Positions 1 to 64,000 of a stretch of DNA of 64,000 bases are shown here, in pieces. The notes under the pieces were generated by a model. It was given only the letters and a program-made list of their open reading frames with translations. It was not told the DNA's origin and ran no database searches. The first letter of the stretch is position 1; the number at the start of each line of letters is the position of its first letter. Position numbers and translations under genes: made by a program. Origin of the DNA: an uncultured Candidatus Saccharibacteria bacterium. GTDB lineage: Bacteria > Patescibacteriota > Minisyncoccia > Sungbacterales > HO2-52-23. The stretch lies in the NCBI GenBank assembly GCA_964585475.1, contig CAZPDF010000005.1, positions 3,323 through 67,322 of the forward strand, written 5' to 3'.

Positions 1-313
1 TTCGTGTAGCAAGTCCTAAACCGGGCAGTATTATAACGAGCCCCCTTGAAATTAGGGGAGAGGCGCGGGGGATTTGGTTTTTTGAGGCATCATTTCCGGT
101 GCGGCTTCTTGACGGTAACGGATCGGAGATTGTGAGGGATCACGCTGAAGCCGAAAGCGATTGGATGACGGAAAATTTCGTGCCGTTTAGGGCCATCCTT
201 AATTTTAGGACGTCGAATACGCGAGAAGGAACTTTGATTTTGGAAAAAGATAATCCGTCCGGGCTTCCGGAGAATGATGACGAGCTGCGAATACCGATTA
301 GATTTCGCTAAGT

Positions 314-829
314 TTGTTTTGGTATATGGATCAAGCCATTTTTCGTCCTATTCTTATTACGGTTGTCGTTTTCACCATCCTCGTTGGGATCGCTTTTTTT
401 ATTTCCCCGTATCTCTTTCCGAAAGTCGAGGAGGGAAGTGGCGTCGTGCCCAAAACGCCTGTATCAGAACACCCGCCTGAAATTCCTGCGGTTTCTCCGC
501 CGATCAGGATAAAGAATGAAGAGGAATTTAGGGGGGCCGAGGTAAGATATTCAGATCGAGGATTTTTACCAAAAAATATAGATCTTTCGCGCCAAGCCCC
601 GGAAGATAACTGTTTTATAAAGATTATAAATGAAAGCATTTTGCCGCTCACCATTCGTTTAAGTCCGCATAGCCCCAAAGACGATCGCGGTTTTCACTAT
701 ACCCCTATTCCTCCGGCAGAAGCTCTCATTATTGATCCGCGATACGGCACCATGGAGAATTTATCTTTTCATAATCACGCCAAGCCAATAGACGAGTTTT
801 CGGTTACGCTCGACCCGATCTGTTTTTGA
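314..829 (+). CDS. hypothetical protein with N-terminal transmembrane segment
   Basis: 171-aa ORF with a hydrophobic N-terminus (ILITVVVFTILVGIAFFISPYLF). No recognisable motif. A hairpin plus T-run lies downstream at about 886-915. Confidence 0.3.
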   Translation: MFWYMDQAIFRPILITVVVFTILVGIAFFISPYLFPKVEEGSGVVPKTPVSEHPPEIPAVSPPIRIKNEEEFRGAEVRYSDRGFLPKNIDLSRQAPEDNCFIKIINESILPLTIRLSPHSPKDDRGFHYTPIPPAEALIIDPRYGTMENLSFHNHAKPIDEFSVTLDPICF

Positions 830-1001
830 TTGGATTTGTCATTATCACTCCGCAAGATTTAAAATTGATCCCTGTGTTTACATAAAATAAGGCCGTCCAA
901 GGGCTGGACGGCTATTTATGCGGCGGCGCAAACCGGGATTTTCTCAGCTACAACACGACGACGAGGGTTCATTTTGTTCCATTACTGACTTTTGCTACAG
1001 T

Positions 1002-1433
1002 TCAGGGCGTTTTCTTAGGTTTGTTTATAAGCACAAAGTGGGGAATCGGCGGACCCAAATACGAGTTGGCGAGATCCTCAAAGTCACGGGAAAAAGAACG
1101 GTTTTTTTCGCGATCCATACCCATGTGCTCGGCGAGTTTCCTGATATGCTGCAGAAAAGCGGGATGAATAACGCGTTGCCATTTGGGGTCGTTACAGCCG
1201 CGAGGACACTCGACTCGACCAGCTACGGGGTGCAACCATGAGCCCTCCCCTTCACATGCGGAGCAATCCGGATCCGGACGGATAACCTTGATCCATTTTG
1301 TCGTTGGCGTGAGGCGGCGTGCGAGCGCTCTGATAAGCGGGGGTCCAAAGAATATCAGAGAAAAAAACAGGAGGAAAAATGTCCGCGACTCGATTAGGGT
1401 CATTGCCGTCTCTTCCCATGGCTTTTCTATCAT
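1002..1433 (-). CDS. hypothetical membrane-anchored Cys-cluster protein
   Basis: 143-aa ORF with an N-terminal hydrophobic stretch and a CxxC...CxxxC cluster (CSACEGEG...ECPRGC). It is more protein-like than the overlapping + strand ORF. Confidence 0.3.
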   Translation of the reverse strand: MIEKPWEETAMTLIESRTFFLLFFSLIFFGPPLIRALARRLTPTTKWIKVIRPDPDCSACEGEGSWLHPVAGRVECPRGCNDPKWQRVIHPAFLQHIRKLAEHMGMDREKNRSFSRDFEDLANSYLGPPIPHFVLINKPKKTP

Positions 1434-1527
1434 TATAAGATGTAGCGAAAAAATAGCAAATGAAAATCAGCCCGTCTTCTAATGGTTCACCAATAGTTAA
1501 TTAAATGAGCCACCGTGAGGTGGCTTC

Positions 1528-2706
1528 TTATGATCGTGACGCTTCAACTGCCGCAGTAACCAGATTTTTAACCAATTCCCGCGTTTTTCCGTTAGAGTCA
1601 AATTCCGGCTTGAATTCCGTGATGTGGAAGAAATGGCAAGGCAGGGGAGATTTATGTATGGCTTCCATCGCCTCTCGTATCATGGTTTGATCCGGCACGG
1701 CAATACCCGGACATTCGATTTTGTGCCGGTAGTAGGATATATACCAGAGGTCGCGGATGAGGTTATATAAAGCGCGGTTTTTGTTCCGTAGTTTTGTCAT
1801 CTGGAAACGCTCTTGGGCCTCCCTACGCAGTCTTTGGGGGAGATGAGGACCGTAATCTACGCCCTGGATTACTTTGGAATCGAATGCGTCCAGATCAATT
1901 TCAAAGCCGAAACTCTGAAAAGTCGCCTCCCGCCCTGGTCTCATCTTTTTTCTTATCGCAAGCTGATTGAATCCGTGAGTATCGGCAAGGTAATAGGAGT
2001 TAAGAATCGAGAGGCCGTCCTCCACCGCAGTTTTAAAATCAGGTATGCCCTCGGCAGGAATTACACTAAAAAGATCTTTGAGGCCGGCGTGTTGGCCCTG
2101 GGAGTGTCGCAAAATGGCGTAGAGAAGATCCAATGGCGAGCGCCTGAAGTGCAGGACTTCGGGAAGAAGAATAAATGGTTCGAGAAACGCCATCTCAAGT
2201 TTCCGCGCTCCAAGAAAGAGGACAAACTCAAGAAGATTATGGTCAAGCGCCAAGCGGTAGGGGTTGGGTTTCGCGAGAAGCTTCCCGTGGGTTCGGTAGC
2301 TATAAATATCCATGTGTTGATCGAATACAAGGTTCATGTTTACTGGCCAGCCTTTTCGCCGGAGACATTTGATAATTGCGTATGAAACGGCGTTATCCGG
2401 CGAGAAAACTATGTCACTGGCCTCTACGTGTCGCATGATACTCGTATCCAATTCTTCGCGATTGGCAAGATCAAGATAAACAGTTTTTACGCCGAGCGTC
2501 TTCTCAAAACTCTCAAGCAGTGGTCGAATCAGTTCCTCGCTGGTTTTCGGCGGGGGTTTGGCGGGTCCTGCAGAGGTGGGGCATCCGGTTCCGAGCTCTA
2601 TGTTGGCAAAGACCACTTTGTTGATTGGCTGAATGAACAAATTACTTCTCCGATTATTCGATGGGGAGATTATAGCAGGAGATGCGGACTTTTTCCATAG
2701 CAACAA
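1528..2706 (-). CDS. hypothetical protein, possible SAM-dependent methyltransferase-like (MnmC/DUF752-like) N-terminal domain
   Basis: 392-aa ORF. The N-terminal IELGTGCPTSAGP resembles a glycine-rich MTase motif I. The rest is not recognised and the true start may lie downstream. Confidence 0.3.
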   Translation of the reverse strand: MLLWKKSASPAIISPSNNRRSNLFIQPINKVVFANIELGTGCPTSAGPAKPPPKTSEELIRPLLESFEKTLGVKTVYLDLANREELDTSIMRHVEASDIVFSPDNAVSYAIIKCLRRKGWPVNMNLVFDQHMDIYSYRTHGKLLAKPNPYRLALDHNLLEFVLFLGARKLEMAFLEPFILLPEVLHFRRSPLDLLYAILRHSQGQHAGLKDLFSVIPAEGIPDFKTAVEDGLSILNSYYLADTHGFNQLAIRKKMRPGREATFQSFGFEIDLDAFDSKVIQGVDYGPHLPQRLRREAQERFQMTKLRNKNRALYNLIRDLWYISYYRHKIECPGIAVPDQTMIREAMEAIHKSPLPCHFFHITEFKPEFDSNGKTRELVKNLVTAAVEASRS

Positions 2707-2740
2707 AAAAGCCGCGGCAAGGCGCCTGCGGCATTGAAAC

Positions 2741-3262
2741 CTATTCTGACAAAATTTCGTGTACTAACCCCAGCATCAATGCGTCTGCGGAAGTGAGAAC
2801 CGTTTCAGAGAGCATCATATTGAGGAAGGCCTTCTTCTCAATTTTACCGCCAGTTTTCTCTGCTACGATTTCAGCCAGTTTATCCTCACAGTGCCTAAGG
2901 TCTTTTCCGAGCCCATTAATCGTCGCCGTGCTGATCCGCACATCCTTGAAGTGCCTTCCCATCTGGTGAATGTATAAAGTTGTGTGCGGAGTGACGAATC
3001 TTCTCTCACCCGCCAGCAGTATGAGCAAAGCGGATGAATCCACCGAGCCCGAGCCAATGGTATGAAGCTTAGGTTTCCACACCAACCTGACCAGATCGTA
3101 GAAAGAAAAGGCGATATCCGTAAATCCACCCTCGCTTGTCAGGATAAGGCGTATTACCTCGTCCTTATTTTCCTTTAACAGGTTGAGAATGCCCTTACTT
3201 ACTTCTTCGAAATTCTTTACGTTGACATCTCCAACCCACGGCAAGGTGCGGTCAAGATTCAT
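2741..3262 (-). CDS. ClpP-family (S14) serine protease-like protein
   Basis: TSEGGFTD and GSGSVDSSALLILLAG resemble the ClpP SPGG and active-site Ser motifs, and IHQ is present. At 173 aa it is shorter than canonical ClpP. Confidence 0.5.
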   Translation of the reverse strand: MNLDRTLPWVGDVNVKNFEEVSKGILNLLKENKDEVIRLILTSEGGFTDIAFSFYDLVRLVWKPKLHTIGSGSVDSSALLILLAGERRFVTPHTTLYIHQMGRHFKDVRISTATINGLGKDLRHCEDKLAEIVAEKTGGKIEKKAFLNMMLSETVLTSADALMLGLVHEILSE

Positions 3263-3345
3263 ATACCCCCCATTTGGTGCTAAATTTTTAAGAACAGTAA
3301 AACTAAAATAGCATAATATAGATTATTCGTCAAGCCATTTTTCTA

Positions 3346-4383
3346 CTATATGAACGTGGCTCCTAAAAGATCAGGATGCCCCAGAAGAAATGCCTGTGTC
3401 TCTATACTCTTTTTCCCCTCAAGTTTGAGTTTTTTTACAAGAAGTCCTCCTTTGCCGCACTTTACGAGTATCACGTCTTTTTGCTCGCCCGAGATATAAC
3501 CCGGAGAGCCGGCCGGAATATCATCTCGAACCGTATCTGCCTCCTCGATCTTAATGCGGCAGATTTTTTCCCCAGATGGCCAGATGGTCCACGTTCCTGG
3601 CCACGGATTGAAAGCGCGAACCATCCGCTCGATTTCTTCTGCTGGCCGCGACCAATTAATTCTGCCGTCGTCTTTTTTAAGAATTTTGGAATAAGTCGCT
3701 TGGGAATCGTTTTGTGGTACCGGCGTAATCTCTCTCCTGATCCATTTTGGTAGCGTTTCAATTAAAAGCTCTGCCCCCAATTTCGCCAGCTCATCGTGTA
3801 GGGTTTTGTAATTTGTAATTTGTAATTTGTAATTTTCCAATTGTCGCCATGCGACAATTGGACCGTGATCCATCTGTTCATCCACTTTTATGATCGTTAC
3901 TCCGGTCTCCGTATCGCCTTTAAGAATGGTGTATTGAATCGGCGAAGGCCCGCGCCAACGAGGGAGGAGGGAGGGATGAATGTTCAAGAACCCGAGTTTC
4001 GGAATTTCTAGAATCTCTCTTAGAATAATTTTTCCGTAAGCCGCTACAATACAAAGATCCGGCTGAAGTTCTGAAAATTCTTTCGCAAAAAAAGGATTGG
4101 ATTTCAACGTTTCCGGCTGAAAAACCGGAATTTTACCCCGCACCTTTTCTGAACTGCGCTTCGCGCGAGAATCTACTGGTTCAGAAAAGGTGCGGGGTTT
4201 ATGTTTCTCGGCAAATACCTTCACCGGCGGGGGAGTGAGAATCTGTTTTCGGCCAACCGGCTCATCAGGATTTGTTACCACGGCAACAATGTTACAGCCA
4301 GCTTCAATAAGCGCCTCAAGCGAGGGAAGCGCAAATTCCGGCGTACCCCAGAAAATTATTTTAATTTCTTTTACCTGCGTCAT
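3346..4383 (-). CDS. fmt: methionyl-tRNA formyltransferase
   Basis: IIFWGTPEFA...VVTNPDEPVGRK, NIHPSLLPRWRGPSPIQ and the C-terminal domain are present. It is paired with def. It contains two unusual in-frame inserts (see repeats). Confidence 0.9.
   Translation of the reverse strand: MTQVKEIKIIFWGTPEFALPSLEALIEAGCNIVAVVTNPDEPVGRKQILTPPPVKVFAEKHKPRTFSEPVDSRAKRSSEKVRGKIPVFQPETLKSNPFFAKEFSELQPDLCIVAAYGKIILREILEIPKLGFLNIHPSLLPRWRGPSPIQYTILKGDTETGVTIIKVDEQMDHGPIVAWRQLENYKLQITNYKTLHDELAKLGAELLIETLPKWIRREITPVPQNDSQATYSKILKKDDGRINWSRPAEEIERMVRAFNPWPGTWTIWPSGEKICRIKIEEADTVRDDIPAGSPGYISGEQKDVILVKCGKGGLLVKKLKLEGKKSIETQAFLLGHPDLLGATFI
3804..3838. repeat. heptanucleotide microsatellite (ATTTGTA)x4-5 inside fmt coding region
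   Basis: The sequence ttttgta atttgta atttgta atttgta attt is seen directly. It encodes NYKLQITNYK in the Fmt interdomain linker. Confidence 0.8.
4135..4198. repeat. perfect 20-bp-arm palindromic element inserted in-frame in fmt
   Basis: The arms accccgcaccttttctgaac / gttcagaaaaggtgcggggt surround a 24-nt loop. The element encodes the extra segment SEPVDSRAKRSSEKVRGKIP, absent from typical Fmt. Confidence 0.8.
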
Positions 4384-4550
4384 GTGACACTTTTTATATT
4401 TCTTCCCAACAACGTTCTTACATTCTCAAGTATGTTGGTATGTTTTTATCTCCCATGACACATTTTATATTTCTTTCTGGACTATTCGCTTATTCGTACG
4501 AATAAGCGAATAGTCTCCCACATCGCATGACACTTTTTATATTTTTTTTC
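4381..4550. repeat. def-fmt intergenic array: three ~25-bp direct repeats (catgacacWttttatatttctt) at ~73-bp spacing plus a perfect 32-bp palindrome (4482-4513)
   Basis: Copies lie at about 4381, 4454 and 4526. The first contains the fmt ATG. The palindrome is ctattcgcttattcgta|cgaataagcgaatag. Confidence 0.7.
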
Positions 4551-4555
4551 GCCAA

Positions 4556-5137
4556 TCACTTTGTCATGGAACGGCTCTCGATTATTCTCTCCGCTTTATC
4601 TATAAAAAGCGTCCCGTCCAGATGATCCAGTTCGTGCTGCACCACCCGGGAAAAAAAACGCGAGGCGCCGCGGGTGAATTTTTTGCCATGCTCATCATAT
4701 GCCACCACCGTGATTTTTTCGTGCCGCTTTACGGAGCCGAATTTCCCCGGGACCGAAAGGCACCCTTCTGCTCCATCCAGTTTGTTTTTGGACATCTTTT
4801 TTATTGTGGGATTTATGAATACATAATATTTCCATTCCCGCATTTCATACGGTTTTTCATTCTTTTCCGAGATGTCATCCTCGCGTTTGCGCTTCCATCC
4901 TGCCTTCTCCGCCTTATCGATCTCTTCCGCTTCTTCGGAGATGATAAAGATGCGCAGGGATTCTCCTATCTGCGGCGCGGCAAGTCCTACCCCGTCAGGA
5001 GTAATTTTGAGCGTTTCTTTCATATTCGAAATCAACCTTCGTATTTTGGGAGTAGCAAGGTCTTTAATTTGGACCCCACGAGCGACTTGACGAAGTGTGG
5101 CCTGCGGAGTTTTAATTATGGATAGCACCCTGGACAT
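4556..5137 (-). CDS. def: peptide deformylase
   Basis: GVGLAAPQIG, EGCLSVPG and HELDHLDG metal-binding motifs are present. An acidic/basic insert of about 40 aa (EEAEEIDKAEKAGWKRKREDD...) is also present. Confidence 0.9.
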   Translation of the reverse strand: MSRVLSIIKTPQATLRQVARGVQIKDLATPKIRRLISNMKETLKITPDGVGLAAPQIGESLRIFIISEEAEEIDKAEKAGWKRKREDDISEKNEKPYEMREWKYYVFINPTIKKMSKNKLDGAEGCLSVPGKFGSVKRHEKITVVAYDEHGKKFTRGASRFFSRVVQHELDHLDGTLFIDKAERIIESRSMTK

Positions 5138-5152
5138 AGTTAGGTGGAATAG

Positions 5153-5533
5153 ATGGATTTGTTAATTAATGCCCTTTTCGGACTCTTTCTTGTTTTTTGG
5201 GCCGTGTTTACGGCGAAATTCTATCTTGGTATCCTTTGGAAGTTACGGGAGAGGAATGTCCCGCTGCGTGGAAAAGTGATCGTGATGGTCGCGATGGGCT
5301 GGTTTTCTTGTCTCGGTTTACTTATCACCTTATTAGCGCTCGATTATTTTTCTATATTCTTTCCGCGCGATCCTATAGAGCGGTTCATCTATTTTGATCT
5401 TCTTGAACAAAAGTATGCGTTGGCGGTAGGAATTTATATGGCGGTTGCGTTCTATTTGAGTTATTGCCACCATTTTCCTAAGAAGTACCCCCCAAGCCAG
5501 ACAGCCCGAAAAGTTGATATTCACTATTTGTGA
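5153..5533 (+). CDS. hypothetical small integral membrane protein
   Basis: 126 aa with 3-4 hydrophobic helices. Confidence 0.35.
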   Translation: MDLLINALFGLFLVFWAVFTAKFYLGILWKLRERNVPLRGKVIVMVAMGWFSCLGLLITLLALDYFSIFFPRDPIERFIYFDLLEQKYALAVGIYMAVAFYLSYCHHFPKKYPPSQTARKVDIHYL

Positions 5534-5826
5534 GATTCTCGCGGAGATTTTTTTCTCCGCTTTTCCTTTTTTCTCTTGTTCAATTTTGCGCCTGGTCGTT
5601 TAGAGAGGCCTTTTAAAGCCGCAAAAAAATATTTCCCGCGCGCCTCCAGCGGCAAATCGTCTTTCTCAAGCACCCTCCGCGCGAGGGCCCGCAGGTCAGA
5701 TTCATAGTAAAGTTTAGCAATGCCAAGATAAGCTGCAAAGCGCTTGGGTTCCGACATCATGCGTGACACGTCATCGGCTAGGACGTGTTCCCGTGAGTGA
5801 AGGTGTGTATCCGGGGTCAATCTCAT
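5524..5826 (-). CDS. hypothetical protein with highly basic C-terminus
   Basis: 100 aa with a KLNKRKKEKRRKKSPRESHK tail. Confidence 0.3.
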   Translation of the reverse strand: MRLTPDTHLHSREHVLADDVSRMMSEPKRFAAYLGIAKLYYESDLRALARRVLEKDDLPLEARGKYFFAALKGLSKRPGAKLNKRKKEKRRKKSPRESHK

Positions 5827-5912
5827 ATCCTTACTATTTTATTACATTTCTTGACATTCGTAAATCGGTTGGATAACCTTGATTTAGATCTCTTTGCGGA
5901 GGGAGGAGAAGA

Positions 5913-6743
5913 ATGCCGACTTTTGTTATTGAACTGACGATGTTAAAATTCCTCTCTTCGGTTCTCCGCGATTTCGATTCAAGCTTCGTAATTGTGAATA
6001 GCTTGGACGATCCGCGTCTCTTGGTAAAAATTTTGGAAAGAGACGATTTCCCGTTGGGTACGGAGGTGATTACTTCGGAACTATCTGCGGTGTCCTGCGA
6101 AGAATTATGGAAAGAATTTAGTATCGACCGCAGAGATGTTGCAAAAGAACTTGCCAGTCGTGGTATCCCGGACGAATTAAAGTCCGTTTCGTTCAAGAAG
6201 CAGTTGAGATTGTGGCTCGGTATGCCGGTGATGGAAGGTGGGAAATGCTACAACGCTTATATTTTGCTTGACCGGGGAGAAATAAAATTCATTCACCGCA
6301 AGCGCCACATATACACGAAAGAGGAAAAGGCGATTTTTGATCGCCCTCGCATCTACGACGGTCATTTCGAAGGACGCACAGTTCTTATTTGCCACGAGCT
6401 TTTCGGCGCCTGGGATCCTACATGGCATAAATGCCATACCCCGGAAGTAAGAAGCAGGAAATCAAGGATAATTCTGGTTCCTGCCTACTGGGGTTGGGGG
6501 GCCGGCAACCCAAAAACACTAATACGGGCTGCACGGGAGGTTGTTTGGAGAGTTAAAGAGCCGAGTGACCGCAAGTCCGCCATGCACCCATCCGGTGCGC
6601 TTTTGCTTCTTGCCAATGCCAAGTGGGCTGCAGTGTTCGGGCCGCTTGAGAAAGGAAGACAAAAAGGCGGCTGTTACGCCCGTCTTGATAAACCCGGCTG
6701 GATCCGCGTTTCCCGAACCTCCCTTTCCACCAATGAGTTATAA
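5913..6743 (+). CDS. carbon-nitrogen hydrolase (nitrilase superfamily) family protein
   Basis: IHRKRHIYTKEE matches the nitrilase K-x-HL motif, and VLICHELFG matches the catalytic Cys motif. Confidence 0.55.
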   Translation: MPTFVIELTMLKFLSSVLRDFDSSFVIVNSLDDPRLLVKILERDDFPLGTEVITSELSAVSCEELWKEFSIDRRDVAKELASRGIPDELKSVSFKKQLRLWLGMPVMEGGKCYNAYILLDRGEIKFIHRKRHIYTKEEKAIFDRPRIYDGHFEGRTVLICHELFGAWDPTWHKCHTPEVRSRKSRIILVPAYWGWGAGNPKTLIRAAREVVWRVKEPSDRKSAMHPSGALLLLANAKWAAVFGPLEKGRQKGGCYARLDKPGWIRVSRTSLSTNEL

Positions 6744-6827
6744 TCCACATTGCCGCGTATAGTTTCCGCAGAGTTGACGAAATAGAACAGATGTGCTACT
6801 CTATCTTTAGCACAAAAGAGGTTCGCC

Positions 6828-7058
6828 GTGAAGGAATATACGACTCTACGGGAGGCGATTAGAGTTCTTGGTAAACACGTGAAAGAAGAGGATGTAGAGA
6901 TTGCAAAACTTTACAAGGAAAGCAATCCAAAATTGGATCGAGGAGCTCTTGGTACTCTACTTGAGCACGAGGGTCTAGGCATAGGTCATCATACCCATAG
7001 TGGGTGTGCCGATCGATGCGAATACATAAATTTGGTTTTGGATAGAATTCCAATCTAA
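6828..7058 (+). CDS. hypothetical small protein
   Basis: 76-aa ORF followed by a hairpin/T-run terminator. Confidence 0.25.
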   Translation: MKEYTTLREAIRVLGKHVKEEDVEIAKLYKESNPKLDRGALGTLLEHEGLGIGHHTHSGCADRCEYINLVLDRIPI

Positions 7059-7061
7059 CTA

Positions 7062-7090
7062 CCCGCACGGCTCTGTCCTGCGGTATTTTT
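7062..7090 (+). terminator. rho-independent terminator-like hairpin + T-run
   Basis: The sequence is cccgcacggctctgtcctgcgg tatttttta. Confidence 0.45.
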
Positions 7091-7203
7091 TATACAAAAG
7101 CAGGAATCAATTTCAAATCTTCCCCTATCCTTACTCAATCCAGAGTTCTAAACGTAGCTAGTTTCGCGACTTTCTTTTTTATAAAATTTGTGATATCATT
7201 TTT

Positions 7204-8529
7204 ATGATGAAGAGGGGATCAGTTGATGAGGTTATTTATTTTATCGGCATTGGCGGCATAGGAGTATCCGCCCTTGCTAAATATTATCTTTCTACTGGTG
7301 CTAAAGTAAGCGGCTCGGATTTGGTATCTTCCGAAAACACTGATGAGCTTAAGAAATTGGGCGTAGCGATACGAATAGGCAAGCAAGCGAGAAAAAATTT
7401 GCCAAAAGACGTTACGTTTCTTATTTATACCGCCGCCACGCCGCGCGATAACCCGGAACTGCAGGAGGTACGCCGGAGAAAGCTTAAAGTTCAAAGTTAT
7501 CCCGAGGCAATAGGGGATCTTACCAAGCGATACAAGACCATAACCGTATCCGGCGCCCACGGGAAAAGCACCACGACTGCTCTGGCCGCGCTGGTGCTTG
7601 AAGAAGGATATTTTGACCCTACCGTTATTGTCGGAACGCGGGTGAAGGAATTTGGCAATTCAAACTTCCGCCTGGGCCGCGGCTCGCATTTGGTTCTTGA
7701 AGCCGACGAGTGGAACAAATCGTTTTTAAAGTATGCTCCCCAAATCGCTATCGTGACGAATATTGATGCGGAGCATTTGGATACGTATAAAACAGTTGAC
7801 GCGGTGGAGCGCGCATTTGCCGAGTATCTGGGGAAGGTGCCGGCGGAGGGCGCGATCATTGCCAATCGCGATGACCGGCGGCTTGCCAAAATCGCCAGAA
7901 AATTCGGTAAGAAGGTGATATGGTATTCGCGAGGTGACGAGGAGGCCGGTGCCATGAGGCATTTTCTGCGAGTGCCCGGAGAGCATAACGTCGTAAATGC
8001 GCTGGCCGCATTGCGGCTGGGTCAGGTCCTCGGAATACAGTCGCCCTCGATTTGGCGCGCCGTATCGCGCTTTAGCGGTACGTGGAGAAGGTTTGAATTT
8101 AAAGGGATTTCGAAGGGCGCTTTTATTTTTACCGATTACGGGCATCATCCATCGGAAATTCAAGCGACGCTATCTGCCGCGAGGGAGCGTTTTCCATTCC
8201 GGCGCATATGGTGCGTATACCAGCCGCATCAGTATCAGCGCCTCGCTTATTTATGGGACGATTTTATTGGCGCATTTGACATGGCGGACCGTGTATGTCT
8301 GCTTCCTGTTTATGATGTTGTCGGGCGGGAGACGAAGACGGCAAAATCGCGGGTGAGTTCCGAAAAACTTGCGCATGCGATTGCATCGCGCGGCAAGGAC
8401 GTCTATTACCATACATCTTTTGCTCAAGCGAAGTCATTCATAGATTCCAAGATCCGCCCCGGAGATATCCTGCTTATTATGGGAGCGGGCGACATCTATC
8501 AACTGACAAATCAGATAACGGCGCACTGA
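7204..8529 (+). CDS. murC: UDP-N-acetylmuramate--L-alanine ligase
   Basis: GIGGIGVSALAKYY, GAHGKSTTTA (P-loop), and Mur ligase middle and C-terminal domains are present. Confidence 0.9.
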   Translation: MMKRGSVDEVIYFIGIGGIGVSALAKYYLSTGAKVSGSDLVSSENTDELKKLGVAIRIGKQARKNLPKDVTFLIYTAATPRDNPELQEVRRRKLKVQSYPEAIGDLTKRYKTITVSGAHGKSTTTALAALVLEEGYFDPTVIVGTRVKEFGNSNFRLGRGSHLVLEADEWNKSFLKYAPQIAIVTNIDAEHLDTYKTVDAVERAFAEYLGKVPAEGAIIANRDDRRLAKIARKFGKKVIWYSRGDEEAGAMRHFLRVPGEHNVVNALAALRLGQVLGIQSPSIWRAVSRFSGTWRRFEFKGISKGAFIFTDYGHHPSEIQATLSAARERFPFRRIWCVYQPHQYQRLAYLWDDFIGAFDMADRVCLLPVYDVVGRETKTAKSRVSSEKLAHAIASRGKDVYYHTSFAQAKSFIDSKIRPGDILLIMGAGDIYQLTNQITAH

Positions 8530-9329
8530 TGAGTAACGTAGAAATAAAGAACCACCAAATAAATATTAAGGGGCTTAATGTCTATTACAGAACCGCAGGC
8601 GATTCAAATAACTCGCCCGTAATACTATTAAACGGCTGGGGCGCACGGACTACAGGCTTTTTACTGGGAAGCGACAAGGTTATTAGAGAGTTAGTAAGGC
8701 ACCGATTTTACGTGTATTCTCCCGAACATCCGGGCCTTATGCGTTCCGAGACGCCGAAAGAGATTTGGGGATTTAAAGAATATGACGAGTATCTTGAAGA
8801 GTTTATCCAAAAACTCAACATTAAAAATTTTATTCTCATCGGTCAATCATTTGGCGGAGCAGTGGCAACGGCTTATGCTGCCGAGCATCCATCGGATATA
8901 AGGGTACTGGTTCTAGTAAGCGCTGGTCTCTCAAGTGATAAATTGCATGGGTTTCTCTTCCGCCATCTTTTATATGGGAAATGCTTTAGTTTAACCCTCC
9001 GATCAAAATTTGTATTAAAAACAGTTAAGAAATTGTTTGCATCGGCAGTTCTTGGAATACCGTGGAGTCATTTGGAAAAAGAGAACTTGGAGAACCGAGC
9101 AACTATGGGCGAGATCTTTTCGCAGTGGTCGTTAGAAAATATGTATAAAAAGGTAACAACCAAAACTATCTTAATCTGGGGAAAATACGATCAGTTTTTT
9201 CCTATTTCTTCAGCCCGAAAGGTGGCCACAGAGTTACCAAACGTAAGGTTATATGTAGTTAATGCCGGTCACAGCGTTCTTTACAGGAATCCTAAAAGGA
9301 CGGTTGAGCTTATAGTGAGCGCTCTATGA
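8529..9329 (+). CDS. alpha/beta-fold hydrolase
   Basis: GQSFGG nucleophile elbow with the fold pattern. The start overlaps the murC stop (ATGA). Confidence 0.7.
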   Translation: MSNVEIKNHQINIKGLNVYYRTAGDSNNSPVILLNGWGARTTGFLLGSDKVIRELVRHRFYVYSPEHPGLMRSETPKEIWGFKEYDEYLEEFIQKLNIKNFILIGQSFGGAVATAYAAEHPSDIRVLVLVSAGLSSDKLHGFLFRHLLYGKCFSLTLRSKFVLKTVKKLFASAVLGIPWSHLEKENLENRATMGEIFSQWSLENMYKKVTTKTILIWGKYDQFFPISSARKVATELPNVRLYVVNAGHSVLYRNPKRTVELIVSAL

Positions 9330-9373
9330 TTTTTTTATAGGTAAAGAACGTTTAATATACCCACAGTGGACTG

Positions 9374-9480
9374 ACCCCGTTAGAGATGCGGAATGGAGTA
9401 ACACCGGTTATATGCATGTGGCTGCAGAGCGACTCTTATCCCTTACTTCAATCTGGAATAAATCTCTAACGGGGTTGACC
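9374..9480. repeat. ~107-bp inverted-repeat element with termini gaccccgttagagat / atctctaacggggttgacc
   Basis: Seen directly. It belongs to a CCCCGTTA-terminated IR family also present at 21274, 25126 and 58607. Confidence 0.7.
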
Positions 9481-9517
9481 GCCTTTTTAATTTTTGCGAT
9501 AATTGAACTAACAATTT

Positions 9518-10747
9518 ATGTCAGAGTTTGATTGGAGGCGTTACACCAAGGCCATAAGCATACTCGTCGCCCTGCTCCTTCTTGGAGCGAGTTTTTTTGG
9601 AGGGGTGTATTTTGGATATCAGAATCGCCCGGCGGTGGAGAAGGTTTTGAGCGTCGCGGGTCAAAATCCGCCTCCGCAGTTCCAGGATGTTGATTTTAAC
9701 CTTTTCTGGGACGTATGGTCACGACTTGAGCAAAAATACGTTGATAAGTCAAAAATAGACCGCCAAAACATGGTTTACGGCGCCGTATCCGGCCTGGTCA
9801 AATCGCTTAAAGACCCCTATAGCGAATTTTTGCCGCCCGCGGAAACAAAACAGTTTCAGGAGGATGTGAGGGGTTCATTTGAGGGCATTGGTGCCGAGAT
9901 CGGGATGCGCAAGGGGATTCTTACGATTGTTGCTCCCTTAAAAGATAGTCCTGCGGAAAGAGCAGGTATCAAGGCCGGGGATAAAGTGCTCAAAATTGAC
10001 GATACGGTGACTGCTGATCTTATGCTGGATGAGGCCGTGCGTCTGATCCGGGGCCTAAAAGGGACAGAGGTGCGGCTTACCATTATCCGAGATTCATTTG
10101 ATAAAACGCAGGAATTCAAGATAATCCGCGATACCATCCGGGTGAAGGTTTTAACAACCGAAACCCGGCCGGAAGGGATATTTATAATAAAGCTGAATCA
10201 TTTTACGGAAAACGCCGCTTTTGAATTCCGCAAAGCGGTTCAGGAATTTTTTAGATCAGATTCCAAAAAAATAGTGCTGGATGTTCGCAATAACCCTGGT
10301 GGATTTTTGCTGGTTTCCGTGGATATCGCGAGTTGGTTCCTGCCGCCTGGAGAAACGGTGGCGCGCGAACGTTTTGCCGATGGCAGTGAGGATATGTACC
10401 GTTCCAGCGGCTATCGCTTGCTTGAAAAAGTCCCCATGGTGGTTTTGATAAACGAGGGGTCGGCGTCCGCATCCGAAATTTTGGCAGGGGCCTTGCGCGA
10501 TACAAAGGGGGTGAAACTCGTAGGGATGAAAACTTTCGGAAAAGGATCGGTGCAGGAGGTTCAGCCGCTTCCGGACGGTGCTTCGCTAAAACTTACCATT
10601 GCTAAGTGGCTGACTCCTAAGGGCGAGGAAATTAATGGAATTGGGCTTGAGCCGGATGTGAAAGTGGAATTGCCTCCGGCCGAGGAGCAGGACCCGAAAA
10701 TAGATCCGGTTTTGGAGAAAGGGATTGAGGTGCTGAAAGGATTATAG
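9518..10747 (+). CDS. ctpA: carboxyl-terminal processing protease (S41 family)
   Basis: N-terminal TM, a PDZ domain (GIKAGDKVLKIDD), NNPGG, and the LINEGSASASEILAGALRD catalytic Ser region. Confidence 0.85.
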   Translation: MSEFDWRRYTKAISILVALLLLGASFFGGVYFGYQNRPAVEKVLSVAGQNPPPQFQDVDFNLFWDVWSRLEQKYVDKSKIDRQNMVYGAVSGLVKSLKDPYSEFLPPAETKQFQEDVRGSFEGIGAEIGMRKGILTIVAPLKDSPAERAGIKAGDKVLKIDDTVTADLMLDEAVRLIRGLKGTEVRLTIIRDSFDKTQEFKIIRDTIRVKVLTTETRPEGIFIIKLNHFTENAAFEFRKAVQEFFRSDSKKIVLDVRNNPGGFLLVSVDIASWFLPPGETVARERFADGSEDMYRSSGYRLLEKVPMVVLINEGSASASEILAGALRDTKGVKLVGMKTFGKGSVQEVQPLPDGASLKLTIAKWLTPKGEEINGIGLEPDVKVELPPAEEQDPKIDPVLEKGIEVLKGL

Positions 10748-10909
10748 TTTACGCTGTGTTTCCCTCGACAATATGATTTTGAAACACGATTCGCTCGTCC
10801 AGCGACTCGCTCACTAAGCATCAGGCGCGGCACTCGCCTTCGGCGAGACCATGCTGCCGCGCCTTCTGATTGTTTCAAAATTATATTGCCTCGACCACAG
10901 CGTAACTAT
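10745..10909. repeat. ~165-bp element with ~40-bp imperfect terminal inverted repeats (tagtttacgctgtg...ttttgaaaca) and nested GC-rich hairpins
   Basis: Arm 1 is 10745-10786 and arm 2 is 10871-10909 (about 85% match). The interior has ggcgcggca...tgccgcgcc and ctcgccttcggcgag hairpins. Confidence 0.7.
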
Positions 10910-10980
10910 TAGTGGTGGTGTGGGGATTGACGAAAATAAAAAAGGCACGCGCTAGGGGCGCATGCCCATGAAGGGTTTTG

Positions 10981-11484
10981 TTAACCGAAGTGCAGTTCCT
11001 CCTCCTGATCTGCTGAAAGGGCCAGCGCGCACTGGAGTCGTTTTTCGTTCAGTGCACGACTGGCGTACAGTCGACCAATGAGTTTCGAAAGCATCAGATG
11101 GCGCAACTGCTTCTCGGAGGTTAGCAGGACAGAGTGCGGATCGTTTCGGCCAGGATCCGTTACCGTAACATCGGAGTTGCACACGATGTGGTGCAGCTCG
11201 ACGAATTTAGGACCTTCCCATGCAACCTCTGCGCTCCACGCTACTTTGAGTCCTTCCGGACCCTCGCAGTGCGGAGCATACGTTGACAGCCGGACGCTGA
11301 ACTGGAGATTGAGTTCTTGCTCCAGTTCATCCAACAGAGCGAGAAGTGTTTCGCGAAACTCCCGGTGTCCGGGATCGTCCCACTGGAAGCGGTGGTTGAA
11401 CTGAACTGTTGCCATTTTTCCCTCCATGCCGCTCATCCTTTGGATTGCGGCTCTGGAATGGGTGAAAGAACGGAATGCCGTCAC
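10981..11484 (-). CDS. hypothetical protein in locally GC-rich (~55%) segment
   Basis: 167-aa ORF with possible internal starts. Composition differs from the flanks. No motif recognised. Confidence 0.35.
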   Translation of the reverse strand: MTAFRSFTHSRAAIQRMSGMEGKMATVQFNHRFQWDDPGHREFRETLLALLDELEQELNLQFSVRLSTYAPHCEGPEGLKVAWSAEVAWEGPKFVELHHIVCNSDVTVTDPGRNDPHSVLLTSEKQLRHLMLSKLIGRLYASRALNEKRLQCALALSADQEEELHFG

Positions 11485-11548
11485 TGACCGTCCGCTATGA
11501 ACCTTCAGACGGCCTATATAAATTACGCAAACTTATTTATAAAGTCAA

Positions 11549-11821
11549 ATGGAGAAGCGGGTAGAAATTAAAGTAACCGGTTCTGTACAAGGAGTTTTCT
11601 TCCGTACAGGTGTTAAGGTAGAGGCAGAACGTTTTGGCCTTACCGGTTGGGCAAGAAACGAGCCCGATGGTTCGGTACGTATTATGGCAGAAGGCGAAGA
11701 AGAGAATTTGCAAAAGTTAGTGGAGTGGTGTAGAAAGGGAACGGAGTATTCCCATGTGGATAAGGTGGAGGTTGAATGGGGAGAGGCAAAAGGGGAGTTT
11801 TATATCTTTGAGGTTAGGTAA
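11549..11821 (+). CDS. acyP: acylphosphatase
   Basis: VTGSVQGVFFR and GWARNEPDGSV acylphosphatase signatures in a 90-aa standalone protein. Confidence 0.8.
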   Translation: MEKRVEIKVTGSVQGVFFRTGVKVEAERFGLTGWARNEPDGSVRIMAEGEEENLQKLVEWCRKGTEYSHVDKVEVEWGEAKGEFYIFEVR

Positions 11822-11826
11822 AATAT

Positions 11827-11906
11827 CTTTACGAATTACGAATAAGTATGAAGGTATGAATAAAAATCCAGATTCGTAAATTCGTAGAAATTCGTATTTC
11901 GTAAAG
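11827..11906. repeat. MITE-like element with TIRs ctttacgaaWtacgaat...aattcgtatttcgtaaag (copy 1)
   Basis: It fills the acyP-rplI spacer and shares both termini with the 32068-32220 copy. Confidence 0.75.
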
Positions 11907-11909
11907 TTC

Positions 11910-12356
11910 ATGAAAATAATTCTTCTCCAAGACATCCCCATATTGGGCAAAAAAAGCGACGTAAGGGACGTGAGCCCCGGCTACGCCCGCAATTTTTTGT
12001 TTCCGCGAGGAATGGCCAAATCAGCAACGGAATTAGCAGTAAAAATGGTTGCAGTGCAGAAAGTCCACGAAGAGCAAGAAAAATCACAAGAATATCAGAA
12101 ATATAAAGCTCTTGTGGATAAATTAAAGTCGCTTGTACTCACTTTTAAAGTTAAACTAGGGACTAAGGGCAGAGCGTTTGGATCGGTAACCGCAGTAAAA
12201 ATTCGAGATGCATTGAAAAAGCAGGGAATTGGAATAGAAAAGGAGTGGGTTCTGCTTGAGGAATTCATTAAGACCGCCGGGGAGCACCAGGTAAAAATAA
12301 AGTTTCCGCACGGCTTAACCGGGGAAGTAAAAATCGTTGTGGAATCGGAGACATGA
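11910..12356 (+). CDS. rplI: 50S ribosomal protein L9
   Basis: MKIILLQDIPILGKKSDVRDVSPGYARNFLFPRG N-terminal signature. Confidence 0.9.
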   Translation: MKIILLQDIPILGKKSDVRDVSPGYARNFLFPRGMAKSATELAVKMVAVQKVHEEQEKSQEYQKYKALVDKLKSLVLTFKVKLGTKGRAFGSVTAVKIRDALKKQGIGIEKEWVLLEEFIKTAGEHQVKIKFPHGLTGEVKIVVESET

Positions 12357-13663
12357 TACTTAAAAATGTAGAAAAGGAAATACTTGCCAAACAGAAAAAG
12401 GGAGAATGGATCCTCCCTTTTTATGATAAATTTTGTCTCTCGAACATTCCGGCAACGATTCTGGATCTTTTTTCTTTGTCTGCCCAGCGCTCGCTTCTTC
12501 CGTTTTTTCCGGAAAAATACCGGAAATTGGCCGGAACCAAACATCTCAAAGTAGTTCTTCTCGTTATTGATGCGTTTGGTTATTATGCGTGGCTTCAAGC
12601 GGCCAAAGAAAAATCATTTTATCGCACCATCACTAAGAAAGGAACGCTCCTGCCTTTAACTTCTGTGTTTCCGTCCACAACCACGGCCGGTATCACTTCG
12701 CTTCAAATAGGGCTCACACCCCAAGAACATGCATTTTTTGAATGGCATCTTTATTTGAGGGAACTCGATGAGGTGATATTGTCACTGCCGTTTTCTCCCA
12801 TAAAGCCCAAAGCCCAGGATAAGCTTTTAGAGCGCGGGGTAGATCCTAAAATTATACTGGAATCGCAGGTGGACCGACACATCATTTATAGAAAATTGCG
12901 CAAGGCAGGAATACCTTCGTATGTATTTGCTTCTGAACCGATCGCCAAGAGTGTCTATACTACACGGATTTTCCAGGGCGGCAGCGTCGTGGCCTATAAG
13001 AGATCGTCGGATCTCGTCGTGGCGTTGCGAAAACATTTAATAAACGCGCGCGGCCGGTCATATTTTTATACTTACTGGGACGGCATTGACGGCATGGTGC
13101 ATAAATATGGCCCCAATACCGAAGAGTATCTGGCGGAGGTGAGAAATTTTTCTGTACTTCTGGAAAGAGAATTGTTGGGGAAATTGCCCCCCAAAATAGC
13201 ACGGGATGTGGTAATTTTAGTTACGGCTGACCACGGACATGTACCTATTAGTCCGGCGAGGACCATTTATCTTAATCAATACCGCTGGCTTGTGAAAAAT
13301 TTTGAAAAGAGCAGGCGCAGAAAACCGATTTTGCCTTGCGGAAATCCTCGCGATATATTTTTGCATATTCAGCCGTCGAAACTGCCGGAAGTAATACGTA
13401 AACTTCACCACGTCCTTCAAGGAAAAGCTAAGGTCATAAGAGTTGAGGATGCTATTAGGGAAGGATTTTTCGGCGTAAACTCGGCAGGCAGAAAATTTAG
13501 AGAGCGCGCAGGGAATCTTTTAATCTTGCCTTCCGGGAATAATTCTATTTGGTACGAGCACATTGCGGGGAAGAAACTGGATCATCTCGGTCACCATGGA
13601 GGACTTTTGAAAGAAGAAATGCTGATTTCTTTGGCTATAGCGCGGCTTTCCGATCTGATATAA
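12353..13663 (+). CDS. alkaline-phosphatase-superfamily metalloenzyme (phosphoglycerate/phosphopentomutase or nucleotide pyrophosphatase-like)
   Basis: VLLVIDAFGY, FPSTTTAG (Ser/Thr nucleophile) and TADHGH metal ligands are present. Confidence 0.55.
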   Translation: MILKNVEKEILAKQKKGEWILPFYDKFCLSNIPATILDLFSLSAQRSLLPFFPEKYRKLAGTKHLKVVLLVIDAFGYYAWLQAAKEKSFYRTITKKGTLLPLTSVFPSTTTAGITSLQIGLTPQEHAFFEWHLYLRELDEVILSLPFSPIKPKAQDKLLERGVDPKIILESQVDRHIIYRKLRKAGIPSYVFASEPIAKSVYTTRIFQGGSVVAYKRSSDLVVALRKHLINARGRSYFYTYWDGIDGMVHKYGPNTEEYLAEVRNFSVLLERELLGKLPPKIARDVVILVTADHGHVPISPARTIYLNQYRWLVKNFEKSRRRKPILPCGNPRDIFLHIQPSKLPEVIRKLHHVLQGKAKVIRVEDAIREGFFGVNSAGRKFRERAGNLLILPSGNNSIWYEHIAGKKLDHLGHHGGLLKEEMLISLAIARLSDLI

Positions 13664-13669
13664 AATAAC

Positions 13670-13710
13670 ACCACATAGTTATTTAGAGTTTAGGGTTTAG
13701 AATTTAGAGT
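13670..13710. repeat. tandem TTTAGA-type repeats (tttagagtttagggtttagaatttagagttt)
   Basis: The same motif recurs at 50048-50075, at 50178-50210, and in-frame at about 16650-16695. Confidence 0.7.
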
Positions 13711-13713
13711 TTT

Positions 13714-15360
13714 ATGTCAAGATACATTTTTGTCTGCGGCGGGGTGATGTCCGGAATCGGAAAAGGAGTGGCTACCGCTTCCATCGGTCGGATTTTAAAA
13801 AGCCGCGGATTCCGGGTTACTGCCGTAAAAATTGATCCTTATTTGAATGTGGATGCAGGCACCATGAACCCCATTGAACACGGGGAAGTTTTTGTTACGG
13901 AAGACGGCATGGAATGCGATCAGGACGTGGGGAATTACGAACGGTTTCTCGGCGAGAATATTCCTAGAGAGAACTATATGACGTCCGGATCGATTTACCA
14001 AACGGTGATTGAGCGGGAGCGGAATTTGGAGTATGACGGGAAGTGTGTGCAGATTGTGCCGCACATCCCGGAAGAAGTTATTAGGAGGCTTGACCGCGCA
14101 AGCAAGAAAGCCAAAGCCGATTTTACGGTGGTAGAGATCGGAGGGACGGTCGGGGAGTACGAGAATATATTATTTCTTGAAGCAGCCCGCATGATGCGTC
14201 TTGCGCGTCCGGGAGAGGTGCTTTTTGTTTTGGTCTCCTACCTGCCTATTCCAAGCATGATTGGCGAGATGAAGACCAAACCGACCCAGCACGCGGTTCG
14301 TGCTATGAACGCTGCGGGGATCCAGCCGGATGTCATTATTGCGCGCTCGGTCGTGCCTATGGACGAGCCGCGGAAGAGAAAATTGGCGGTTTTTTGCAAC
14401 GTATTGGAGGAGGATATAATTTCCGCGCCGGATATTAAGTTCATTTACGAGGTGCCGGTAAATTTTGAAAAGGATGATCTGGGGGATAGGATTTTAATGA
14501 AGCTTGGGTTGCGGGCAAGAAAGCGTGACCTCGGCGAGTGGCGGGAGATGGTCAGGCGCATTAGGCGACTCAAGAAGTCGGTTAAAATAGGCATAGTCGG
14601 AAAATATTTCGGAACGGGCGATTTTATACTTAAGGACTCTTATATTTCGGTGATTGAGGCGGTCAAGCATGCGAGCTGGCATCACGGACGGGCGCCCGAG
14701 ATTCAATGGCTTGATGCGGAAAGTTATGAGAAAAGCGCCAAGGCGCTTGAGGAAATTAAGTCGTTTGACGGCATTATTGTGCCGGGCGGATTTGGGAGTA
14801 GAGGAGTGGAGGGGAAAATCAAAACAATTGAATTTTGCCGCAAAAATAAAATTCCTTTCCTCGGACTTTGCTACGGTTTGCAGCTTGCGGTTATCGAATT
14901 TGCGAGAAACGTCTGTGGACTGCGAGGGGCTCATACCACCGAAGTGAACCCAGAGATAAAATACCCGGTGATTCACACGATGCCGGAACAAATGGTGAAT
15001 ATTCGCGAGAAACATATGGGCGGATCCATGCGGCTCGGGGCATATAAATGTAAATTACGGGAGGGGACTATCGGTTTTCGCGCCTATGGATCAAAGTCAA
15101 TTTCCGAACGGCATCGCCACCGCTATGAAGTTAATAACGAATACCGGCACCGTCTCGAGAAAAAAGGGATGATATTTTCGGGGATTAATCCGGAGCGAAA
15201 CCTTGTAGAAATCGCCGAATTAAAGGATCACCCCTTTTTTCTCGGAACGCAGTTTCATCCAGAATTTAAGTCAAGGCCATTAGAACCTCACCCGGTCTTC
15301 AAAGAGTTTGTTAGGGCCGCAGTAAGCTGCCACAGCAAAAATAACGTACCTCTTAGCTGA
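13714..15360 (+). CDS. pyrG: CTP synthase
   Basis: MSRYIFVCGGVMSGIGKG N-terminus, synthetase domain, and a C-terminal GATase domain with GLCYGLQ. Confidence 0.95.
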   Translation: MSRYIFVCGGVMSGIGKGVATASIGRILKSRGFRVTAVKIDPYLNVDAGTMNPIEHGEVFVTEDGMECDQDVGNYERFLGENIPRENYMTSGSIYQTVIERERNLEYDGKCVQIVPHIPEEVIRRLDRASKKAKADFTVVEIGGTVGEYENILFLEAARMMRLARPGEVLFVLVSYLPIPSMIGEMKTKPTQHAVRAMNAAGIQPDVIIARSVVPMDEPRKRKLAVFCNVLEEDIISAPDIKFIYEVPVNFEKDDLGDRILMKLGLRARKRDLGEWREMVRRIRRLKKSVKIGIVGKYFGTGDFILKDSYISVIEAVKHASWHHGRAPEIQWLDAESYEKSAKALEEIKSFDGIIVPGGFGSRGVEGKIKTIEFCRKNKIPFLGLCYGLQLAVIEFARNVCGLRGAHTTEVNPEIKYPVIHTMPEQMVNIREKHMGGSMRLGAYKCKLREGTIGFRAYGSKSISERHRHRYEVNNEYRHRLEKKGMIFSGINPERNLVEIAELKDHPFFLGTQFHPEFKSRPLEPHPVFKEFVRAAVSCHSKNNVPLS

Positions 15361-15413
15361 AGCTCTCGGGGTATTCTGCCAGAGAATATAAAAACGGGGG
15401 GTGGAAACCCCCT

Positions 15414-15914
15414 TTATTTTTTAGCGCCAGGCGAACCGGATCTTATCAATGGTTTTCGGCATACCGCCCATATAACCAATTCGTATGCCTTGTTATAGTC
15501 TTCCTCGTCCTTTAGTGCAAGTTTAATATGGTTATCCGGATCAATTTCTTTCTCCGCGCCCGGTATGTAAACTATTGCGGCAAAAACATTTAGATTTGAC
15601 TGATCTTGTTCGATCAAGATTTCAGGATCATTTCTCATCCGTTCGACGCCAAAATACTTCCTCAGAAGACTCTTACAAAATTGCTTAAGCTGTTCTTCGG
15701 TTACTCCGGGCCTCCCGATTATAATCAATTTTTTCGGCTCGTAGGTTTCTACTCTTCCGCAGAAAATCCCATTGCACCTTCGTTCATCCGGGACCCAATC
15801 CTCCAGCTTGCTGTCTCTTTCGACTTTATGAAAATCAAAGATAAAAATGCCGCCGCATCCCTCATGTATAGTCGGTTGAGGGGTTCGGCGTGTCTGACCT
15901 TCTTTGGCAGTCAT
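15414..15914 (-). CDS. hypothetical protein
   Basis: 166 aa with several Cys. Not recognised. Confidence 0.3.
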   Translation of the reverse strand: MTAKEGQTRRTPQPTIHEGCGGIFIFDFHKVERDSKLEDWVPDERRCNGIFCGRVETYEPKKLIIIGRPGVTEEQLKQFCKSLLRKYFGVERMRNDPEILIEQDQSNLNVFAAIVYIPGAEKEIDPDNHIKLALKDEEDYNKAYELVIWAVCRKPLIRSGSPGAKK

Positions 15915-15930
15915 TGGCCGATCCCCCGGG

Positions 15931-16209
15931 TCAAGGAGCTACTACATTTACCACCTTAGCATATCGCTTGCTGCCGTCAAAATGCACTTTTCTCTTAGTT
16001 AGAAATTTGACAAAACCCGACTTTAAGGCAAATAATGTGTCATCGCCGCCCCTTTTAACTCCTTGGCCTGGAAAGAATTTTGTACCTCTTTGGCGGATAA
16101 TAATATCGCCGGGTTTTACCCGTTCTCCGTCAAACTTCTTTACGCCTAAGTATTTGGGTTGCGAGTCGCGGCCGTATTTGGCCGCACCTGAAGATTTGGT
16201 ATGTGCCAT
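15931..16209 (-). CDS. rpmA: 50S ribosomal protein L27
   Basis: [28 protein letters not shown] signature. No rplU (L21) is found upstream. Confidence 0.9.
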
Positions 16210-16423
16210 TGTTGCTCGCCATTATGCTTTTTCGACACGACTCGGTCACTCCTGCGGTGACCTCGCTAAGGGTCGGACAAAATTTTCATGCTGCGGTATG
16301 AAACCAAGCAATTTTGTCCTCCCATTGTCTCAAAAGCACAATGCGCTCGCTGTTAGATTTTCTTAGTGTAGACCCCAGGATACTCTTTATATTTATAAGT
16401 TTTTCTCCGCAAAATAGAGAGGG

Positions 16424-16852
16424 GTGCCATACATTATGATTATGCTATACGAATACCTCCAAAAAGTCAAATCCTTTATTTCGGCCAATAAATCCGACCT
16501 CTACGTTGCGGCTATTATCTTTTTGGTCGGCCTTTCCAGTTTCGGCTTGGGGCGCCTTTCGGTTTTGTGGCCCACGAAAGAACCAATTAGAATTGAGAAT
16601 CTAGAATCTGGAGTACAGGATCTAGAAAAATCAACATCTGACGGTAACACCGATAACCCATCATTAAATTCTAAATCCCAAATTCTAAATTCTGGTGGCA
16701 AGTACGTTGCGTCCAAAAACGGCACGGCGTATCATTATCCGTGGTGTTCGGGAGCTTTAAGGATTAAGGAAGAAAATAAAATCTGGTTTGAAACCAAAGA
16801 AGCGGCGGAAAAAGCCGGATATAAGCCGGCAGGGAATTGCGAGGGATTATAG
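16424..16852 (+). CDS. membrane-anchored Ada-like metal-binding domain protein
   Basis: N-terminal TM. The C-terminal YHYPWCSG...IWFETKEAAEKAGYKPAGNC resembles the Ada N-terminal Zn-binding domain. The middle carries in-frame ttctaaat/atctagaa repeats. Confidence 0.45.
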   Translation: MPYIMIMLYEYLQKVKSFISANKSDLYVAAIIFLVGLSSFGLGRLSVLWPTKEPIRIENLESGVQDLEKSTSDGNTDNPSLNSKSQILNSGGKYVASKNGTAYHYPWCSGALRIKEENKIWFETKEAAEKAGYKPAGNCEGL

Positions 16853-16943
16853 CCGTTTTCTAATCAATAGCTTGACCTTTTGTTGGTGATTTGATATATT
16901 CTACTTGTTCATTAAAACCTAAAACATAGTAGGAGGGTGAGAA

Positions 16944-17276
16944 ATGGACGAACTCAGTCGTACTATTATCTTTATGACTGGTAGCCCCATCGTGGTTATG
17001 GCCATTCTATTCGGAATTTTCTTTTGGAAGACCAGAAAAGAAGGGTCCGGAATTAGCGAAAAAAGACTCTGGCAAGTAGTTGTGAAAGGGTATGTCGATC
17101 CACGGAATAACAGTCCCCTGAAAAGTATTTACTGCCACGCAGAAGACGAGGGACAGGTTTGGCGGATATTTGCGAACGAATGGATGGAGGATAGTATCGT
17201 GGCAGTAAGCGAGGTAGCCGCAGTTCCAAAGGATGGCTACTACTGGAATTACTGGGCTCACGCGGGTTCACAGTAG
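16944..17276 (+). CDS. hypothetical small membrane protein
   Basis: 110 aa with an N-terminal TM helix. Confidence 0.3.
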   Translation: MDELSRTIIFMTGSPIVVMAILFGIFFWKTRKEGSGISEKRLWQVVVKGYVDPRNNSPLKSIYCHAEDEGQVWRIFANEWMEDSIVAVSEVAAVPKDGYYWNYWAHAGSQ

Positions 17277-17400
17277 GTATAACTAACATATCAGCCGGAG
17301 AAACAGAATCATCTTCCGGCTATTTTATTTCTTCCTCCGGTTGCTTATATAAGCAGACAGTGCTATTTTTATATTATCTTTCCTGAAAGGATATGCCGAT

Positions 17401-17745
17401 ATGGACCTTGAAAACCTTGTGCAGAGACTGGCATCCAAGATCAGGCCGGGAACTCTTTTAACCATCGTCACGAGTGATCTCGGAGTAAATTTATGCCTTG
17501 ATGATAACGGACATTGGCATGAGTGTTTTAGCACCGTTGATAAAAATCTAGAAAACGACCCGATTGAAACAATCTTAATGATCCTGGTTGCCATGAAGGG
17601 CTATGTCATGCCGAGTCGCAGCAAAGATGTTGATCCTCTTATCTTCCCAAAGCAAATAGAATATTATATAGAATCAAACAAGCAAAAACTGATTGCTGAA
17701 CTGATGACGGCTTTAAATCATGCTGATCAAGCGCTCACTTCTTAA
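17401..17745 (+). CDS. hypothetical protein
   Basis: 114-aa ORF. Nothing recognised. Confidence 0.3.
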   Translation: MDLENLVQRLASKIRPGTLLTIVTSDLGVNLCLDDNGHWHECFSTVDKNLENDPIETILMILVAMKGYVMPSRSKDVDPLIFPKQIEYYIESNKQKLIAELMTALNHADQALTS

Positions 17746-18971
17746 AGGGGCGTTTTTTCTTGACGAGACGGTTCCTTTATACGTTTTATAGAAGCACTTA
17801 ATATGGCATATTCTTTGGAAACGGTACGGGTATTCTCAACAATTAGCCGGGTTTCTTCCGGAATTTCTTTGAGAACACGCCGCAATTTCATCTCGTCAGC
17901 CCTCAGAATCTCCTCCCATTTTCCGATAGGGGAGAGGAGAGATTTTACTTTATCCCAGTCATAGTCATAGCGCTGGACAGTTTTTTTGGAAATCATGCCT
18001 TCCTCGCCGAAAACCCGCGTGAGCCCTTCCTTTCCCATATATTCCTTAATCTGCCCTTGAAGTTCTCCCATCCGCGCCTCATTCCGCTGTTCCGACTTTT
18101 TCAGTTCAAAATACTCTTTTATCGCGGCTTCGATCTGGTCTTTGGTTACTGTATCTTGATTATCGGTTTTTCGATAAAGATGGCGCCACGCGGGACAAAT
18201 GGGTTTAAATGCACACCAATCGCATAAAGGCCCGGGCATCGGCTCGAATTCCTTACCTTCATGGATTTTCTTCTGAATTTCAGTAATGGTTTTTAAAACA
18301 TGCTCTTTGGTTTTTTCCGTGGTTTCGGTGGTAGGCCGAGTGCTTAATTTTTCTCCGTGTTTCAAAAAATAAAGGGAGAGCTTGATGTCTTCCGGTTTCA
18401 AATGCGGCCAGCGTTTTTGCAGCCCGAGCGAATAAAGGGAAAGCTGAAGATCGCGGTTTAGCGCATCCTGCGAGGGCATGCGTTTTGAGGTTTTATAATC
18501 AATAATTTCGTACGTATCATCGGAAAGTTTGTCGATGCGATCAATTACGCCCGCCAAAATATGCGTCTCCCCGGTTTTTTCATCAGAGATTGCGACCTCA
18601 AAACGCGATTCAAGATCAACTATGGTGAAATTCCAAGGAGCGTTTCTCTCATAAAACTTTTTCAGCATCCGTACGCCTTCTTCAAAATAGGCCCTTTCTT
18701 CGGTTTCGGTCCAGGTACGTTTGAGCGGATCGTTCTTTGATTCTTGTTCGAAAACTTCGCGTGCGGGCCAATTCTCCCGAAAGTATCCGATTACTTCATC
18801 CAGAGTAGGGAAGAGGGGATCACGCTTAAACATGAATTTGAGCGTCTGGTGGATCAGAGTGCCAAAAATCGCCTCGCGTCCTTTGGGAGTGCGAATTCGA
18901 TCAATTTCCTGGAATTTATATTTTTGCGGGCACTGAAGATAGGTGCCTATTGACGAATAGGAGGTGCGCAT
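17742..18971 (-). CDS. PD-(D/E)XK nuclease family protein (RecB/AddB-nuclease/Cas4-like with C-terminal Cys cluster)
   Basis: GVIDRIDK...EIIDYKTSK matches the PD-(D/E)XK core. The C-terminal CDWCAFKPICP is a Fe-S-type Cys cluster. Confidence 0.7.
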   Translation of the reverse strand: MRTSYSSIGTYLQCPQKYKFQEIDRIRTPKGREAIFGTLIHQTLKFMFKRDPLFPTLDEVIGYFRENWPAREVFEQESKNDPLKRTWTETEERAYFEEGVRMLKKFYERNAPWNFTIVDLESRFEVAISDEKTGETHILAGVIDRIDKLSDDTYEIIDYKTSKRMPSQDALNRDLQLSLYSLGLQKRWPHLKPEDIKLSLYFLKHGEKLSTRPTTETTEKTKEHVLKTITEIQKKIHEGKEFEPMPGPLCDWCAFKPICPAWRHLYRKTDNQDTVTKDQIEAAIKEYFELKKSEQRNEARMGELQGQIKEYMGKEGLTRVFGEEGMISKKTVQRYDYDWDKVKSLLSPIGKWEEILRADEMKLRRVLKEIPEETRLIVENTRTVSKEYAILSASIKRIKEPSRQEKTPL

Positions 18972-19025
18972 GATACTACTTACTTTAGCTTAGCAAAAAT
19001 TCTTTCACAAGATGGAGGAGGATGC

Positions 19026-19691
19026 GTGAGGGAAGCAGAGAGGAGAAGTAGCTCTTTATATATAATCTGTGAAGCAAAAGATACGGGTCGGCCGCTTTCT
19101 GTTATTGGACTTACCCCAGATGCATTTCCGCAGGACTATTCCGCTATAGACAGGGCAGTTGCTTTAGAAAATTTTTGCGCCGGTGCCGAGCACCCGCAAA
19201 AGGTTTTGACCCATACGAATACAGTGCCTTATGCCATCCGCGATGAGGGGATAGAGAAGGTGTATGTTAATTCTTTGCGGGCTTTTGCAAAGTTAATCAA
19301 GCAGTTCTCTGCCGAAGGATGGGTTTTTCAAAAAGGCCGTAATGAGTCTCGGCAATGGAAAGATCAATTAGGAATTAATAGAGATTGGGGCGAGAGACTC
19401 GGTTTTTGGGATAGTTTCAGCGATAAGGTCGTTGGCATCGTGGAGAGGCATCCAGCCGCCGTAGCTATAGTAGCCATCCCGGTAGCGTTAATGCTGGGCA
19501 TTATTGCTCTGGGGGTCGTTGTGGCCTTTGGCGTGATTGCCTTTATAGCCACCGTCGCTTTAATTGCAGTCGTTCTTGCAGGGATCGTAGCCCTTTTTCT
19601 TGCAGTCATGGTTTTGGAAAGCGCGAGCGTGGTAAGAGTGTCCTGGAAGAAATTACTGCGGGGGGCTAGAGGCAAATGGTCAACATTATAG
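19026..19691 (+). CDS. hypothetical protein with C-terminal hydrophobic (Ala/Val/Ile-rich) membrane region
   Basis: 221 aa with a long C-terminal hydrophobic stretch. Confidence 0.35.
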   Translation: MREAERRSSSLYIICEAKDTGRPLSVIGLTPDAFPQDYSAIDRAVALENFCAGAEHPQKVLTHTNTVPYAIRDEGIEKVYVNSLRAFAKLIKQFSAEGWVFQKGRNESRQWKDQLGINRDWGERLGFWDSFSDKVVGIVERHPAAVAIVAIPVALMLGIIALGVVVAFGVIAFIATVALIAVVLAGIVALFLAVMVLESASVVRVSWKKLLRGARGKWSTL

Positions 19692-19891
19692 TTAGATACT
19701 GTTTTAACCCGGAATGCCGGAGACCCATAACCGAGTGTAACGGCTTTGTGATCGCTCGCGATTTTCTTGCATTTTGGGAGGGTAGGCTTCCGGCCGAGAA
19801 AGTACGGGAACTTTGCGGCATGTGCCGCGAAAGGTTATACGGAAAAAATGAGGAGTTCCTCGCGCTTATTGAGGCGACTCAACCTAAATAG
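19676..19891 (+). CDS. hypothetical small zinc-ribbon-like protein
   Basis: CFNPEC...CNG...CGMC Cys pairs in 71 aa. Confidence 0.25.
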   Translation: MVNIIVRYCFNPECRRPITECNGFVIARDFLAFWEGRLPAEKVRELCGMCRERLYGKNEEFLALIEATQPK

Positions 19892-20325
19892 GGACTTTTA
19901 GGTAGAGGCGTCCTTGACATAAAAAGCCTGTTTTGATAGATTTAGCCAGGATCATTATGATGAAAACTGATCAGGAGGCATGAAATGTCGTGGGAAGAGG
20001 AGATGGAGCACGGCCGGGCTTTGCAGGAACGGCTTAAGGGCCTAAGGTTTTGCGATCTCAATCCAACATTCGAAGAGTTGCGCTCGATCATAGACGTAAT
20101 GAATGTGGGATACGGGCATGGAGCAAATCGATATGCCAATGGTGTGGTTGAGAAAATTCTTGCCAAATATGACAGCCGCCAGACAATGTCGCAAGCCCGC
20201 GGATGAATGTGGAGTAGATCACCGCAACAAGCACGTTGCGGTTTTTTAATGGGGGAGGTGTGGATAAGCCGATCTTGCTTTATATGCTGTACTTCGTATA
20301 ATGTACGTAAATCCACCTAACCAAT

Positions 20326-21327
20326 ATGATAAAACCCGTCCTTCAATATCTAACCGATTTTCTTACCTTCTGCGAGGTTGAGAAAGGACTTACTCCGACC
20401 ACGGTCAAAAACTATGCCCGTTTCTTAAATAAATTTTTTATCTGGCTTGAGAAGAATAACTTGAGCAATCTTACTCCTGATAAACTTTCCGAGGATATAA
20501 TTTGGAAATATAGAGTTTGGCTTTCCCGCTTGCCCAACATGGTGCGCCATGCCTCCCGCGGGCTTAGTCCGTCCACCCAGTCGCGCTATCTAATTGCGCT
20601 ACGCGCCCTCCTGGCCTATTTCCACGAAAAAGATATACCATCTCTGCCTACCGAGAAGATCAAGCTGCCGAAAGACCGCGAACGGCAAGTCAAATTCTTG
20701 GATTTAGAACAAGTTGAAAAATTGCTTGTTTCACCCAATACCTCCACCCTTACCGGCATGCGGGACCGGGCGATACTTGAAACCTTGTTTAGTACCGGGG
20801 TTCGCGTATCTGAACTTATCTCCCTTGACCGGAAACATCTGGTTGGCTCCAAGGGCAAAAAAGATTTTGAAATGAGTGTGGTTGGCAAGGGCGGGTATAT
20901 CCGGACGATTTATTTTTCCGAAAGGGCCATCTTTTGGATACAAAAATACCTTGCGGCACGCAAGGATGAGGAGCAGGCTCTATTTATAAGAATTAGGGGC
21001 CCTAAAAATGCCTCCCCCACCAGATTAACGCCTCGGGGTATAGAGCTTATCGTAGAAAAATATGCCAAGTTGGCCGGCCTTTCCATTCTGGCTACGCCGC
21101 ATACACTGCGTCATAGTTTTGCCACGGATCTCTTGAATCAGGGAGTTGATTTGCGAACCGTGCAGGAATTCTTGGGGCACCGCAATATCGCAACTACTCA
21201 AGTGTATACGCATGTGACAAGTAGACGCCTTCGCGAAGTCCATCGCAAATATCACGGCGGGAAAATGCTTCATCCCGTTAGAGAAAAACACCGCAAACCA
21301 TTTTTGGTTTCAAATAATTTGATATAA
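20326..21327 (+). CDS. tyrosine-type site-specific recombinase (XerC/XerD/integrase family)
   Basis: N-terminal SAM-like domain. The catalytic R...HTLRHSFAT...GHRNIATTQVYTHV with Tyr is present. The C-terminal extension and stop are supplied by an IR element. Confidence 0.85.
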   Translation: MIKPVLQYLTDFLTFCEVEKGLTPTTVKNYARFLNKFFIWLEKNNLSNLTPDKLSEDIIWKYRVWLSRLPNMVRHASRGLSPSTQSRYLIALRALLAYFHEKDIPSLPTEKIKLPKDRERQVKFLDLEQVEKLLVSPNTSTLTGMRDRAILETLFSTGVRVSELISLDRKHLVGSKGKKDFEMSVVGKGGYIRTIYFSERAIFWIQKYLAARKDEEQALFIRIRGPKNASPTRLTPRGIELIVEKYAKLAGLSILATPHTLRHSFATDLLNQGVDLRTVQEFLGHRNIATTQVYTHVTSRRLREVHRKYHGGKMLHPVREKHRKPFLVSNNLI

Positions 21328-21375
21328 AACATCCCTTTAATCCTAAATTTGATTTGTCTGTTTTTCTCTAACGGG
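21274..21375. repeat. ~100-bp element with perfect 15-bp terminal IR cccgttagagaaaaa / tttttctctaacggg overlapping recombinase 3' end
   Basis: Seen directly. Arm 1 encodes the last residues and stop of the recombinase. Confidence 0.75.
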
Positions 21376-21392
21376 ATTCATAGCTGATTCCC

Positions 21393-21791
21393 CTACTGCG
21401 TGCCCAGGGCCTTGGATAATGATTCGATCAAGGAGATAATGAATTGGAAAAATATCTTGAGGATTTTAGCGAGCCATCCAAAGAATTTGGCAAAATCTAT
21501 TCCTACCTCTTCTTGAATTTCTTTATTGATCTCAGCTAATTTTGGAGAAGCACTTTTTAGGGCTTCTTGCGGAATTGGAATATTAAGGTTTTCTTGTCCG
21601 GAAACCGGGATAGTGATATTTTGTTTAAGCGTATCAAACCACCTATCCGGATTGATTATTTCTCCAATGACAGTCGCGCTAAAGCCGTCCCCTTTCACAT
21701 AAAAAGCATTTACACTCAAAGGTAGAAGCAGTATTGCCGCTGCCAACCATTTTATAGATACTAGCAAATGTCTAGTGTAAAAAATATGCAT
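21393..21791 (-). CDS. hypothetical secreted protein
   Basis: 132 aa with a signal-peptide-like N-terminus. Confidence 0.35.
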   Translation of the reverse strand: MHIFYTRHLLVSIKWLAAAILLLPLSVNAFYVKGDGFSATVIGEIINPDRWFDTLKQNITIPVSGQENLNIPIPQEALKSASPKLAEINKEIQEEVGIDFAKFFGWLAKILKIFFQFIISLIESLSKALGTQ

Positions 21792-21841
21792 ATGTACGGC
21801 GTTTATATGATAATTATATTATACCATATTGCCGTCAATAT

Positions 21842-23170
21842 TTAAAGATAATCCAGCGGATTTAAATAACCGTTAATCGGGGAAATAGGAACGGTCATAA
21901 TTGTGCCGCAGGTACGCGAGCGGATTTTTTCAATCCGAACCGCCTGGCTTGCGAATACTGTAAAGTGTAAATGCGGACCCGTTGCGTAGCCGCTTGCGCC
22001 GGAAAGGCCAATTGGCCCTCCCCTACTCACTTCTTGTCCCGAGCGAACGCTGATACCCGCAAGGTGTGCATACAATGTTGATAGATTATTTCCATGCCGG
22101 ATAAGAATCCATTTGCCGTAGGATGCTCTCCTGCAGGCAAGATCAGTATCCCCGACTGTTTCCACCGTTCCGTTGGATGCGGCAAAAACCGGCGTACCTT
22201 GCACAGCGCGAAAGTCAACTCCATTGTGTCCTTTGCCAGAATACCCCCCGACTGCGGCAAATGACGTATAGCCGAAGTATTGAGTGATACAATTTTTAAG
22301 ATCGCCTCCCTTGCTCCAACAGGAAGCAAGGGAGATATCCGGAAGCGGCCACCCCAAAACCCCTGTGCCCGTTGGAGGCAAGGATGCCGGATCAATGGTA
22401 ATGCGCATTTTTTCTTCAATTTCCCGGATTTCTTCTTCCAGCGCATTTCTCTTTTTCTCCCGATCGCGCAGGATCTCTTGGTATTTTTTCTCCTGACTTT
22501 GGGTGGCGCGAAGAAGATCGGATCTATCCTTTTTAGTGTTTTCCTGCAGGGTCCTTCGCGTACGCAATGAGTCCTCTAAATTTTCTAGTTCATCCTTTTT
22601 ATCTTCCGCCTCGGCTTTTTTAATCTGTAACTCATTCCGTAGAGTGCGCAGGGTATCGAGCGATCCAAGGATCTTTTTTTTGAGGAGCGCTGCATAATCA
22701 ATTTGCTGGAAGAAATCGGAAAGGAAACGGTTTTTGAGTAAGATTTCAAGGAGCGATTGCTGCTCGCTTTCCACGAACGATTGCATAAGATTGGCAAGTC
22801 CGAGGCGCAATCTTTGGATGGCAATTTCTTTTTCTCTGATTTCAAGGTCCAGGGTTTCAATTTCAAGTTCTGACTTTTGAATTTTCCGCTCGGTAAGGGA
22901 AATGTCTCTTTTTAGTTGCGCAATGGTGCGATCCACCCGGGCTAGCTCCTCTTTCAGGGTTTTCCCCATTTGTTGTTTCTCCGCAATTTCATCCCGGTAT
23001 TTTTTTGCTTCCTCCTCGAGTTTTTTGATCTCCTCGTTTTTAGCCGTAACCGATGTCCGCAGTTCTTCAAGCGTTGCCGCTTTACTGTATGCGGCCAAAA
23101 ACAACAAAGCGATGAGAAATATCGCTAAGGTAAGACATATTTTAGCAGTTCCATATCTCATCTTTTGCAT
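21842..23170 (-). CDS. M23 family metallopeptidase with N-terminal coiled-coil (EnvC-like)
   Basis: TM, a long coiled-coil, and a C-terminal LytM domain (GKGHNGVDFRA, LIRHGNNLSTLYAHL). Confidence 0.85.
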   Translation of the reverse strand: MQKMRYGTAKICLTLAIFLIALLFLAAYSKAATLEELRTSVTAKNEEIKKLEEEAKKYRDEIAEKQQMGKTLKEELARVDRTIAQLKRDISLTERKIQKSELEIETLDLEIREKEIAIQRLRLGLANLMQSFVESEQQSLLEILLKNRFLSDFFQQIDYAALLKKKILGSLDTLRTLRNELQIKKAEAEDKKDELENLEDSLRTRRTLQENTKKDRSDLLRATQSQEKKYQEILRDREKKRNALEEEIREIEEKMRITIDPASLPPTGTGVLGWPLPDISLASCWSKGGDLKNCITQYFGYTSFAAVGGYSGKGHNGVDFRAVQGTPVFAASNGTVETVGDTDLACRRASYGKWILIRHGNNLSTLYAHLAGISVRSGQEVSRGGPIGLSGASGYATGPHLHFTVFASQAVRIEKIRSRTCGTIMTVPISPINGYLNPLDYL

Positions 23171-23232
23171 TCATCATATCATTCTCTTGACAGCTTTTGA
23201 AATGTCCCGTTAAATGGGGTTAGTACCCGAAA

Positions 23233-23520
23233 ATGAGCGAGGAAACACTTATGGCAGGCGAACATACCGTAACAGTAACTCTACAAAAACCTCTCAAACA
23301 AGTCATTGAAGAAATTATTGCCGAAGATAAAAAATTCGGACGTTCTTATGATGAACTCTGGGCGGAGCTACGAAAACGTCTACCCTTGGCCGAATGGCCG
23401 ATTGGCCTAGTTCTTTCAGAGATTATCGAAGAACTTATCACTGATCGTAAGATAAAATTGTGGTTTGTCCAAGCCAAAGAAAATATAAACGTTACTATTG
23501 TTCGGTTTCTATTACGCTAA
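23233..23520 (+). CDS. hypothetical protein
   Basis: 95-aa ORF followed by a clear terminator. Confidence 0.35.
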   Translation: MSEETLMAGEHTVTVTLQKPLKQVIEEIIAEDKKFGRSYDELWAELRKRLPLAEWPIGLVLSEIIEELITDRKIKLWFVQAKENINVTIVRFLLR

Positions 23521-23526
23521 AATTAA

Positions 23527-23552
23527 TACGAGGCCTATCCTCGTATTTTTTA
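23527..23552 (+). terminator. rho-independent terminator
   Basis: The sequence is tacgagg cctat cctcgta tttttt. Confidence 0.6.
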
Positions 23553-23563
23553 TTTATGCAGAT

Positions 23564-23599
23564 TCACTAAAGTTTTGACGATCGTCAAAACTTTAGTGA
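23564..23599. repeat. perfect 36-bp palindrome tcactaaagttttgacga|tcgtcaaaactttagtga
   Basis: Seen directly between the terminator and the gltX 3' end. Confidence 0.8.
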
Positions 23600-23641
23600 C
23601 ATTGATATGCCAAAAACATTAGGACCGGGGTGTTCATGTTA

Positions 23642-25108
23642 TCATGTCTTATAAAAGTTTTTCGCTTTTGCTAGACGTTTCAGCGTTTCCTCGACTCCCA
23701 AAACCTCCATTATCTCAAACGGCCCCGGAGACGTTTTTTTGCCGGTGAGGGCAACGCGGAGAGGCCAGAGGATTTGTCCCCTATCCCCGCCTTCGCCCTT
23801 CAGGCTACGGCGGGCAAGCCCTCCCCCGATTTCTTCAAAGAAAGTTTTTTCAAGATTCACCTTATTGAAGTCCGACTTGGGTATGGCCGCTATGATCTGT
23901 AGAGATTTATCAAGCGAGGCACCAATTTCTTCATCCGTCATATTTTTCCAGCGCAAAAGTTCCTTATCATATTCGGGGGTTTTGAAAAAATAATCGGTCT
24001 TCGCTTCGAGTTCGGATAGTTTTTTCAACCGCGGCTGCTCAAGGGCTAGTATCTTTAAAACATAGCCCTGGGGCTTCTTGGCCGCCGGGAGAAAAGGGTG
24101 CGCCCATTTTAAGAGTTCCTCGGTGGATAAACTTCTAATGTATTCTGAATTCATCCAGTCGAGTTTCTGTACATCGAATATCGCGCCGGATTTCTGTACT
24201 CTACCCAGGGAAAATTTTCTAGTTAGCTCCTCTTTGGTGAAAATTTCACGATCATCTCCCGAGTTCCAGCCAAGAAGAACCATAAAATTTAAGAGCGCCT
24301 CTGGAAGATATCCCGCCTCCCGATATTCAATAAGGGAGGTTGCGCCGTGGCGTTTGGAGAGTTTGGAGCGGTCCGGGCCGAGGATTAAGGGAAGATGCGC
24401 ATACTGCGGCATTCTGAAGCCAAGCGTCTCGATAAGTAGCATCTGCTTAGGAGTGTTTGAAATATGATCTTCGCCGCGGATCACGTGCGAAATTTGCATT
24501 TCTTCATCGTCCACCACTACAGCAAAATTATAAAGAGGAACATCCGTGCGCTTAGCAATAGAAAAATCACCCAAAAGGTCTGATTCAAAACTAACCTCTC
24601 CGCGGACAAGGTCTTGAAATACGATTTTTCGTCCGGCAGGAGTTTTGAAACGGATAATATAATCCTCCTTGGCTTTAGTAAGAATTTCTGCTTCTTTCGG
24701 GTCGAGAGTTCTGTATTCACAAAGATGCAGGGGCGGTTTTTTGGCTTCGAGCAGTTTTGCTTTTTCCTCCTCAAGTTCTTTTTCTGAATGAAAACAAAAA
24801 AACGCCTTTCCTTCTTTACGGAGTTTCTCGCAATATTTTTTATAAGTTTCTATCCGCTCGCTTTGGCGGTACGGCCCGTATGGGCCGCCCTTTTCTGGAC
24901 TTTCGTCGGCCTCTATTCCTAGCCATTTAAGGCCTTCAAAAATATCCTTCTCGTATTTTTTATCCGAGCGCTCAAGATCGGTATCCTCAATACGCAACAC
25001 AAAAACGCCGCCATGTTTTTTGGCAAATAAATAATTAAATAATGCAGTCCTTGCAGTACCAACATGTAATGGGCCAGTTGGGCTTGGGGCAATACGTACT
25101 CTAATCAT
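23642..25108 (-). CDS. gltX: glutamyl-tRNA synthetase
   Basis: MIRVRIAPSPTGPLHVGTARTALFNY (HIGH) and KLSKRHG (KMSKS-type) motifs. The start is reassigned to the internal Met at 25108. Confidence 0.9.
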   Translation of the reverse strand: MIRVRIAPSPTGPLHVGTARTALFNYLFAKKHGGVFVLRIEDTDLERSDKKYEKDIFEGLKWLGIEADESPEKGGPYGPYRQSERIETYKKYCEKLRKEGKAFFCFHSEKELEEEKAKLLEAKKPPLHLCEYRTLDPKEAEILTKAKEDYIIRFKTPAGRKIVFQDLVRGEVSFESDLLGDFSIAKRTDVPLYNFAVVVDDEEMQISHVIRGEDHISNTPKQMLLIETLGFRMPQYAHLPLILGPDRSKLSKRHGATSLIEYREAGYLPEALLNFMVLLGWNSGDDREIFTKEELTRKFSLGRVQKSGAIFDVQKLDWMNSEYIRSLSTEELLKWAHPFLPAAKKPQGYVLKILALEQPRLKKLSELEAKTDYFFKTPEYDKELLRWKNMTDEEIGASLDKSLQIIAAIPKSDFNKVNLEKTFFEEIGGGLARRSLKGEGGDRGQILWPLRVALTGKKTSPGPFEIMEVLGVEETLKRLAKAKNFYKT

Positions 25109-25308
25109 GGGGAAAGAGCGGCCCGCCCCGTTAGATATTTGGTAAAACCAAAATCTAACGGGGTAAATGCAGTACCGATGTGCAGTGGGCCGGTTGGACT
25201 TGGAGCAATACGGCAACGAATGGTTGTGATTTCCTTCATGTCTTGAGCCTGATGAACAATAAGATTTCCGCGCATATCAGCGTTAAGCGGCATGGCAGGG
25301 AATAGCAA
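25105..25308 (-). other. upstream leader ORF duplicating the GltX N-terminus (..IRCRIAPSPTGPLHIGTA..), stop overlapping gltX ATG
   Basis: Tandem duplication of the gltX 5' end (25169-25239 against 25054-25108), separated by a ccccgttagat...atctaacgggg hairpin (25126-25163). The TGA stop overlaps the gltX ATG as ATGA. Confidence 0.5.
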
Positions 25309-25382
25309 TTAAGATCAAAGTTTGTGCCGCTTAGGTCCGCGTCAGATCCGCGGAGATGACTGTATGGATAGTATTCAGCATG

Positions 25383-26510
25383 TTATATCCTTTGGTGCTG
25401 GCCTAGCTTCAGGAGCTCTTTAGCAAGTATTTCTGCGGAGTCGACGCGGGCAAATCTCTGGGCGGTTTCGCGCATCTCCTGCATTTTTGGGGGGTTGGCA
25501 ATAAGTTTTCTTATTTCGGCCAGCAAGACATGCGGGGTCAAATTTTCCTCCTCAATTACCACCGTAGCGCCGGTGGCCGCATATTCGTACGCGTTCTTTC
25601 TTTGATGATCTTGGGCGGCGTTATGAAGCGGTATAAGTATGGAGGGTTTGCTCCAGGCGGCAATTTCATAAATTGAGGTTGCGCTTGCGCGGGAAACAAC
25701 TATCTCTGATAAGAGATAAAAAGCACGCAGTTCCCGCTCGTCAAGAAATCCAAAAGGATGATAGCGTTCTTTATGTGCAAATTCCAATACGACCCCCGCC
25801 TCCCCCTTGTTGTCTTCAAAGTTTTTCGTGCCGGTCTGGTGCAATACTTCAAATTCTTCGGTTAATTCCTTCAATATCGGTATGATAGCTTCGTTAATTT
25901 TTTCCGCGCCTTGCGAAGCGCCGATAAACCCAATGATCGGCAGACCGGATGATATATCAAGTTCGTTCCTGGCCTGTTCGCGGTTACCTCCAAGGATCCG
26001 TTTGCGGATTGGTATCCCCACCAGGGCGGTTTTGGATGCAGGAAAATATGAAAATGCTCCGGGGAATGCGACGCCGATGCGTTTGGCAAAATGGCCCGAA
26101 TAAAGACTAACTTTCCCAGGCACTGCATCCGAATCGTGGATTATGAGCGGGATCCGGAGAAGGCGCGCGGCAATGAGCGCCGGAAGCGCGCCGTAACCCC
26201 CTTTTGAAAAAACCGCATCGGGCATGATTAGGAACATGTTCCAAATCGCCCGGCAAGCAGCTAATGCGGTTTTGAATATATCCAGAAAATTCTGGAGCGA
26301 AAAGTAGCGGCGCATTTTACCGGAGTCCAGGGGTATAATGATTATTTGTTCCTCCTCGAGATCTGCTTTGGCAAAATCCGTCGGCCCCATGAAATATATT
26401 TCAAGATCCAAAATCCGCTCCTCCTCCGCGACTCGCTTGAGCTCGCGAATTATGGCCAGGATCGGAAAGATATGCCCTCCGGTGCCGCCGCCGGTGAATA
26501 GTATGCGCAT
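25383..26510 (-). CDS. murG: undecaprenyldiphospho-muramoylpentapeptide beta-N-acetylglucosaminyltransferase
   Basis: MRILFTGGGTGGHIFP N-terminus and a GT28 C-terminal domain. Confidence 0.9.
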   Translation of the reverse strand: MRILFTGGGTGGHIFPILAIIRELKRVAEEERILDLEIYFMGPTDFAKADLEEEQIIIIPLDSGKMRRYFSLQNFLDIFKTALAACRAIWNMFLIMPDAVFSKGGYGALPALIAARLLRIPLIIHDSDAVPGKVSLYSGHFAKRIGVAFPGAFSYFPASKTALVGIPIRKRILGGNREQARNELDISSGLPIIGFIGASQGAEKINEAIIPILKELTEEFEVLHQTGTKNFEDNKGEAGVVLEFAHKERYHPFGFLDERELRAFYLLSEIVVSRASATSIYEIAAWSKPSILIPLHNAAQDHQRKNAYEYAATGATVVIEEENLTPHVLLAEIRKLIANPPKMQEMRETAQRFARVDSAEILAKELLKLGQHQRI

Positions 26511-26530
26511 TTTTCTTCTCAGCGCACAAT

Positions 26531-26627
26531 TTCAGCGTAGTAATCAGCGTCTTATCAGCGGTTTCCAAGGTTAGTCCGCTGATTTAACGCTGATCCGGCA
26601 CGCTGATCGAGCGCTGAATAATCAGGT
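26531..26627. promoter_or_regulatory. array of heptamer CGCTGAT (x4 direct, ~11-bp period) and inverted ATCAGCG (x2-3) between murG and ftsW
   Basis: Direct copies at 26577, 26588, 26601 and 26612. Inverted copies at 26543 and 26554. The helical-turn spacing suggests a regulator binding array. Confidence 0.4.
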
Positions 26628-27710
26628 GTGTTTTGATATATTCAATAATACTCCAATGCTGGCCAGAGTCATAACCAGCGAAGTCCCGCCGTAGCTGATA
26701 AAGGGCAGAGGAATGCCGGTTAAAGGAAGGAGTCCGGAAATAGCGGCCATATTTATGAATGCCTGAACCGTGATTTCCACCGAAAGACCGGCTGCCAAAA
26801 GTTTGCCGAAGGTATCGGGGGCGCGTTTGGCAATAAGAATTCCGCGCCAAAGAAGTAAGGCAAAAAGACAAATTAAAGCGACCGATCCGATAAATCCGAG
26901 CTCCTCCGTAAAAATAGCAAAAATAGAATCGCCGAGGGGCTCGGGCAAGTAACTATATTTTTGTATCCCTCGGCCAAACCCCATACCCCAAAATCCGCCG
27001 GAACCGATGGCGATGGAGGCCTGCGTAATATGATATCCGATGCCTTGGGGGTCAAGCGAGGGGTTTAAAAATACCAAAACCCTAGCGATACGGTACGGAG
27101 CCATCTGGATAAGAAAATATAGGGCGCTTAAGCCAAATACTCCCAAGGTAATAATTTGCGATATCCTTCCGCCCCCGAGAAAATAAAGTATTCCGGCGCT
27201 CGCGACAACTACGCCCAGCGTTCCAATGTCTGGCTGCATGATTAAAAACATTCCCACGATCGAGAGCATGGTAGCAAAAGGGAGTAGGCCGTAGGAGATG
27301 CTGGTTAAATCCTGCCGCCTGGCCGTAAGCCAGCTGGCGAGATACGCAATAAAAGAAAATTTCAGAATTTCCGACGGCTGAAAGGTAAAACCGCCTAGTT
27401 TAATCCAGCGCCGCGCTCCCCCGTAAGAGAAACTTAAATCCGGAATGAAAAGAAGGGCCAGGAGCAGGAAGGAAATAAGCATAAGCGGCACGGCCAATTT
27501 TCTCCATACTCTGTAAGGGATGCGGGAAAAAAGAAGAAGCACCGGAATTCCAATGAGGCCGCCGTAAAGAAGTTGTCGAAGAACGTAGTAGCCGATCGAA
27601 CCAAAGTTTTTTTGTGCAAGAGCGACCGAAGCAGAGGCAAGGATTAAAAACCCGGCGCCGAGTAGCGCCAAAGTAATATAAAAAAGAGGTTTATCCGCGG
27701 TATGCGGCAT
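26622..27710 (-). CDS. ftsW: peptidoglycan glycosyltransferase FtsW/RodA (SEDS family)
   Basis: Ten TM helices and SEDS conserved segments (GGARRWI, PSE, QPDIGT). Confidence 0.9.
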   Translation of the reverse strand: MPHTADKPLFYITLALLGAGFLILASASVALAQKNFGSIGYYVLRQLLYGGLIGIPVLLLFSRIPYRVWRKLAVPLMLISFLLLALLFIPDLSFSYGGARRWIKLGGFTFQPSEILKFSFIAYLASWLTARRQDLTSISYGLLPFATMLSIVGMFLIMQPDIGTLGVVVASAGILYFLGGGRISQIITLGVFGLSALYFLIQMAPYRIARVLVFLNPSLDPQGIGYHITQASIAIGSGGFWGMGFGRGIQKYSYLPEPLGDSIFAIFTEELGFIGSVALICLFALLLWRGILIAKRAPDTFGKLLAAGLSVEITVQAFINMAAISGLLPLTGIPLPFISYGGTSLVMTLASIGVLLNISKHT

Positions 27711-27722
27711 GTTTTTCCTTTG

Positions 27723-27885
27723 AGGTCATCTCTAAACTCCCCTTTCTACTACAACCGCCTAATTTCGGCTGCGGCTTCGTCCGTCCTCCTTGGCGTATAT
27801 TGCCCATATACGCCTTCGTCGTCCGTCCTCGCCTCGCTCGAAATTAGACAGTTTCGTTACGAAAAAGAGTTTGGAGATGACCTCC
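27723..27885. repeat. nested inverted-repeat element spanning ftsW-murD spacer and the last codons of murD
   Basis: Outer IR gaggtcatctc / gagatgacctc (27723-27733 and 27875-27885). Inner IR cctaatttcg / cgaaattag. Direct cttcgtccgtcct x2. Central ggcgtatat-tgccc-atatacgcc hairpin. Confidence 0.7.
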
Positions 27886-29221
27886 TTAAATTATGAACTG
27901 CCGAAACGAATTGTGCTCCGCGGTCAAACTCATTTAAAAAAAGTCCAAAACTTGCCGCCCCGGGAGACAGCAATACATAATCCCCTCTTTCGGCAAGCCC
28001 GTATGCTAGTCGAACGGCATCCTGCATTCTCGGCGCGGTATGAAGCGCCTGATCCCGCTTCCCCGATAGATATTTTTTTAGCTTATCTGTTGCGTTTCCC
28101 GGCAAAAATATTGTGATATCTACCTTTTCTTTGATAGTATCAGCCAGATCAGAAAAGTTAAGTTTTTTGTCCGATCCGCCGCAAATAAGAATTAATTTAT
28201 GCCCTTTTGAAATTTTTTCTCGGAAGCGTTTTAGAGCTGCCATTGTTGCTTCTGGAATGGTTGCGGTCGTATCATTGATAAAATGAACCCCATCCATAAT
28301 CGCTATTTGCTCTTCTCGGCCCTCCAGGCCCCTGAAGGAGCGCAATATTCTTTTCACGGTTGCCTCGGGCACGGAAAAGTGTTTGGCAACCGCCAAGGCG
28401 ATGGCCACGGATGCACGGTAGTGCGCCCCGAGTTTCTCATCCACCAGCGGTATAAATTTTTTTGGCAGGCGTGCCCAAATTATGCGTGAGCGGGCACTTT
28501 GCGCCATGGCTCGGACGGTTTTATCGCCCGGATTCGCAAAAAAGTAATCCCCCTTTTTCTGGTAAGAAAAGACTGTTTTCTTCGCACGCAGATATTCAGC
28601 AAGTGAACCATGCCAATTCAGGTGATCACGGAAAATATTCGTGAGGACGGCGATAGGCGGGCTCTTTCTTTCTTGCGCAAGGTCTTGCAGTTGGAAACTC
28701 GATAATTCAAGTACTGCCCAGTCACCCGCTTTCATCAGCGGAAGAAATTCAAGTACTGATTTGCGTATGTTTCCGCCGAGAAACACCCGTCGCCCTTTTT
28801 TAGCGCGTAGAAACCTCCAGATGAGGAAGGCAGTGGTTGATTTTCCTCGGGTGCCGGTTATTCCGATAATTTTCCCCGGGCATAAATTGAAAAAAATTCC
28901 AACGTCGCTCGTTATTGGAATTCTATGCGATCTTGCTAATTTTAAAAAGGGAGAGCTTGGCGGAACGCCTGGGTTTTTAATAATTAAGTCCTGCGATAAA
29001 AAATCTTTGCGGCGATGGCGGCCCAACACATAGTGAATGCGGCGGTAACGTGAAAGTTGTCGTATGGATTGGCGGAGAGATTTCGGGTTTCGTAGGTCGG
29101 TAACGGTAATTTCGGCCCCCAAGTTAGCTAAAAATTTAGCTGTGCCCGCTCCTCCGCCATGGAGTCCTAGCCCCATCACTAATATGCGCTTTCCGCGAAA
29201 ATCTATCGTACGCCGTTTCAT
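27857..29221 (-). CDS. murD: UDP-N-acetylmuramoylalanine--D-glutamate ligase
   Basis: ILVMGLGLHGGG and GITGTRGKSTT P-loop with Mur ligase domains. Confidence 0.9.
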   Translation of the reverse strand: MKRRTIDFRGKRILVMGLGLHGGGAGTAKFLANLGAEITVTDLRNPKSLRQSIRQLSRYRRIHYVLGRHRRKDFLSQDLIIKNPGVPPSSPFLKLARSHRIPITSDVGIFFNLCPGKIIGITGTRGKSTTAFLIWRFLRAKKGRRVFLGGNIRKSVLEFLPLMKAGDWAVLELSSFQLQDLAQERKSPPIAVLTNIFRDHLNWHGSLAEYLRAKKTVFSYQKKGDYFFANPGDKTVRAMAQSARSRIIWARLPKKFIPLVDEKLGAHYRASVAIALAVAKHFSVPEATVKRILRSFRGLEGREEQIAIMDGVHFINDTTATIPEATMAALKRFREKISKGHKLILICGGSDKKLNFSDLADTIKEKVDITIFLPGNATDKLKKYLSGKRDQALHTAPRMQDAVRLAYGLAERGDYVLLSPGAASFGLFLNEFDRGAQFVSAVHNLRRSSPNSFS

Positions 29222-30792
29222 GTGCGTTTAATGACATGGCCAGCACGTATTCCGGTGTACCTTCCGTTCTCAACTGCCACTTTGCCGTTAACCAGTACCC
29301 ACTCAATCCCTGAAGGATAGCGAAAGGGGTTTTTATATGTTGCCCGGTCCCGGATGAGCCGCGGATCAAATACAGCGATGTCGGCAAAATTGCCTTTCTT
29401 AAGAACGCCCCGCCCTTTAATGCCGATTCTTTCTGCCGGCCGTGAGGCGATTTTTTGTATCGCTTCTTCCGCCGAAAGAACCTTCAAGTCGTTTACAAAA
29501 TGGTGCCAAAAATGAGAAAATGCGCCGAAGGAACGCGGATGCACGAGATTACCGGATTTTTGCTCTTCCTGCGAATATCCAGCGCCATCAGACGCGACGA
29601 TCGAGTTGGGGTATGCTACGGCGAGGGCTGTATTTTTTGTTGAAAGGGTTTTGCCGACAATTTTTACGCGGCCTTCATTCGCGCGGATGGTATCAAGGAT
29701 GGCTTCGGCAGGCCGAAGGCCTGAATGTTCGGCAATTTCTGCGAGTGTTTTGCCGACTATGGAATTCATTTTTGCCGAGACAATAAGAATTTTATCATAA
29801 TGGAGGGTGGATGCCTCGATGGCTTCAATTATCCTTTCTCGCTCGTCAGGTTTCCTGATTTTTTGAAATAGTTCCCGGAAACCGTTTTCCCGCGCCCAAG
29901 ACGGTACTAGAAGGTACAAAAGTGAGCCCGTGGTGCTATACGGAGACACGTCAAAGGTAATATCCGCTCCGGAGGTACTGGCGTTTTGTATCATCTCAAG
30001 GGCTTTCGGGAGAGCCGGCCACGTCTTTCTACCTATGGCTTTCAAGTGGCTGATTTCTACCGGAATTGCGGCCTCGCGCGAAATTCTAATAACCTCATTG
30101 ATGCTTGCAATTAGTTCTCTCCCCTCGGAGCGGAGATGGATTTTTAAGAGTCCCCCCTGTTCTTTAAGAGGCGCGCATAAATCAAGTAGTTCTTCCGTGG
30201 CGGCAACCCGCTCGTGGCCGTAGGCAAGACCGAGCGAGAATCCAAATGCTCCTTCTTTCAACCCCTCGCTAAGAAGAAGTTTTACCCGCGCTCTCTCATC
30301 TATATTCAGGGATCGTGATTCCCCTCCAATGACTCCGCGCCGTAGCGTTCCGTGTCCCACCAATGTTCCAAAGTTAATCCCGAGCCGCAGTTTTGCAACC
30401 TCATCCAGAAATTCGCCAACCCGAGTCCAATTTACATTAATCTCTGATGGATTGGCCCATTTGCGCACCGCCTCAAGCGCATGGCTACTGCCGAGAGGCG
30501 CCAAAGATGCTCCGCAATTTCCTCCGATTATCGTTGTCACCCCCTGCATAAGAAGCGACTCCTGTGCCGGATATTTAAATAGCGTAAGATGGGTATCCGA
30601 ATGGTTGGTAATATCAATGAAACCGGGGGTCACGTATTTTCCGGCAGCATCCACGATTATTTTTGCTTGAGGAGGATCAAGCGAGCCGATGGCAGCGATT
30701 TCTTTGCCGTTTATGCCAACATCAACCGTCCGCATCTTGGTTTTGGTGCCGTCGAGCACCGCCCCGCCTTTGATGATAATGTCGTAAGCCAT
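29218..30792 (-). CDS. amidohydrolase family protein (N-acyl-D-amino-acid deacylase / D-aminoacylase-like)
   Basis: MAYDIIIKGGAVLDG...GFIDITNHSD metal-dependent hydrolase N-terminus and a composite domain. It sits inside the dcw cluster. Confidence 0.75.
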   Translation of the reverse strand: MAYDIIIKGGAVLDGTKTKMRTVDVGINGKEIAAIGSLDPPQAKIIVDAAGKYVTPGFIDITNHSDTHLTLFKYPAQESLLMQGVTTIIGGNCGASLAPLGSSHALEAVRKWANPSEINVNWTRVGEFLDEVAKLRLGINFGTLVGHGTLRRGVIGGESRSLNIDERARVKLLLSEGLKEGAFGFSLGLAYGHERVAATEELLDLCAPLKEQGGLLKIHLRSEGRELIASINEVIRISREAAIPVEISHLKAIGRKTWPALPKALEMIQNASTSGADITFDVSPYSTTGSLLYLLVPSWARENGFRELFQKIRKPDERERIIEAIEASTLHYDKILIVSAKMNSIVGKTLAEIAEHSGLRPAEAILDTIRANEGRVKIVGKTLSTKNTALAVAYPNSIVASDGAGYSQEEQKSGNLVHPRSFGAFSHFWHHFVNDLKVLSAEEAIQKIASRPAERIGIKGRGVLKKGNFADIAVFDPRLIRDRATYKNPFRYPSGIEWVLVNGKVAVENGRYTGIRAGHVIKRT

Positions 30793-30883
30793 ATCTTATA
30801 TTATATCAGTTAATGACGTTTTTCTGCAAAGAAACCTCGGTTTCTGGCCGAGGAAGGATATTTAGCTGTTCTGGTCGGAGCGA

Positions 30884-32065
30884 TTAGCGCCCTATCAACG
30901 CAATGGCCATACCTATAATTGCGGCCACTACGCTAATCACCCAAAATCTCATCGTGACTTTATACGGAGGCCATCCCAGGGCCTCAAAATGATGATGGAG
31001 GGGCGCTATAAGAAACACCTTTTTTCCGCGAAAACGCTTGGATGCGAATTGGATGATGTCAGACACAACTTCAGCCATCAGTATAAGGCCAATAATGGGC
31101 AGAACCACGACCGAATCGGTAAGAAAGGCAACTACAGTGAGAGAGGTGGTAAGTCCGAGGATGCCCGATTCCCCCATATAGAAGCGGGCCGGAGGGATAT
31201 TGAACCAAAGAAAGGCAAGAATGGCTCCGAGAATGACGGCGGCAAATGCGGCCACATCAATCTGTCCTCTGAAAAATGCTATACCCGCATAGGCCGCAAA
31301 AGCGGAGGCAAAAACCCCGCCTGCCAAACCGTCAATGCCATCCACGATGCTGGAAGAAAAAAGCAGGATCATGGTGAATATAAAAAGCGGTATGTACCAA
31401 AGGCCTAGATAAAGATCTCCGAAGCCGGGGATATAAATGGCCCGCCAATCAAGCTTGAAATAAAACCACCAGGCGCCGGCAGCGGCAATGAGAAATACGA
31501 CCAAAAGCCGGTGGCGGAATTTTACCCCCCCACCTTCCTGGATGCCTTGCCTCCATGGCTTAAGAACGGCTAGGAGCTTGCGAGTAAAAGAAATTTTGGG
31601 TGTGACTTCGTTTGAAAAGGTGGGGGGGTTTATTCCCCCGGCAACATATCCGCCGCGTCCGTACACTTGCAAGAGATCGTCAACTAATCCTAAAACGGAA
31701 GCGGCGAGAAGTATAAATAACGGAAGCCATGTCTGATTTCTTGAAAGAAAATTTGCTTTATCCCAAAATGAACTATCGGTGGCGTAGGCCACAAGCCAGA
31801 TAATAAGCGCCAAGGCAATGGTGGTTGCCCAGATGAGCACCCCGCCCAGACGCGGCACGCTAACCTCGCGATCTTTATGCAGGGCCGCAAACAAAGGGGT
31901 TTGAGATCCGTCCGGAGACAGCGTACGCACTTCTTTCCGCCAGAGCTTATGGGTATAGAGAAATTTGGTAAGAAGCGGCGTCCAAAGAATGGCCAAGACG
32001 AAAGATACGGCGGAGAGGCCGAATACTTTGATGACGCTTACAATGTTGTTAACTTGGGACTCCAT
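30884..32065 (-). CDS. mraY: phospho-N-acetylmuramoyl-pentapeptide-transferase
   Basis: Polytopic with a DGIDGLAGG motif. The N-terminal region has the typical cytoplasmic loop. Confidence 0.9.
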   Translation of the reverse strand: MESQVNNIVSVIKVFGLSAVSFVLAILWTPLLTKFLYTHKLWRKEVRTLSPDGSQTPLFAALHKDREVSVPRLGGVLIWATTIALALIIWLVAYATDSSFWDKANFLSRNQTWLPLFILLAASVLGLVDDLLQVYGRGGYVAGGINPPTFSNEVTPKISFTRKLLAVLKPWRQGIQEGGGVKFRHRLLVVFLIAAAGAWWFYFKLDWRAIYIPGFGDLYLGLWYIPLFIFTMILLFSSSIVDGIDGLAGGVFASAFAAYAGIAFFRGQIDVAAFAAVILGAILAFLWFNIPPARFYMGESGILGLTTSLTVVAFLTDSVVVLPIIGLILMAEVVSDIIQFASKRFRGKKVFLIAPLHHHFEALGWPPYKVTMRFWVISVVAAIIGMAIALIGR

Positions 32066-32067
32066 AT

Positions 32068-32220
32068 CTTTACGAAATACGAATTAGTACGAATTTACGA
32101 ATTCTCCGGAACCGACATACGAATAGATTAACACGGTTCCGGTTACGAATAGTTCGTACCCGAACGCCCAGATGCGTATACGGCGTTAGGTACATCCGTA
32201 AAAATTCGTATTTCGTAAAG
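32068..32220. repeat. MITE-like element with TIRs ctttacgaaatacgaatt / aattcgtatttcgtaaag (copy 2)
   Basis: Perfect 18-bp TIRs. The internal ccggaaccg...cggttccgg IR exactly fills the mraY-dacA spacer. It shares termini with the 11827-11906 copy. Confidence 0.8.
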
Positions 32221-33189
32221 CTAAAAACTTTCTTCGAGCCACTGAATCAGTTTTCTTCCGTCTTCGAATCTATCCTCCGATCCAAGAATGATGATGGCGG
32301 CGGCCCCGCGCGGCCTGACAGGATAGATAAGAAGCAGTGCCCCTTTCGCTTCATCGGTGAAGCCGGTTTTTCCTCCAAGGATGGCCGGAAACTCTTTCAG
32401 AAGGATATTGGTATTGAACAGAGAATATTCGCGTCCGGATACGGAATAGATTTTTGTTTCTATATTTCGTGAAATTTCCCAGATTTGGCGGTGATTATAC
32501 CACGCGTATTCCGCGAGGTCTGCCAAGTTCTCCACTGTGCTAAGGTGACTCTCTTCGTCCAAGCCGGTCGGATTCCGGAAGGAGGAATTTCTCATTCCAA
32601 GCACACGAGCGCGGTTATTCATCAGATCGACAAAGGTTTTAATCCGATCTTCAAACGTGCCGCCGCCCTTATTTTCGCCCGCGGCTTCAGCCAAGGCCAG
32701 GGCGGCGTCGTTAGCGGAATTGATCAAAGCAAGGCGTATGGCATCATCACGGAAAAAAATTTCTCCGGCCGGTGCCGCGCTCAATTTCGGCTCGGCACGA
32801 AGTTTCGAGTCATTTGAGAGACGGATTTTATCGGTCGCCTCCAATTCCTCTCGCGCAACAGCGGCAGTCAAAATTTTGGTCAAACTTGCCGGGGCAAGAC
32901 GTTTTTCCGGACGCCGTGACAGAAGCGGGCGAATATCTCCGAAGAGACGGACCAAATACGCTTCTGCATCTATATTCGGCTCCGGGATATTTTTTTTCAC
33001 CGTTGGAGTTTCTTCCGCCGTTGCGACGGCTGTGTGACGCGATTCTCTAGGCAGGTTTTCGTCTCTTGAGTAGTAGTTGAAACCTCCGTGGAGTGCGGAG
33101 AGAAGAACAGGCACGCTTATAAGAAGCCCCAGAGTTTCGATTATAATCCGGCGTTTTTCAAATGGATCGCGAGGCACCAAAAAAACCAT
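32221..33189 (-). CDS. D-alanyl-D-alanine carboxypeptidase (S11 family serine peptidase)
   Basis: SxxK (ASLTK), SxN (SAND) and KTG (KTGFT) motifs with an N-terminal TM. Confidence 0.8.
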   Translation of the reverse strand: MVFLVPRDPFEKRRIIIETLGLLISVPVLLSALHGGFNYYSRDENLPRESRHTAVATAEETPTVKKNIPEPNIDAEAYLVRLFGDIRPLLSRRPEKRLAPASLTKILTAAVAREELEATDKIRLSNDSKLRAEPKLSAAPAGEIFFRDDAIRLALINSANDAALALAEAAGENKGGGTFEDRIKTFVDLMNNRARVLGMRNSSFRNPTGLDEESHLSTVENLADLAEYAWYNHRQIWEISRNIETKIYSVSGREYSLFNTNILLKEFPAILGGKTGFTDEAKGALLLIYPVRPRGAAAIIILGSEDRFEDGRKLIQWLEESF

Positions 33190-33255
33190 GATTAGGCGTT
33201 CTCCTTATCTTTACCCGGTAGTAGTCGTCGACAACATTCGTCTTTTGTCGAGCAC

Positions 33256-33822
33256 TCAACGTATTGAGTGCTCGACAGTCGAAGAGTTACTACCGGGCTT
33301 AGTTTCAAATATTTCCATCTTTTCTTTTTCAAATTCGGTAAAATGCGGCAGTTCTTGAATGCGAGTAACCCCGAGATACTTCAAAAATTCGGCACCTACG
33401 CTATAAAGATACGACCGGGCGTCTTTGGGGTTATCTATCCGTTCCACCAGCCCCCGCATTAAAAGATTTCGAAGGGTAAAGGATGAATTAACGCCCCGGA
33501 TGTATTCAACCTCGGCTCGGGTCAGCGGCCCCTTATAAGCGATAATGCTCAAGGTCTCCAAAGCCGCTCGGGAAAGTTCTTCCGTAAACTCGTTTTTTAC
33601 GAGATCCTCCACATAGCGGGAATTTTCCGGACTTGAACCGAGCTGCCATTTGTCTTCATGGCGGATTAGCGTAAAACCGCGATTGGCATAGTCCCCGGCA
33701 AGTTCTTCAAGGGCGGAGACCACCTCTTCTTTTTTTGCTTTGGTGATTTTGGCAAGCTTTTCCAAAGCCAGCGCCTCCCCGTGGACGAAAAGAATTGTTT
33801 CGAGTATGGATTTAAGGGCCAT
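33256..33822 (-). CDS. scpB: segregation and condensation protein B
   Basis: ILETILFVHGEAL winged-helix signature in 188 aa, adjacent to scpA. Confidence 0.85.
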   Translation of the reverse strand: MALKSILETILFVHGEALALEKLAKITKAKKEEVVSALEELAGDYANRGFTLIRHEDKWQLGSSPENSRYVEDLVKNEFTEELSRAALETLSIIAYKGPLTRAEVEYIRGVNSSFTLRNLLMRGLVERIDNPKDARSYLYSVGAEFLKYLGVTRIQELPHFTEFEKEKMEIFETKPGSNSSTVEHSIR

Positions 33823-33859
33823 TTCAGTTTACTAAAGTCATTCGTATGCCACCTGTGCG

Positions 33860-34561
33860 TTAAAGACGCTTAATTCTGATATCAGCAAAGATTTTGTCCT
33901 GTTTTAGTTCGACAAACCTCTGTTTGGCAAGTTCGAGTATGGCGAGAAAACTTACAATAACTTCCACCTTTTCTTTGGTTCCCAGAACTAGGTCCGAGAA
34001 AGCCCGTTCGATGGTATCTTGCAGGAAAGAGCGGATATGCATAATTTTTTCCTCAAGCGAAATTATCTTTTTAATTTTTTCCTCGGCGAGCCGTTCAATT
34101 TTGGGTAGTGAGGCGAGAAAAGAGCGGAAAATCTGGGCAAGTACACTCGAATTTAATTTTGGCGGAGGATAGAAGACGGGCTCCATTCCGAAGTACGCCT
34201 CGCGGGTGAGAATATAACGTTTTTTCGACTCCACCTCCCGCAATTCTTTCATGAGCTCGCGGATTTGTTGAAGTTTCTTAAGACGCATTTCCAGCTCATC
34301 AATAGAGACCTCTTCCTCCTCCGATAATTTGAGATTAGGAAGGAGAGTTTTGGATTTGATAAGGAGAAGTTCGGCTGCGATTACCAAAAACTCAGCAAGT
34401 TCCTCCGGATCAATCTTGCCTAAGGTTTTGAGATGCTTAATGTAGCCATCCGTTACCTTAGCCAGCGATATTTCAGAAATAGAGAGTTTCTCCTTGTCTA
34501 TGAGGTCAAGCAACAATTCAAGCGGCCCTTCGAATTTATCCTGTTTTACCACATAGGCCAT
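33860..34561 (-). CDS. scpA: segregation and condensation protein A
   Basis: FEGPLELLLDLIDKEKL signature. Confidence 0.85.
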   Translation of the reverse strand: MAYVVKQDKFEGPLELLLDLIDKEKLSISEISLAKVTDGYIKHLKTLGKIDPEELAEFLVIAAELLLIKSKTLLPNLKLSEEEEVSIDELEMRLKKLQQIRELMKELREVESKKRYILTREAYFGMEPVFYPPPKLNSSVLAQIFRSFLASLPKIERLAEEKIKKIISLEEKIMHIRSFLQDTIERAFSDLVLGTKEKVEVIVSFLAILELAKQRFVELKQDKIFADIRIKRL

Positions 34562-34591
34562 AGTGTTACTCTAAACGAGATTTTGTTCGCG

Positions 34592-35986
34592 TTATTTCCT
34601 TTTGGTTTTAATTTCAAGGCCGAGCTCCTTAAGCTGGCTCGCATCAATTTCGGATGGAGCATCCATCATAAGATCCCGGGCATCCCCTGTTTTTGGAAAA
34701 GCGATGACTTCGCGAATATTTGGTTCACCCGCGAGCACCATAATTAACCGGTCGATCCCTGGGGCAATTCCTCCGTGCGGAGGAACGCCATATTCAAACG
34801 CCTCTAACATATGCCCGAATTTTTTCCTGATATTTTCTTTGACATTACCCATGATTTCAAAGACCGTCTCGAGCATCTTGGGATCATGGATTCTTATAGA
34901 TCCGCCGCCTATCTCATATCCGTTTAGAACAAAGTCATATTGCTCGGCTAATTGTCCCTCTGGGTTCCGCCGTAATTCCTCCGGATCTTTGGTTTTTGGT
35001 GCGGTAAATGGATGGTGCACCGCGTCCCATCTCTTTTCTTCTTTTTTCCACTCAAAAACCGGAAAGTCAACTACGAAAAGAAAAGCGAGCTCATTAGGGT
35101 CGTTTTTATTCTTTCTTAAATCCGGCTTATCGGTTCCGTATTTTTCCATGACTTCCCCGTAGGATGGGCGCGGGAACGGTATGGAGGTGATATGTTTTTC
35201 GGGACAGACCCTTTTTACAATATTTATGTAAAGATCCTCGGTGAGATTTAGTATCTCTTCTTGGGTGGTGAAACTCATCTCCAAGTCGAGTTGCGTAAAC
35301 TCCGGCTGTCGGTCCCCCCTCGTATCTTCGTCACGGAAACAACGCGGGATCTGAAAATAACGCTCGATACCAGCCACCATAAGAAGCTGCTTGTATTGCT
35401 GCGGGGATTGCGGCAAGGCGTAAAACTTTCCCGGATAGAGACGCGAAGGCACCACATAATCACGTGCACCCTCGGGAGTGGATTTCGTGATAATCGGAGT
35501 CTCAACTTCAATAAAGTCATTTTCGTGAAGGTATTGACGTATAAAAGAAACTACTTTATCTCGCAAAATCAGATTTTTTTTCAACCGGTCGCGGCGAAGA
35601 TCCAAATAACGGTACTTTAAGCGATTCTCCTCCCCTATCTCATAGCCTTCAGTGTCCAGAGCAAAAGGAGGAGTTTTTGACTCATTTAAAATTGTGAGTT
35701 TTTTTGCCTCTATCTCAATCGTTCCGGTTGGAAGGTCGGGATTTTCCATATTCTCGGGTCGTTCTTTTACCGTCCCCTCCACGGAGACAACCCATTCCGG
35801 ACGCAGGCGACTTGCCTCCTCAAGTAGAGAGGCATTTTTGGGATTAAAAACTACTTGCACTATCCCCCATCGATCACGAAGATCAATGAAGATAAGCTTT
35901 CCATGATCGCGTCTCGTTTGCACCCAACCCATAAGGGTAACTAATTCACCCATTTTATTTACCGTATCCTTAGTCAGTGTTCGCAT
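34592..35986 (-). CDS. aspS: aspartyl-tRNA synthetase (archaeal/eukaryal-type, probably non-discriminating)
   Basis: OB-fold N-terminus, QSPQQYKQLLM, class II motif 2 FRDEDTRGDRQPEFTQLD, and motif 3 GGGSIRIHD. The 464-aa length fits the short form. Confidence 0.9.
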   Translation of the reverse strand: MRTLTKDTVNKMGELVTLMGWVQTRRDHGKLIFIDLRDRWGIVQVVFNPKNASLLEEASRLRPEWVVSVEGTVKERPENMENPDLPTGTIEIEAKKLTILNESKTPPFALDTEGYEIGEENRLKYRYLDLRRDRLKKNLILRDKVVSFIRQYLHENDFIEVETPIITKSTPEGARDYVVPSRLYPGKFYALPQSPQQYKQLLMVAGIERYFQIPRCFRDEDTRGDRQPEFTQLDLEMSFTTQEEILNLTEDLYINIVKRVCPEKHITSIPFPRPSYGEVMEKYGTDKPDLRKNKNDPNELAFLFVVDFPVFEWKKEEKRWDAVHHPFTAPKTKDPEELRRNPEGQLAEQYDFVLNGYEIGGGSIRIHDPKMLETVFEIMGNVKENIRKKFGHMLEAFEYGVPPHGGIAPGIDRLIMVLAGEPNIREVIAFPKTGDARDLMMDAPSEIDASQLKELGLEIKTKRK

Positions 35987-36076
35987 GGGAGGTAATATAA
36001 CATAAGTTCTCTAAATTTTCAATTAAAAATTAGAGAATTAGGGCTTGATTGGAAATTGAAAAGTGATAATTGGAAA

Positions 36077-37699
36077 TTACTTTTGTCGAATAGGCAATTC
36101 TATAAAAAACGTGCTTCCCTTCCCCACCCCCTCTGACTCGGCCCCAATCCATCCTCCGTGGTCCTCCACAACTCGTCTCGCAAAATATACACCGAGTCCC
36201 ATGCCTTCCGGATCTACTTTTCTCGATTCTTCAGTTCGAAAGAATTTAGTAAATAGACGCTCCTGGTCAACCTCTTTTAGACCGATGCCGCTATCGCGAA
36301 TGCTTACCCTCGCAAGATTTTTTCCATCTCTCGTGGTTTTTTCTACCCGAATATGGATCTCTCCCCCATTCGGAGAATATTTTATGGCATTATCCGTGAG
36401 GTTATTGATGGCTTCCCGCACTTTATCGGAATCGAATAAAAACGGTTCTATTGGTGCGGCTTTATCAACCGTAAGGGTAAGGTTTTTTTTCTCAGCCAGG
36501 GGCCGAAATTCTTCTGCCACGCTTTCTACTACGCTACTTATATTATGCTCGATGAATTTGTAGCGTATGGTACCGGCTTCAATGCGAGAAAGATTAAGAA
36601 GGTCCGTGACAAGTTTTACCAATTGGTTGGTTGAAAGAAAAATTTTTCTTATCGCATCTTTTGCCCCTATGCTCAAATTACCGAGTGTTCCTTCAGCCAG
36701 TACCGAAGAATATCCCCGGATGACGGTTAAGGGAGTCCGCAACTGATGGGACGCTACGGAAATGAATTCTGACTTTGCCTGATCAAGCCGCAGGAGTTCT
36801 TCGTTGCTTTTCTCAAGCTTTTTTGCCAGTTTGCTAATATGCTCTTTATCCCGTACTTCTTTTACACTTGCCCGTATAAGCAGCATGCCAACCATAGTGG
36901 AGATTATCAGGATAGAACCATTGATGAGCATTTCCGCATTATCGCGGCTTAGCAGAAACCTAACTAAAAGTATAAGGGAAAGCAAACTAACAAAAATTTC
37001 TACCGCAATTATTTTTACATTCAAAAGATTATGGCGGATAATTGCAAATCCTATGAAGCTTACCATGATAAGCGTACTTATGGGCCCCATAAAAATATAT
37101 TGATGCGTGGAAAATTGCGTAAGGAAAACATTGGTAATACCGGAGATAATCGAGGTGGCGAGAGTTCCCAGGATGACCAGAAGAATTTGAGTTTTAATGC
37201 TTTTCTCGACGGATTCATAGTAATTTTTTATGAGTCGCCGAAAAGCGTCTCCGAGGGTGATGACAAAAAATAGAATATAAAGGGAATGTAACGGGCCCAG
37301 AGCTATAATTTTATTAGGTGATGCAAGGTTAGAGATTCCTACGATGAAGCCCGGAAGAAAGAGAGCAAGACAAATATTGAGAAAACCGCCAATCAAGATT
37401 ATGTTGCGAAGACGTTTTGGGACGACAGACAACGGCGATCCGAAATAAATTGCAAAGTGCCAGAAACTTGCCATGATAATAACCCCCGCAATAAAGGAAG
37501 CGGCAAGACTGTAGAATGCAACCGAGGACTCGGTGGTGAAACGAAGAGAAATAATTGCTACTACCCAAAGTATAATTCCCAGGACGGTAATGGCGTAACT
37601 TATATCCGCGCTTTTTCTTGGTCCGTGAGCAAAAATAATGATAGCAAGGAGTACGTTTACTACTCCGGCCATGACAAGCAGGATTGAAATTGTATCCAT
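36077..37699 (-). CDS. sensor histidine kinase (multi-TM sensor + HisKA + HATPase_c)
   Basis: Six or more TM helices, an ASHQLRTPLT H-box, and N, G1 and G2 boxes (DNAIKYS, DSGIGL, GMGLGV). No adjacent response regulator. Confidence 0.85.
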   Translation of the reverse strand: MDTISILLVMAGVVNVLLAIIIFAHGPRKSADISYAITVLGIILWVVAIISLRFTTESSVAFYSLAASFIAGVIIMASFWHFAIYFGSPLSVVPKRLRNIILIGGFLNICLALFLPGFIVGISNLASPNKIIALGPLHSLYILFFVITLGDAFRRLIKNYYESVEKSIKTQILLVILGTLATSIISGITNVFLTQFSTHQYIFMGPISTLIMVSFIGFAIIRHNLLNVKIIAVEIFVSLLSLILLVRFLLSRDNAEMLINGSILIISTMVGMLLIRASVKEVRDKEHISKLAKKLEKSNEELLRLDQAKSEFISVASHQLRTPLTVIRGYSSVLAEGTLGNLSIGAKDAIRKIFLSTNQLVKLVTDLLNLSRIEAGTIRYKFIEHNISSVVESVAEEFRPLAEKKNLTLTVDKAAPIEPFLFDSDKVREAINNLTDNAIKYSPNGGEIHIRVEKTTRDGKNLARVSIRDSGIGLKEVDQERLFTKFFRTEESRKVDPEGMGLGVYFARRVVEDHGGWIGAESEGVGKGSTFFIELPIRQK

Positions 37700-37784
37700 A
37701 GAATCAGAGTTCTAGTATATGAATTAAAAAAACCTCACAGGTATAATATCACACCCGTGAGGTGCTATCCAGCTTTTGGCTGGT

Positions 37785-38858
37785 CTAGACGCGGACTATG
37801 GCCGAGCCATATTGCCATCCCGCCCCAATTGCTGCAAAAAGGACCAGGTCACCTTTTTTAATTCGTCCACTCTCCTTGCCCTCATGAAACGCAACAGGTA
37901 GCGTTGCCGTATCAAGATTGCCATAGTGATCTACGTGGACAATCACTTTTTCCCAGGGAATTCCCAGACCGTGTGCAATTCTTTTCAGAAGACGGTAGTT
38001 CACCTGATGAAAAACAAAATGATCGATCTCTTTCAGGGTCATGCCAGAACGATTTAGAATGGACCGAATCGTATGATGAAAATGTGACGGACCTACATTT
38101 TTAACCGTACCCACATTCATGTTAAACCGGTGGAGGCCCCTGTGTACCGTATCATGGGTGGCTGGATTTTGTGAACCTCCTCCCTCGAATATTACCGGGT
38201 TGTCCTTACCATGAGCGCCCGCATAAGTGAAGAGTATCCCGTCTTCTCCTTCCTCGGCACGTAAGATCAGTGATCCAGCGCCCTCCCCAAAAATATACGC
38301 ATTGATAAGATTTTTACCAAGAAGTACCATCCGCTCCTGTGGATCTTCAAGTGAATTAACCGCCTGTATGTAGGGTCCCACGGATACACTTCCTACCAGG
38401 AGGATAGTCCTATACTTACCAGCTCTAATTTCAGAATCGGCAATATCAAGAATATAAATAAATCCACCGCAACCTACTGCAGTTGCACCAAGTGCTGGTG
38501 TATCTTCGTTTAGCCCCAGACGCAGATGGAGCATGGTAGCAGGATCCGGCATAAGGTATTCCGGCGTGGAAGTTGCATAGAGTACCCGATCAATTTCTTT
38601 GGCTTCAATATTAGCGTCTTCTAACGCAAACACTGCTGCCGCAAAAGCATTATCAAGATCATAGTAGCCAGAGCGCATCATACCAAGGTTGAAATCAAAG
38701 GAATTACGTCGTTCCTTTATGCCTAGTTTTCTTTCAACCCAAGAAGGAGTCCACTCTTCCGACTGCGGTTTTGGAAAGAACTCGCCAATAACCTGATTGG
38801 TAATCGGGAATGGAGGAAGAAATGCTCCGCTGCCCAAGATTTTAGCCCTTAGCGCCAT
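37785..38858 (-). CDS. 3-oxoacyl-ACP synthase III (FabH/KAS III)-like condensing enzyme
   Basis: Active-site Cys in AVGCGGF, His in HQVNYRLL, and Asn in GNLDTATLP. The start overlaps the ddl 3' end by 17 nt. Confidence 0.7.
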   Translation of the reverse strand: MALRAKILGSGAFLPPFPITNQVIGEFFPKPQSEEWTPSWVERKLGIKERRNSFDFNLGMMRSGYYDLDNAFAAAVFALEDANIEAKEIDRVLYATSTPEYLMPDPATMLHLRLGLNEDTPALGATAVGCGGFIYILDIADSEIRAGKYRTILLVGSVSVGPYIQAVNSLEDPQERMVLLGKNLINAYIFGEGAGSLILRAEEGEDGILFTYAGAHGKDNPVIFEGGGSQNPATHDTVHRGLHRFNMNVGTVKNVGPSHFHHTIRSILNRSGMTLKEIDHFVFHQVNYRLLKRIAHGLGIPWEKVIVHVDHYGNLDTATLPVAFHEGKESGRIKKGDLVLFAAIGAGWQYGSAIVRV

Positions 38859-39915
38859 CGTATCTTCTCCCCGATTTTCTAAGAGCGCTGTTTATAATTA
38901 TATCAAGTAATTGTGAAAAGCCAATTCCTGTTACACGTGCCGCATCCGGCAATAAGCTTGTCGAAGTCATGCCGGGAATGGTGTTTATTTCGAGGATATA
39001 AAGCTTTTTGTCGTTTCCGAGGATAAAGTCGGAACGCGACATGTCGGAACAGCCAAGAGCCGCATGGGCCGTGCTTGCCGCGCTCTTGATTTCTTGGAGA
39101 GTTTTATCCGAAACACCCGGCGGCGGAATTACGTGTTCCGAACCGCCTGTTTCGTATTTGGAGCGATAGTCGTAAAAACGTCCTGCTTTGGGCAAAATTT
39201 CAATTGGCGGGAGCGTGACAAGTTTTCCTTTTTCATCTTCCAAAACAGCGCACGTTATTTCTCTGCCCTTGATAAATTTCTGCAGTATAACTCGCGGAGA
39301 GTGACGAAACGCTTCTCTTATTCCCGACCGAAGCTCTTTTTTATTACGCGCGATGTTCACCCCCACGCTTGATCCTTGGTTCGCGGGTTTAACCACTATC
39401 GGCCAGGAAAGGGTTTTAATAATCTTTGTGAGCAGATGAGAATTTCTTAGGTCGTCCTTGGTGATTACTTCATATTCAGGAACCAGGAGTCCCGCCTCGT
39501 TAAAAATCGCGCAGGATCGGGGCTTATCCATTCCTAAGGCGCTTGCGAGAACCCCTGATCCCGTATAGGGAATGCCTATGCCTTCTAGAAGTCCTTGAAT
39601 AGTGCCATCTTCTCCGTATTTTCCATGCATGGCGATAAAGGCCACGTCTGGCTTTTCGCGGCGAAACTTGTGGAGCGCCGTTTTTTCGCGGAGCATCGCG
39701 GCTTTTGTGGCTACATCTGGTTTCTTAAGCAATGTTGCCGAATTTTCCGGAAGAAGCCATCCCCCGCTTTTACTGATGATGACGGGAAACAATTCGTACT
39801 TATTTTTATCCAGATTTTTCATAATCTCCTCTCCTGTATCCAAAGATACCCCGTGTTCAGATGAGGGCCCGCCCATTAAAACCAGAATTTTTATTTTTCT
39901 CTTGCGATGCGCCAT
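38842..39915 (-). CDS. ddl: D-alanine--D-alanine ligase (ATP-grasp)
   Basis: KILVLMGGPSSEHGVSLDTG N-terminus and an ATP-grasp core with a C-terminal EINTIPGMT motif. Confidence 0.8.
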   Translation of the reverse strand: MAHRKRKIKILVLMGGPSSEHGVSLDTGEEIMKNLDKNKYELFPVIISKSGGWLLPENSATLLKKPDVATKAAMLREKTALHKFRREKPDVAFIAMHGKYGEDGTIQGLLEGIGIPYTGSGVLASALGMDKPRSCAIFNEAGLLVPEYEVITKDDLRNSHLLTKIIKTLSWPIVVKPANQGSSVGVNIARNKKELRSGIREAFRHSPRVILQKFIKGREITCAVLEDEKGKLVTLPPIEILPKAGRFYDYRSKYETGGSEHVIPPPGVSDKTLQEIKSAASTAHAALGCSDMSRSDFILGNDKKLYILEINTIPGMTSTSLLPDAARVTGIGFSQLLDIIINSALRKSGRRYDGAKG

Positions 39916-39960
39916 ATATTAACTGTAACGCCTTTATCTAGTAAAAGTAATTGCCGACTC

Positions 39961-40998
39961 CTATCGGAATCGGCTTAAAATTGAACGGGCCCTGCAGGAT
40001 TCAGGCCAGGATTCGCAACGGTGATACTTGCCTTCCAGAGAAAAAGGAGCAAGGGCATATTCCGGCTTTTCTTTTATGCGCCGGCCAAAGTATGGAATCC
40101 AAATAATTCCGACGGGAACATATACGAAAAGCGTGAATCCTTCAGCGACAAGATGCGAAGCGCTGTTTCTTTGTCTTCCAAGGAGCATGGCAAACCTGAA
40201 CCAGCTTGGATGGATATTTCTCCTTCTAGTTTCGCGCTTCAGCTCGTCAATGGCCCAAAGATCCTGCGTTGCAAATTCGGGGTAAAGTATCCCCTTTCCT
40301 CTTTTTTGGGACCAGGCCGTAAGTTCCAAGGCGCGTTCGCAAAGTGCGGAGAATCGTTCACGGATCTCATTCGAATCCCGGAGAATGGATTGCTCGGAAG
40401 ACGTGTATGCTCCCTTGCAGAGTCGAAGCCCGAGGATCTTACCTTTCGGGAGATACTCGACATAGTGAGGTAATACGTTATCGAAAAATTCAATGCTGTC
40501 GAATTCTCCGGTTCCGTATGCTTGGAGCGCTACGCCGACAAAATCGTTGTGGCGGTGCACCTCTTTCGCAAGAAGCCAAGTATCTCTTCTGCTCTTCAAT
40601 AATTCCGCATCCAGCCACGGCCGGACTCCAGAGAGATGCGCTCTCTCCAAAACTTGTGAAATTTCTGGAAAATCTTTTTGCCAGACGCCATGACGCCAAA
40701 CCGTGCGCGGTTCGTGAATTCCGTACTGGCTCGGCTTCATCGAGACGTCGGCCAGGAGTTTTTGTCCATGAACCCCGTCAATCAGATGCTGATACGCTAC
40801 CCCGGTTTTTATTATTTCGGTTTTGTCCGAAATATCCTCGCCGATGTAGTCAATGATGGCTCCAAATCCCATAGAATTAAGCCATGCAGTTTTGGTCAGG
40901 GCATGCCTGAGTTGGAGTCCGGCGAAAAAGCGATGTACCATGGGCCACGCGGCAACATACGCCAACCGGTTGAAAACCGGGCTTCGTACTAAGTTCAT
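39961..40998 (-). CDS. proline dehydrogenase family protein
   Basis: GVALQAYG, LRLCKGAYTS (compare RLVKGAY), FATQDLWAI (compare FATHN) and VYVPVG...PYFGRRIKE (compare vPYG..pYL.RR) are present. It lies in a GC-richer segment. Confidence 0.55.
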   Translation of the reverse strand: MNLVRSPVFNRLAYVAAWPMVHRFFAGLQLRHALTKTAWLNSMGFGAIIDYIGEDISDKTEIIKTGVAYQHLIDGVHGQKLLADVSMKPSQYGIHEPRTVWRHGVWQKDFPEISQVLERAHLSGVRPWLDAELLKSRRDTWLLAKEVHRHNDFVGVALQAYGTGEFDSIEFFDNVLPHYVEYLPKGKILGLRLCKGAYTSSEQSILRDSNEIRERFSALCERALELTAWSQKRGKGILYPEFATQDLWAIDELKRETRRRNIHPSWFRFAMLLGRQRNSASHLVAEGFTLFVYVPVGIIWIPYFGRRIKEKPEYALAPFSLEGKYHRCESWPESCRARSILSRFR

Positions 40999-41103
40999 CC
41001 TATGCCTCGTAGCTTAATTAAGGATCAAAACTTCCGCTATCATCCCAAAAATTTGTGAGGGTGTCAAATAATTCCAATAAAAAGCCGCGCCGGTAGAGGC
41101 GGG

Positions 41104-42429
41104 CTATGCGATAAAAAGCTGTGCGTTCATGGCGAGGCGAATATAGCTTTCAGGTACGATGGCGTCATCCGTGAAGCCAAGCTCCGTAATCACGGTCATG
41201 AGTTCGTCCTCCGTGGTACGCGTGTACCCCTTGATCTCGGTGAATTCTCCGAGCTTATTAACGGAATCCCGGTGCATGATGAAGCCGTCGCGGCTGAATA
41301 GCTCGCGCGATTTCTCAATTATGTACACTGGCGTGAATTCGGAGAGAAGCTCGCTCATGCATTCCCTTGAGATGGGGATTGGAATCTTTGGGCGGAAGCG
41401 CGTACTAAAGGATTCCTTCTTGTAGATAAAGTAGTGCTGTTTTTCCCCGCAAGAGCTCATAACGAAACATTCGTTGTCTTCAAGGAACCGCCTGTTTTTG
41501 GGGGTAAGGTAGGTATCATGCTCCGAAACCGCCCCCTCGAATCTCCAGCCGCATTTCCGAAGCTCTTCGTGTGTCCGCGCGCCGCGAAGCTTGATCTCCG
41601 GGCCGGTAACGCAAGCCCTTTCTTTCATGAGGTCGATACTCCACGGGAGTACTTCATCTTCGGAGAGCGCAAGCCGCCGCTCCAAGCTTTCGATCATGTG
41701 AGCCACAAGTTTGTGTTCGGTCTCTTCCTCGGGTTCGCTCGAGGTATCAATGATGTTAAGCGAGAGGTGGGGAATTTCTCGCGTGAGCGTTTCGCAGATA
41801 TGCATTACGCAATCACGATAGCTTGCAAGAAATGTCGGGTTCATCTTTGACCCGAAGATCACCTTTCCCTCGCGCCATGCCGGGCCGAACTCGCGGTCGA
41901 GCGCCACCTCCGGCGTTACCGTGAGGCATTCGATAAAATCAAACTCTTTCAGCCAGTCGGTCTGCATAATGAAGGCTTTGAGCACCTTGAAGAGATGGCC
42001 GCTGATTGCCCCGTCGCGCCGGTCTTTCTCAAGCCATACGAGCGTATCAAGAATTCCGCGGTTTGCGAGCATCATGTGGTAGTCGCGGTTCACCGCACCT
42101 TTGAGCAGACGGTCAAATGAATATACAAAGTGCTGCATCTGGGAGCTTAGAGTGTGATCCTTGGGGCGTTTGCGGATGTCGTCCGCTTCAGCGCTTTCCT
42201 GATGGACAAGCACCCGGAACTTGCTTTGCCTGAACCAGCGATCAAGCCGCACAAGCTGTCTATCCTTTCCGGCCTTTGCCATGCCGAAGAGTTCGCCCAG
42301 CGCCGGTTTTACCGGACGCTCGCTCTTCCGTCTTGGTTCATCCAGCCGTCTCAAAATTCCAAGAGCTTTTGCGCGAAGCAGGGCTTCATTATAAATGAGT
42401 CCGCTTTCCATGCGTCTCCTCCTACTCAA
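41104..42429 (-). CDS. hypothetical protein with C-terminal CYTH-like (class IV adenylyl cyclase / triphosphate tunnel) domain
   Basis: C-terminal EIKLRGARTHEEL...EKSRELFSRDGFIMHRDSVNKLGEFTEIKGY parallels the CyaB EVELKF...EKQRSIYF..HITVDHLTGLGDFAEI. The N-terminal 250 aa or so are unknown. Confidence 0.4.
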   Translation of the reverse strand: MSRRRRMESGLIYNEALLRAKALGILRRLDEPRRKSERPVKPALGELFGMAKAGKDRQLVRLDRWFRQSKFRVLVHQESAEADDIRKRPKDHTLSSQMQHFVYSFDRLLKGAVNRDYHMMLANRGILDTLVWLEKDRRDGAISGHLFKVLKAFIMQTDWLKEFDFIECLTVTPEVALDREFGPAWREGKVIFGSKMNPTFLASYRDCVMHICETLTREIPHLSLNIIDTSSEPEEETEHKLVAHMIESLERRLALSEDEVLPWSIDLMKERACVTGPEIKLRGARTHEELRKCGWRFEGAVSEHDTYLTPKNRRFLEDNECFVMSSCGEKQHYFIYKKESFSTRFRPKIPIPISRECMSELLSEFTPVYIIEKSRELFSRDGFIMHRDSVNKLGEFTEIKGYTRTTEDELMTVITELGFTDDAIVPESYIRLAMNAQLFIA

Positions 42430-42524
42430 AGAGCTAGTACGTCTTTTATTAGTACGTCATGAAATAAACTGCGTCAAGAATTGCGTCTTATCCAATTTTA
42501 TGGTAATTTAGGTTGAGTATTTAT

Positions 42525-42598
42525 CCGCCCGTAGCTCAGCCTGGTAGAGCACCTGCCTTTTAAGCAGTGTGTCGGAGGTTCAAATCCTCCCGGGCGGA
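42525..42598 (+). tRNA. tRNA-Lys (anticodon UUU)
   Basis: Cloverleaf with acceptor ccgcccg/cgggcgg, D-arm gctc-agcctggta-gagc, anticodon loop cTTTTaa, T-arm ggagg-ttcaaat-cctcc, and discriminator A. No encoded CCA. A hairpin/T-run terminator follows. Confidence 0.8.
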
Positions 42599-42629
42599 TT
42601 TAAAAAGTGTAATAAAAAAACCGCGAGTA

Positions 42630-43061
42630 TTACATACCCTGCGGTTCTGTTTTTTGTTGAATTTGCTGTTGCAAATCCTCTGGTAGGAGTCCGGCGATTG
42701 ATCGTCCGTTGATCTTTGGGAGTCTTAAGGCGTTTATAGCCGTCAGGCTGTCATTGGTGAGCCCAGCGTAGTATTCGCGCATGATTCTCGTCATCTCCGT
42801 GTGAGACATGTTTGGGTCATTGAAACGAGCCCACTTGGAGCGTTCCGCGGCGGTAATGCTGCTAAACCTCTTTACTACCGTATCTTCAGTTACCTCAAGG
42901 AGAAGCGAGAGACCGTCCAGGAAGTGCCCCTCGATTAGCTGTCCTTTCTTAAAGTCATTTGAACCTTCCCTATAGATACGAAAATCTAGGCAATCTTCTC
43001 CGGTCAAAAAGTTTCCGATAAGTCCTTCTACGAAAATCAGTCGCCACGCCTGCTTTGCCAT
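42630..43061 (-). CDS. hypothetical protein
   Basis: 143-aa ORF. Its 3' end overlaps the tRNA terminator hairpin. Confidence 0.3.
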   Translation of the reverse strand: MAKQAWRLIFVEGLIGNFLTGEDCLDFRIYREGSNDFKKGQLIEGHFLDGLSLLLEVTEDTVVKRFSSITAAERSKWARFNDPNMSHTEMTRIMREYYAGLTNDSLTAINALRLPKINGRSIAGLLPEDLQQQIQQKTEPQGM

Positions 43062-43174
43062 TATCTATCCTCCAACACGGATCTAAACGAATTATGTTCT
43101 GACGAAAATTACTCGTCAAGTAGCTCCTACAGAGCTGATTTTAAAAGTCCTGCGGTCTTCGCAGGACTTATGCT

Positions 43175-43885
43175 TTATGCCCCGGAACGTCGTTCGCGGG
43201 ACTTGAATTCTTTGATCATGGAAGCAAGTTCGTTCATCGTAAAATCCGGCCAGAGCGTTTCGGTGGAGAAGAAATGCGCCTTTCTCAATTGCCACATGAG
43301 CTCTCCATTTGAAAGATGCATTTCCCCGCCGGTGCGAACATACATATCCACGCATCCGAGAAATCCGCTTGGCATGCACTGGTCAATCAAGTTGGCAGTT
43401 GTTGGGATGCTTCTCGGAATACCGCGCATGCGGTCAATCGCCCCAAGAAACTCTTCGTCGCCGTTATATGCGAGAAGAAGCGTAAAGGTTTGGCCGCATC
43501 TTGACTTTGTTTCTTCTTGAAGAGTATCTACTTTGAGGGCAAGACGCGCAGGAACTAGATTTCTATTCCAATAATCCCCTACTACGCGGAAACGAATGTC
43601 GCGCTTCTTAAATTCGGCGTCTTCCCGAAGTTCTTCAATGCCTTGGTCAAGAAGCCGGAAGAGGTTCCCCACCTCTTCAGGTTCCCTATTTTTGCCATTA
43701 TCTTTTGAAAGAGCCCAGAAGATAAAATTGTCTACGTCATGGTCCCAGACATCGCGTAGGATGCATTTCAAGGCGTCATACCCCTTCCGGTGGCCCTGGT
43801 AGCGCTCTAAACCCTCTTGCATCTCGTATCGCCTGTTTCCGTCAGGAACACAGCATATAGCAAGACCCTGCGTCTGGATTTCCAT
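43175..43885 (-). CDS. uppS: undecaprenyl-diphosphate synthase (cis-prenyltransferase)
   Basis: VPDGNRRY N-terminus, and VRTGGEMHLSNGELMWQL...ETLWPDF matching the UppS RTSGE..LSNFLLWQ..WPDF block. Confidence 0.75.
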   Translation of the reverse strand: MEIQTQGLAICCVPDGNRRYEMQEGLERYQGHRKGYDALKCILRDVWDHDVDNFIFWALSKDNGKNREPEEVGNLFRLLDQGIEELREDAEFKKRDIRFRVVGDYWNRNLVPARLALKVDTLQEETKSRCGQTFTLLLAYNGDEEFLGAIDRMRGIPRSIPTTANLIDQCMPSGFLGCVDMYVRTGGEMHLSNGELMWQLRKAHFFSTETLWPDFTMNELASMIKEFKSRERRSGA

Positions 43886-44146
43886 CCCGTTTTTTCCTTA
43901 AGCAGGTTATTTGATATTTTACGATATTTTCTGATATAATGCAATAGCAGGAAATTCGGGCCTATAGTTCCGACCTTCATTAAAGTTATATAGGAAGTCG
44001 AGAATCCACGATTTGACCAAATGAAGACTTGGTCAAATCGGGACTTAGTGGCAGTGTCCCGATTCAATTTTGATTGAATCGAGGATGCTCGATTTTCAAA
44101 GAAAATCGGCACATCCGGTTTGTTCACCCTCCCACCTTTTATGTTA

Positions 44147-44217
44147 GGGCTCATAGCTTAGTGGTAGAGCACCCGGTTTGCATCCGGGAGATCGGGGTTC
44201 GATTCCCCGTGAGTCCA
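44147..44217 (+). tRNA. tRNA-Ala (anticodon UGC)
   Basis: Acceptor gggctca/tgagtcc with a G3:U70 identity pair. Anticodon stem cccgg/ccggg with loop ttTGCat. T-arm cgggg-ttcgatt-ccccg. Discriminator A. Confidence 0.85.
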
Positions 44218-44342
44218 TTGGTAAAGGTGGGAGGGCAAGTCCGGTAGATGGGAGTTCCTCCGATTTTGTCTGCGGTATTACCGCAGCTACAAAATCGAGA
44301 GTCCTCGATGTGGTAAATCAAATCAAAGATTTGAACCACATC

Positions 44343-44362
44343 GGGAGATTCCCCGTAGGTCC
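44343..44362 (+). repeat. partial direct duplication of tRNA-Ala 3' end (gattccccgtaggtccat vs gattccccgtgagtccat)
   Basis: Seen directly 125 bp downstream of the tRNA. It is att-site-like. Confidence 0.6.
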
Positions 44363-44474
44363 ATCGAGCTAAGATTGAGGGGGGTTGTTACCAAGCCAAG
44401 CGTTCAGACAATCCAAAAAATCGTCAAGTCGTTAGGCGTTCCTATGGAGGATTTATTAAAATAATTTTTACAAT

Positions 44475-45410
44475 ATGAAAATAGAAATCTTTGAAGAAGA
44501 CGGCGACAATACACTCTCATTTGACGACAAGTACGCCGATTTTACAATTGACATATACTCTGATTCAAAAACCTATCAATCAAGAATGAACTTGAAGGAC
44601 GATGTCTATTATCGTACCGAAAAATTTGAGTATCGTATCAAAACTGACCCTTTGAAAGTAGAGACTAGATTAACCGAACGAGTAGATGAACCCCCAGAAA
44701 GATACTGTGTGAAAGACGGAGTTGTTTTAGAGTCAGATATTCTTGCTGATAGAAAGGAAATGGCTATGTCCTCAATGACTAAAGAGTTTATTGATGGTCT
44801 TAAAAAAGAAGTTGAATGGCACGAGGATTGGGTGGGCAATCCTGTCTCAATGTACATACTTTCTAAACATCCTGAAATAGTTACGCCAGACGATTATCGC
44901 CGAAACTTGCGACAATTGTCAGAAAAAATAAAGAACGCAACTCTCAAGGTAGAAAAAGCACTTGAGTCAGACAAAATGGGTTTGCAGGTAACGGATGAAT
45001 GGGTAGATTCAGGGCGAACAATCTGGCTTTCAAAATCAAAACAGGATGAGTTGTCGGAAGAGGAAGTCAAAAAAGCTATTGAGCATCAGCACAAACTCCA
45101 AGAACAATTTTTTGATGAGAAATCAAGTGAATATGTAGGCGTTTCTGAAGGTGAATTTAGGTCAAGTGTCGACATACTGGAAAATATTGAGACATTTCTA
45201 AACAAAAAGCCCGCCTCTGTAAAAAAAGAAGCTGACCAAAAAATCTCAAAAACGAAGGGGTATATTATCTCTGTACTTTTGACTCTATTTCTTTCATGGG
45301 TCATAAGTTGGTTTGTTGATATAAACCCATTTTTGATTTTTGTTATTGTGCAGGTTGTTGCGTTTGCACAAAGCATTATTGGAGGTTGGTTGGGTAAGTT
45401 TTTTGAATAA
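44475..45410 (+). CDS. hypothetical protein with two C-terminal transmembrane helices (AT-rich island gene 1)
   Basis: 311 aa, roughly 36% GC. A cytoplasmic domain precedes VLLTLFLSWVISWFV and LIFVIVQVVAFAQSIIGGWL. Confidence 0.4.
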   Translation: MKIEIFEEDGDNTLSFDDKYADFTIDIYSDSKTYQSRMNLKDDVYYRTEKFEYRIKTDPLKVETRLTERVDEPPERYCVKDGVVLESDILADRKEMAMSSMTKEFIDGLKKEVEWHEDWVGNPVSMYILSKHPEIVTPDDYRRNLRQLSEKIKNATLKVEKALESDKMGLQVTDEWVDSGRTIWLSKSKQDELSEEEVKKAIEHQHKLQEQFFDEKSSEYVGVSEGEFRSSVDILENIETFLNKKPASVKKEADQKISKTKGYIISVLLTLFLSWVISWFVDINPFLIFVIVQVVAFAQSIIGGWLGKFFE

Positions 45411-45425
45411 GTAAGATTATATTTT

Positions 45426-45875
45426 ATGAACCAAACAAAATCAATTTCATTTCAAGGACAGGAATACTTTGATGATAGACTGTATGTTTTATATTTGTGC
45501 AAAGGCACTGTTGAAATTGAACCTGATAGCGATGGGGCTGTTTGGACGAGAATTTATCACGAACAGGCACCAACCGATCACATTTGGTGCGTAGCAACAT
45601 ATAGAAATTGTAATCGTTATCCTTTATATCGAGTAGATAGTTTTTATAAAAAAGAAGATGCGGTATTGTATATGAAGAAAATTGAGCCAGAAACTCCCCT
45701 GATCAGTTTAAGTGGCAAGTCTCCACTCCACCCAGTTTCTTATGAAGAATATCTATCATGGAAAAAAGAAAATGATATTAAAGAATATGATTGGCAGTCG
45801 CTGTATTCGCCTGATGGGAAAAATGCTAGTGAATCTATAGGGCAAACAAAGGAACAATTTAAGGGGATAATGTAA
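45426..45875 (+). CDS. hypothetical protein (AT-rich island gene 2)
   Basis: 149-aa ORF. AT-rich. Confidence 0.35.
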   Translation: MNQTKSISFQGQEYFDDRLYVLYLCKGTVEIEPDSDGAVWTRIYHEQAPTDHIWCVATYRNCNRYPLYRVDSFYKKEDAVLYMKKIEPETPLISLSGKSPLHPVSYEEYLSWKKENDIKEYDWQSLYSPDGKNASESIGQTKEQFKGIM

Positions 45876-45916
45876 GAATCAACATTTGGTAAGGACTACC
45901 CTTACTAACCCAAAAA

Positions 45917-46435
45917 ATGAATAATCAAGAAAAACATAAATACGCCTACGCTCTTACGAGCGTAGCTTCTACCGGGCTTTCTTTTATAGAAAATTCTTTA
46001 TCGAGCATAATGAACGAAGCAACAGACATGGCTTATTTAAGATCATTCTACATTTTGTTGTCTTACAATTTTGAACTTGTTTTAAAATCAAGAGTAGTAA
46101 TGATAAAAAGTTTTTCTGACAAAAAATCTATAAATAATGAGTTAGGAAAATTAGGTCACGATATAACAAAAATAGGAAAAACTCTCGCCACCAATTTGGA
46201 AGAGTTAGGTGTAAAAGAAATAATCGAGAATGGGAGCCAATATAAAATTGTCACTACTGACAACAAGGAAATTTATATAGAAAACTTTACGAAAATTAGA
46301 TACGATTTTCTCGATGATGTGATGCGTAATGTAGACAATCAAGAACACACACGGATAAAAGAATATGCCGATATATTAGTTTCTATTTTGAGAAAGGCGA
46401 AACAGAAGAACGAGGAAGCAAAAAATCAACCGTAG
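45917..46435 (+). CDS. hypothetical protein with HEPN-like Rx6H motif (AT-rich island gene 3)
   Basis: 172 aa, predicted helical. MRNVDNQEHTR fits the HEPN Rx4-6H catalytic motif. Confidence 0.35.
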   Translation: MNNQEKHKYAYALTSVASTGLSFIENSLSSIMNEATDMAYLRSFYILLSYNFELVLKSRVVMIKSFSDKKSINNELGKLGHDITKIGKTLATNLEELGVKEIIENGSQYKIVTTDNKEIYIENFTKIRYDFLDDVMRNVDNQEHTRIKEYADILVSILRKAKQKNEEAKNQP

Positions 46436-46489
46436 TATCTAGCAAGAACAGTAGAGGGAGCAACCCACGCCGTTTTATAATTCCATCAA

Positions 46490-47686
46490 ATGATCAAATT
46501 TTTACTTAGCATCGGGATCATTATATTTTTACTGGGCGGCTCCTCTTTGTTGTGGTGGGACGAGACCGGTGTTGACGTAGACGAAACGGCGGGCATCGCT
46601 TCGCCTCCGTCTCAACCAAGAATCACCGAGCCGCCGTTGCCGGATGTTACAAAAAAACCAAATGATACCGTTGAGAAAGCTAAAATTCCGGAAAAGGTCA
46701 TAACGCCGGAGATTACGGCGAAGGCGACGTCAACTTCGGATGTTTTACGCTGTTTCGGATCCACGCCGGATCAATTTAAATGCTACCGCGAATATTACGG
46801 TGAACTTATTGCCAAAGATGGAGCCAAGCCCGCAATTATTGATATTAAAGGCAGGTACGCTGATTCGTTCGTGAAGTCCCAGTGCCATCAGCTCATGCAT
46901 ATTATTGGCCGCGCCTCGGCGGATAAATATAAAACCGTAGCTGAGGCGTTTCAAGAAGGCGATCCTTTTTGCTGGTCAGGATATTACCATGGAGTTATGG
47001 AAGGGGTAGCACTACACCTCGGGAGAGAAAAACTTGCGCAGTCTCTTGATATAATATGTGCAGGAATTCCCGGCAAAGAGCGATTCTCGTTTGATTATTA
47101 TAATTGTGTACACGGCTTGGGACATGGCATCATGGCGATTTTGAATGACGAGCTTATGGATACGCTCGCTATGTGCGATAATCTTAGCGGGTCTTGGGAG
47201 CAATCCTCATGCTGGAGCGGAGCGTTCATGGAAAATATAATAGCCAATGGCATAGACCACCGTTCAAAATACTTGAAAGATAACGACCCCCACTACCCCT
47301 GCGACGCCGTAGATGAAAAATATAAAGGCGTTTGCTATATTATGCAGACCTCGCGGATGTTGGCCCTGACCGGTTACGATTTTGTGAGAGTTTATGCGCT
47401 ATGTGCCGCAGCGGAGGAACCCTATATCAATATCTGCTATCAGAGTTTAGGTCGCGATGCGTCTGGCTCAACCGTAAGCGATGTAGAACGAACCAAGGCA
47501 TATTGTCTTCTTGGCAAAGACAACCGTCAGCAATCAAACTGCGTGATAGGGGCGGTAAAGGATTTCATATCCTACTTCCACTCGGATAAACAGGCGCGCG
47601 AATTTTGCTCCGCACTTCCGGAGGATCTTCAGTCGATCTGTACGTCAACAGCGGAGAGTTACTACCTCTCGTTCAGGCCGTCTTAA
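46490..47686 (+). CDS. hypothetical membrane-anchored Cys/His-rich protein
   Basis: N-terminal TM, more than 20 Cys, and a duplicated C.H...H..G segment (CHQLMHIIG / CVHGLGHGIM). Confidence 0.4.
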   Translation: MIKFLLSIGIIIFLLGGSSLLWWDETGVDVDETAGIASPPSQPRITEPPLPDVTKKPNDTVEKAKIPEKVITPEITAKATSTSDVLRCFGSTPDQFKCYREYYGELIAKDGAKPAIIDIKGRYADSFVKSQCHQLMHIIGRASADKYKTVAEAFQEGDPFCWSGYYHGVMEGVALHLGREKLAQSLDIICAGIPGKERFSFDYYNCVHGLGHGIMAILNDELMDTLAMCDNLSGSWEQSSCWSGAFMENIIANGIDHRSKYLKDNDPHYPCDAVDEKYKGVCYIMQTSRMLALTGYDFVRVYALCAAAEEPYINICYQSLGRDASGSTVSDVERTKAYCLLGKDNRQQSNCVIGAVKDFISYFHSDKQAREFCSALPEDLQSICTSTAESYYLSFRPS

Positions 47687-48219
47687 TCCTCGCGTCCTCC
47701 GATACGCCGGAGAATTATGAGTGCGGCCAGCGGCAGGATAAACCACCAGATATGAAGATTTGGATTGGCAAAAAGATTTTTTGTAAGCGGAGCAAGCATT
47801 TTTAATTTGTCCGGGGGCAGAAAGCCAACGAGGATATGAATTAGAAGCCCCACTTGCAGAAAGCTCAACAAAAAAACCTGCCACCACGAAGTTGAGAAAG
47901 CAATGCTTCTTTTGCGCCGTCCGCCAAGCATGAAGGCAAAAAAGAGAAGCAAGGCGATAAAACCCGCAATTTTTATAAGAAAGGCCTCGGCAAAATTGAG
48001 CGACTGCGTCCATCGGTCAACCGGAAGAGAAGAAAAAAGCGCGAAGGCGACATAGGTATACATTATTGATGCCGCAATCCTGACTTTTCCGGCACTTATG
48101 CCATAAAAAAATCCTCCGGCGATCAGGGCAAAAACAGAAATTATATCCCAAGTGGGATGTGAAAGAATTTGCTCGGCGGTGGTTTTAAAATATATAAGCT
48201 CCGTAGGCATTGTTTCCAT
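47683..48219 (-). CDS. hypothetical integral membrane protein
   Basis: 178 aa with about five TM helices. Confidence 0.4.
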   Translation of the reverse strand: METMPTELIYFKTTAEQILSHPTWDIISVFALIAGGFFYGISAGKVRIAASIMYTYVAFALFSSLPVDRWTQSLNFAEAFLIKIAGFIALLLFFAFMLGGRRKRSIAFSTSWWQVFLLSFLQVGLLIHILVGFLPPDKLKMLAPLTKNLFANPNLHIWWFILPLAALIILRRIGGRED

Positions 48220-48243
48220 TATATAGTGCTATCTCTTTAACGC

Positions 48244-48270
48244 AAAATCCCGCCGGAGAGGCGGGATTTT
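48244..48270. terminator. bidirectional terminator-like hairpin aaaatcccgcc-ggagag-ggcgggatttt
   Basis: Perfect stem flanked by A and T runs, downstream of groEL. Confidence 0.45.
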
Positions 48271-48286
48271 GACATCAGCAAGGTAT

Positions 48287-48342
48287 GTTCTCGACAGGCT
48301 CGAACAATATTCTTCGAGCGAGCGAAGCTAGTCGAGAAGCTT
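48287..48342. repeat. palindromic repeat copy B (ttctcgacaggctcgaaca...cttcgagcgagcgaagc) of TTCGAGC/GCTCGAA family
   Basis: It shares 13-14-mers with the copies at 56214-56284 and 61891-61993. Confidence 0.6.
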
Positions 48343-48391
48343 CCTTTTATACCGACCTGCAAGCAGGTCGGAGGTTCATTCTCCGTATTGA

Positions 48392-50215
<1,824 letters not shown>

Positions 50216-50512
50216 TTATTCTAAAACGGCGAGTATATCTTCCTCCCTTGCAATTAAGTATTCTTTATCGTCGACTTTTATCTCATTCGGCCCGTATTTG
50301 GTGAAGAGAACAATGTCCCCTACTTTAACGCTCATGGGGATTCTTTTCCCTTCATCGGAAAGTTTGCCGGGGCCTACGGCAATTATTTTGCCCTGCTCCG
50401 GACGCTCTTTATCGGCGGTCTCGGGCAGATAAATTCCGGTCTTGGTTTTACCCTCCTTGGTCTCGTTCAAGGGTTCAACCACCACCCGGTCATTTAATGG
50501 CTTTATATTCAT
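50216..50512 (-). CDS. groES: co-chaperonin GroES
   Basis: [12 protein letters not shown]...GIYLPE...GKIIAVGPG signature. Confidence 0.95.
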
Positions 50513-50587
50513 GAAGCTTCTTAGCTTTTTTAGCTTCTTAGCTTTTTAAGGTGGAGTTCCTAAAAAGCCAATTCCTAACAAGCTATT

Positions 50588-50614
50588 TTAGCACTCTTGG
50601 TGTTCGACTGCTAA
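50588..50614. promoter_or_regulatory. CIRCE operator (HrcA binding site) upstream of groES
   Basis: TTAGCACTC-N9-GACTGCTAA has one mismatch to the consensus TTAGCACTC-N9-GAGTGCTAA. Confidence 0.8.
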
Positions 50615-50716
50615 CCATTATATGAAACCGCAAAATCTTGTCAAGAGGTTACGGGGTTGACCTCGCCGAAAATCTAAGTTTGAATACTAATTAGGGGTTC
50701 TTTATATAGCAAGGGG

Positions 50717-51466
50717 GTGACGGATTTGGGTACCCGCTGGGAACGATGGCGTGAGAAACGGAAGGGCAAACTCAAGAGGCGCTGGGAGCGATGGCTTGCA
50801 AAGCAGGACGAATGGACTCAAAGCGAGATTATCCGACGGGACGAGTGGTTAGAAAATTGGTGTTTGCGTACGTTTAAGTATGGGGTAACCGCTAATCGTC
50901 TGACCGCATGGAGCGCAGGACTCATTCTTCTCTGGATCATTCTTTATGACGGGTTAGGGGCTGATCGCCTCTGGCTTCATCTTCTCCTAGGCGTTGTTAT
51001 AGGAGCAATAGATGCTTGGGACGGATCGCAGGCAAGAAATAACGATAACGTTACCGGTTTAGGTGCGCTCGGTGATCACTTTCGGGATCTTGCCTATGTT
51101 CTCTATATGGAGAGGATCGCGCTTGATTACGGATTATCGCTCTACCCCATTTTTGCTTTTATCGTAGTTGAACTTTTTACGCTCTATTTCAAATGGTGTG
51201 CATTCTACAAATACGCGGGGGGTCTATATGGCTGGGAGAAATTAGCCGAGTTTGCCGAAGACAACTTTCAGAACACGGTATATGACAGGTGGCAGGGAAT
51301 CTTTATTTGCGTAGGGCTTGCTATCTTCGGCATAGGCGCTTCATATAAGGTTTCACCGCTTGAAATCATTGGCATGGGGGTTATCTGGATATCGATCGGC
51401 ATCGGCATAATGAATTTATATAAAGAAATGAAATGGAAACCGTTGCCGCCAGTAGAGCCTACTTAA
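50717..51466 (+). CDS. CDP-alcohol phosphatidyltransferase family protein
   Basis: DAWDGSQARNNDNVTGLGALGDHFRD fits DGx2ARx8Gx3Dx3D. Multi-TM. Confidence 0.6.
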   Translation: MTDLGTRWERWREKRKGKLKRRWERWLAKQDEWTQSEIIRRDEWLENWCLRTFKYGVTANRLTAWSAGLILLWIILYDGLGADRLWLHLLLGVVIGAIDAWDGSQARNNDNVTGLGALGDHFRDLAYVLYMERIALDYGLSLYPIFAFIVVELFTLYFKWCAFYKYAGGLYGWEKLAEFAEDNFQNTVYDRWQGIFICVGLAIFGIGASYKVSPLEIIGMGVIWISIGIGIMNLYKEMKWKPLPPVEPT

Positions 51467-51572
51467 GTCTTAGGGGGATCTAGCTTGACTCAATATAACA
51501 ACAAAAATGCCGCATATTTGCGGCTTTTTATAATCTTTGGTGGAAGATTATGGGCTCGCCCGTGGGTCTTTA

Positions 51573-52142
51573 TTATGCGGCGGGGCGGTGCAGAAGATGG
51601 CCGATTATGCTTAAACTTGCAAACAGGATTGCTGACCAAAGTGTCCATATGATAATTTCTATGGACATAATTTTTATCATACTAACAGGCAGCCCAAGTT
51701 CTACCAAGAGGAGCATTGCAACAAATGCTATCTCGCAGCGCATTTTAATTTTGCCAAAGATATTTGCGCCAAGTCTTTTTGGATCCAGGCCATATTTGTA
51801 AAGCCCAAAGACACCCAAAGACAAAAGTACGCCTTCAAATCCAACAAGGACAGTCCAAAGAGGAATAAGTGTCCCGGGAAGAAGAAACCATGAGGTTGGA
51901 AGAAAAAAAAATTTATCGGCTAGAGGGTCCAGTACTGAACCGAGTGCAGTTACCTCATCAGTTCTTCGCGCGACCCGACCATCCAGCCAATCAGTTAACC
52001 CTAGAGCGAGGAAAAGTATAAATGCTGGGACAAACCTCTTTTCAGAAAGTAAATACCATAGAAGTGGAGACCAAGTGATGCGGCAGAGAGTTATTAGGTT
52101 TGGAAGTTTTTCAAAATCTTTCAGAAAGTTGGCTGAAACCAC
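51573..52142 (-). CDS. CDP-alcohol phosphatidyltransferase (PgsA-like)
   Basis: DWLDGRVARRTDEVTALGSVLDPLAD matches the family motif. 189 aa with four TM helices. Confidence 0.7.
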   Translation of the reverse strand: MVSANFLKDFEKLPNLITLCRITWSPLLWYLLSEKRFVPAFILFLALGLTDWLDGRVARRTDEVTALGSVLDPLADKFFFLPTSWFLLPGTLIPLWTVLVGFEGVLLSLGVFGLYKYGLDPKRLGANIFGKIKMRCEIAFVAMLLLVELGLPVSMIKIMSIEIIIWTLWSAILFASLSIIGHLLHRPAA

Positions 52143-52196
52143 GGAGAAACCTCCAAACTCAACGTGCTATAAAAAGCTGTAGCACATTCTATGTCT

Positions 52197-55184
52197 CTAA
52201 GCAACTTTCTTAAGCCACTGCCCTGTGTAGCTAGCCTTATTGGTAATGATATCCGATGGTTTCCCCTCCGCGACAACATAACCTCCTTTCTCCCCCCCTT
52301 CCGGCCCAAGATCAACTATCCAATCCGCATTTTTTAAAACATCTAAATTATGTTCAATAACAAGCACGGTGTTCCCTTTCTCCACGAGAGCGTGAAGGAC
52401 CTGAAGAAGTTTCCGGATGTCGTCAAAATGAAGTCCGGTCGTTGGTTCGTCAAGAATATAGAGCGTGGTTCCCGTGTCGCGCCTCGAAAGTTCGGTTGCG
52501 AGTTTCACTCTCTGCGCTTCGCCCCCCGAAAGAGTTGGTGCCGGCTGCCCCAGCTTTATATAGCCAAGGCCCACATCTTGAAGTGTCTGCAATTTGGATT
52601 TGATTTGCGGCACGGCGTTGAAAAACTGCAGTGTTTCTTCCACCGACATGCCAAGGATGCTGGCAATATTTTTTCCGTTATACTCAATCTCCAAGGCCTC
52701 ACGGTTATAGCGCGTCCCGCGGCACTCTTCACATTCCACGTAAACATCGGGGAGAAAGTACATTTCTATTTTTTTCACCCCCTGACCTTCGCAGGTTTCG
52801 CACCTTCCGCCCTTTACGTTAAAACTGAAGCGTCCCGGCGTATATCCAAGGGCCCTCGCATCAGAGGTTCGCGCGAATAGACTACGGATAAAACCAAACG
52901 CTCCGGTATATGTTGCCGGATTTGAACGCGGCGTTCTTCCAATCGGTGATTGATCCACCACGACAGTTTTATTTATATGCTCTATCCCAACAATCTCTTT
53001 ATGTGCGCCTGGAAATACATGAGCTCGATGGAGTTTCGCGAGGAGTGCTTTAGCCAAGACGTCATTTACCAGTGTAGATTTGCCCGAACCCGAAACCCCG
53101 GCAACGCACACAAACTTGCCCAGCGGAATTTTTACGTCAATATTTTTAAGATTGTGCTCCGTTGCCCCTTTAATGGTAAGATATTTATCGCTAATCAGCC
53201 GCGAATTTTTACCCGAATCTTTGCTCGCCGCTTCGTTTCTATTCGAGATAATTTGAGATGAAATTTGAGATTGATTAGTGACTAACACTCTTTTCCTCCC
53301 GGAAAGGTACTCCCCCGTAAGAGTTTTTGCTCGAAAGAGTTTCTTGGGGTTACCCGTAAATATAACTTCGCCGCCGTGTTTTCCCGCGCCGTGGCCAAGA
53401 TCAATTATCCAATCGGCCGAACGCATGGTCTCCGCGTCATGCTCCACCACAATGACCGTATTTCCCAAATCGCGTAGGTCTTTTAAGGTAGCAATCAGCC
53501 GCGCATGGTCCCGTGGATGAAGACCGACCGATGGTTCGTCCAGTACATAAATAATCCCTGTCAGGCGCGAGCCGATTTGGGTGGCAAGTTGTATCCGTTG
53601 TGCCTCTCCGCCAGCCAGTGTCGTTGAATCCCGGGCGATGGTTAAATACTCAAGTCCCACATCGCGCAAGAATTCGAGGCGCTTCAGAATTTCTTTTACC
53701 AATGGAGTTGCGATTTTAAGATCTCCAGAAGATAATTTCGGTGACTTTCCTTTTAGAAGTTCTTTGAAATAATTGCCGGCTGTTTCTATATTTTTTTCGC
53801 TAAGTGACGCTATATTTTCCTCCCCGATTTTTACTCCAAGTGCTTCTGGTCTTAAGCGACGCCCATTACAAGAAGGACAAGTTTTTATAATCATATATTT
53901 CTCTATCTCGGCCCGGGTAAATTCCGAATCGGTTTCCTTCCATCTGCGTTTAAGGTTGGGTATTACACCTTCAAATACGCCGCTTGAACGCGTCTCCTTA
54001 ATTTCTCCTCCCTCCTCCCCGTTAAGAATGATGTCGATCGCCTGTTGAGAAAGTTTCCCTACGGGCGAATTTAAGGAGAATTTATGGCGCTTGGCAACGT
54101 CCTCCAGAATCCACCAATACCAACTCTGCCGTCCGAGGCGATGCGAGGCAGAAGCCCAAGGGCGGATCGCGCCTTCGGCAAGGGTGAGACGCTTATTTGG
54201 AATTACGAGTTCAGGGTCAACTTCGAGAGTGGAACCTAGGCCGGTGCACATAGGGCATGCTCCGTAAGGGCTGTTGAAAGAGAACGTGCGCGGCTCAATC
54301 TCCGGCAGATTTATGCCGCAGGCAGAACAGGCAAAATGTTCGGAGAAAATATAATCGCTAATCGAACTCGAATTTTCTCCCGAATACTCGCGGATCTTTT
54401 TTGCATCATTTGAGATCATTCGAGACGGAATTCGCGATTGATTAGGGACATTTACCACCATCGCCCCTTTACCAATTTTAAGGGCGGTTTCCAGAGAATC
54501 GCGGATCCGCGCGCGATCAATATCGGTACCAAGCGTAAAACGATCCACCACTACCTCGATTGTATGTTTCTTTTTTTTGTCTAGGGTTGCTGCAAGAGCG
54601 TCGTCGAGGAGTTTCAACTCTCTGTCAATGCGTACACGCAAAAACCCGCCCCGCTTTACCTCCTCAAGAATTTGTTTGTGCTCGCCTTTTTTTCCACGAA
54701 CGAGAGGGGCCAGAATAATTATTTCCTGTTTCTTGGGAAGTTTTGAAACTGCCGATAAAATTTCGTCCACCGTCTGGCGGCCTATAGGCTTATTGCAACT
54801 CGGACAGTGAGGTTTGCCGACACGCGCAAATAGGATCCGCATATAGTCATAAATTTCGGTGATAGTCCCGACGGTGGAGCGCGGGTTTTTGGAAACAGAT
54901 TTCTGATCAATGGAAATTGCCGGCGAAAGTCCTTCAATGGATTCAACATCCGGCTTATCCTTTACGCCCAAAAATTGGCGTGCGTATGAGGAGAGTGATT
55001 CTACATAGCGGCGTTCGGCCTCGGCATAAACAGTATCAAAAGCCAACGAGGATTTTCCAGAGCCGGAAAGGCCGGTTATCACCACGAGTTTATTCTTCGG
55101 GATATCAACGTCAATATTTTTCAGGTTATGCACCCGTGCGCCGCGAATTCTTATGAAATCCGAGAGTTCCTTTGCCATAGCCAT
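52197..55184 (-). CDS. uvrA: excinuclease ABC subunit A
   Basis: Two ABC modules ([14 protein letters not shown] and [13 protein letters not shown]), Zn-finger Cys pairs, and the N-terminal [19 protein letters not shown]. Confidence 0.95.
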
Positions 55185-55229
55185 ACATCCTACAGCATTT
55201 TTTTGAATAAATCAAGAAGCAAAATCCCG

Positions 55230-55871
55230 TCAGCGAGACGGGATACGAATTGGTACGGGCTGGGGGCGAGGCATGAATACGTTCCCTAATGAGGCCGCAA
55301 AACTTTCTAGCCATTTCCGCGCTTTTGATTTTGTAGCAGGAGGGAGATCGCAGGACCCAAAGTAAAGCGTAATTACTAACCAAAATAGGAAACTCGCGCC
55401 TAAAACCTTAAAAAAGAGCGGAACATTCGGTGTAGCCGTAGAGATTAGAAAGAACATCTTTAATATGAATGGCGGAATCACTAAGCTACAGAGAATTCTT
55501 ACCGGCGCTAAATCGAATTTAAGGTGATTTGCAAGCGATCGCATTTGTAGATCCTGCACTGTTTTTTCAAGCCGATTTACCCACCGGTATAATAAAATCC
55601 CCGGAACGAGTTCGATAAGTAAACTAGTGGATACGTCTAAATGTTTAGGCTCGTATAGTAAAACCCCGGCAAAATAAACGAGTAAACTAAGCGAGAAGAA
55701 TAGGGCGCTTTGTTTCGCGAACCAGAAACAATCTTGCCCAAATATTTTGTGCCACCAGCAACTGAAGGATTCGAACTTGTTAAGGATCCATTGATCGAAA
55801 GCCATGAGCAAGAGGATCTCCTTGCTGAATTGAGATGTCCACACTATACTCCTAGATATGCTTAATGTCAA
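55230..55871 (-). CDS. hypothetical integral membrane protein
   Basis: 213-aa ORF with about five TM helices. The start is uncertain. Confidence 0.35.
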   Translation of the reverse strand: MTLSISRSIVWTSQFSKEILLLMAFDQWILNKFESFSCWWHKIFGQDCFWFAKQSALFFSLSLLVYFAGVLLYEPKHLDVSTSLLIELVPGILLYRWVNRLEKTVQDLQMRSLANHLKFDLAPVRILCSLVIPPFILKMFFLISTATPNVPLFFKVLGASFLFWLVITLYFGSCDLPPATKSKARKWLESFAASLGNVFMPRPQPVPIRIPSR

Positions 55872-57327
55872 GAAATGGAAGAGGGCGCCGAATACACCCG
55901 GCGTTTATGCATTCCAAAAAGGTTCCGCACAACTTTATATAGGCAAAGCCGTAAATCTTAAAAAGCGGGTTGCTTCATATTTCCGGAAAAATATAAGCGG
56001 CAAAACGCGCGAACTTCTAAAAGAAGCGACAAAACTTGATTGGATCGAAACCGCGTCTGAAATAGAGGCCTTTCTAAAAGAGGCGGAACTCATTAAAAAA
56101 TACCGCCCCAAATATAATATCCTGATGCGGGATGACAAAAATTATTTTTATGTGGGGATTACCCAAGAGCAGTTTCCGAGAATTTTTCTAACCCATCAGC
56201 CCAACCAATATCTTTCGAGTGGAGCGAAGCGAAATCGAGAAAAATTCCATAAGGTAAATTCTCGACTTCGCTCGAACAGTAATTTTACTGGTCCTTTTAC
56301 GAGCGGAAATGCGCTGAAATCAGTCTTGCGGCTTCTGCGCCGTATTTTTCCCTACTGCACTTGCAAAACGTCGCACAGGCGGCCGTGTTTGAATACGGAG
56401 ATTGGGCGATGCCCTGGCTACTGTTGTCTCCAAGGCGAGCTACAACACACCAACATTCTCAAGTATGTTGGTGTGTTGTCAGAGCGAAAAAAAGAATACG
56501 GGACAAATATAAAAAATATAATTGCCGTGCTTTGCGGGAAAAAGAAGCGGATTCGAACGGAATTGAGACGCTCGATGAACGAGGCGGCAAAGAGGGAAGA
56601 CTTTGAAAAAGCGGCAAAAATTAGGGACCAACTCAATGGACTTGAAAATATATTTTCGCATCGGAAATTTTTAGAGGTTGAACCTCCCGTTGGGGGTTCA
56701 ACCTCCCCGAGACTACTATGGCCCAGGGTCGAAAAGTACATCCGGAGTCTCCTAGGAATAAAAAAGCCCATTTCTCGAGTTGAGGGCTATGACATTTCAA
56801 ATATATCGGGGGCCGAGGCGACCGGCTCAATGGTGGTATTTATTGAAGGGAAACCGGTAAAATCCGAGTACCGTAAATTCAAAATTAAGACCGTCCGGGG
56901 CATAAGCGATGTGGGTATGTTACGAGAAGTGGTCGCCCGGCGAATGGCACATGAGGAATGGCAATATCCGGACCTCATGTTAATTGATGGGGGGAAACCG
57001 CAGTTCAATGCGATACTTAGTACGCTCTCTAATCAGTCACGAATAAAAAGATCTCGAATAATCTCGAATGCCCAGCATAAAATTCGAGATATTTCGGGTA
57101 TGAATTCGGGACCGATTAAAGGGATTAAAGTGGCGGCGCTCGCTAAACGCGAGGAGGAATTATATACTGAAGGCGCGGGAAGGCCTATCCGTCTTTCCTC
57201 ACTCCCTGAAAATACTGCCAATTTCTTGAAACGCGTGCGGGACGAATCGCACCGCTTCGCCAAAAAATATCATCATAAGTTACGCGAAATAAGCTTTCGC
57301 AGTAATGCAGAAAAAAGCGAAATCTGA
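55858..57327 (+). CDS. uvrC: excinuclease ABC subunit C (short form lacking C-terminal HhH)
   Basis: GIY-YIG N-terminus (GVYAFQKGSAQLYIGKAVNLKKR), a Cys cluster, and a C-terminal RNase-H-like endonuclease domain. It contains an in-frame palindromic insert. Confidence 0.8.
   Translation: MLNVKKWKRAPNTPGVYAFQKGSAQLYIGKAVNLKKRVASYFRKNISGKTRELLKEATKLDWIETASEIEAFLKEAELIKKYRPKYNILMRDDKNYFYVGITQEQFPRIFLTHQPNQYLSSGAKRNREKFHKVNSRLRSNSNFTGPFTSGNALKSVLRLLRRIFPYCTCKTSHRRPCLNTEIGRCPGYCCLQGELQHTNILKYVGVLSERKKEYGTNIKNIIAVLCGKKKRIRTELRRSMNEAAKREDFEKAAKIRDQLNGLENIFSHRKFLEVEPPVGGSTSPRLLWPRVEKYIRSLLGIKKPISRVEGYDISNISGAEATGSMVVFIEGKPVKSEYRKFKIKTVRGISDVGMLREVVARRMAHEEWQYPDLMLIDGGKPQFNAILSTLSNQSRIKRSRIISNAQHKIRDISGMNSGPIKGIKVAALAKREEELYTEGAGRPIRLSSLPENTANFLKRVRDESHRFAKKYHHKLREISFRSNAEKSEI
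56214..56284. repeat. palindromic repeat copy C inserted in-frame in uvrC (gagtggagcgaagcgaaatcgag...ctcgacttcgctcgaacagtaa)
   Basis: It shares gctcgaacagtaa with copy D and gagcgaagcga with copies A and B. It encodes LSSGAKRNREKFHKVNSRLRSNS. Confidence 0.6.
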
Positions 57328-57457
57328 AAAACGTGCGGCCAAGAAAAAGCGTAGAAAGTACCCCATAAGCGGGCATTCGGTTTTTCTCATTCAAAAACTG
57401 CAACACAAAACGCGTCGGTGATCACCGACGCGTTTTGTAAAGTTTTATGGTTTAATG

Positions 57458-58564
57458 CTAAAGTCCTTCTTCTTTTAATTCTTGGGCGATTTCTTTTACC
57501 TTTCGGGCGCCCTTCCGCGGGATTTCGACCTTCATCTGAATTAAAAGATTGCCCCGTCCGTACCCCGAACTCGTATAAGCGCCCTTGCCTCGCGCCCGTA
57601 GCACATCTCCGGGTTGCGTTCCTTCCGGTATTTTAAGCTTTATTGAACCGTCTAAGGTATCTACTTCTACATTATCCCCCAGGATTGCTTGAGAAAGTTT
57701 TATCGTAAGCAGCATGATTATGTCATCTCCTTGCCTACGAAAAATCTTATGCGGCATAACGCGCAATTTAATATAAAGATCCCCGGGTACGCCGCCGCTA
57801 AATGATGCCTCCCCCTTCCCGGTTATTTTTAGGATCTCGCCATCCTGCACGCCTTTTGGAATAAATACTTCCAGTCTCTCCGCCGTAATCCTTGCGCCCT
57901 GCCCTCGGCAGAAAGTACATAGATTCTCAGGCCTCCTGCCGCTGCCGAGACACTCGGGGCACGCCGAAACCTGCGTAAAGGATCCGAGAAACGTTCTCTG
58001 GGTTTTTTGAATATTTCCCTTGCCCTGGCAGGTCTGGCAATTTTTCAATTTAGTGCCGGGCTCCCCGCCGGATCCTTGGCAATGTTCACAGCGCGCCATG
58101 CGTTCAAATTGAACCTCCTCTTTCCCACCCAAAACCGATTCCTCAAAAGGAATATCAAGGGGCAGGCGCACGTCCTTTCCCCTGCGCTCACGCGTTCTTC
58201 CCCGCGGAGCTGATCCCATTCCTCCACCTAAGAAATCCTCAAAAATATCTGAAAAATCAAAATCAGCAAAACCGCGGCCGTCGCCCGGCACGCCCTCGCC
58301 AAAATCAAAGCGGATTCCGCCGGGCCATTCAAATCCCCCCTGCTGGGGGCCCGCTCCCTCAAAAACGCGGCCGAATTGATCATATTGCGACCGTTTTCTG
58401 TCGTCGGCCAATACCTGATACGCCTCGTTAACCTCTTTGAATTGGGCTTCATCCCCGCCTTTATCGGGGTGGTATTTATGTGCAAGGGAACGATAGGCCT
58501 TCTTTATGTCTTCTTTGGTAGCGTTTCGCGGAACACCAAGAATTTTATAGTAATCTCCTGTCAT
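57458..58564 (-). CDS. dnaJ: molecular chaperone DnaJ
   Basis: J-domain (YYKILGV...HPDK), Gly-rich linker, four CxxCxGxG repeats, and a C-terminal domain. Confidence 0.9.
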
Positions 58565-58606
58565 AGATTAATACTAAGGTATGTAATGCGTGTTTAGCAA
58601 TATGTG

Positions 58607-58703
58607 AACCCCGTTACAACCCGACCTAAAATCTGGGGCTTCCATCTGGCTTTTTTAAAACTTTCCATTCCTCGCCGGTCTGAAAGCCGGAGTTTCCGAG
58701 TTG
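58607..58703. repeat. ~97-bp IR element with perfect 13-bp termini accccgttacaac / gttgtaacggggt in dnaJ 5' region
   Basis: Seen directly. The interior has a ccggtctgaaagccgg hairpin. It is related to the CCCCGTTA family. Confidence 0.7.
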
Positions 58704-58724
58704 TAACGGGGTGAATAAATGGAA

Positions 58725-59732
58725 TTAATTTAACTTAGCCGGTTTGGGTGTGGCAAGCGCTATCCGTTCCACCATCAATTGTTCCCCGCGGCGTGAGAGT
58801 ATTCCTAAAGTCAGCATAAGTTTCACCGACGCAAACGTCGTAAGAAGCGCCAAATAATATAGCGGTATGGTGAGAGTTTTCAGCGCAAAGAAAAATGTAA
58901 CGGCGGCAGCGTAGGGAAGAAATACTTTGTATGGCCCGAGCAGGGTTTCCAGACGTTGGGTAAGAGCAGTATAGAAGATATCCGCGATTTGCTCCTTACC
59001 GCTTAGTTTAAGGCCAAAGTTTTTGGCGAATTCATCGCGCTGCGCCAAAATTAATTTCTCAAACTCAATTTTGGATATTGAACCAAGAGGTATTTTTTGC
59101 GCCTCGAACTGCTCCACGAGAAGCTGCCTGATAGCTTCATCCACGGTTGCGTTAAGATCAAGACCCTGAAGCCCGCCCAGAGACGTAAGCGATTTTCCAA
59201 AAACTTCGAGTGCTGCCGTAAACGCGGATTTCGGAAAAATAGCTACGATGGCTTTATCTTCGGGGATAGCGCCCAAGAAAAAAACCGAAACAATAATTGA
59301 GAAGGCAGTAAAATATATCGGAAGGCCGGATTTCAGAAATTTGGTTATGCTGAATCCGAGCGATAACTCATACTCTTCGTGTATGCGAAACGCGGCAAAT
59401 GCCGCAAGCAGAATGCCCAAGGCCAGCGCTCCTAACGCTGCGCCCGATGGCGGCATAAAAAAATATGCTAAAGCCATGCTCGCGACAACGGCCGGATAAA
59501 GAACGTACTTTCCTTTTATAAAAAGAGCGCCAAGTGAAAAAAATAAAGCCGCAAGAACGAGAGTTGCGATCGAAGCAAGATATACAGTCGCCGTCCCGAA
59601 TTCCCCGGCAACGATTTGAGGCGCCACGTCCTGCCACAACCAAAATGCAACGGCGCTGGTGGAAACAGCAAGAAACGCGAGAATAAGTTCTTTGAGATTA
59701 AAGTTCAAGGTATGGGTGATATCCCTCAACAT
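58725..59732 (-). CDS. hypothetical integral membrane protein
   Basis: 335 aa with multiple TM helices. It sits between dnaK and dnaJ. Confidence 0.4.
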   Translation of the reverse strand: MLRDITHTLNFNLKELILAFLAVSTSAVAFWLWQDVAPQIVAGEFGTATVYLASIATLVLAALFFSLGALFIKGKYVLYPAVVASMALAYFFMPPSGAALGALALGILLAAFAAFRIHEEYELSLGFSITKFLKSGLPIYFTAFSIIVSVFFLGAIPEDKAIVAIFPKSAFTAALEVFGKSLTSLGGLQGLDLNATVDEAIRQLLVEQFEAQKIPLGSISKIEFEKLILAQRDEFAKNFGLKLSGKEQIADIFYTALTQRLETLLGPYKVFLPYAAAVTFFFALKTLTIPLYYLALLTTFASVKLMLTLGILSRRGEQLMVERIALATPKPAKLN

Positions 59733-59738
59733 TTTTTT

Positions 59739-59915
59739 CTATTTCTTCCAATCCGAAATTGCCACACGGTTTTTGCCGAGCGACTTTACCACGACCTTTT
59801 GGCGTTCTTGCCAGCCGAGATTACGGATGATCGAGGTTGGTATCGTAATATAGTACGTTCCTTTGGAGCGCTGGATATTTCGAACGTGATGTTTATAGAG
59901 TTTTCTTCGGGCCAT
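59739..59915 (-). CDS. AbrB/MazE/SpoVT-family small DNA-binding protein (58 aa; below ORF-track cutoff)
   Basis: Manual translation gives MARRKLYKHHVRNIQRSKGTYYITIPTSIIRNLGWQERQKVVVKSLGKNRVAISDWKK. It has the swapped-hairpin signature (ItIP..iR..lG...g..V). Confidence 0.45.
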   Translation of the reverse strand: MARRKLYKHHVRNIQRSKGTYYITIPTSIIRNLGWQERQKVVVKSLGKNRVAISDWKK

Positions 59916-59926
59916 ACACCTATGAT

Positions 59927-59972
59927 AAAAGAATCCTAGTCAGAATCCTAGGATTCTGACTAGGATTCTTTT
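59927..59972. repeat. perfect 46-bp palindrome aaaagaatcctagtcagaatccta|ggattctgactaggattctttt
   Basis: Seen directly, immediately 3' of the dnaK stop. It may act as a bidirectional terminator or attenuator. Confidence 0.8.
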
Positions 59973-59983
59973 GATGTTCCGCT

Positions 59984-61876
59984 CTACTCCTTTTTATCTT
60001 CGTCTTTTTTCTTCTCTTCAAATTCTGCCTCTTTGACGTCTCCCTCTTTTTTCTCTCCTTCGCCGCCCGCACCCGCCTGTTTATATAGTACCTCGCCAAT
60101 CTTTTGCAGTGAAGTTGAAAGATCCTGGCTCGCACGCTTAATCGCCTCGCCATCGCTGTTGTCTTTCACGCTTTTCAAAGCGCTGATTTTTGCCTCGATT
60201 TCGTTTTTTAGTTCAGCGCTGACCTTATCTCCCGCATCTCTCAATGCCTTCTCAGCAGTATAAATAAGCGTATCCGCTATGTTTTTACCCTCAATCAGTT
60301 CCCGCTTCTTGCGATCCTCCTCCGCATGAAGTTCGGCATCCTTCTTCATCTTCTCAATTTCCTCCTTGGAGAGAGAAGTTGAGGCCTCAATTCTAACCGA
60401 CTGCTCTTTTCCGGTGGCCTTGTCCCTGGCCTTTACGGATAAGACACCGTTCGCATCAATATCAAACGCCACCTCAACTTGAGGCATGCCTCTTGGAGCT
60501 GTCGGAATCCCATCTAAAATGAATCTTGCCAGAGTTTTATTGTTTTCAGCCATTTCGCGCTCGCCCTGCAAAACATGAATTTCAACCGAGGTTTGATTGT
60601 CGGCTGCGGTTGAAAAAACTTGGGATTTTGCCGTAGGAACGGTGGTATTTTTCTCAATGATTTTGGTCATAACACCGCCAAGGGTTTCGATTCCGAGCGA
60701 TAAGGGGGTCACATCCAGAAGCAATACGTCTTTTACTTCTCCCTGCAATATACCCGCTTGGATCGCAGCGCCGATCGCCACCACCTCATCCGGGTTGATA
60801 GTACGATTGGGTTCTTTGCCAACAAGCTTTTTTACTGCATCAATTATGGCCGGCATCCGGGTTTGCCCTCCCACCAATATTATCTCGTCAATGTCGGCCA
60901 TGGGAAAACCGGAGTCCTTGATGACTTGCCTGGTAATTTCGACTGATTTATCAATCATATCTCTTACTAATTCCTCCAGTTTTGCCCGGCTGAATTTCAT
61001 CACCAGATGCTTAGGACCGGATTCGTCGGAAGTTATGAAGGGAAGATTGATTTCTGTCTCGGGGGTGGTGGAAAGTTCATGTTTTGCTTTTTCGGCAGAT
61101 TCTTTAAGGCGTTGGAGCGCCAGAGTATCTTTGGATAAATCAATTCCCTGATCCTTCTTAAACTCCTCCACGATCCATTTGATTATCCGCTGATCAAAAT
61201 CGTCTCCTCCCAGATGCGTATCGCCGCCTACTGCTTTTACTTCGATCGTATCTTCGGTAACTTCCAGCACCGAGAGGTCAAAAGTTCCTCCCCCGAAGTC
61301 GTACACTACGATTTGTTCGTTCTTTTTCTTGTTGAATCCGTAAGCCAGAGCCGCCGCAGTCGGCTCATTCAAGATCCGGCGTACTTTAAATCCGGCAATT
61401 TCTCCGGCGGCCTGCGTGGCTTTTCTTTGCGAGTCATCAAAATAAGCCGGCACGGTGATCACCGCCTCGGTTATTTTTTCCCCGAGCTTATCCTCGGCAT
61501 CATGCTTCAATTTTTGGAGCACCATGGCGGAGATTTCTTCAGGGCGATATGCCTTGTCGCCCATTTTTATCTCAACTCCGTTGTTGGCCGTCTCTTTTAA
61601 TTCATACGGAAGCCACTCTTTATCGCGCTTTACTTCCTTATCGCTAAATTTCCGTCCGATAAGGCGTTTAACGGAAAAAAGGGTGTTCTTTGGATTGGTC
61701 ACGGCCTGCCTTTTGGCTAAAAGGCCCGCTAGGCGATCGCCAGATTTTGAGATCGCGACAATTGAGGGAGTCGTACGATTCCCCTCTTTACTTTCTATTA
61801 TTTTCGGTTCGCCATGTTCAATCACGGCCATGGCGGAATTGGTAGTGCCGAGATCGATTCCTAAGATTTTGGGCAT
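59984..61876 (-). CDS. dnaK: molecular chaperone DnaK (Hsp70)
   Basis: [18 protein letters not shown], a substrate-binding domain, and an acidic C-terminal tail. Confidence 0.95.
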
Positions 61877-61890
61877 TTTAGATGTTTATA

Positions 61891-61993
61891 CTTCGAGCCT
61901 GTCGACGGTTCGACAAACTCACCGCAGGGAAGAACATTCACATAATTTCTTTACCCTGAGCAGCGTCGAAGGGTCGACAAGCTCGAACAGTAA
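61891..61993. repeat. palindromic repeat copy D (ttcgagcctgtcgacggttcgac ... gtcgaagggtcgacaagctcgaacag) upstream of dnaK
   Basis: Arms of about 23 bp with 3 or so mismatches and a roughly 50-bp loop. It shares ttcgagcctgtcga with B (reverse complement) and gctcgaacagtaa with C. Confidence 0.65.
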
Positions 61994-62068
61994 CTTTATA
62001 GAGTTGACATTAAATTTTATATTTGATAGGATGTTTACGACCTGAGATTTGGAAAAGGAGGAGCGTCT

Positions 62069-62278
62069 ATGTGGGTTGCTGGAGGAATATTCTTTATACT
62101 ACTCGGGTTTCTTCTCTTCTGGGTGAGTGCCTTAGCGCATATTCCATTCCTCATGAAGGGGGTACTTATCGGATATGGTGCTATCTTCATTAGCGGAGCA
62201 ACTGGCATCATGTCCGAAAGGATATACAAACGCCTTCTTATCAAATCTCAATCCGTAAATCGTTCTTTGGAAAAATAG
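62069..62278 (+). CDS. hypothetical small membrane protein
   Basis: 69 aa with two hydrophobic helices. It is wedged between grpE and dnaK on the opposite strand. Confidence 0.3.
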   Translation: MWVAGGIFFILLGFLLFWVSALAHIPFLMKGVLIGYGAIFISGATGIMSERIYKRLLIKSQSVNRSLEK

Positions 62279-62280
62279 CC

Positions 62281-62640
62281 ATGTGGCCATCTTCTTCCAC
62301 CACTCCGAAACTCGATTGGATGGGGCATAAATTCATGCTGGTGACATCCATGCCGTTCTATCCCCATGGGCATCTTTATCCCGGCACGATTGTCACGACA
62401 ACCGGCAGGTTCTCTTCGGCGCTCAAAGATCCTGAATGTAAAAATATCAAACCATTAGATCCCCGACTCCTATATATCGGCATAACTCGCCCCGTTCGAA
62501 CTGGGGATGAGGTAGGACTCTCGGAAAACGAATGGCTGCGGGTAGTAGATCTTCTAAACTCAAACCAGGCAATTCCGGTCATCCTTGAATTTAACCAGAG
62601 GTCAGCTGAAAAACGGTTAAAAGCCTTGTTTCTATCTTAA
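62281..62640 (+). CDS. hypothetical protein
   Basis: 119-aa ORF immediately following the small membrane ORF. Confidence 0.3.
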   Translation: MWPSSSTTPKLDWMGHKFMLVTSMPFYPHGHLYPGTIVTTTGRFSSALKDPECKNIKPLDPRLLYIGITRPVRTGDEVGLSENEWLRVVDLLNSNQAIPVILEFNQRSAEKRLKALFLS

Positions 62641-62697
62641 TTCATTGATCACAAGTCTCCTTGGCAAGCACGCCGGGGAGATATTTTTTGCAAAAAA

Positions 62698-63237
62698 CTA
62701 TTTCTCTTTAGCTATCCTCACTCTTGCCGGGCGAAGCACTCGCTCGCGAAAGTAATAACCTCTCTGCACTACGTCCCCAATGCTTCCGGCTTCGAACTCC
62801 GATTCTATTTCGCCGATACTTTCGTGCTTTTCGGGATCGAATCTCTCCCCTTTCTCCACTTTCATCACTTCAAGCCCCCGCTTTCTTAAAATATCTTCAA
62901 ATTGCGAACGTATCAAAAGCACCCCCCTCTCTGTTTCCGGCTCGAGTCCATGCCCTACTGCCAGATCAAAACTGTCTAATATAGGTAAAACTTCTTCGAT
63001 AAAACCAGTGGTTACGAACCGCGCCAGATCTTCAAATCTTTTCCCTTCGTCCTTTCTATAATTTATTAAGTCGGCCTTGGCTCTCTGCCAACCCTCAAGA
63101 TAGTCTTTGCGCTCCGCATCGCATTTCTTTAAATCTTCTTTTGTCTTTTTAATCTTTTTCTGCAATTCACTCGCATCTCCTTCCTCATCAGGGACTAACT
63201 CGATATCGCTGGTGTCTTCATTTTTTTCTTCATTCAT
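62698..63237 (-). CDS. grpE: nucleotide exchange factor GrpE
   Basis: Acidic N-terminus, a coiled-coil, and C-terminal GrpE beta domain motifs (VLPILDSFD, VVQRGY). Confidence 0.9.
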   Translation of the reverse strand: MNEEKNEDTSDIELVPDEEGDASELQKKIKKTKEDLKKCDAERKDYLEGWQRAKADLINYRKDEGKRFEDLARFVTTGFIEEVLPILDSFDLAVGHGLEPETERGVLLIRSQFEDILRKRGLEVMKVEKGERFDPEKHESIGEIESEFEAGSIGDVVQRGYYFRERVLRPARVRIAKEK

Positions 63238-63940
63238 ACCGTTTCGACTTTAAACTTTTTATAAATGCCCTATGTTTCGGATAGTTCGTCCGCTTAGGCC
63301 CAATCATGGCCAGAAACCCGTTAAATCCGTGCGGATGAATCCATGAAGAAAAAATTATGGTATACGGATGCGCAAGCTTCAAAGGATTCTCCTCGCCGAT
63401 AAAAATTCTTTCTTCGTCCATAAAGCCGGGGTCCCGAAATAATTTTCCTAGTGCATCAATGTTATCGATAAATTCTCCGAAATCCCTCAAGCTTGCCGGG
63501 TTATGGAATTCCGGTTCGCCAAGTAGTTCCGAAAACCCGGTATTGTAAAAAGTCGCCTCATCCTGCAGTCCTCCTAAGGCAAACGCCGAAGAGATATGCG
63601 CTGCGGCTTTGCAAAGCTCTCGCACGAATTCTTCTTCCTTGAGCTCCCCATCAAATATATGCTGGATCATCCTCTCCTCCCGGGCAGAAAGTTCAAAATC
63701 TTCCAAGAGATTATCAACAAAAAAGCGGTATCCTTTGTCGGTAGGAATACGTCCGGCAGAAGTATGCGGCTGTTCCAAGTAGCCATATTCATCCAATTTA
63801 AACATTTCATTGCGGATGGTTGCCGTACTAAATTCCGGACTAAATTCATGCACCAATTCTCTCGACGCAACCGGCCGTGCTGTCCTGATATATTCTTTAA
63901 CAGTCGCCCCCAAGATAGTTTTTTGTCTGTCTTTGAGCAT
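63230..63940 (-). CDS. hrcA: heat-inducible transcription repressor HrcA (short form)
   Basis: N-terminal winged helix KDRQKTILGATVKEYIRTARPVASREL. Confidence 0.85.
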   Translation of the reverse strand: MLKDRQKTILGATVKEYIRTARPVASRELVHEFSPEFSTATIRNEMFKLDEYGYLEQPHTSAGRIPTDKGYRFFVDNLLEDFELSAREERMIQHIFDGELKEEEFVRELCKAAAHISSAFALGGLQDEATFYNTGFSELLGEPEFHNPASLRDFGEFIDNIDALGKLFRDPGFMDEERIFIGEENPLKLAHPYTIIFSSWIHPHGFNGFLAMIGPKRTNYPKHRAFIKSLKSKRYE

Positions 63941-63962
63941 GCTAAATTGTAGTGTATCTGAT

Positions 63963-63989
63963 TTAGCACTCCCATGTCAAGAGTGCTAA
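63963..63989. promoter_or_regulatory. CIRCE operator upstream of hrcA-grpE-dnaK
   Basis: Perfect TTAGCACTC-N9-GAGTGCTAA. Confidence 0.85.
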
Positions 63990-64000
63990 TATTGACAGTT

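Follow-up and report, generated by a model that had tools for sequence, protein, structure and literature searches.

Short palindromes lie between and within the heat-shock and uvr genes at 44-64 kb of the window (the whole stretch of DNA that was analysed, 64 kb long), and they raise the question of whether one dispersed repeat has settled both in gene spacers and in reading frames. On the - strand the region carries groEL (48392-50047), groES (50216-50512), uvrA (52197-55184), dnaJ (57458-58564), dnaK (59984-61876), grpE (62698-63237), and hrcA (63230-63940), with uvrC (55858-57327) on the + strand. The UvrC protein is 52-55% identical to its best named relatives (Candidatus Sungbacteria and Parcubacteria MAG proteins) and up to 61% identical to metagenome proteins, which places the source among the bacteria of the candidate phyla radiation (CPR, Patescibacteria). 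The initial annotation had proposed a palindromic repeat family at four loci, called A to D here; that observation was partly confirmed, and the interpretation placed on it was partly supported.

Two modules describe the family. Module U reads TTCGAGC-(2 nt or longer insert)-GTCGAGAAG, and module U' reads TTCTCGAC-(2-3 nt)-GCTCGAA, followed by CA(A/G)TAA. Copy C (56209-56283, + strand) is a complete element in U-loop-U' order and occupies codons 118-142 of uvrC in-frame. Its U module spans 56214-56241, with the side module GAGCGAAGCGA at 56222-56232, and is followed by the loop ...ATAAGGTAAA; its U' module (TTCTCGAC-TTC-GCTCGAA) spans 56259-56276, and the end CAGTAA lies at 56277-56282. Copy D (61886-61993, + strand) is a longer, more diverged member in the same U-loop-U' order, with the outer arms TTATAC-TTCGAGC-CT-GTCGAC and GTCGAC-AA-GCTCGAA-CAGTAA, the inner helix GTCGAC/GTCGAC (GTCGAG/CTCGAC in the family), and additional inner stem modules. 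It is placed upstream of dnaK, 10 nt from the start codon of that - strand gene, and a promoter-like site (62004-62032) serving two small + strand ORFs begins 10 nt past it. Copy B (48288-48339, + strand) has the permuted order U'-TA-U (right arm, TA, left arm) and reads TTCTCGAC-AG-GCTCGAACAA-TA-TTCTTCGAGC-[GAGCGAAGCTA]-GTCGAGAAG. Both family modules are exact in it, as TTCTCGAC-AG-GCTCGAACAATA and TTCTTCGAGC-[GAGCGAAGCTA]-GTCGAGAAG, with the family end sequences. It is flanked by the groEL stop (48392, - strand) and by a separate stem-loop with a T run after it on the - strand (about 48246-48273). Copies B and D are antisense to groEL and dnaK, and copy C is sense to uvrC.

The spacer between groES and groEL is filled by locus A (50054-50205, no strand assigned), a composite hairpin about 150 nt long. 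TTCTAAA-type heptamer repeats, seen too at 13681-13706 and 16587-16695 (arm match 16665-16690), form its outer arms, and its inner hairpin, GTCGTCCTGAGGAGCGAAGCGACGAAGG...TTCAGGACGAC, resembles the GTCATYCYGAGCGAAGCGAAGGAWC repeats of other Parcubacteria loci. Compared with shuffled sequence, the DNA fold z-scores were -3.1 for B (its side mini-hairpin included in the fold), -2.5 for C, -5.7 for D, and -5.3 for A.

The loci share short words. GAGCGAAGCGA is exact at 50116 (A) and 56222 (C) and has one mismatch at 48320 (B); an exact GCTCGAACAGTAA stands at the 3' end of copy C (56270) and of copy D (61981); TTCGAGCCTGTCGA is exact at 61892 (D), with its reverse complement at 48291 (B). By our own arithmetic, an exact 13-14-mer common to two sites in 64 kb is expected by chance, so that k-mer sharing alone is unsurprising and the decisive evidence is a covariance model independent of the window. 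This model, R1, was built from 19 metagenome copies only, with the window copies excluded, and it models the U-loop-U' order. It matched copy C at 47.9 bits (E 2.6e-11) and copy D at 30.4 bits (E 4e-6), both at full length (model positions 1-65) and on the + strand. Copy B scored 10-12 bits (E 1.5-3.3), a weak score that follows from its permuted order. Elsewhere, R1 matched the orthologous uvrC site of contig L001 (65 bits, E 3e-15), an intergenic copy nested inside another palindrome in L012 (57 bits, E 8.5e-13), and a copy in L074 at a uvrC site differing from that of copy C (33 bits, E 1.3e-5). None of the four loci matched an Rfam family, even at E<=1.

Judged by sequence, B, C, and D are one hairpin family. 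Locus A was rejected as a member; it gave no R1 match at E<=10, contains neither a U nor a U' module, and has only GAGCGAAGCGA in common with the others. Of the four family loci named in the initial annotation, three are therefore retained. The dispersed palindromic family that it described does exist, the three k-mers are all present as it stated, and each of the four loci is indeed internally palindromic, folding better than shuffled sequence (z -2.5 to -5.7). The k-mers lie where it had placed them, and the limits of the loci were corrected to the coordinates used here. It had also taken GAGCGAAGCGA as the family core, which does not hold; this word is a variable side-hairpin module of one arm, and other Parcubacteria loci have it in three or more repeat contexts that are unrelated, for example in GTCATYCYGAGCGAAGCGAAGGAWC-type repeats.

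The anatomy of the family was taken from the metagenome copies. The inverted ends are 12-13 nt long (tTATTCTTCGAGC ... GCTCGAACAATAa), and a second helix is formed by GTCGAGAAG / CTTCTCGAC. The ends of 52 complete copies give the logo tTATTC|TTCGAG...CTCGAA|CAATAa, outside which nothing is conserved, and a C/C mismatch in the terminal helix is constant, which gives the element a polarity. Element length ranges from 54 to 127 nt, and the shortest canonical copy, of 56 nt, is TTATTCTTCGAGCGAGCGCAGCGAGTCGAGAAGTTCTCGACAAGCTCGAACAATAA (L109). The gap between the U halves holds either a short linker or a hairpin. When the linker is CGAAG, U is exactly complementary to a U' whose spacer is TTC. Where the U arm has a side hairpin, this varies, being often a GCGNAGC mini-hairpin and otherwise a 4-8 bp stem of unrelated sequence, and at least nine different stem sequences were found at this position. 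The apical loop also varies and may contain nested hairpin repeats of other kinds (L090, L169). Across 85 aligned matches, base pairing holds in 95.8% of cells; two-sided changes were seen in 8 of 17 pairs (23 cells vs 4.6 in shuffles), most positions being simply sequence-conserved. The L074 copy is a GC-rich variant with the terminal helix CCTGGGC/GCTCAGG and a different side-hairpin sequence, and it retains the architecture. A general enrichment of GCGAAGC as a stable mini-hairpin was rejected, the 7-mer being only 2.4-fold over a crude expectation (rank 337 of 8192), and the idea is kept for the side module of the B/C/D family alone.

Further forms of the element are the permuted U'-TA-U order, tandem arrays of U' alone, and solo arms. 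At least 24 permuted copies were found outside the window, and the 8-nt junction of copy B recurs in 7 of 23. Solo arms make up about 19% of the matches listed in the metagenome scan; they and the U' tandem arrays are not predicted for a cut-and-paste MITE and count against a simple mobile element.

The spread of the family was measured by scanning metagenomes with the exact pattern TTCTCGACN{2,3}GCTYGAASARTA. The pattern is present in at least 120 metagenome stretches, against a chance expectation of about 10 (a rough estimate that assumes a collection size). Among the matches listed, both partner half-arms lie within 120 nt in 59% and one in 22%, compared with 8% and 25% of control positions, so that any partner arm is nearby in 81% of the matches listed vs 33% of control positions. 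The motif is thus far commoner than chance, and a lack of enrichment, which the initial annotation had named as refuting its reading, was not what was seen. In the whole viral collection the same pattern gave two matches, neither with partner arms; carriage of the element by phages was rejected accordingly, as the two matches are consistent with chance. Two or more copies are present in 41 of the 120 listed loci. About 56 extra copies were counted in 737 kb of carrier contigs, a density of roughly 1 per 13-20 kb in carrier genomes, and the window holds three copies in 64 kb, the figure from which the copy number of its genome is extrapolated. As to a replication-linked strand bias, copies on the same contig agree in orientation in 29 of 41 pairs, a figure confounded by gene orientation. 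The family occupies non-orthologous sites, namely the uvrC site of copy C (window and L001), the other uvrC site (L074), uvrA (L021, where the copy has the permuted form and is in-frame), and an intergenic site (L012). It is carried by 4 of 80 Parcubacteria uvrC neighbourhoods (including L012, L021, and L074), with L001 as a fifth locus taken separately. Such patchy occurrence is typical of mobile DNA.

The uvrC frame runs uninterrupted across copy C, encoding ...YLSSGAKRNREKFHKVNSRLRSNSN..., as first reported. In an alignment of 25 UvrC orthologues the copy sits in the linker between THQP and GPFT, which is down to 8 residues in some orthologues and holds unrelated inserts in others; most of the 25 are without the segment, so that the other outcome named as refuting the initial annotation, a segment present in every orthologue, did not arise either. 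Orthologue P0013 on contig L001, a protein 60% identical, has the same element at the same site (1090-1167). The two copies share the unusual loop ATAAGGTAA and differ by a compensatory stem change, TTCGAG/CTCGAA in the window and TTCAAG/CTTGAA in L001. They are 74-78% identical in DNA, whereas identity between the uvrC coding sequences is 60% over their whole length and 68% in the 30 codons that flank the element on each side. Since the orthologous copies are more alike than the surrounding uvrC, the element is not decaying freely. In a decaying selfish insert one would expect less conservation than in the host gene; the opposite finding speaks for constraint on the sequence, for homogenisation among copies, or for a role at the level of the host. 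In an AlphaFold2 model of UvrC, run on the alignment (mean pLDDT 71.9), pLDDT is <50 at residues 113-145, which cover the copy C insert, and also at 269-285 and 407-419, which cover two other hairpin inserts; copy C is thus predicted to be translated as a disordered loop. Contig L001 also has a different hairpin at the equivalent place upstream of dnaK.

Other hairpin families are in-frame in the window too. The hairpin in fmt noted earlier is real, at 4135-4198, where it is in-frame and of a different family from B/C/D. In-frame hairpins had been described for uvrC and fmt only, and while both cases stand, the extent was understated, as at least three more, of other families, lie in uvrC and two in uvrA, and the B/C/D family itself is found in a wide range of genes in CPR metagenomes.

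Copies inside genes were called where an open frame of at least 60 codons was present on both sides, and copies far enough from a contig end were treated as evaluable. In-frame copies within long ORFs, free of stop codons, account for 33 of the 124 evaluable copies, with one possible frame-breaking case; the remaining copies lie between genes or at gene ends. Scanning 20 genic copies against Pfam gave at least 15 protein families, the hosts being CysRS, MetRS, two cysteine-desulfurase-type aminotransferases, HMG-CoA reductase, FemAB, reverse transcriptase, TatD, UvrD, RecF/SMC, transketolase, a radical-SAM protein, TGT, P-type ATPase, Fpg, and ThyX. Within them the copies occupy indel-prone loops. 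One loop of HMG-CoA reductase, for instance, is empty in some orthologues, holds this family in two, and has hairpins of other families in still others. All three frames are used for the right arm, and the left end is nearly always read as TAT-TCT-TCG-AG (YSSS), the favoured orientation and frame yielding a hydrophilic, serine-rich peptide (YSSSE...SSRQARTI). Genic copies are mostly sense (28:4 or 34:10, depending on the count), whereas the intergenic copies that lie between co-directional genes are divided 20:14, without a clear bias. A sense bias confined to genic copies suggests to us that a harmless hydrophilic peptide was selected for, rather than a function in the RNA.

On balance, B, C, and D are probably copies of a small non-coding hairpin repeat, MITE-like or RPE-like and non-autonomous, that is now or was recently mobile in CPR (Patescibacteria), a reading that we prefer without holding it firmly. 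Like MITEs, members of the family are small, bear terminal inverted repeats, encode nothing themselves, and are dispersed in many copies. An enzyme acting in trans would insert the element, probably at a TA dinucleotide within AT-rich sequence, and the folded single strand may be the form that it recognises. Selection would then purge genic insertions unless the frame is kept and the surface loop is tolerant, and a surviving genic element would be translated as a disordered insert. The TA target is suggested by the end logo and by the single TA that the abutting ends share in 7 of 23 permuted copies; TA is present at both element ends, and as it is self-reverse-complementary, it could equally belong to the inverted repeat. 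Recognition as a folded single strand is suggested by the polar mismatch and by a side hairpin in which structure but not sequence is kept. In a search for empty sites, the nearest relative of an insert-bearing HMG-CoA reductase was 73% identical and no near-identical empty/filled pair was found, so that we only infer the insertion boundaries and the TA duplication.

The search for a partner gene covered a few kb around each copy, and no protein cluster was enriched there; the largest spans 7 of the 120 listed loci, and the top clusters are all housekeeping. Pairs of ends 0.3-4 kb apart, looked at as a possible parent insertion sequence, have the appearance of independent copies within host genes. 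A copy that is better conserved than its host gene, together with a side hairpin kept in structure only, hints at an uncharacterised enzyme recognising folded DNA. One may speculate further, at rather long odds, that the element is more than a parasite, and that the 22-nt module or the three-helix hairpin is the substrate of a CPR-wide system for folded single-stranded DNA (for example a hairpin-specific recombinase, or a DNA-uptake or repair factor). Such a system would time after time put or keep hairpins in operon spacers and in the same permissive loops of essential proteins. If true, the variation of protein loops and spacers across Patescibacteria would have in hairpin insertion a major source, and a directed one.

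Other explanations were weighed against the mobile hairpin. The conserved 22-nt module TTCTCGACAAGCTCGAACAATA or its hairpin could be a recognition sequence, host-serving or driven, such as a DNA-uptake-type signal or a site for a nucleoid or recombination protein, that is maintained by molecular drive or selection and is not simply a parasite. We hold this to be unlikely, while the solo arms, the tandem arrays, and an orthologous copy that is unusually well conserved leave room for a role of the host-level or drive type. Many contigs and genes carry the module in identical or nearly identical form, the orthologous copies surpass the host gene in conservation, the module occurs solo and in tandem arrays, and genic copies show an orientation and frame bias, similar to the biases of the uptake sequences of Neisseria and Pasteurellaceae; CPR bacteria are moreover thought to depend on DNA uptake. 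However, carriers hold about 1 copy per 13-20 kb, while classic uptake sequences reach about 1 per kb, and comparison with orthologues shows the genic copies to be inserted stretches of 50-110 nt and not point-mutated motifs. About 80% of the matches listed have a complementary partner arm, occurrence is patchy among related genomes, and several unrelated hairpin families behave alike in the same genomes, all of which speaks against a recognition sequence. A local origin, in which template switching or slippage at indel-prone sites produced the palindromes and the likeness of B, C, and D reflects TCGA-rich composition and not common descent, would suit protein loops that hold different hairpins in different orthologues and arms made of short repeated modules with self-complementary TCGA. 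It is already strongly disfavoured, and we give it very little credence, as identical 22-mers, the polar mismatch, the ends, and the module order recur in unrelated genes and organisms, and as R1 reached E-values of 2.6e-11 (C) and 4e-6 (D).

The positions in the window lend themselves to another reading, in which the hairpins are cis-regulatory RNA structures (for mRNA stabilisation, processing, termination, or translational pausing) kept at particular places such as the dnaK leader, the 3' end of groEL, and the spacer between groES and groEL. Copies B and D and hairpin A, which is unrelated to them, all lie in untranslated parts of heat-shock operons, L001 has its different hairpin at the same place upstream of dnaK, compensatory changes preserve the stems, and genic copies favour the sense orientation. 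We nevertheless find this reading quite improbable. Intergenic copies between co-directional genes are divided 20 vs 14 with no clear bias, B and D are antisense to groEL and dnaK and C is sense, the host genes and insertion positions are highly diverse, and Rfam gave no match; copy B, furthermore, is not the terminator, as the separate stem-loop with its T run comes after it. Genic copies might instead be removed from the mRNA or bypassed by the ribosome and so never translated, as with introns or the byp elements of yeast mitochondria. The resemblance to byp elements, which are palindromic, is the sole link for this reading, which is scarcely credible. Removal or bypass would not impose frame or stop constraints, so that the 33 frame-keeping, stop-free genic copies, set against one possible frame-breaking case, count against it, as does the finding that all three frames of the right arm are open and used.

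A mobile hairpin of this kind has several implications. CPR/Patescibacteria genomes are small and are treated as streamlined, and here abundant hairpins, probably mobile, would lengthen, time and again, surface loops of such essential proteins as UvrA, UvrC, Fmt, tRNA synthetases, and helicases. The inserts inflate and fragment protein alignments and yield spurious low-complexity peptides in annotation, and they may cause misassembly of metagenome-assembled genomes. Model R1 is a ready marker for tracing CPR lineages and gene flow. A full-text search of the literature on CPR, Patescibacteria, and Parcubacteria found no description of palindromic or MITE-like repeats there, a search of the wider literature on Rickettsia and bacterial palindromic elements found none for CPR bacteria either, and a 2024 review of prokaryotic MITEs makes no mention of CPR phyla. 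Elements of this kind are known, but the family and its group of hosts seem to be new.

Among known systems, the DNA uptake sequences (DUS/USS) are short conserved motifs found among related organisms, often in inverted pairs and with a frame and orientation bias in genes. The CPR family shares these traits, yet its density is much lower, its genic copies are insertions and not substitutions, and the hairpin partner is integral to it. Closer in build are the Correia, IS630, and Tc1-type MITEs, which are also small, non-coding, and dispersed, with terminal inverted repeats that fold as a hairpin. TA-bounded MITEs are matched by the CPR family ends, T-TA-TTC...GAA-TA-A, which fits insertion at TA. 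MITEs differ in that a parent insertion sequence with matching ends was not found for the CPR family (within a few kb around the copies), and the structure-only side hairpin and constant mismatch would suggest recognition of a folded strand, unlike IS630-type elements. The share of genic, in-frame copies, about a quarter, is far above expectation for the Correia-type elements of Neisseria. REP and BIME elements, which have RAYT transposases, are also small hairpin repeats, REPs being sometimes in inverted pairs, and recognition as a single-strand hairpin is plausible for both these and the CPR family. As defined in PMC3733652, REPs are 20-40 bp long and extragenic, with a GTAG or CGTC tag at one end; set against that definition, the CPR family is 54-127 nt long, is genic in a quarter of its copies, and has the ends TTATTC / CAATAA and no tag.

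The nearest likeness in behaviour is to the RPEs of Rickettsia. Both are short palindromic repeats with several families per genome, found in reduced-genome bacteria, with a transposase known for neither, and both are intergenic and also, unusually often, in-frame in unrelated housekeeping genes, where they add a peptide to the host protein (PMC10969869). Compared by description and not by sequence, RPEs are about 100-150 bp long and the CPR elements about 55-110 bp, and the hosts belong to different phyla. Each RPE family encodes a conserved peptide, whereas the right arm of the CPR family is read in three frames, and features seen in the CPR family are the TA-bounded inverted ends, the two-helix stem, the variable side hairpin, the permuted form, and the hairpins nested in the loop. 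Membership in the RPEs is not claimed, and the likeness is one of analogy, in the in-frame insertion of palindromes into many unrelated genes. If true, the CPR family would be a second, independent case of a process first described in Rickettsia, and colonisation of reading frames by palindromes might be a general feature of reduced genomes.

A palindrome within fmt, named in the initial annotation, was borne out as an in-frame hairpin at 4135-4198 of the formyltransferase gene (- strand, ORF about 3346-4383), with perfect 20-nt arms ACCCCGCACCTTTTCTGAAC / GTTCAGAAAAGGTGCGGGGT. The hairpin is translated as ...KPRTFSEPVDSRAKRSSEKVRGK..., and its loop holds GCGAAGCGC on the - strand. Immediately upstream of fmt (4380-4548), the 26-nt sequence TCCCATGACACATTTTATATTTCTTT occurs three times as a direct repeat with a spacing of 71-72 nt. 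The spacers between these repeats contain one palindrome each (4409-4444 and 4480-4515), unlike one another, and the sequence at 4409-4444 is related to a hairpin inside uvrC. This uvrC hairpin (56442-56479, codons 195-207) is a near-perfect 18-bp stem, ACAACACACCAACATTCT/AGTATGTTGGTGTGTTGT, translated as QHTNILKYVGV. At the same site, several UvrC orthologues have QH[TS]xIL..V[GR]M with co-varying residue pairs, matching the prediction for a conserved stem, and other orthologues carry strong hairpins of a quite different kind. Another uvrC hairpin, GAGGTTGAACCTCCC/GGGGGTTCAACCTC (56674-56705, codons 273-283), is translated as EVEPPVGGSTS; in many UvrC orthologues this site reads EVRLPxGSRTS, which differs in sequence but follows the same self-complementary principle.

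A second hairpin family, with arms CTAATCA..CGAAT..TCTCGAAT / ATTCGnGA..GATTAG, has three copies in the window, all in-frame: two within uvrA on the - strand (53187-53282 and 54354-54449, spaced by 1167 nt) and one within uvrC (57029-57120). The encoded peptide is similar in all three (xNQSxIxSxxISN...SGxNSxxI). The UvrC protein (55858-57327) is only 489 aa long, terminating after the RNase H-like endonuclease domain and lacking the C-terminal helix-hairpin-helix domain; its close orthologues are all likewise short (410-490 aa).

Another hairpin family, with arms CCCCGTTAGA / TCTAACGGGG, was found at 9460-9487, 21272-21377, 25113-25170, and 58608-58712, and its arm motif is also present in one metagenome locus (L122). 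Two perfect palindromes, one of 46 nt directly downstream of dnaK (59927-59972) and one of 34 nt between the convergent uvrC and dnaJ (57405-57438), may be bidirectional terminators.

In the metagenome loci compared with the window, the main hairpin family takes several forms. Solo copies of its right-arm module, U', form tandem arrays with a period of 27 nt in L154 (2337-2490) and 59 nt in L129 and L200. In a subgroup of five loci (L086, L087, L088, L135, and L165), the left-arm module, U, is split by a hairpin whose loop contains a compact U', and the two pairings are interleaved. The related contigs L102 and L176 have orthologous copies that share the U' arm and both flanks but have different interiors, with an extra hairpin, GCGCTTGGCG...CGCCAAGC, inside the element in one of them; the element interior thus turns over faster than its ends.

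Copy D of the main family (61886-61993) lies at the dnaK-side edge of an inserted block between grpE and dnaK that holds two small ORFs of 69 and 119 aa on the + strand (62004-62640). No Pfam match was obtained for either ORF. The site preceding them, TTGACA-17-TAGGAT with a TG upstream, resembles a strong promoter. The grpE-dnaK gap is only about 100 nt in L001, a syntenic contig. CIRCE-type inverted repeats are located upstream of hrcA (63963-63992, with TTAGCACTC-N9-GAGTGCTAA at 63963) and upstream of groES (50585-50614, a degenerate copy at 50588), and, as expected, both fit HrcA-controlled heat-shock operons.

What the first reader, a model, noticed from the sequence alone, without database searches (positions are those of the whole stretch)
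59739..59972. Unannotated 58-aa AbrB/SpoVT-like gene and 46-bp perfect palindrome between dnaK and dnaJ
Manual translation of the minus strand gives a clean AbrB-type swapped-hairpin protein (…YYITIPTSIIRNLGW…VVV…). It is followed, towards dnaK, by an exceptionally long perfect palindrome (23-bp arms). A small transition-state-like regulator inserted into the hrcA-grpE-dnaK-dnaJ heat-shock operon could add a second regulatory layer. It lies together with a membrane protein and two opposite-strand ORFs between grpE and dnaK. The palindrome may terminate or attenuate after dnaK.
Basis: partly seen in the sequence, partly recalled or inferred. Interest (0 to 1): 0.55.

Follow-up and report, generated by a model that had tools for sequence, protein, structure and literature searches.

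The report
Self-regulated AbrB-like gene cassette after dnaK
A tiny uncalled gene for an AbrB-type DNA-binding protein, together with a perfect 46-bp palindrome that is most likely its own operator, has been inserted between dnaK and the next gene; it belongs to a widespread, unstudied family of such gene-plus-palindrome modules in Patescibacteria (CPR bacteria).

Summary
Both observations are real. The 58-aa ORF lies at 59915-59739 on the minus strand. The perfect 46-bp palindrome, with 23-bp arms and no loop, lies at 59927-59972.

The ORF is a genuine gene. It belongs to a family of about 58-aa proteins with 304 clusters at 50% identity, almost all from Patescibacteria. Family members hit Pfam PF04014, the family profile hits the AbrB N-domain, and the model has the beta-beta-alpha-beta-beta fold.

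The palindrome belongs to the small gene, not to dnaK. Homologues in unrelated contexts carry the same element just upstream of the start codon: three CTAG cores spaced 12 bp apart inside a usually perfect palindrome. The centre sits 31-38 bp before the ATG. A -10-like hexamer ends 6-7 nt before the ATG, which suggests a leaderless mRNA. More distant subfamilies have 12-bp-phased direct repeats with other cores that cannot form hairpins. This points to a protein operator rather than an RNA structure.

No toxin or other conserved partner gene exists. Relatives have dnaK directly abutting the membrane-protein gene, so the 251-bp module is a lineage-specific insertion. A conserved heat-shock role is not supported. 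A secondary terminator role after dnaK remains possible.

The parts
59739..59915 (-). 58-aa gene for a single-domain AbrB/MazE/SpoVT-fold DNA-binding protein (stop codon included). It has no C-terminal extension.
   Evidence: ORF. The family has 304 clusters at 50% identity. 49 of 56 members hit PF04014. The profile hits AbrB-N 1z0r at E 0.0025. AF2 model: pLDDT 80.9, beta-beta-alpha-beta-beta. Foldseek top hits are MazE, SpoVT, AbrB and VapB. It is the only family member in the window.
59927..59972 (.). Perfect 46-bp palindrome, read as the operator of the small gene. It is three 12-bp-phased units with CTAG cores at 59936-59939, 59948-59951 and 59960-59963. The central CTAG lies about -36 to -33 from the ATG. 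It may also act as a hairpin terminator for dnaK.
   Evidence: The same CTAG-N8-CTAG-N8-CTAG palindrome sits upstream of homologues in 9 distinct operators, 7 of them perfect over 36 bp. CTAG-N8-CTAG occurs nowhere else in the window.
59922..59927 (-). -10-like hexamer TATCAT, 6 nt upstream of the ATG. This predicts a transcription start at the A of the start codon (59915), i.e. a leaderless mRNA.
   Evidence: Read from the sequence. In the same protein subclass, 9 of 13 genome loci have a -10-like hexamer ending 6-7 nt before the ATG. In the dereplicated set, 18 of 23 have one at 5-8 nt. Shine-Dalgarno-like motifs are rare (4 of 69). This is an inference, not shown experimentally.
59733..59983 (-). 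The 251-bp segment between the dnaK stop and the membrane-gene ATG that relatives lack: 11-nt linker, palindrome, promoter, small gene, 6-nt gap.
   Evidence: In L073 the dnaK stop and the membrane-gene start are 12 nt apart. In L074 they overlap by 14 nt. Window sequence.
58725..59732 (-). Downstream 335-aa membrane-protein gene (no Pfam hit). It starts 6 nt after the small gene's stop and is probably co-transcribed with it. It is ancestrally the gene directly after dnaK.

Best explanation
The 58-aa ORF encodes a solitary, single-domain AbrB-fold DNA-binding protein. It belongs to a large Patescibacteria-wide family.

The 46-bp palindrome is most likely its own operator. It consists of three 12-bp-phased units with CTAG cores, related by a dyad through the central CTAG. 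Several symmetric dimers probably bind it side by side. The array is centred on the -35 region of the gene's own promoter, whose -10-like hexamer TATCAT sits 6 nt before the ATG, so the mRNA would be leaderless. Occupancy would therefore feed back on the gene's own transcription, most likely as repression. It would also affect the membrane-protein gene that starts 6 nt downstream, and possibly dnaJ.

The whole 251-bp unit (operator, promoter, gene) was inserted into an ancestral dnaK-membrane-dnaJ operon in this lineage. It is not a conserved component of the heat-shock regulon.

Shown here: the fold and family, the association of the palindrome with the gene, the 12-bp phasing, the geometry, and the insertion. 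Inferred: DNA binding by this protein, the sign of regulation, the leaderless start, and co-transcription.
For: Family and fold.

The palindrome travels with the gene:
- The closest homologues lie after secA (L001/L005), next to a divergent gene (L003) and at a contig end (L004). Each has a perfect palindrome of the same CTAG-N8-CTAG-N8-CTAG design 15-24 nt before the ATG.
- The triple-CTAG pattern occurs exactly once in 11 of 157 fetched loci, always immediately upstream of the gene.

Enrichment: perfect arms of 10 bp or more occur in 28 of 67 upstream 80-nt regions, against 20 of 1793 control segments.

Phasing: self-match at lag 12 is 0.419, against 0.26-0.34 at other lags and 0.288 in controls.

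Protein operator rather than hairpin: distant members carry 2-4 direct 12-bp repeats (TAAGTAAC or TAAGTAATT cores; L031, L038, L059, L066) that cannot form a hairpin.

Operator core tracks protein subclass:
- CTAG at 12-bp phasing occurs in 10 of 23 proteins with (V/I)R(N/S)(I/L)Q and in 0 of 94 others.
- TnnGTA cores occur only in the other class.
- L042 and L088 differ by two mirrored, fully compensatory changes around the central CTAG.

Geometry: the palindrome centre lies 31-38 bp before the ATG in 10 of 12 cases. A -10-like hexamer lies 5-8 nt before the ATG in 18 of 23.

Insertion.

No partner gene.

Precedent: AbrB-fold proteins autoregulate at their own promoters. C68 of pSSVx is a single-domain example (PMC5569661). 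MazE and VapB antitoxins do the same (PMC4333400, PMC4803016).
Against: - There is no experimental evidence of binding, of a transcription start or of a transcript end.
- The window protein alone does not reach Pfam's gathering score.
- No good -35 hexamer exists 16-18 bp upstream of TATCAT (read from the sequence), so activation rather than repression is possible.
- Perfect symmetry over 36-46 bp is more than typical operators show. Spacer positions also co-vary, which would equally fit a nucleic-acid hairpin.
- A 12-bp repeat is off the 10.5-bp helical repeat.
- By my strict motif test, about half of the distant members show no phased repeat.
- The genome also uses other long perfect palindromes between genes, including likely terminators.
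- The subclass-versus-core association is confounded by shared ancestry.
Confidence: 0.68

Rival explanations
1. The palindrome acts only as an RNA hairpin: an intrinsic, possibly bidirectional terminator or attenuator that ends the dnaK transcript. On this view its closeness to the small gene is incidental.
For: It starts 11 nt after the dnaK stop. It folds at -41.7 kcal/mol (z = -7.7) and is followed by UUUUAU. The terminator scan flags 10-pair sub-hairpins on both strands. The arms are flanked by A4 and T4, as in bidirectional terminators. The window has other perfect palindromes between convergent genes (23564-23599, 57405-57438). Mirrored positions co-vary.
Against: - Homologous palindromes occur where no co-directional gene ends upstream (L003).
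- Several lack any T-run (L005, L007, L010, L088).
- Distant family members have non-hairpin direct repeats in the same place.
- The position is fixed relative to the small gene's ATG, not to the upstream stop codon.
- The stem is AT-rich, and the four U's are themselves paired with A4.
Confidence: 0.12
2. The palindrome is a DNA-level recombination or insertion site, such as a hairpin or cruciform recognised during mobilisation. The palindrome plus gene would then be a small selfish mobile cassette, and the protein would serve its mobility or maintenance rather than gene regulation.
For: The 251-bp unit is present here and absent from the same site in relatives. Family members sit in many unrelated contexts. 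One homologue lies next to a gene with a weak Y1-transposase hit. Perfect loopless palindromes are typical of structure-specific DNA transactions (general knowledge).
Against: - No recombinase or transposase is consistently nearby.
- I saw no obvious flanking direct repeats when reading the junction sequence.
- No solo palindromes or second copies exist in the 64-kb window.
- No relatives were found on viral contigs.
- The AbrB fold has no known catalytic activity (general knowledge).
- The fixed promoter geometry fits a regulatory site.
Confidence: 0.1
3. The protein is an orphan MazE/VapB-type antitoxin left over from a degraded toxin-antitoxin module. The palindrome would be the old TA operator.
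For: The best Pfam family is MazE_antitoxin. JGI names homologue P0002 an 'antitoxin component of MazEF'. The best structural match is MazE 1ub4_C. TA antitoxins autoregulate at palindromes (PMC4803016).
Against: - No toxin gene lies next to any of 69 genome loci. Downstream genes are ZIP, SDR, RadC, LexA-like and membrane proteins.
- The protein is only the DNA-binding domain, with no C-terminal toxin-binding tail.
- The family is strongly conserved across Patescibacteria as a solitary gene, which is not expected of decaying remnants.
Confidence: 0.05
4. The protein is an abundant nucleoid-associated or chromatin-like AbrB-fold protein, like archaeal Sso7c4, with mostly non-specific DNA binding. 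The palindrome would be only a high-affinity autoregulatory site among many weak sites.
For: It is small and very basic and has a single domain. The profile and fold hits include the archaeal 'histone-like' AbrB-family proteins 5itm, 5itj and 2l66. Some MAGs carry two copies.
Against: Operator cores are sharply defined and track protein subclass, which argues for sequence-specific recognition. No expression data are available.
Confidence: 0.05

Closest known systems
C68 of Sulfolobus plasmid-virus pSSVx, with C56 of pSSVi and Sso7c4-type archaeal AbrB-family proteins
   Same: These are solitary proteins of about 56-68 aa made of a single swapped-hairpin (AbrB-like) domain, with no C-terminal oligomerisation or toxin-binding domain. 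C68 binds sites in its own promoter (PMC5569661). They appear among the structural and profile hits (3o27, 7xi6, 5itm, 2l66).
   Different: They are archaeal or plasmid-viral, not bacterial. The C68 motif TATG(C/GG)TTTTC is not a phased triple palindrome. Sequence similarity to the window protein is marginal (E 0.01-0.4 at profile level).
Bacillus subtilis AbrB, Abh and SpoVT (transition-state regulators)
   Same: They share the N-terminal DNA-binding fold and give the best sequence-profile match (1z0r, 2k1n, 1yfb at E about 0.003). The conserved Arg in strand 1 aligns: AbrB VRKV with family (I/V)R(K/N).
   Different: AbrB has a C-terminal multimerisation domain (about 94 aa in total) and binds many promoters without a strict consensus (general knowledge). 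This protein is 58 aa, and its putative site is highly regular and sequence-defined.
MazE/VapB-type (AbrB-fold) type II antitoxins
   Same: Same Pfam family, PF04014, and the best Foldseek hit (1ub4_C, TM 0.69). They show negative autoregulation at palindromic operators that overlap their own promoter (PMC4333400, PMC4803016).
   Different: There is no toxin gene and no toxin-binding tail.
MraZ
   Same: This is an AbrB-related fold protein. It binds an array of phased short repeats just upstream of its own operon and autoregulates (general knowledge, not tested here).
   Different: MraZ has two fused domains and forms large rings. Its repeats are direct, with about 10-bp phasing. No sequence match to MraZ was seen in any search.

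Membership tests
AbrB/MazE/SpoVT swapped-hairpin DNA-binding domain (Pfam PF04014, AbrB clan) | Demonstrable sequence homology to the domain profile | tested here: met
   The window protein alone is sub-threshold (E 0.013, 15.8 bits against GA 24.7). However, 49 of 56 aligned family members hit PF04014 at E<=0.01 (best 3e-11). The family profile hits AbrB-N 1z0r, 2k1n and 1yfb at E 0.0025-0.004. P0003 weakly hits TIGR01439.
AbrB/MazE/SpoVT swapped-hairpin DNA-binding domain (Pfam PF04014, AbrB clan) | beta1-beta2-alpha-beta3-beta4 topology of the half-barrel monomer | tested here: met
   AF2 model with pLDDT 80.9: E14-17, E20-23, H27-33, E41-46, E50-55. Of the 38 Foldseek matches listed, 29 are swapped-hairpin or related beta-barrel proteins, including 23 of the top 24 (MazE, SpoVT, AbrB-N, VapB, C56/C68, Sso7c4-like, RIFT). 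TM reaches 0.69 and rmsd 1.6-1.7 A over 46-48 residues, although E-values are weak for so small a protein.
AbrB/MazE/SpoVT swapped-hairpin DNA-binding domain (Pfam PF04014, AbrB clan) | Conserved basic residue in strand 1 and Pro at the start of the helix region, used for DNA contact | tested here: met
   R12 is nearly invariant and P26 is invariant in the 56-sequence alignment. R12 aligns with the Arg of AbrB 'VRKV'. The role of that Arg in DNA contact is from the literature and was not tested.
AbrB/MazE/SpoVT swapped-hairpin DNA-binding domain (Pfam PF04014, AbrB clan) | Obligate homodimer forming the swapped-hairpin barrel; binds DNA | not testable with these tools
   Only monomer prediction is available, and no binding assay.
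Type II toxin-antitoxin antitoxin (MazE/VapB type) | Adjacent cognate toxin gene (MazF/PemK, VapC PIN, etc.) | tested here: not met
   No conserved neighbour exists in 69 loci; the largest neighbour cluster covers 7 loci. The immediate downstream genes inspected are ZIP, SDR, RadC, LexA-like, membrane and other proteins. In the window the downstream gene is a 335-aa membrane protein.
Type II toxin-antitoxin antitoxin (MazE/VapB type) | C-terminal extension that binds and neutralises the toxin | tested here: not met
   The protein is 58 aa in total. The domain match spans residues 11-57. Family members are mostly 56-62 aa.
AbrB-type transition-state regulator (B. subtilis AbrB/Abh) | C-terminal multimerisation domain giving a tetramer | tested here: not met
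   No sequence follows the N-domain.
Rho-independent terminator (for the palindrome) | Stable stem-loop directly followed by a U-tract, downstream of a gene end | tested here: inconclusive
   In the window a stable hairpin followed by UUUUAU lies 11 nt after the dnaK stop. However, the U's pair with A4 and the stem is AT-rich. Homologous palindromes lack T-runs (L005, L007, L088) or have no upstream co-directional gene (L003).
CIRCE/HrcA operator (for the palindrome) | TTAGCACTC-N9-GAGTGCTAA inverted repeat | tested here: not met
   The GCACTC-N7-11-GAGTGC pattern occurs only at 63966-63986 (upstream of hrcA) and 33252-33271, not at 59927-59972.

The most novel reading that the evidence does not exclude
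The roughly 250-bp unit combines a perfect palindrome (serving as both insulator/terminator and operator), a leaderless promoter and an AbrB-like gene. It may be a self-contained, horizontally or intragenomically mobile 'regulatory cassette' of Patescibacteria. Such a cassette would insert in front of arbitrary genes, here splitting dnaK from the membrane-protein and dnaJ genes, and place them under its own feedback-controlled promoter. Its operators would be kept perfectly symmetric by hairpin-templated (quasipalindrome) correction. Their cores would co-evolve with recognition residues (N-I-Q with CTAG; K-L-T with TACGTA or TAAGTAA; Y-H with CGTACG).
Probability: 0.2. Interest if true: 0.7.

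Novelty: new variant of a known kind. Interest (0 to 1): 0.45.

Why it matters
Patescibacteria have very few recognisable transcription factors, and almost nothing is known about how they regulate genes. Two literature searches for AbrB together with these phyla found no paper.

This is a phylum-wide family with 304 clusters at 50% identity. The gene is often not called by gene finders. Each member carries an unusually legible putative operator next to itself. That yields many natural protein-and-site pairs for working out an AbrB-fold recognition code, and a testable model of a minimal autoregulated, leaderless promoter.

For this window specifically, the insertion separates dnaK from the two genes that follow it in relatives. 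It may therefore have rewired expression of dnaJ relative to the CIRCE/HrcA-controlled part of the operon.

It is not a fundamentally new mechanism. Autoregulation of AbrB-fold proteins at palindromes is well known.

Tried and rejected
- **Direct searches with the 58-aa protein.** These were nearly empty: Pfam was sub-threshold, NCBIfam found nothing and PDB phmmer returned only a chance L29 hit. The word-index protein search gave only 3 homologues. The family became visible only with the profile search.
- **Viral contigs.** No relatives were found, so a phage origin was not pursued.
- **Rfam.** Only sub-threshold miRNA-precursor look-alikes matched, as any long hairpin does. No known RNA family matches.
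- **CIRCE/HrcA site.** Rejected.
- **Further operator copies as a hint of a regulon.** None exist in the 64-kb window.
- **Conserved neighbour or toxin.** None was found.
- **Spurious ORF.** Rejected on family size and conservation.
- **Assembly artefact.** Rejected. The flanks differ, an independent Logan assembly gives the same right arm and gene, and equivalent palindromes occur in many independent MAGs.
- **First classification script.** My first regex for the protein subclass mis-assigned several sequences. It was corrected. The Fisher p-value should not be used, also because the classes are clades.
- **Overlapping ORF.** The 77-aa minus-strand ORF at 59920-60153, which overlaps the dnaK 3' end and the palindrome, has only a chance-level Pfam hit. 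I regard it as spurious.

Full report
**1.

The minus-strand ORF at 59915-59739 encodes 58 aa. The palindrome has two 23-nt arms, 59927-59949 and 59950-59972. The arms are 100% complementary with nothing between them.

Its internal structure is regular. AGAATCCTAG occurs twice directly and twice inverted, which places CTAG at 59936, 59948 and 59960, spaced 12 bp apart. The core pattern is not expected by chance: 0.00 matches in shuffles. Folded as RNA, the region has z = -7.7. It is the longest perfect palindrome in the window.

The minus-strand gene order is: hrcA, grpE, two plus-strand ORFs, dnaK, palindrome, small ORF, a 335-aa membrane-protein ORF, dnaJ. A canonical CIRCE element sits just upstream of hrcA at 63966-63986.

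The ORF has indeed not been called by gene finders. The exact sequence is absent from the 15-billion-protein collection, while its neighbour from the same contig is present from NCBI, ENA and Logan.

**2. The ORF is a real gene of the AbrB fold**

- On its own the protein is sub-threshold against Pfam PF04014 (E 0.013, 15.8 bits against 24.7). It finds only three homologues by word search (59-69% identity).
- A profile built from these four sequences finds 304 representative clusters at E<=1e-3. Almost all are 55-65 aa and match end to end.
- In a 56-sequence alignment, P26 is invariant and R12, W35, Q39, K40, D55 and W56 are nearly invariant.
- 49 of the 56 members hit PF04014, with best E 3e-11.
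- The family profile hits the AbrB N-domain structures at E about 0.003, and also archaeal AbrB-family proteins.
- The AlphaFold model (pLDDT 80.9) is beta-beta-alpha-beta-beta.
- Most of its Foldseek matches, including 23 of the top 24, are swapped-hairpin or related small barrel proteins: MazE, SpoVT, AbrB-N, VapB, C56/C68 and a Sulfolobus histone-like protein. TM reaches 0.69, but E-values are weak because the protein is so small.
- A scan of species-representative genomes found 67 loci. By record title most are Patescibacteria: Saccharibacteria, Nomura-, Colwell-, Uhr-, Moran-, Jorgensen-, Woese-, Sung- and Paceibacteria and others. About a fifth are labelled only 'bacterium' or carry other names such as uncultured Bdellovibrionales, Gammaproteobacteria or Planctomycetia.
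- No relatives were found on viral contigs.

**3. The palindrome belongs to the small gene, not to dnaK**

The closest homologue lies after secA (L001/L005). The next lies beside a divergent gene and in front of a ZIP transporter (L003). A third sits at a contig end (L004). All three have a perfect palindrome of the same design 15-24 nt upstream of the ATG: CTAG-N8-CTAG-N8-CTAG. The N8 sequences differ between loci but stay complementary.

Across all 157 loci fetched, the triple-CTAG pattern occurs once in each of 11 loci, always immediately upstream of the gene. There are nine distinct operators, and seven are perfect over 36 bp. Twelve of the 18 mirrored positions vary, with 2-4 complementary pair types, and 157 of 162 cells are complementary. 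L042 and L088 are identical 42-bp palindromes except for two mirrored, fully compensatory changes next to the central CTAG.

Enrichment is strong. Perfect arms of 10 bp or more occur in 28 of 67 upstream regions, against 20 of 1793 control segments.

**4. It looks like a protein operator rather than an RNA hairpin**

- **Phasing is family-wide.** Self-match at lag 12 is 0.419, against 0.26-0.34 at other lags and 0.288 in controls.
- **Some arrays cannot form hairpins.** In more distant members the array is 2-4 direct repeats. Examples are GTGTTAAGTAAC in two to three copies (L059, L066) and four 12-bp units in L031, three of them ending in TAAGTAATT. In L038 the array reaches the ATG. These cannot form a hairpin.
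- **Some arrays are tandem palindromic units.** L015 has three copies of AAATACGTATTT. L129 has ATCACTAGTGAT, ATATCTAGATAT, ATCACTAGTGAT. This pattern is expected if a symmetric dimer binds each unit.
- **The core tracks the protein subclass.** CTAG phased at 12 bp occurs in 10 of 23 dereplicated proteins with (V/I)R(N/S)(I/L)Q in strand 1, and in 0 of 94 others. TACGTA, TAAGTA and TCAGTA cores occur only with IRK(L/I)T proteins. Three SYH-type proteins have CGTACG or CGTATG cores. Because the classes are clades, this is suggestive co-evolution, not an independent statistic.
- **The perfect symmetry has a plausible mutational source.** It exceeds what operators usually show. A known route is quasipalindrome template-switch mutation, which converts imperfect inverted repeats into perfect ones (PMC7202029). 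That link is my inference.

**5. Promoter geometry**

In the CTAG class the palindrome centre lies 31-38 bp before the ATG in 10 of 12 cases. A -10-like hexamer ends 6-7 nt before the ATG in 9 of 13 genome loci, with other offsets essentially empty. In the dereplicated set it lies at 5-8 nt in 18 of 23.

In the window the hexamer is TATCAT at 59927-59922, followed by AGGTGT and then the ATG. This puts +1 on the A of the start codon, so the mRNA would be leaderless. It also puts the central CTAG at about -36 to -33.

Shine-Dalgarno-like motifs are rare in front of these genes (4 of 69). This may explain why gene callers miss them.

No good -35 hexamer is present, so the site could in principle act positively. 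I favour repression by analogy with other AbrB-fold autoregulators (PMC4333400, PMC4803016, PMC5569661).

**6. Context**

No neighbour is conserved; the largest neighbour cluster covers 7 of 69 loci. Immediate downstream genes include ZIP, SDR, RadC (four times), LexA-like and others. There is no toxin and no C-terminal tail, so this is not an antitoxin. By my crude ORF calling, a same-strand ORF starts within about 25 nt of the stop in roughly 27 of 69 loci. The module may therefore often drive whatever lies behind it.

Homologues of the window's membrane protein (42-46% identity) include one annotated as Candidatus Sungbacteria. In the two with enough flanking sequence (L073, L074) the order is hrcA, grpE, an opposite-strand ORF, dnaK, membrane gene, dnaJ. 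There, dnaK and the membrane gene are 12 nt apart or overlap by 14 nt. The window has 251 bp there. The module is therefore a lineage-specific insertion into the operon, not a conserved heat-shock component.

**7. What remains open**

In this genome the hairpin sits 11 nt after the dnaK stop and is followed by TTTTAT. The window also has other long perfect palindromes between convergent genes. The element may therefore also terminate dnaK transcription and insulate the module. That would leave the membrane gene, and possibly dnaJ, under the module's promoter. Only transcript mapping can settle this. Rfam gives nothing meaningful.

**8. Comparison with what is known, and verdict**

The protein is a member of the AbrB/MazE/SpoVT domain superfamily. 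Homology through the family profile, the topology and the conserved Arg and Pro all fit.

It is not a MazE/VapB antitoxin, because it has no toxin and no tail. It is not an AbrB-type transition-state regulator, because it has no C-terminal domain.

Functionally it is closest to the solitary single-domain AbrB-like autoregulators such as C68 of pSSVx. In operator logic it also resembles MraZ, which uses phased repeats upstream of its own gene.

Four things appear to be undescribed: the bacterial CPR-wide family, the 3 x 12-bp perfectly symmetric operator centred on -35 of a leaderless promoter, the apparent core-to-subclass correspondence, and the cassette-like insertion. The two literature searches I ran for AbrB together with these phyla found no paper.

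I rate it a new variant of a known kind, of moderate interest.

Noticed in passing
window 4480-4515, 23564-23599, 57405-57438: Three further perfect, loopless palindromes of 34-36 bp. One lies between def and fmt and has TATTCG half-sites at 8-bp spacing. One lies between a 95-aa ORF and a convergent tRNA-synthetase-like gene. One lies between the convergent uvrC and dnaJ genes and has the form A4, GC-rich stem, T4, so it is probably a bidirectional terminator. Long perfect palindromes seem to be a habit of this genome.
   Followed up: partly
window 63966-63986 and 33246-33277: A canonical CIRCE core (GCACTC-N9-GAGTGC) lies just upstream of hrcA. A second, CIRCE-like inverted repeat has an 8-nt spacer and sits inside a 14-bp-arm palindrome at about 33.25 kb. 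I presume it precedes another chaperone gene, but I did not check.
   Followed up: partly
window 58725-59732 (-); L073 4410-5357; L074 5001-5954: A 315-335-aa multi-pass membrane protein with no Pfam or NCBIfam hit is conserved between dnaK and dnaJ in this lineage. In relatives it is translationally coupled to dnaK. It is an uncharacterised member of the heat-shock operon.
   Followed up: partly
window 62069-62278 and 62281-62640 (+); L074 2436-2813; L073 2097-2348: Opposite-strand ORFs between grpE and dnaK are conserved in position in relatives. The 119-aa window ORF shows weak similarity to the L074 ORF (28% over 47 aa, E 2e-7). The 69-aa ORF has no match to the L073 ORF.
   Followed up: partly
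L072 1-40 (Logan contig identical to the window): An independent assembly breaks exactly inside the palindrome, starting at GAATCCTAGGATTCTGACTAGG. The small ORF was not called on it. Palindromes of this kind fragment short-read assemblies, and leaderless mini-genes escape gene callers.
   Followed up: yes
L031, L038, L059, L066, L017 (upstream of the family gene): In the IRK(L/I)T subclass the array is up to four direct 12-bp units with TAAGTAA(C/T), TCAGTAAC or TACGTAAT cores. It sometimes runs right up to the ATG, and a TATAAT box lies upstream of the array in L026, L027, L028 and L054. The operator therefore lies downstream of the -10 box there, a different geometry from the CTAG class.
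   Followed up: partly
L078, L080, L014/L093: Family members with S-Y-H instead of (S/T)-Y-Y in strand 2 have CGTACG or CGTATG cores at 12-bp phasing instead of CTAG. This may be a specificity determinant. The sample is only three lineages.
   Followed up: no
L003 93-788 and 790-815: Next to one homologue lies a divergent gene with a weak Y1-transposase (PF01797) hit. A separate 10-bp-arm hairpin, ATTCGAAACC-G-GGTTTCGAAT, lies in the shared intergenic region.
   Followed up: no
L026, L028, L059, L064 (downstream genes): A RadC-like gene directly follows the AbrB-like gene in four loci. This is the most frequent downstream partner seen, though still a small minority.
   Followed up: no
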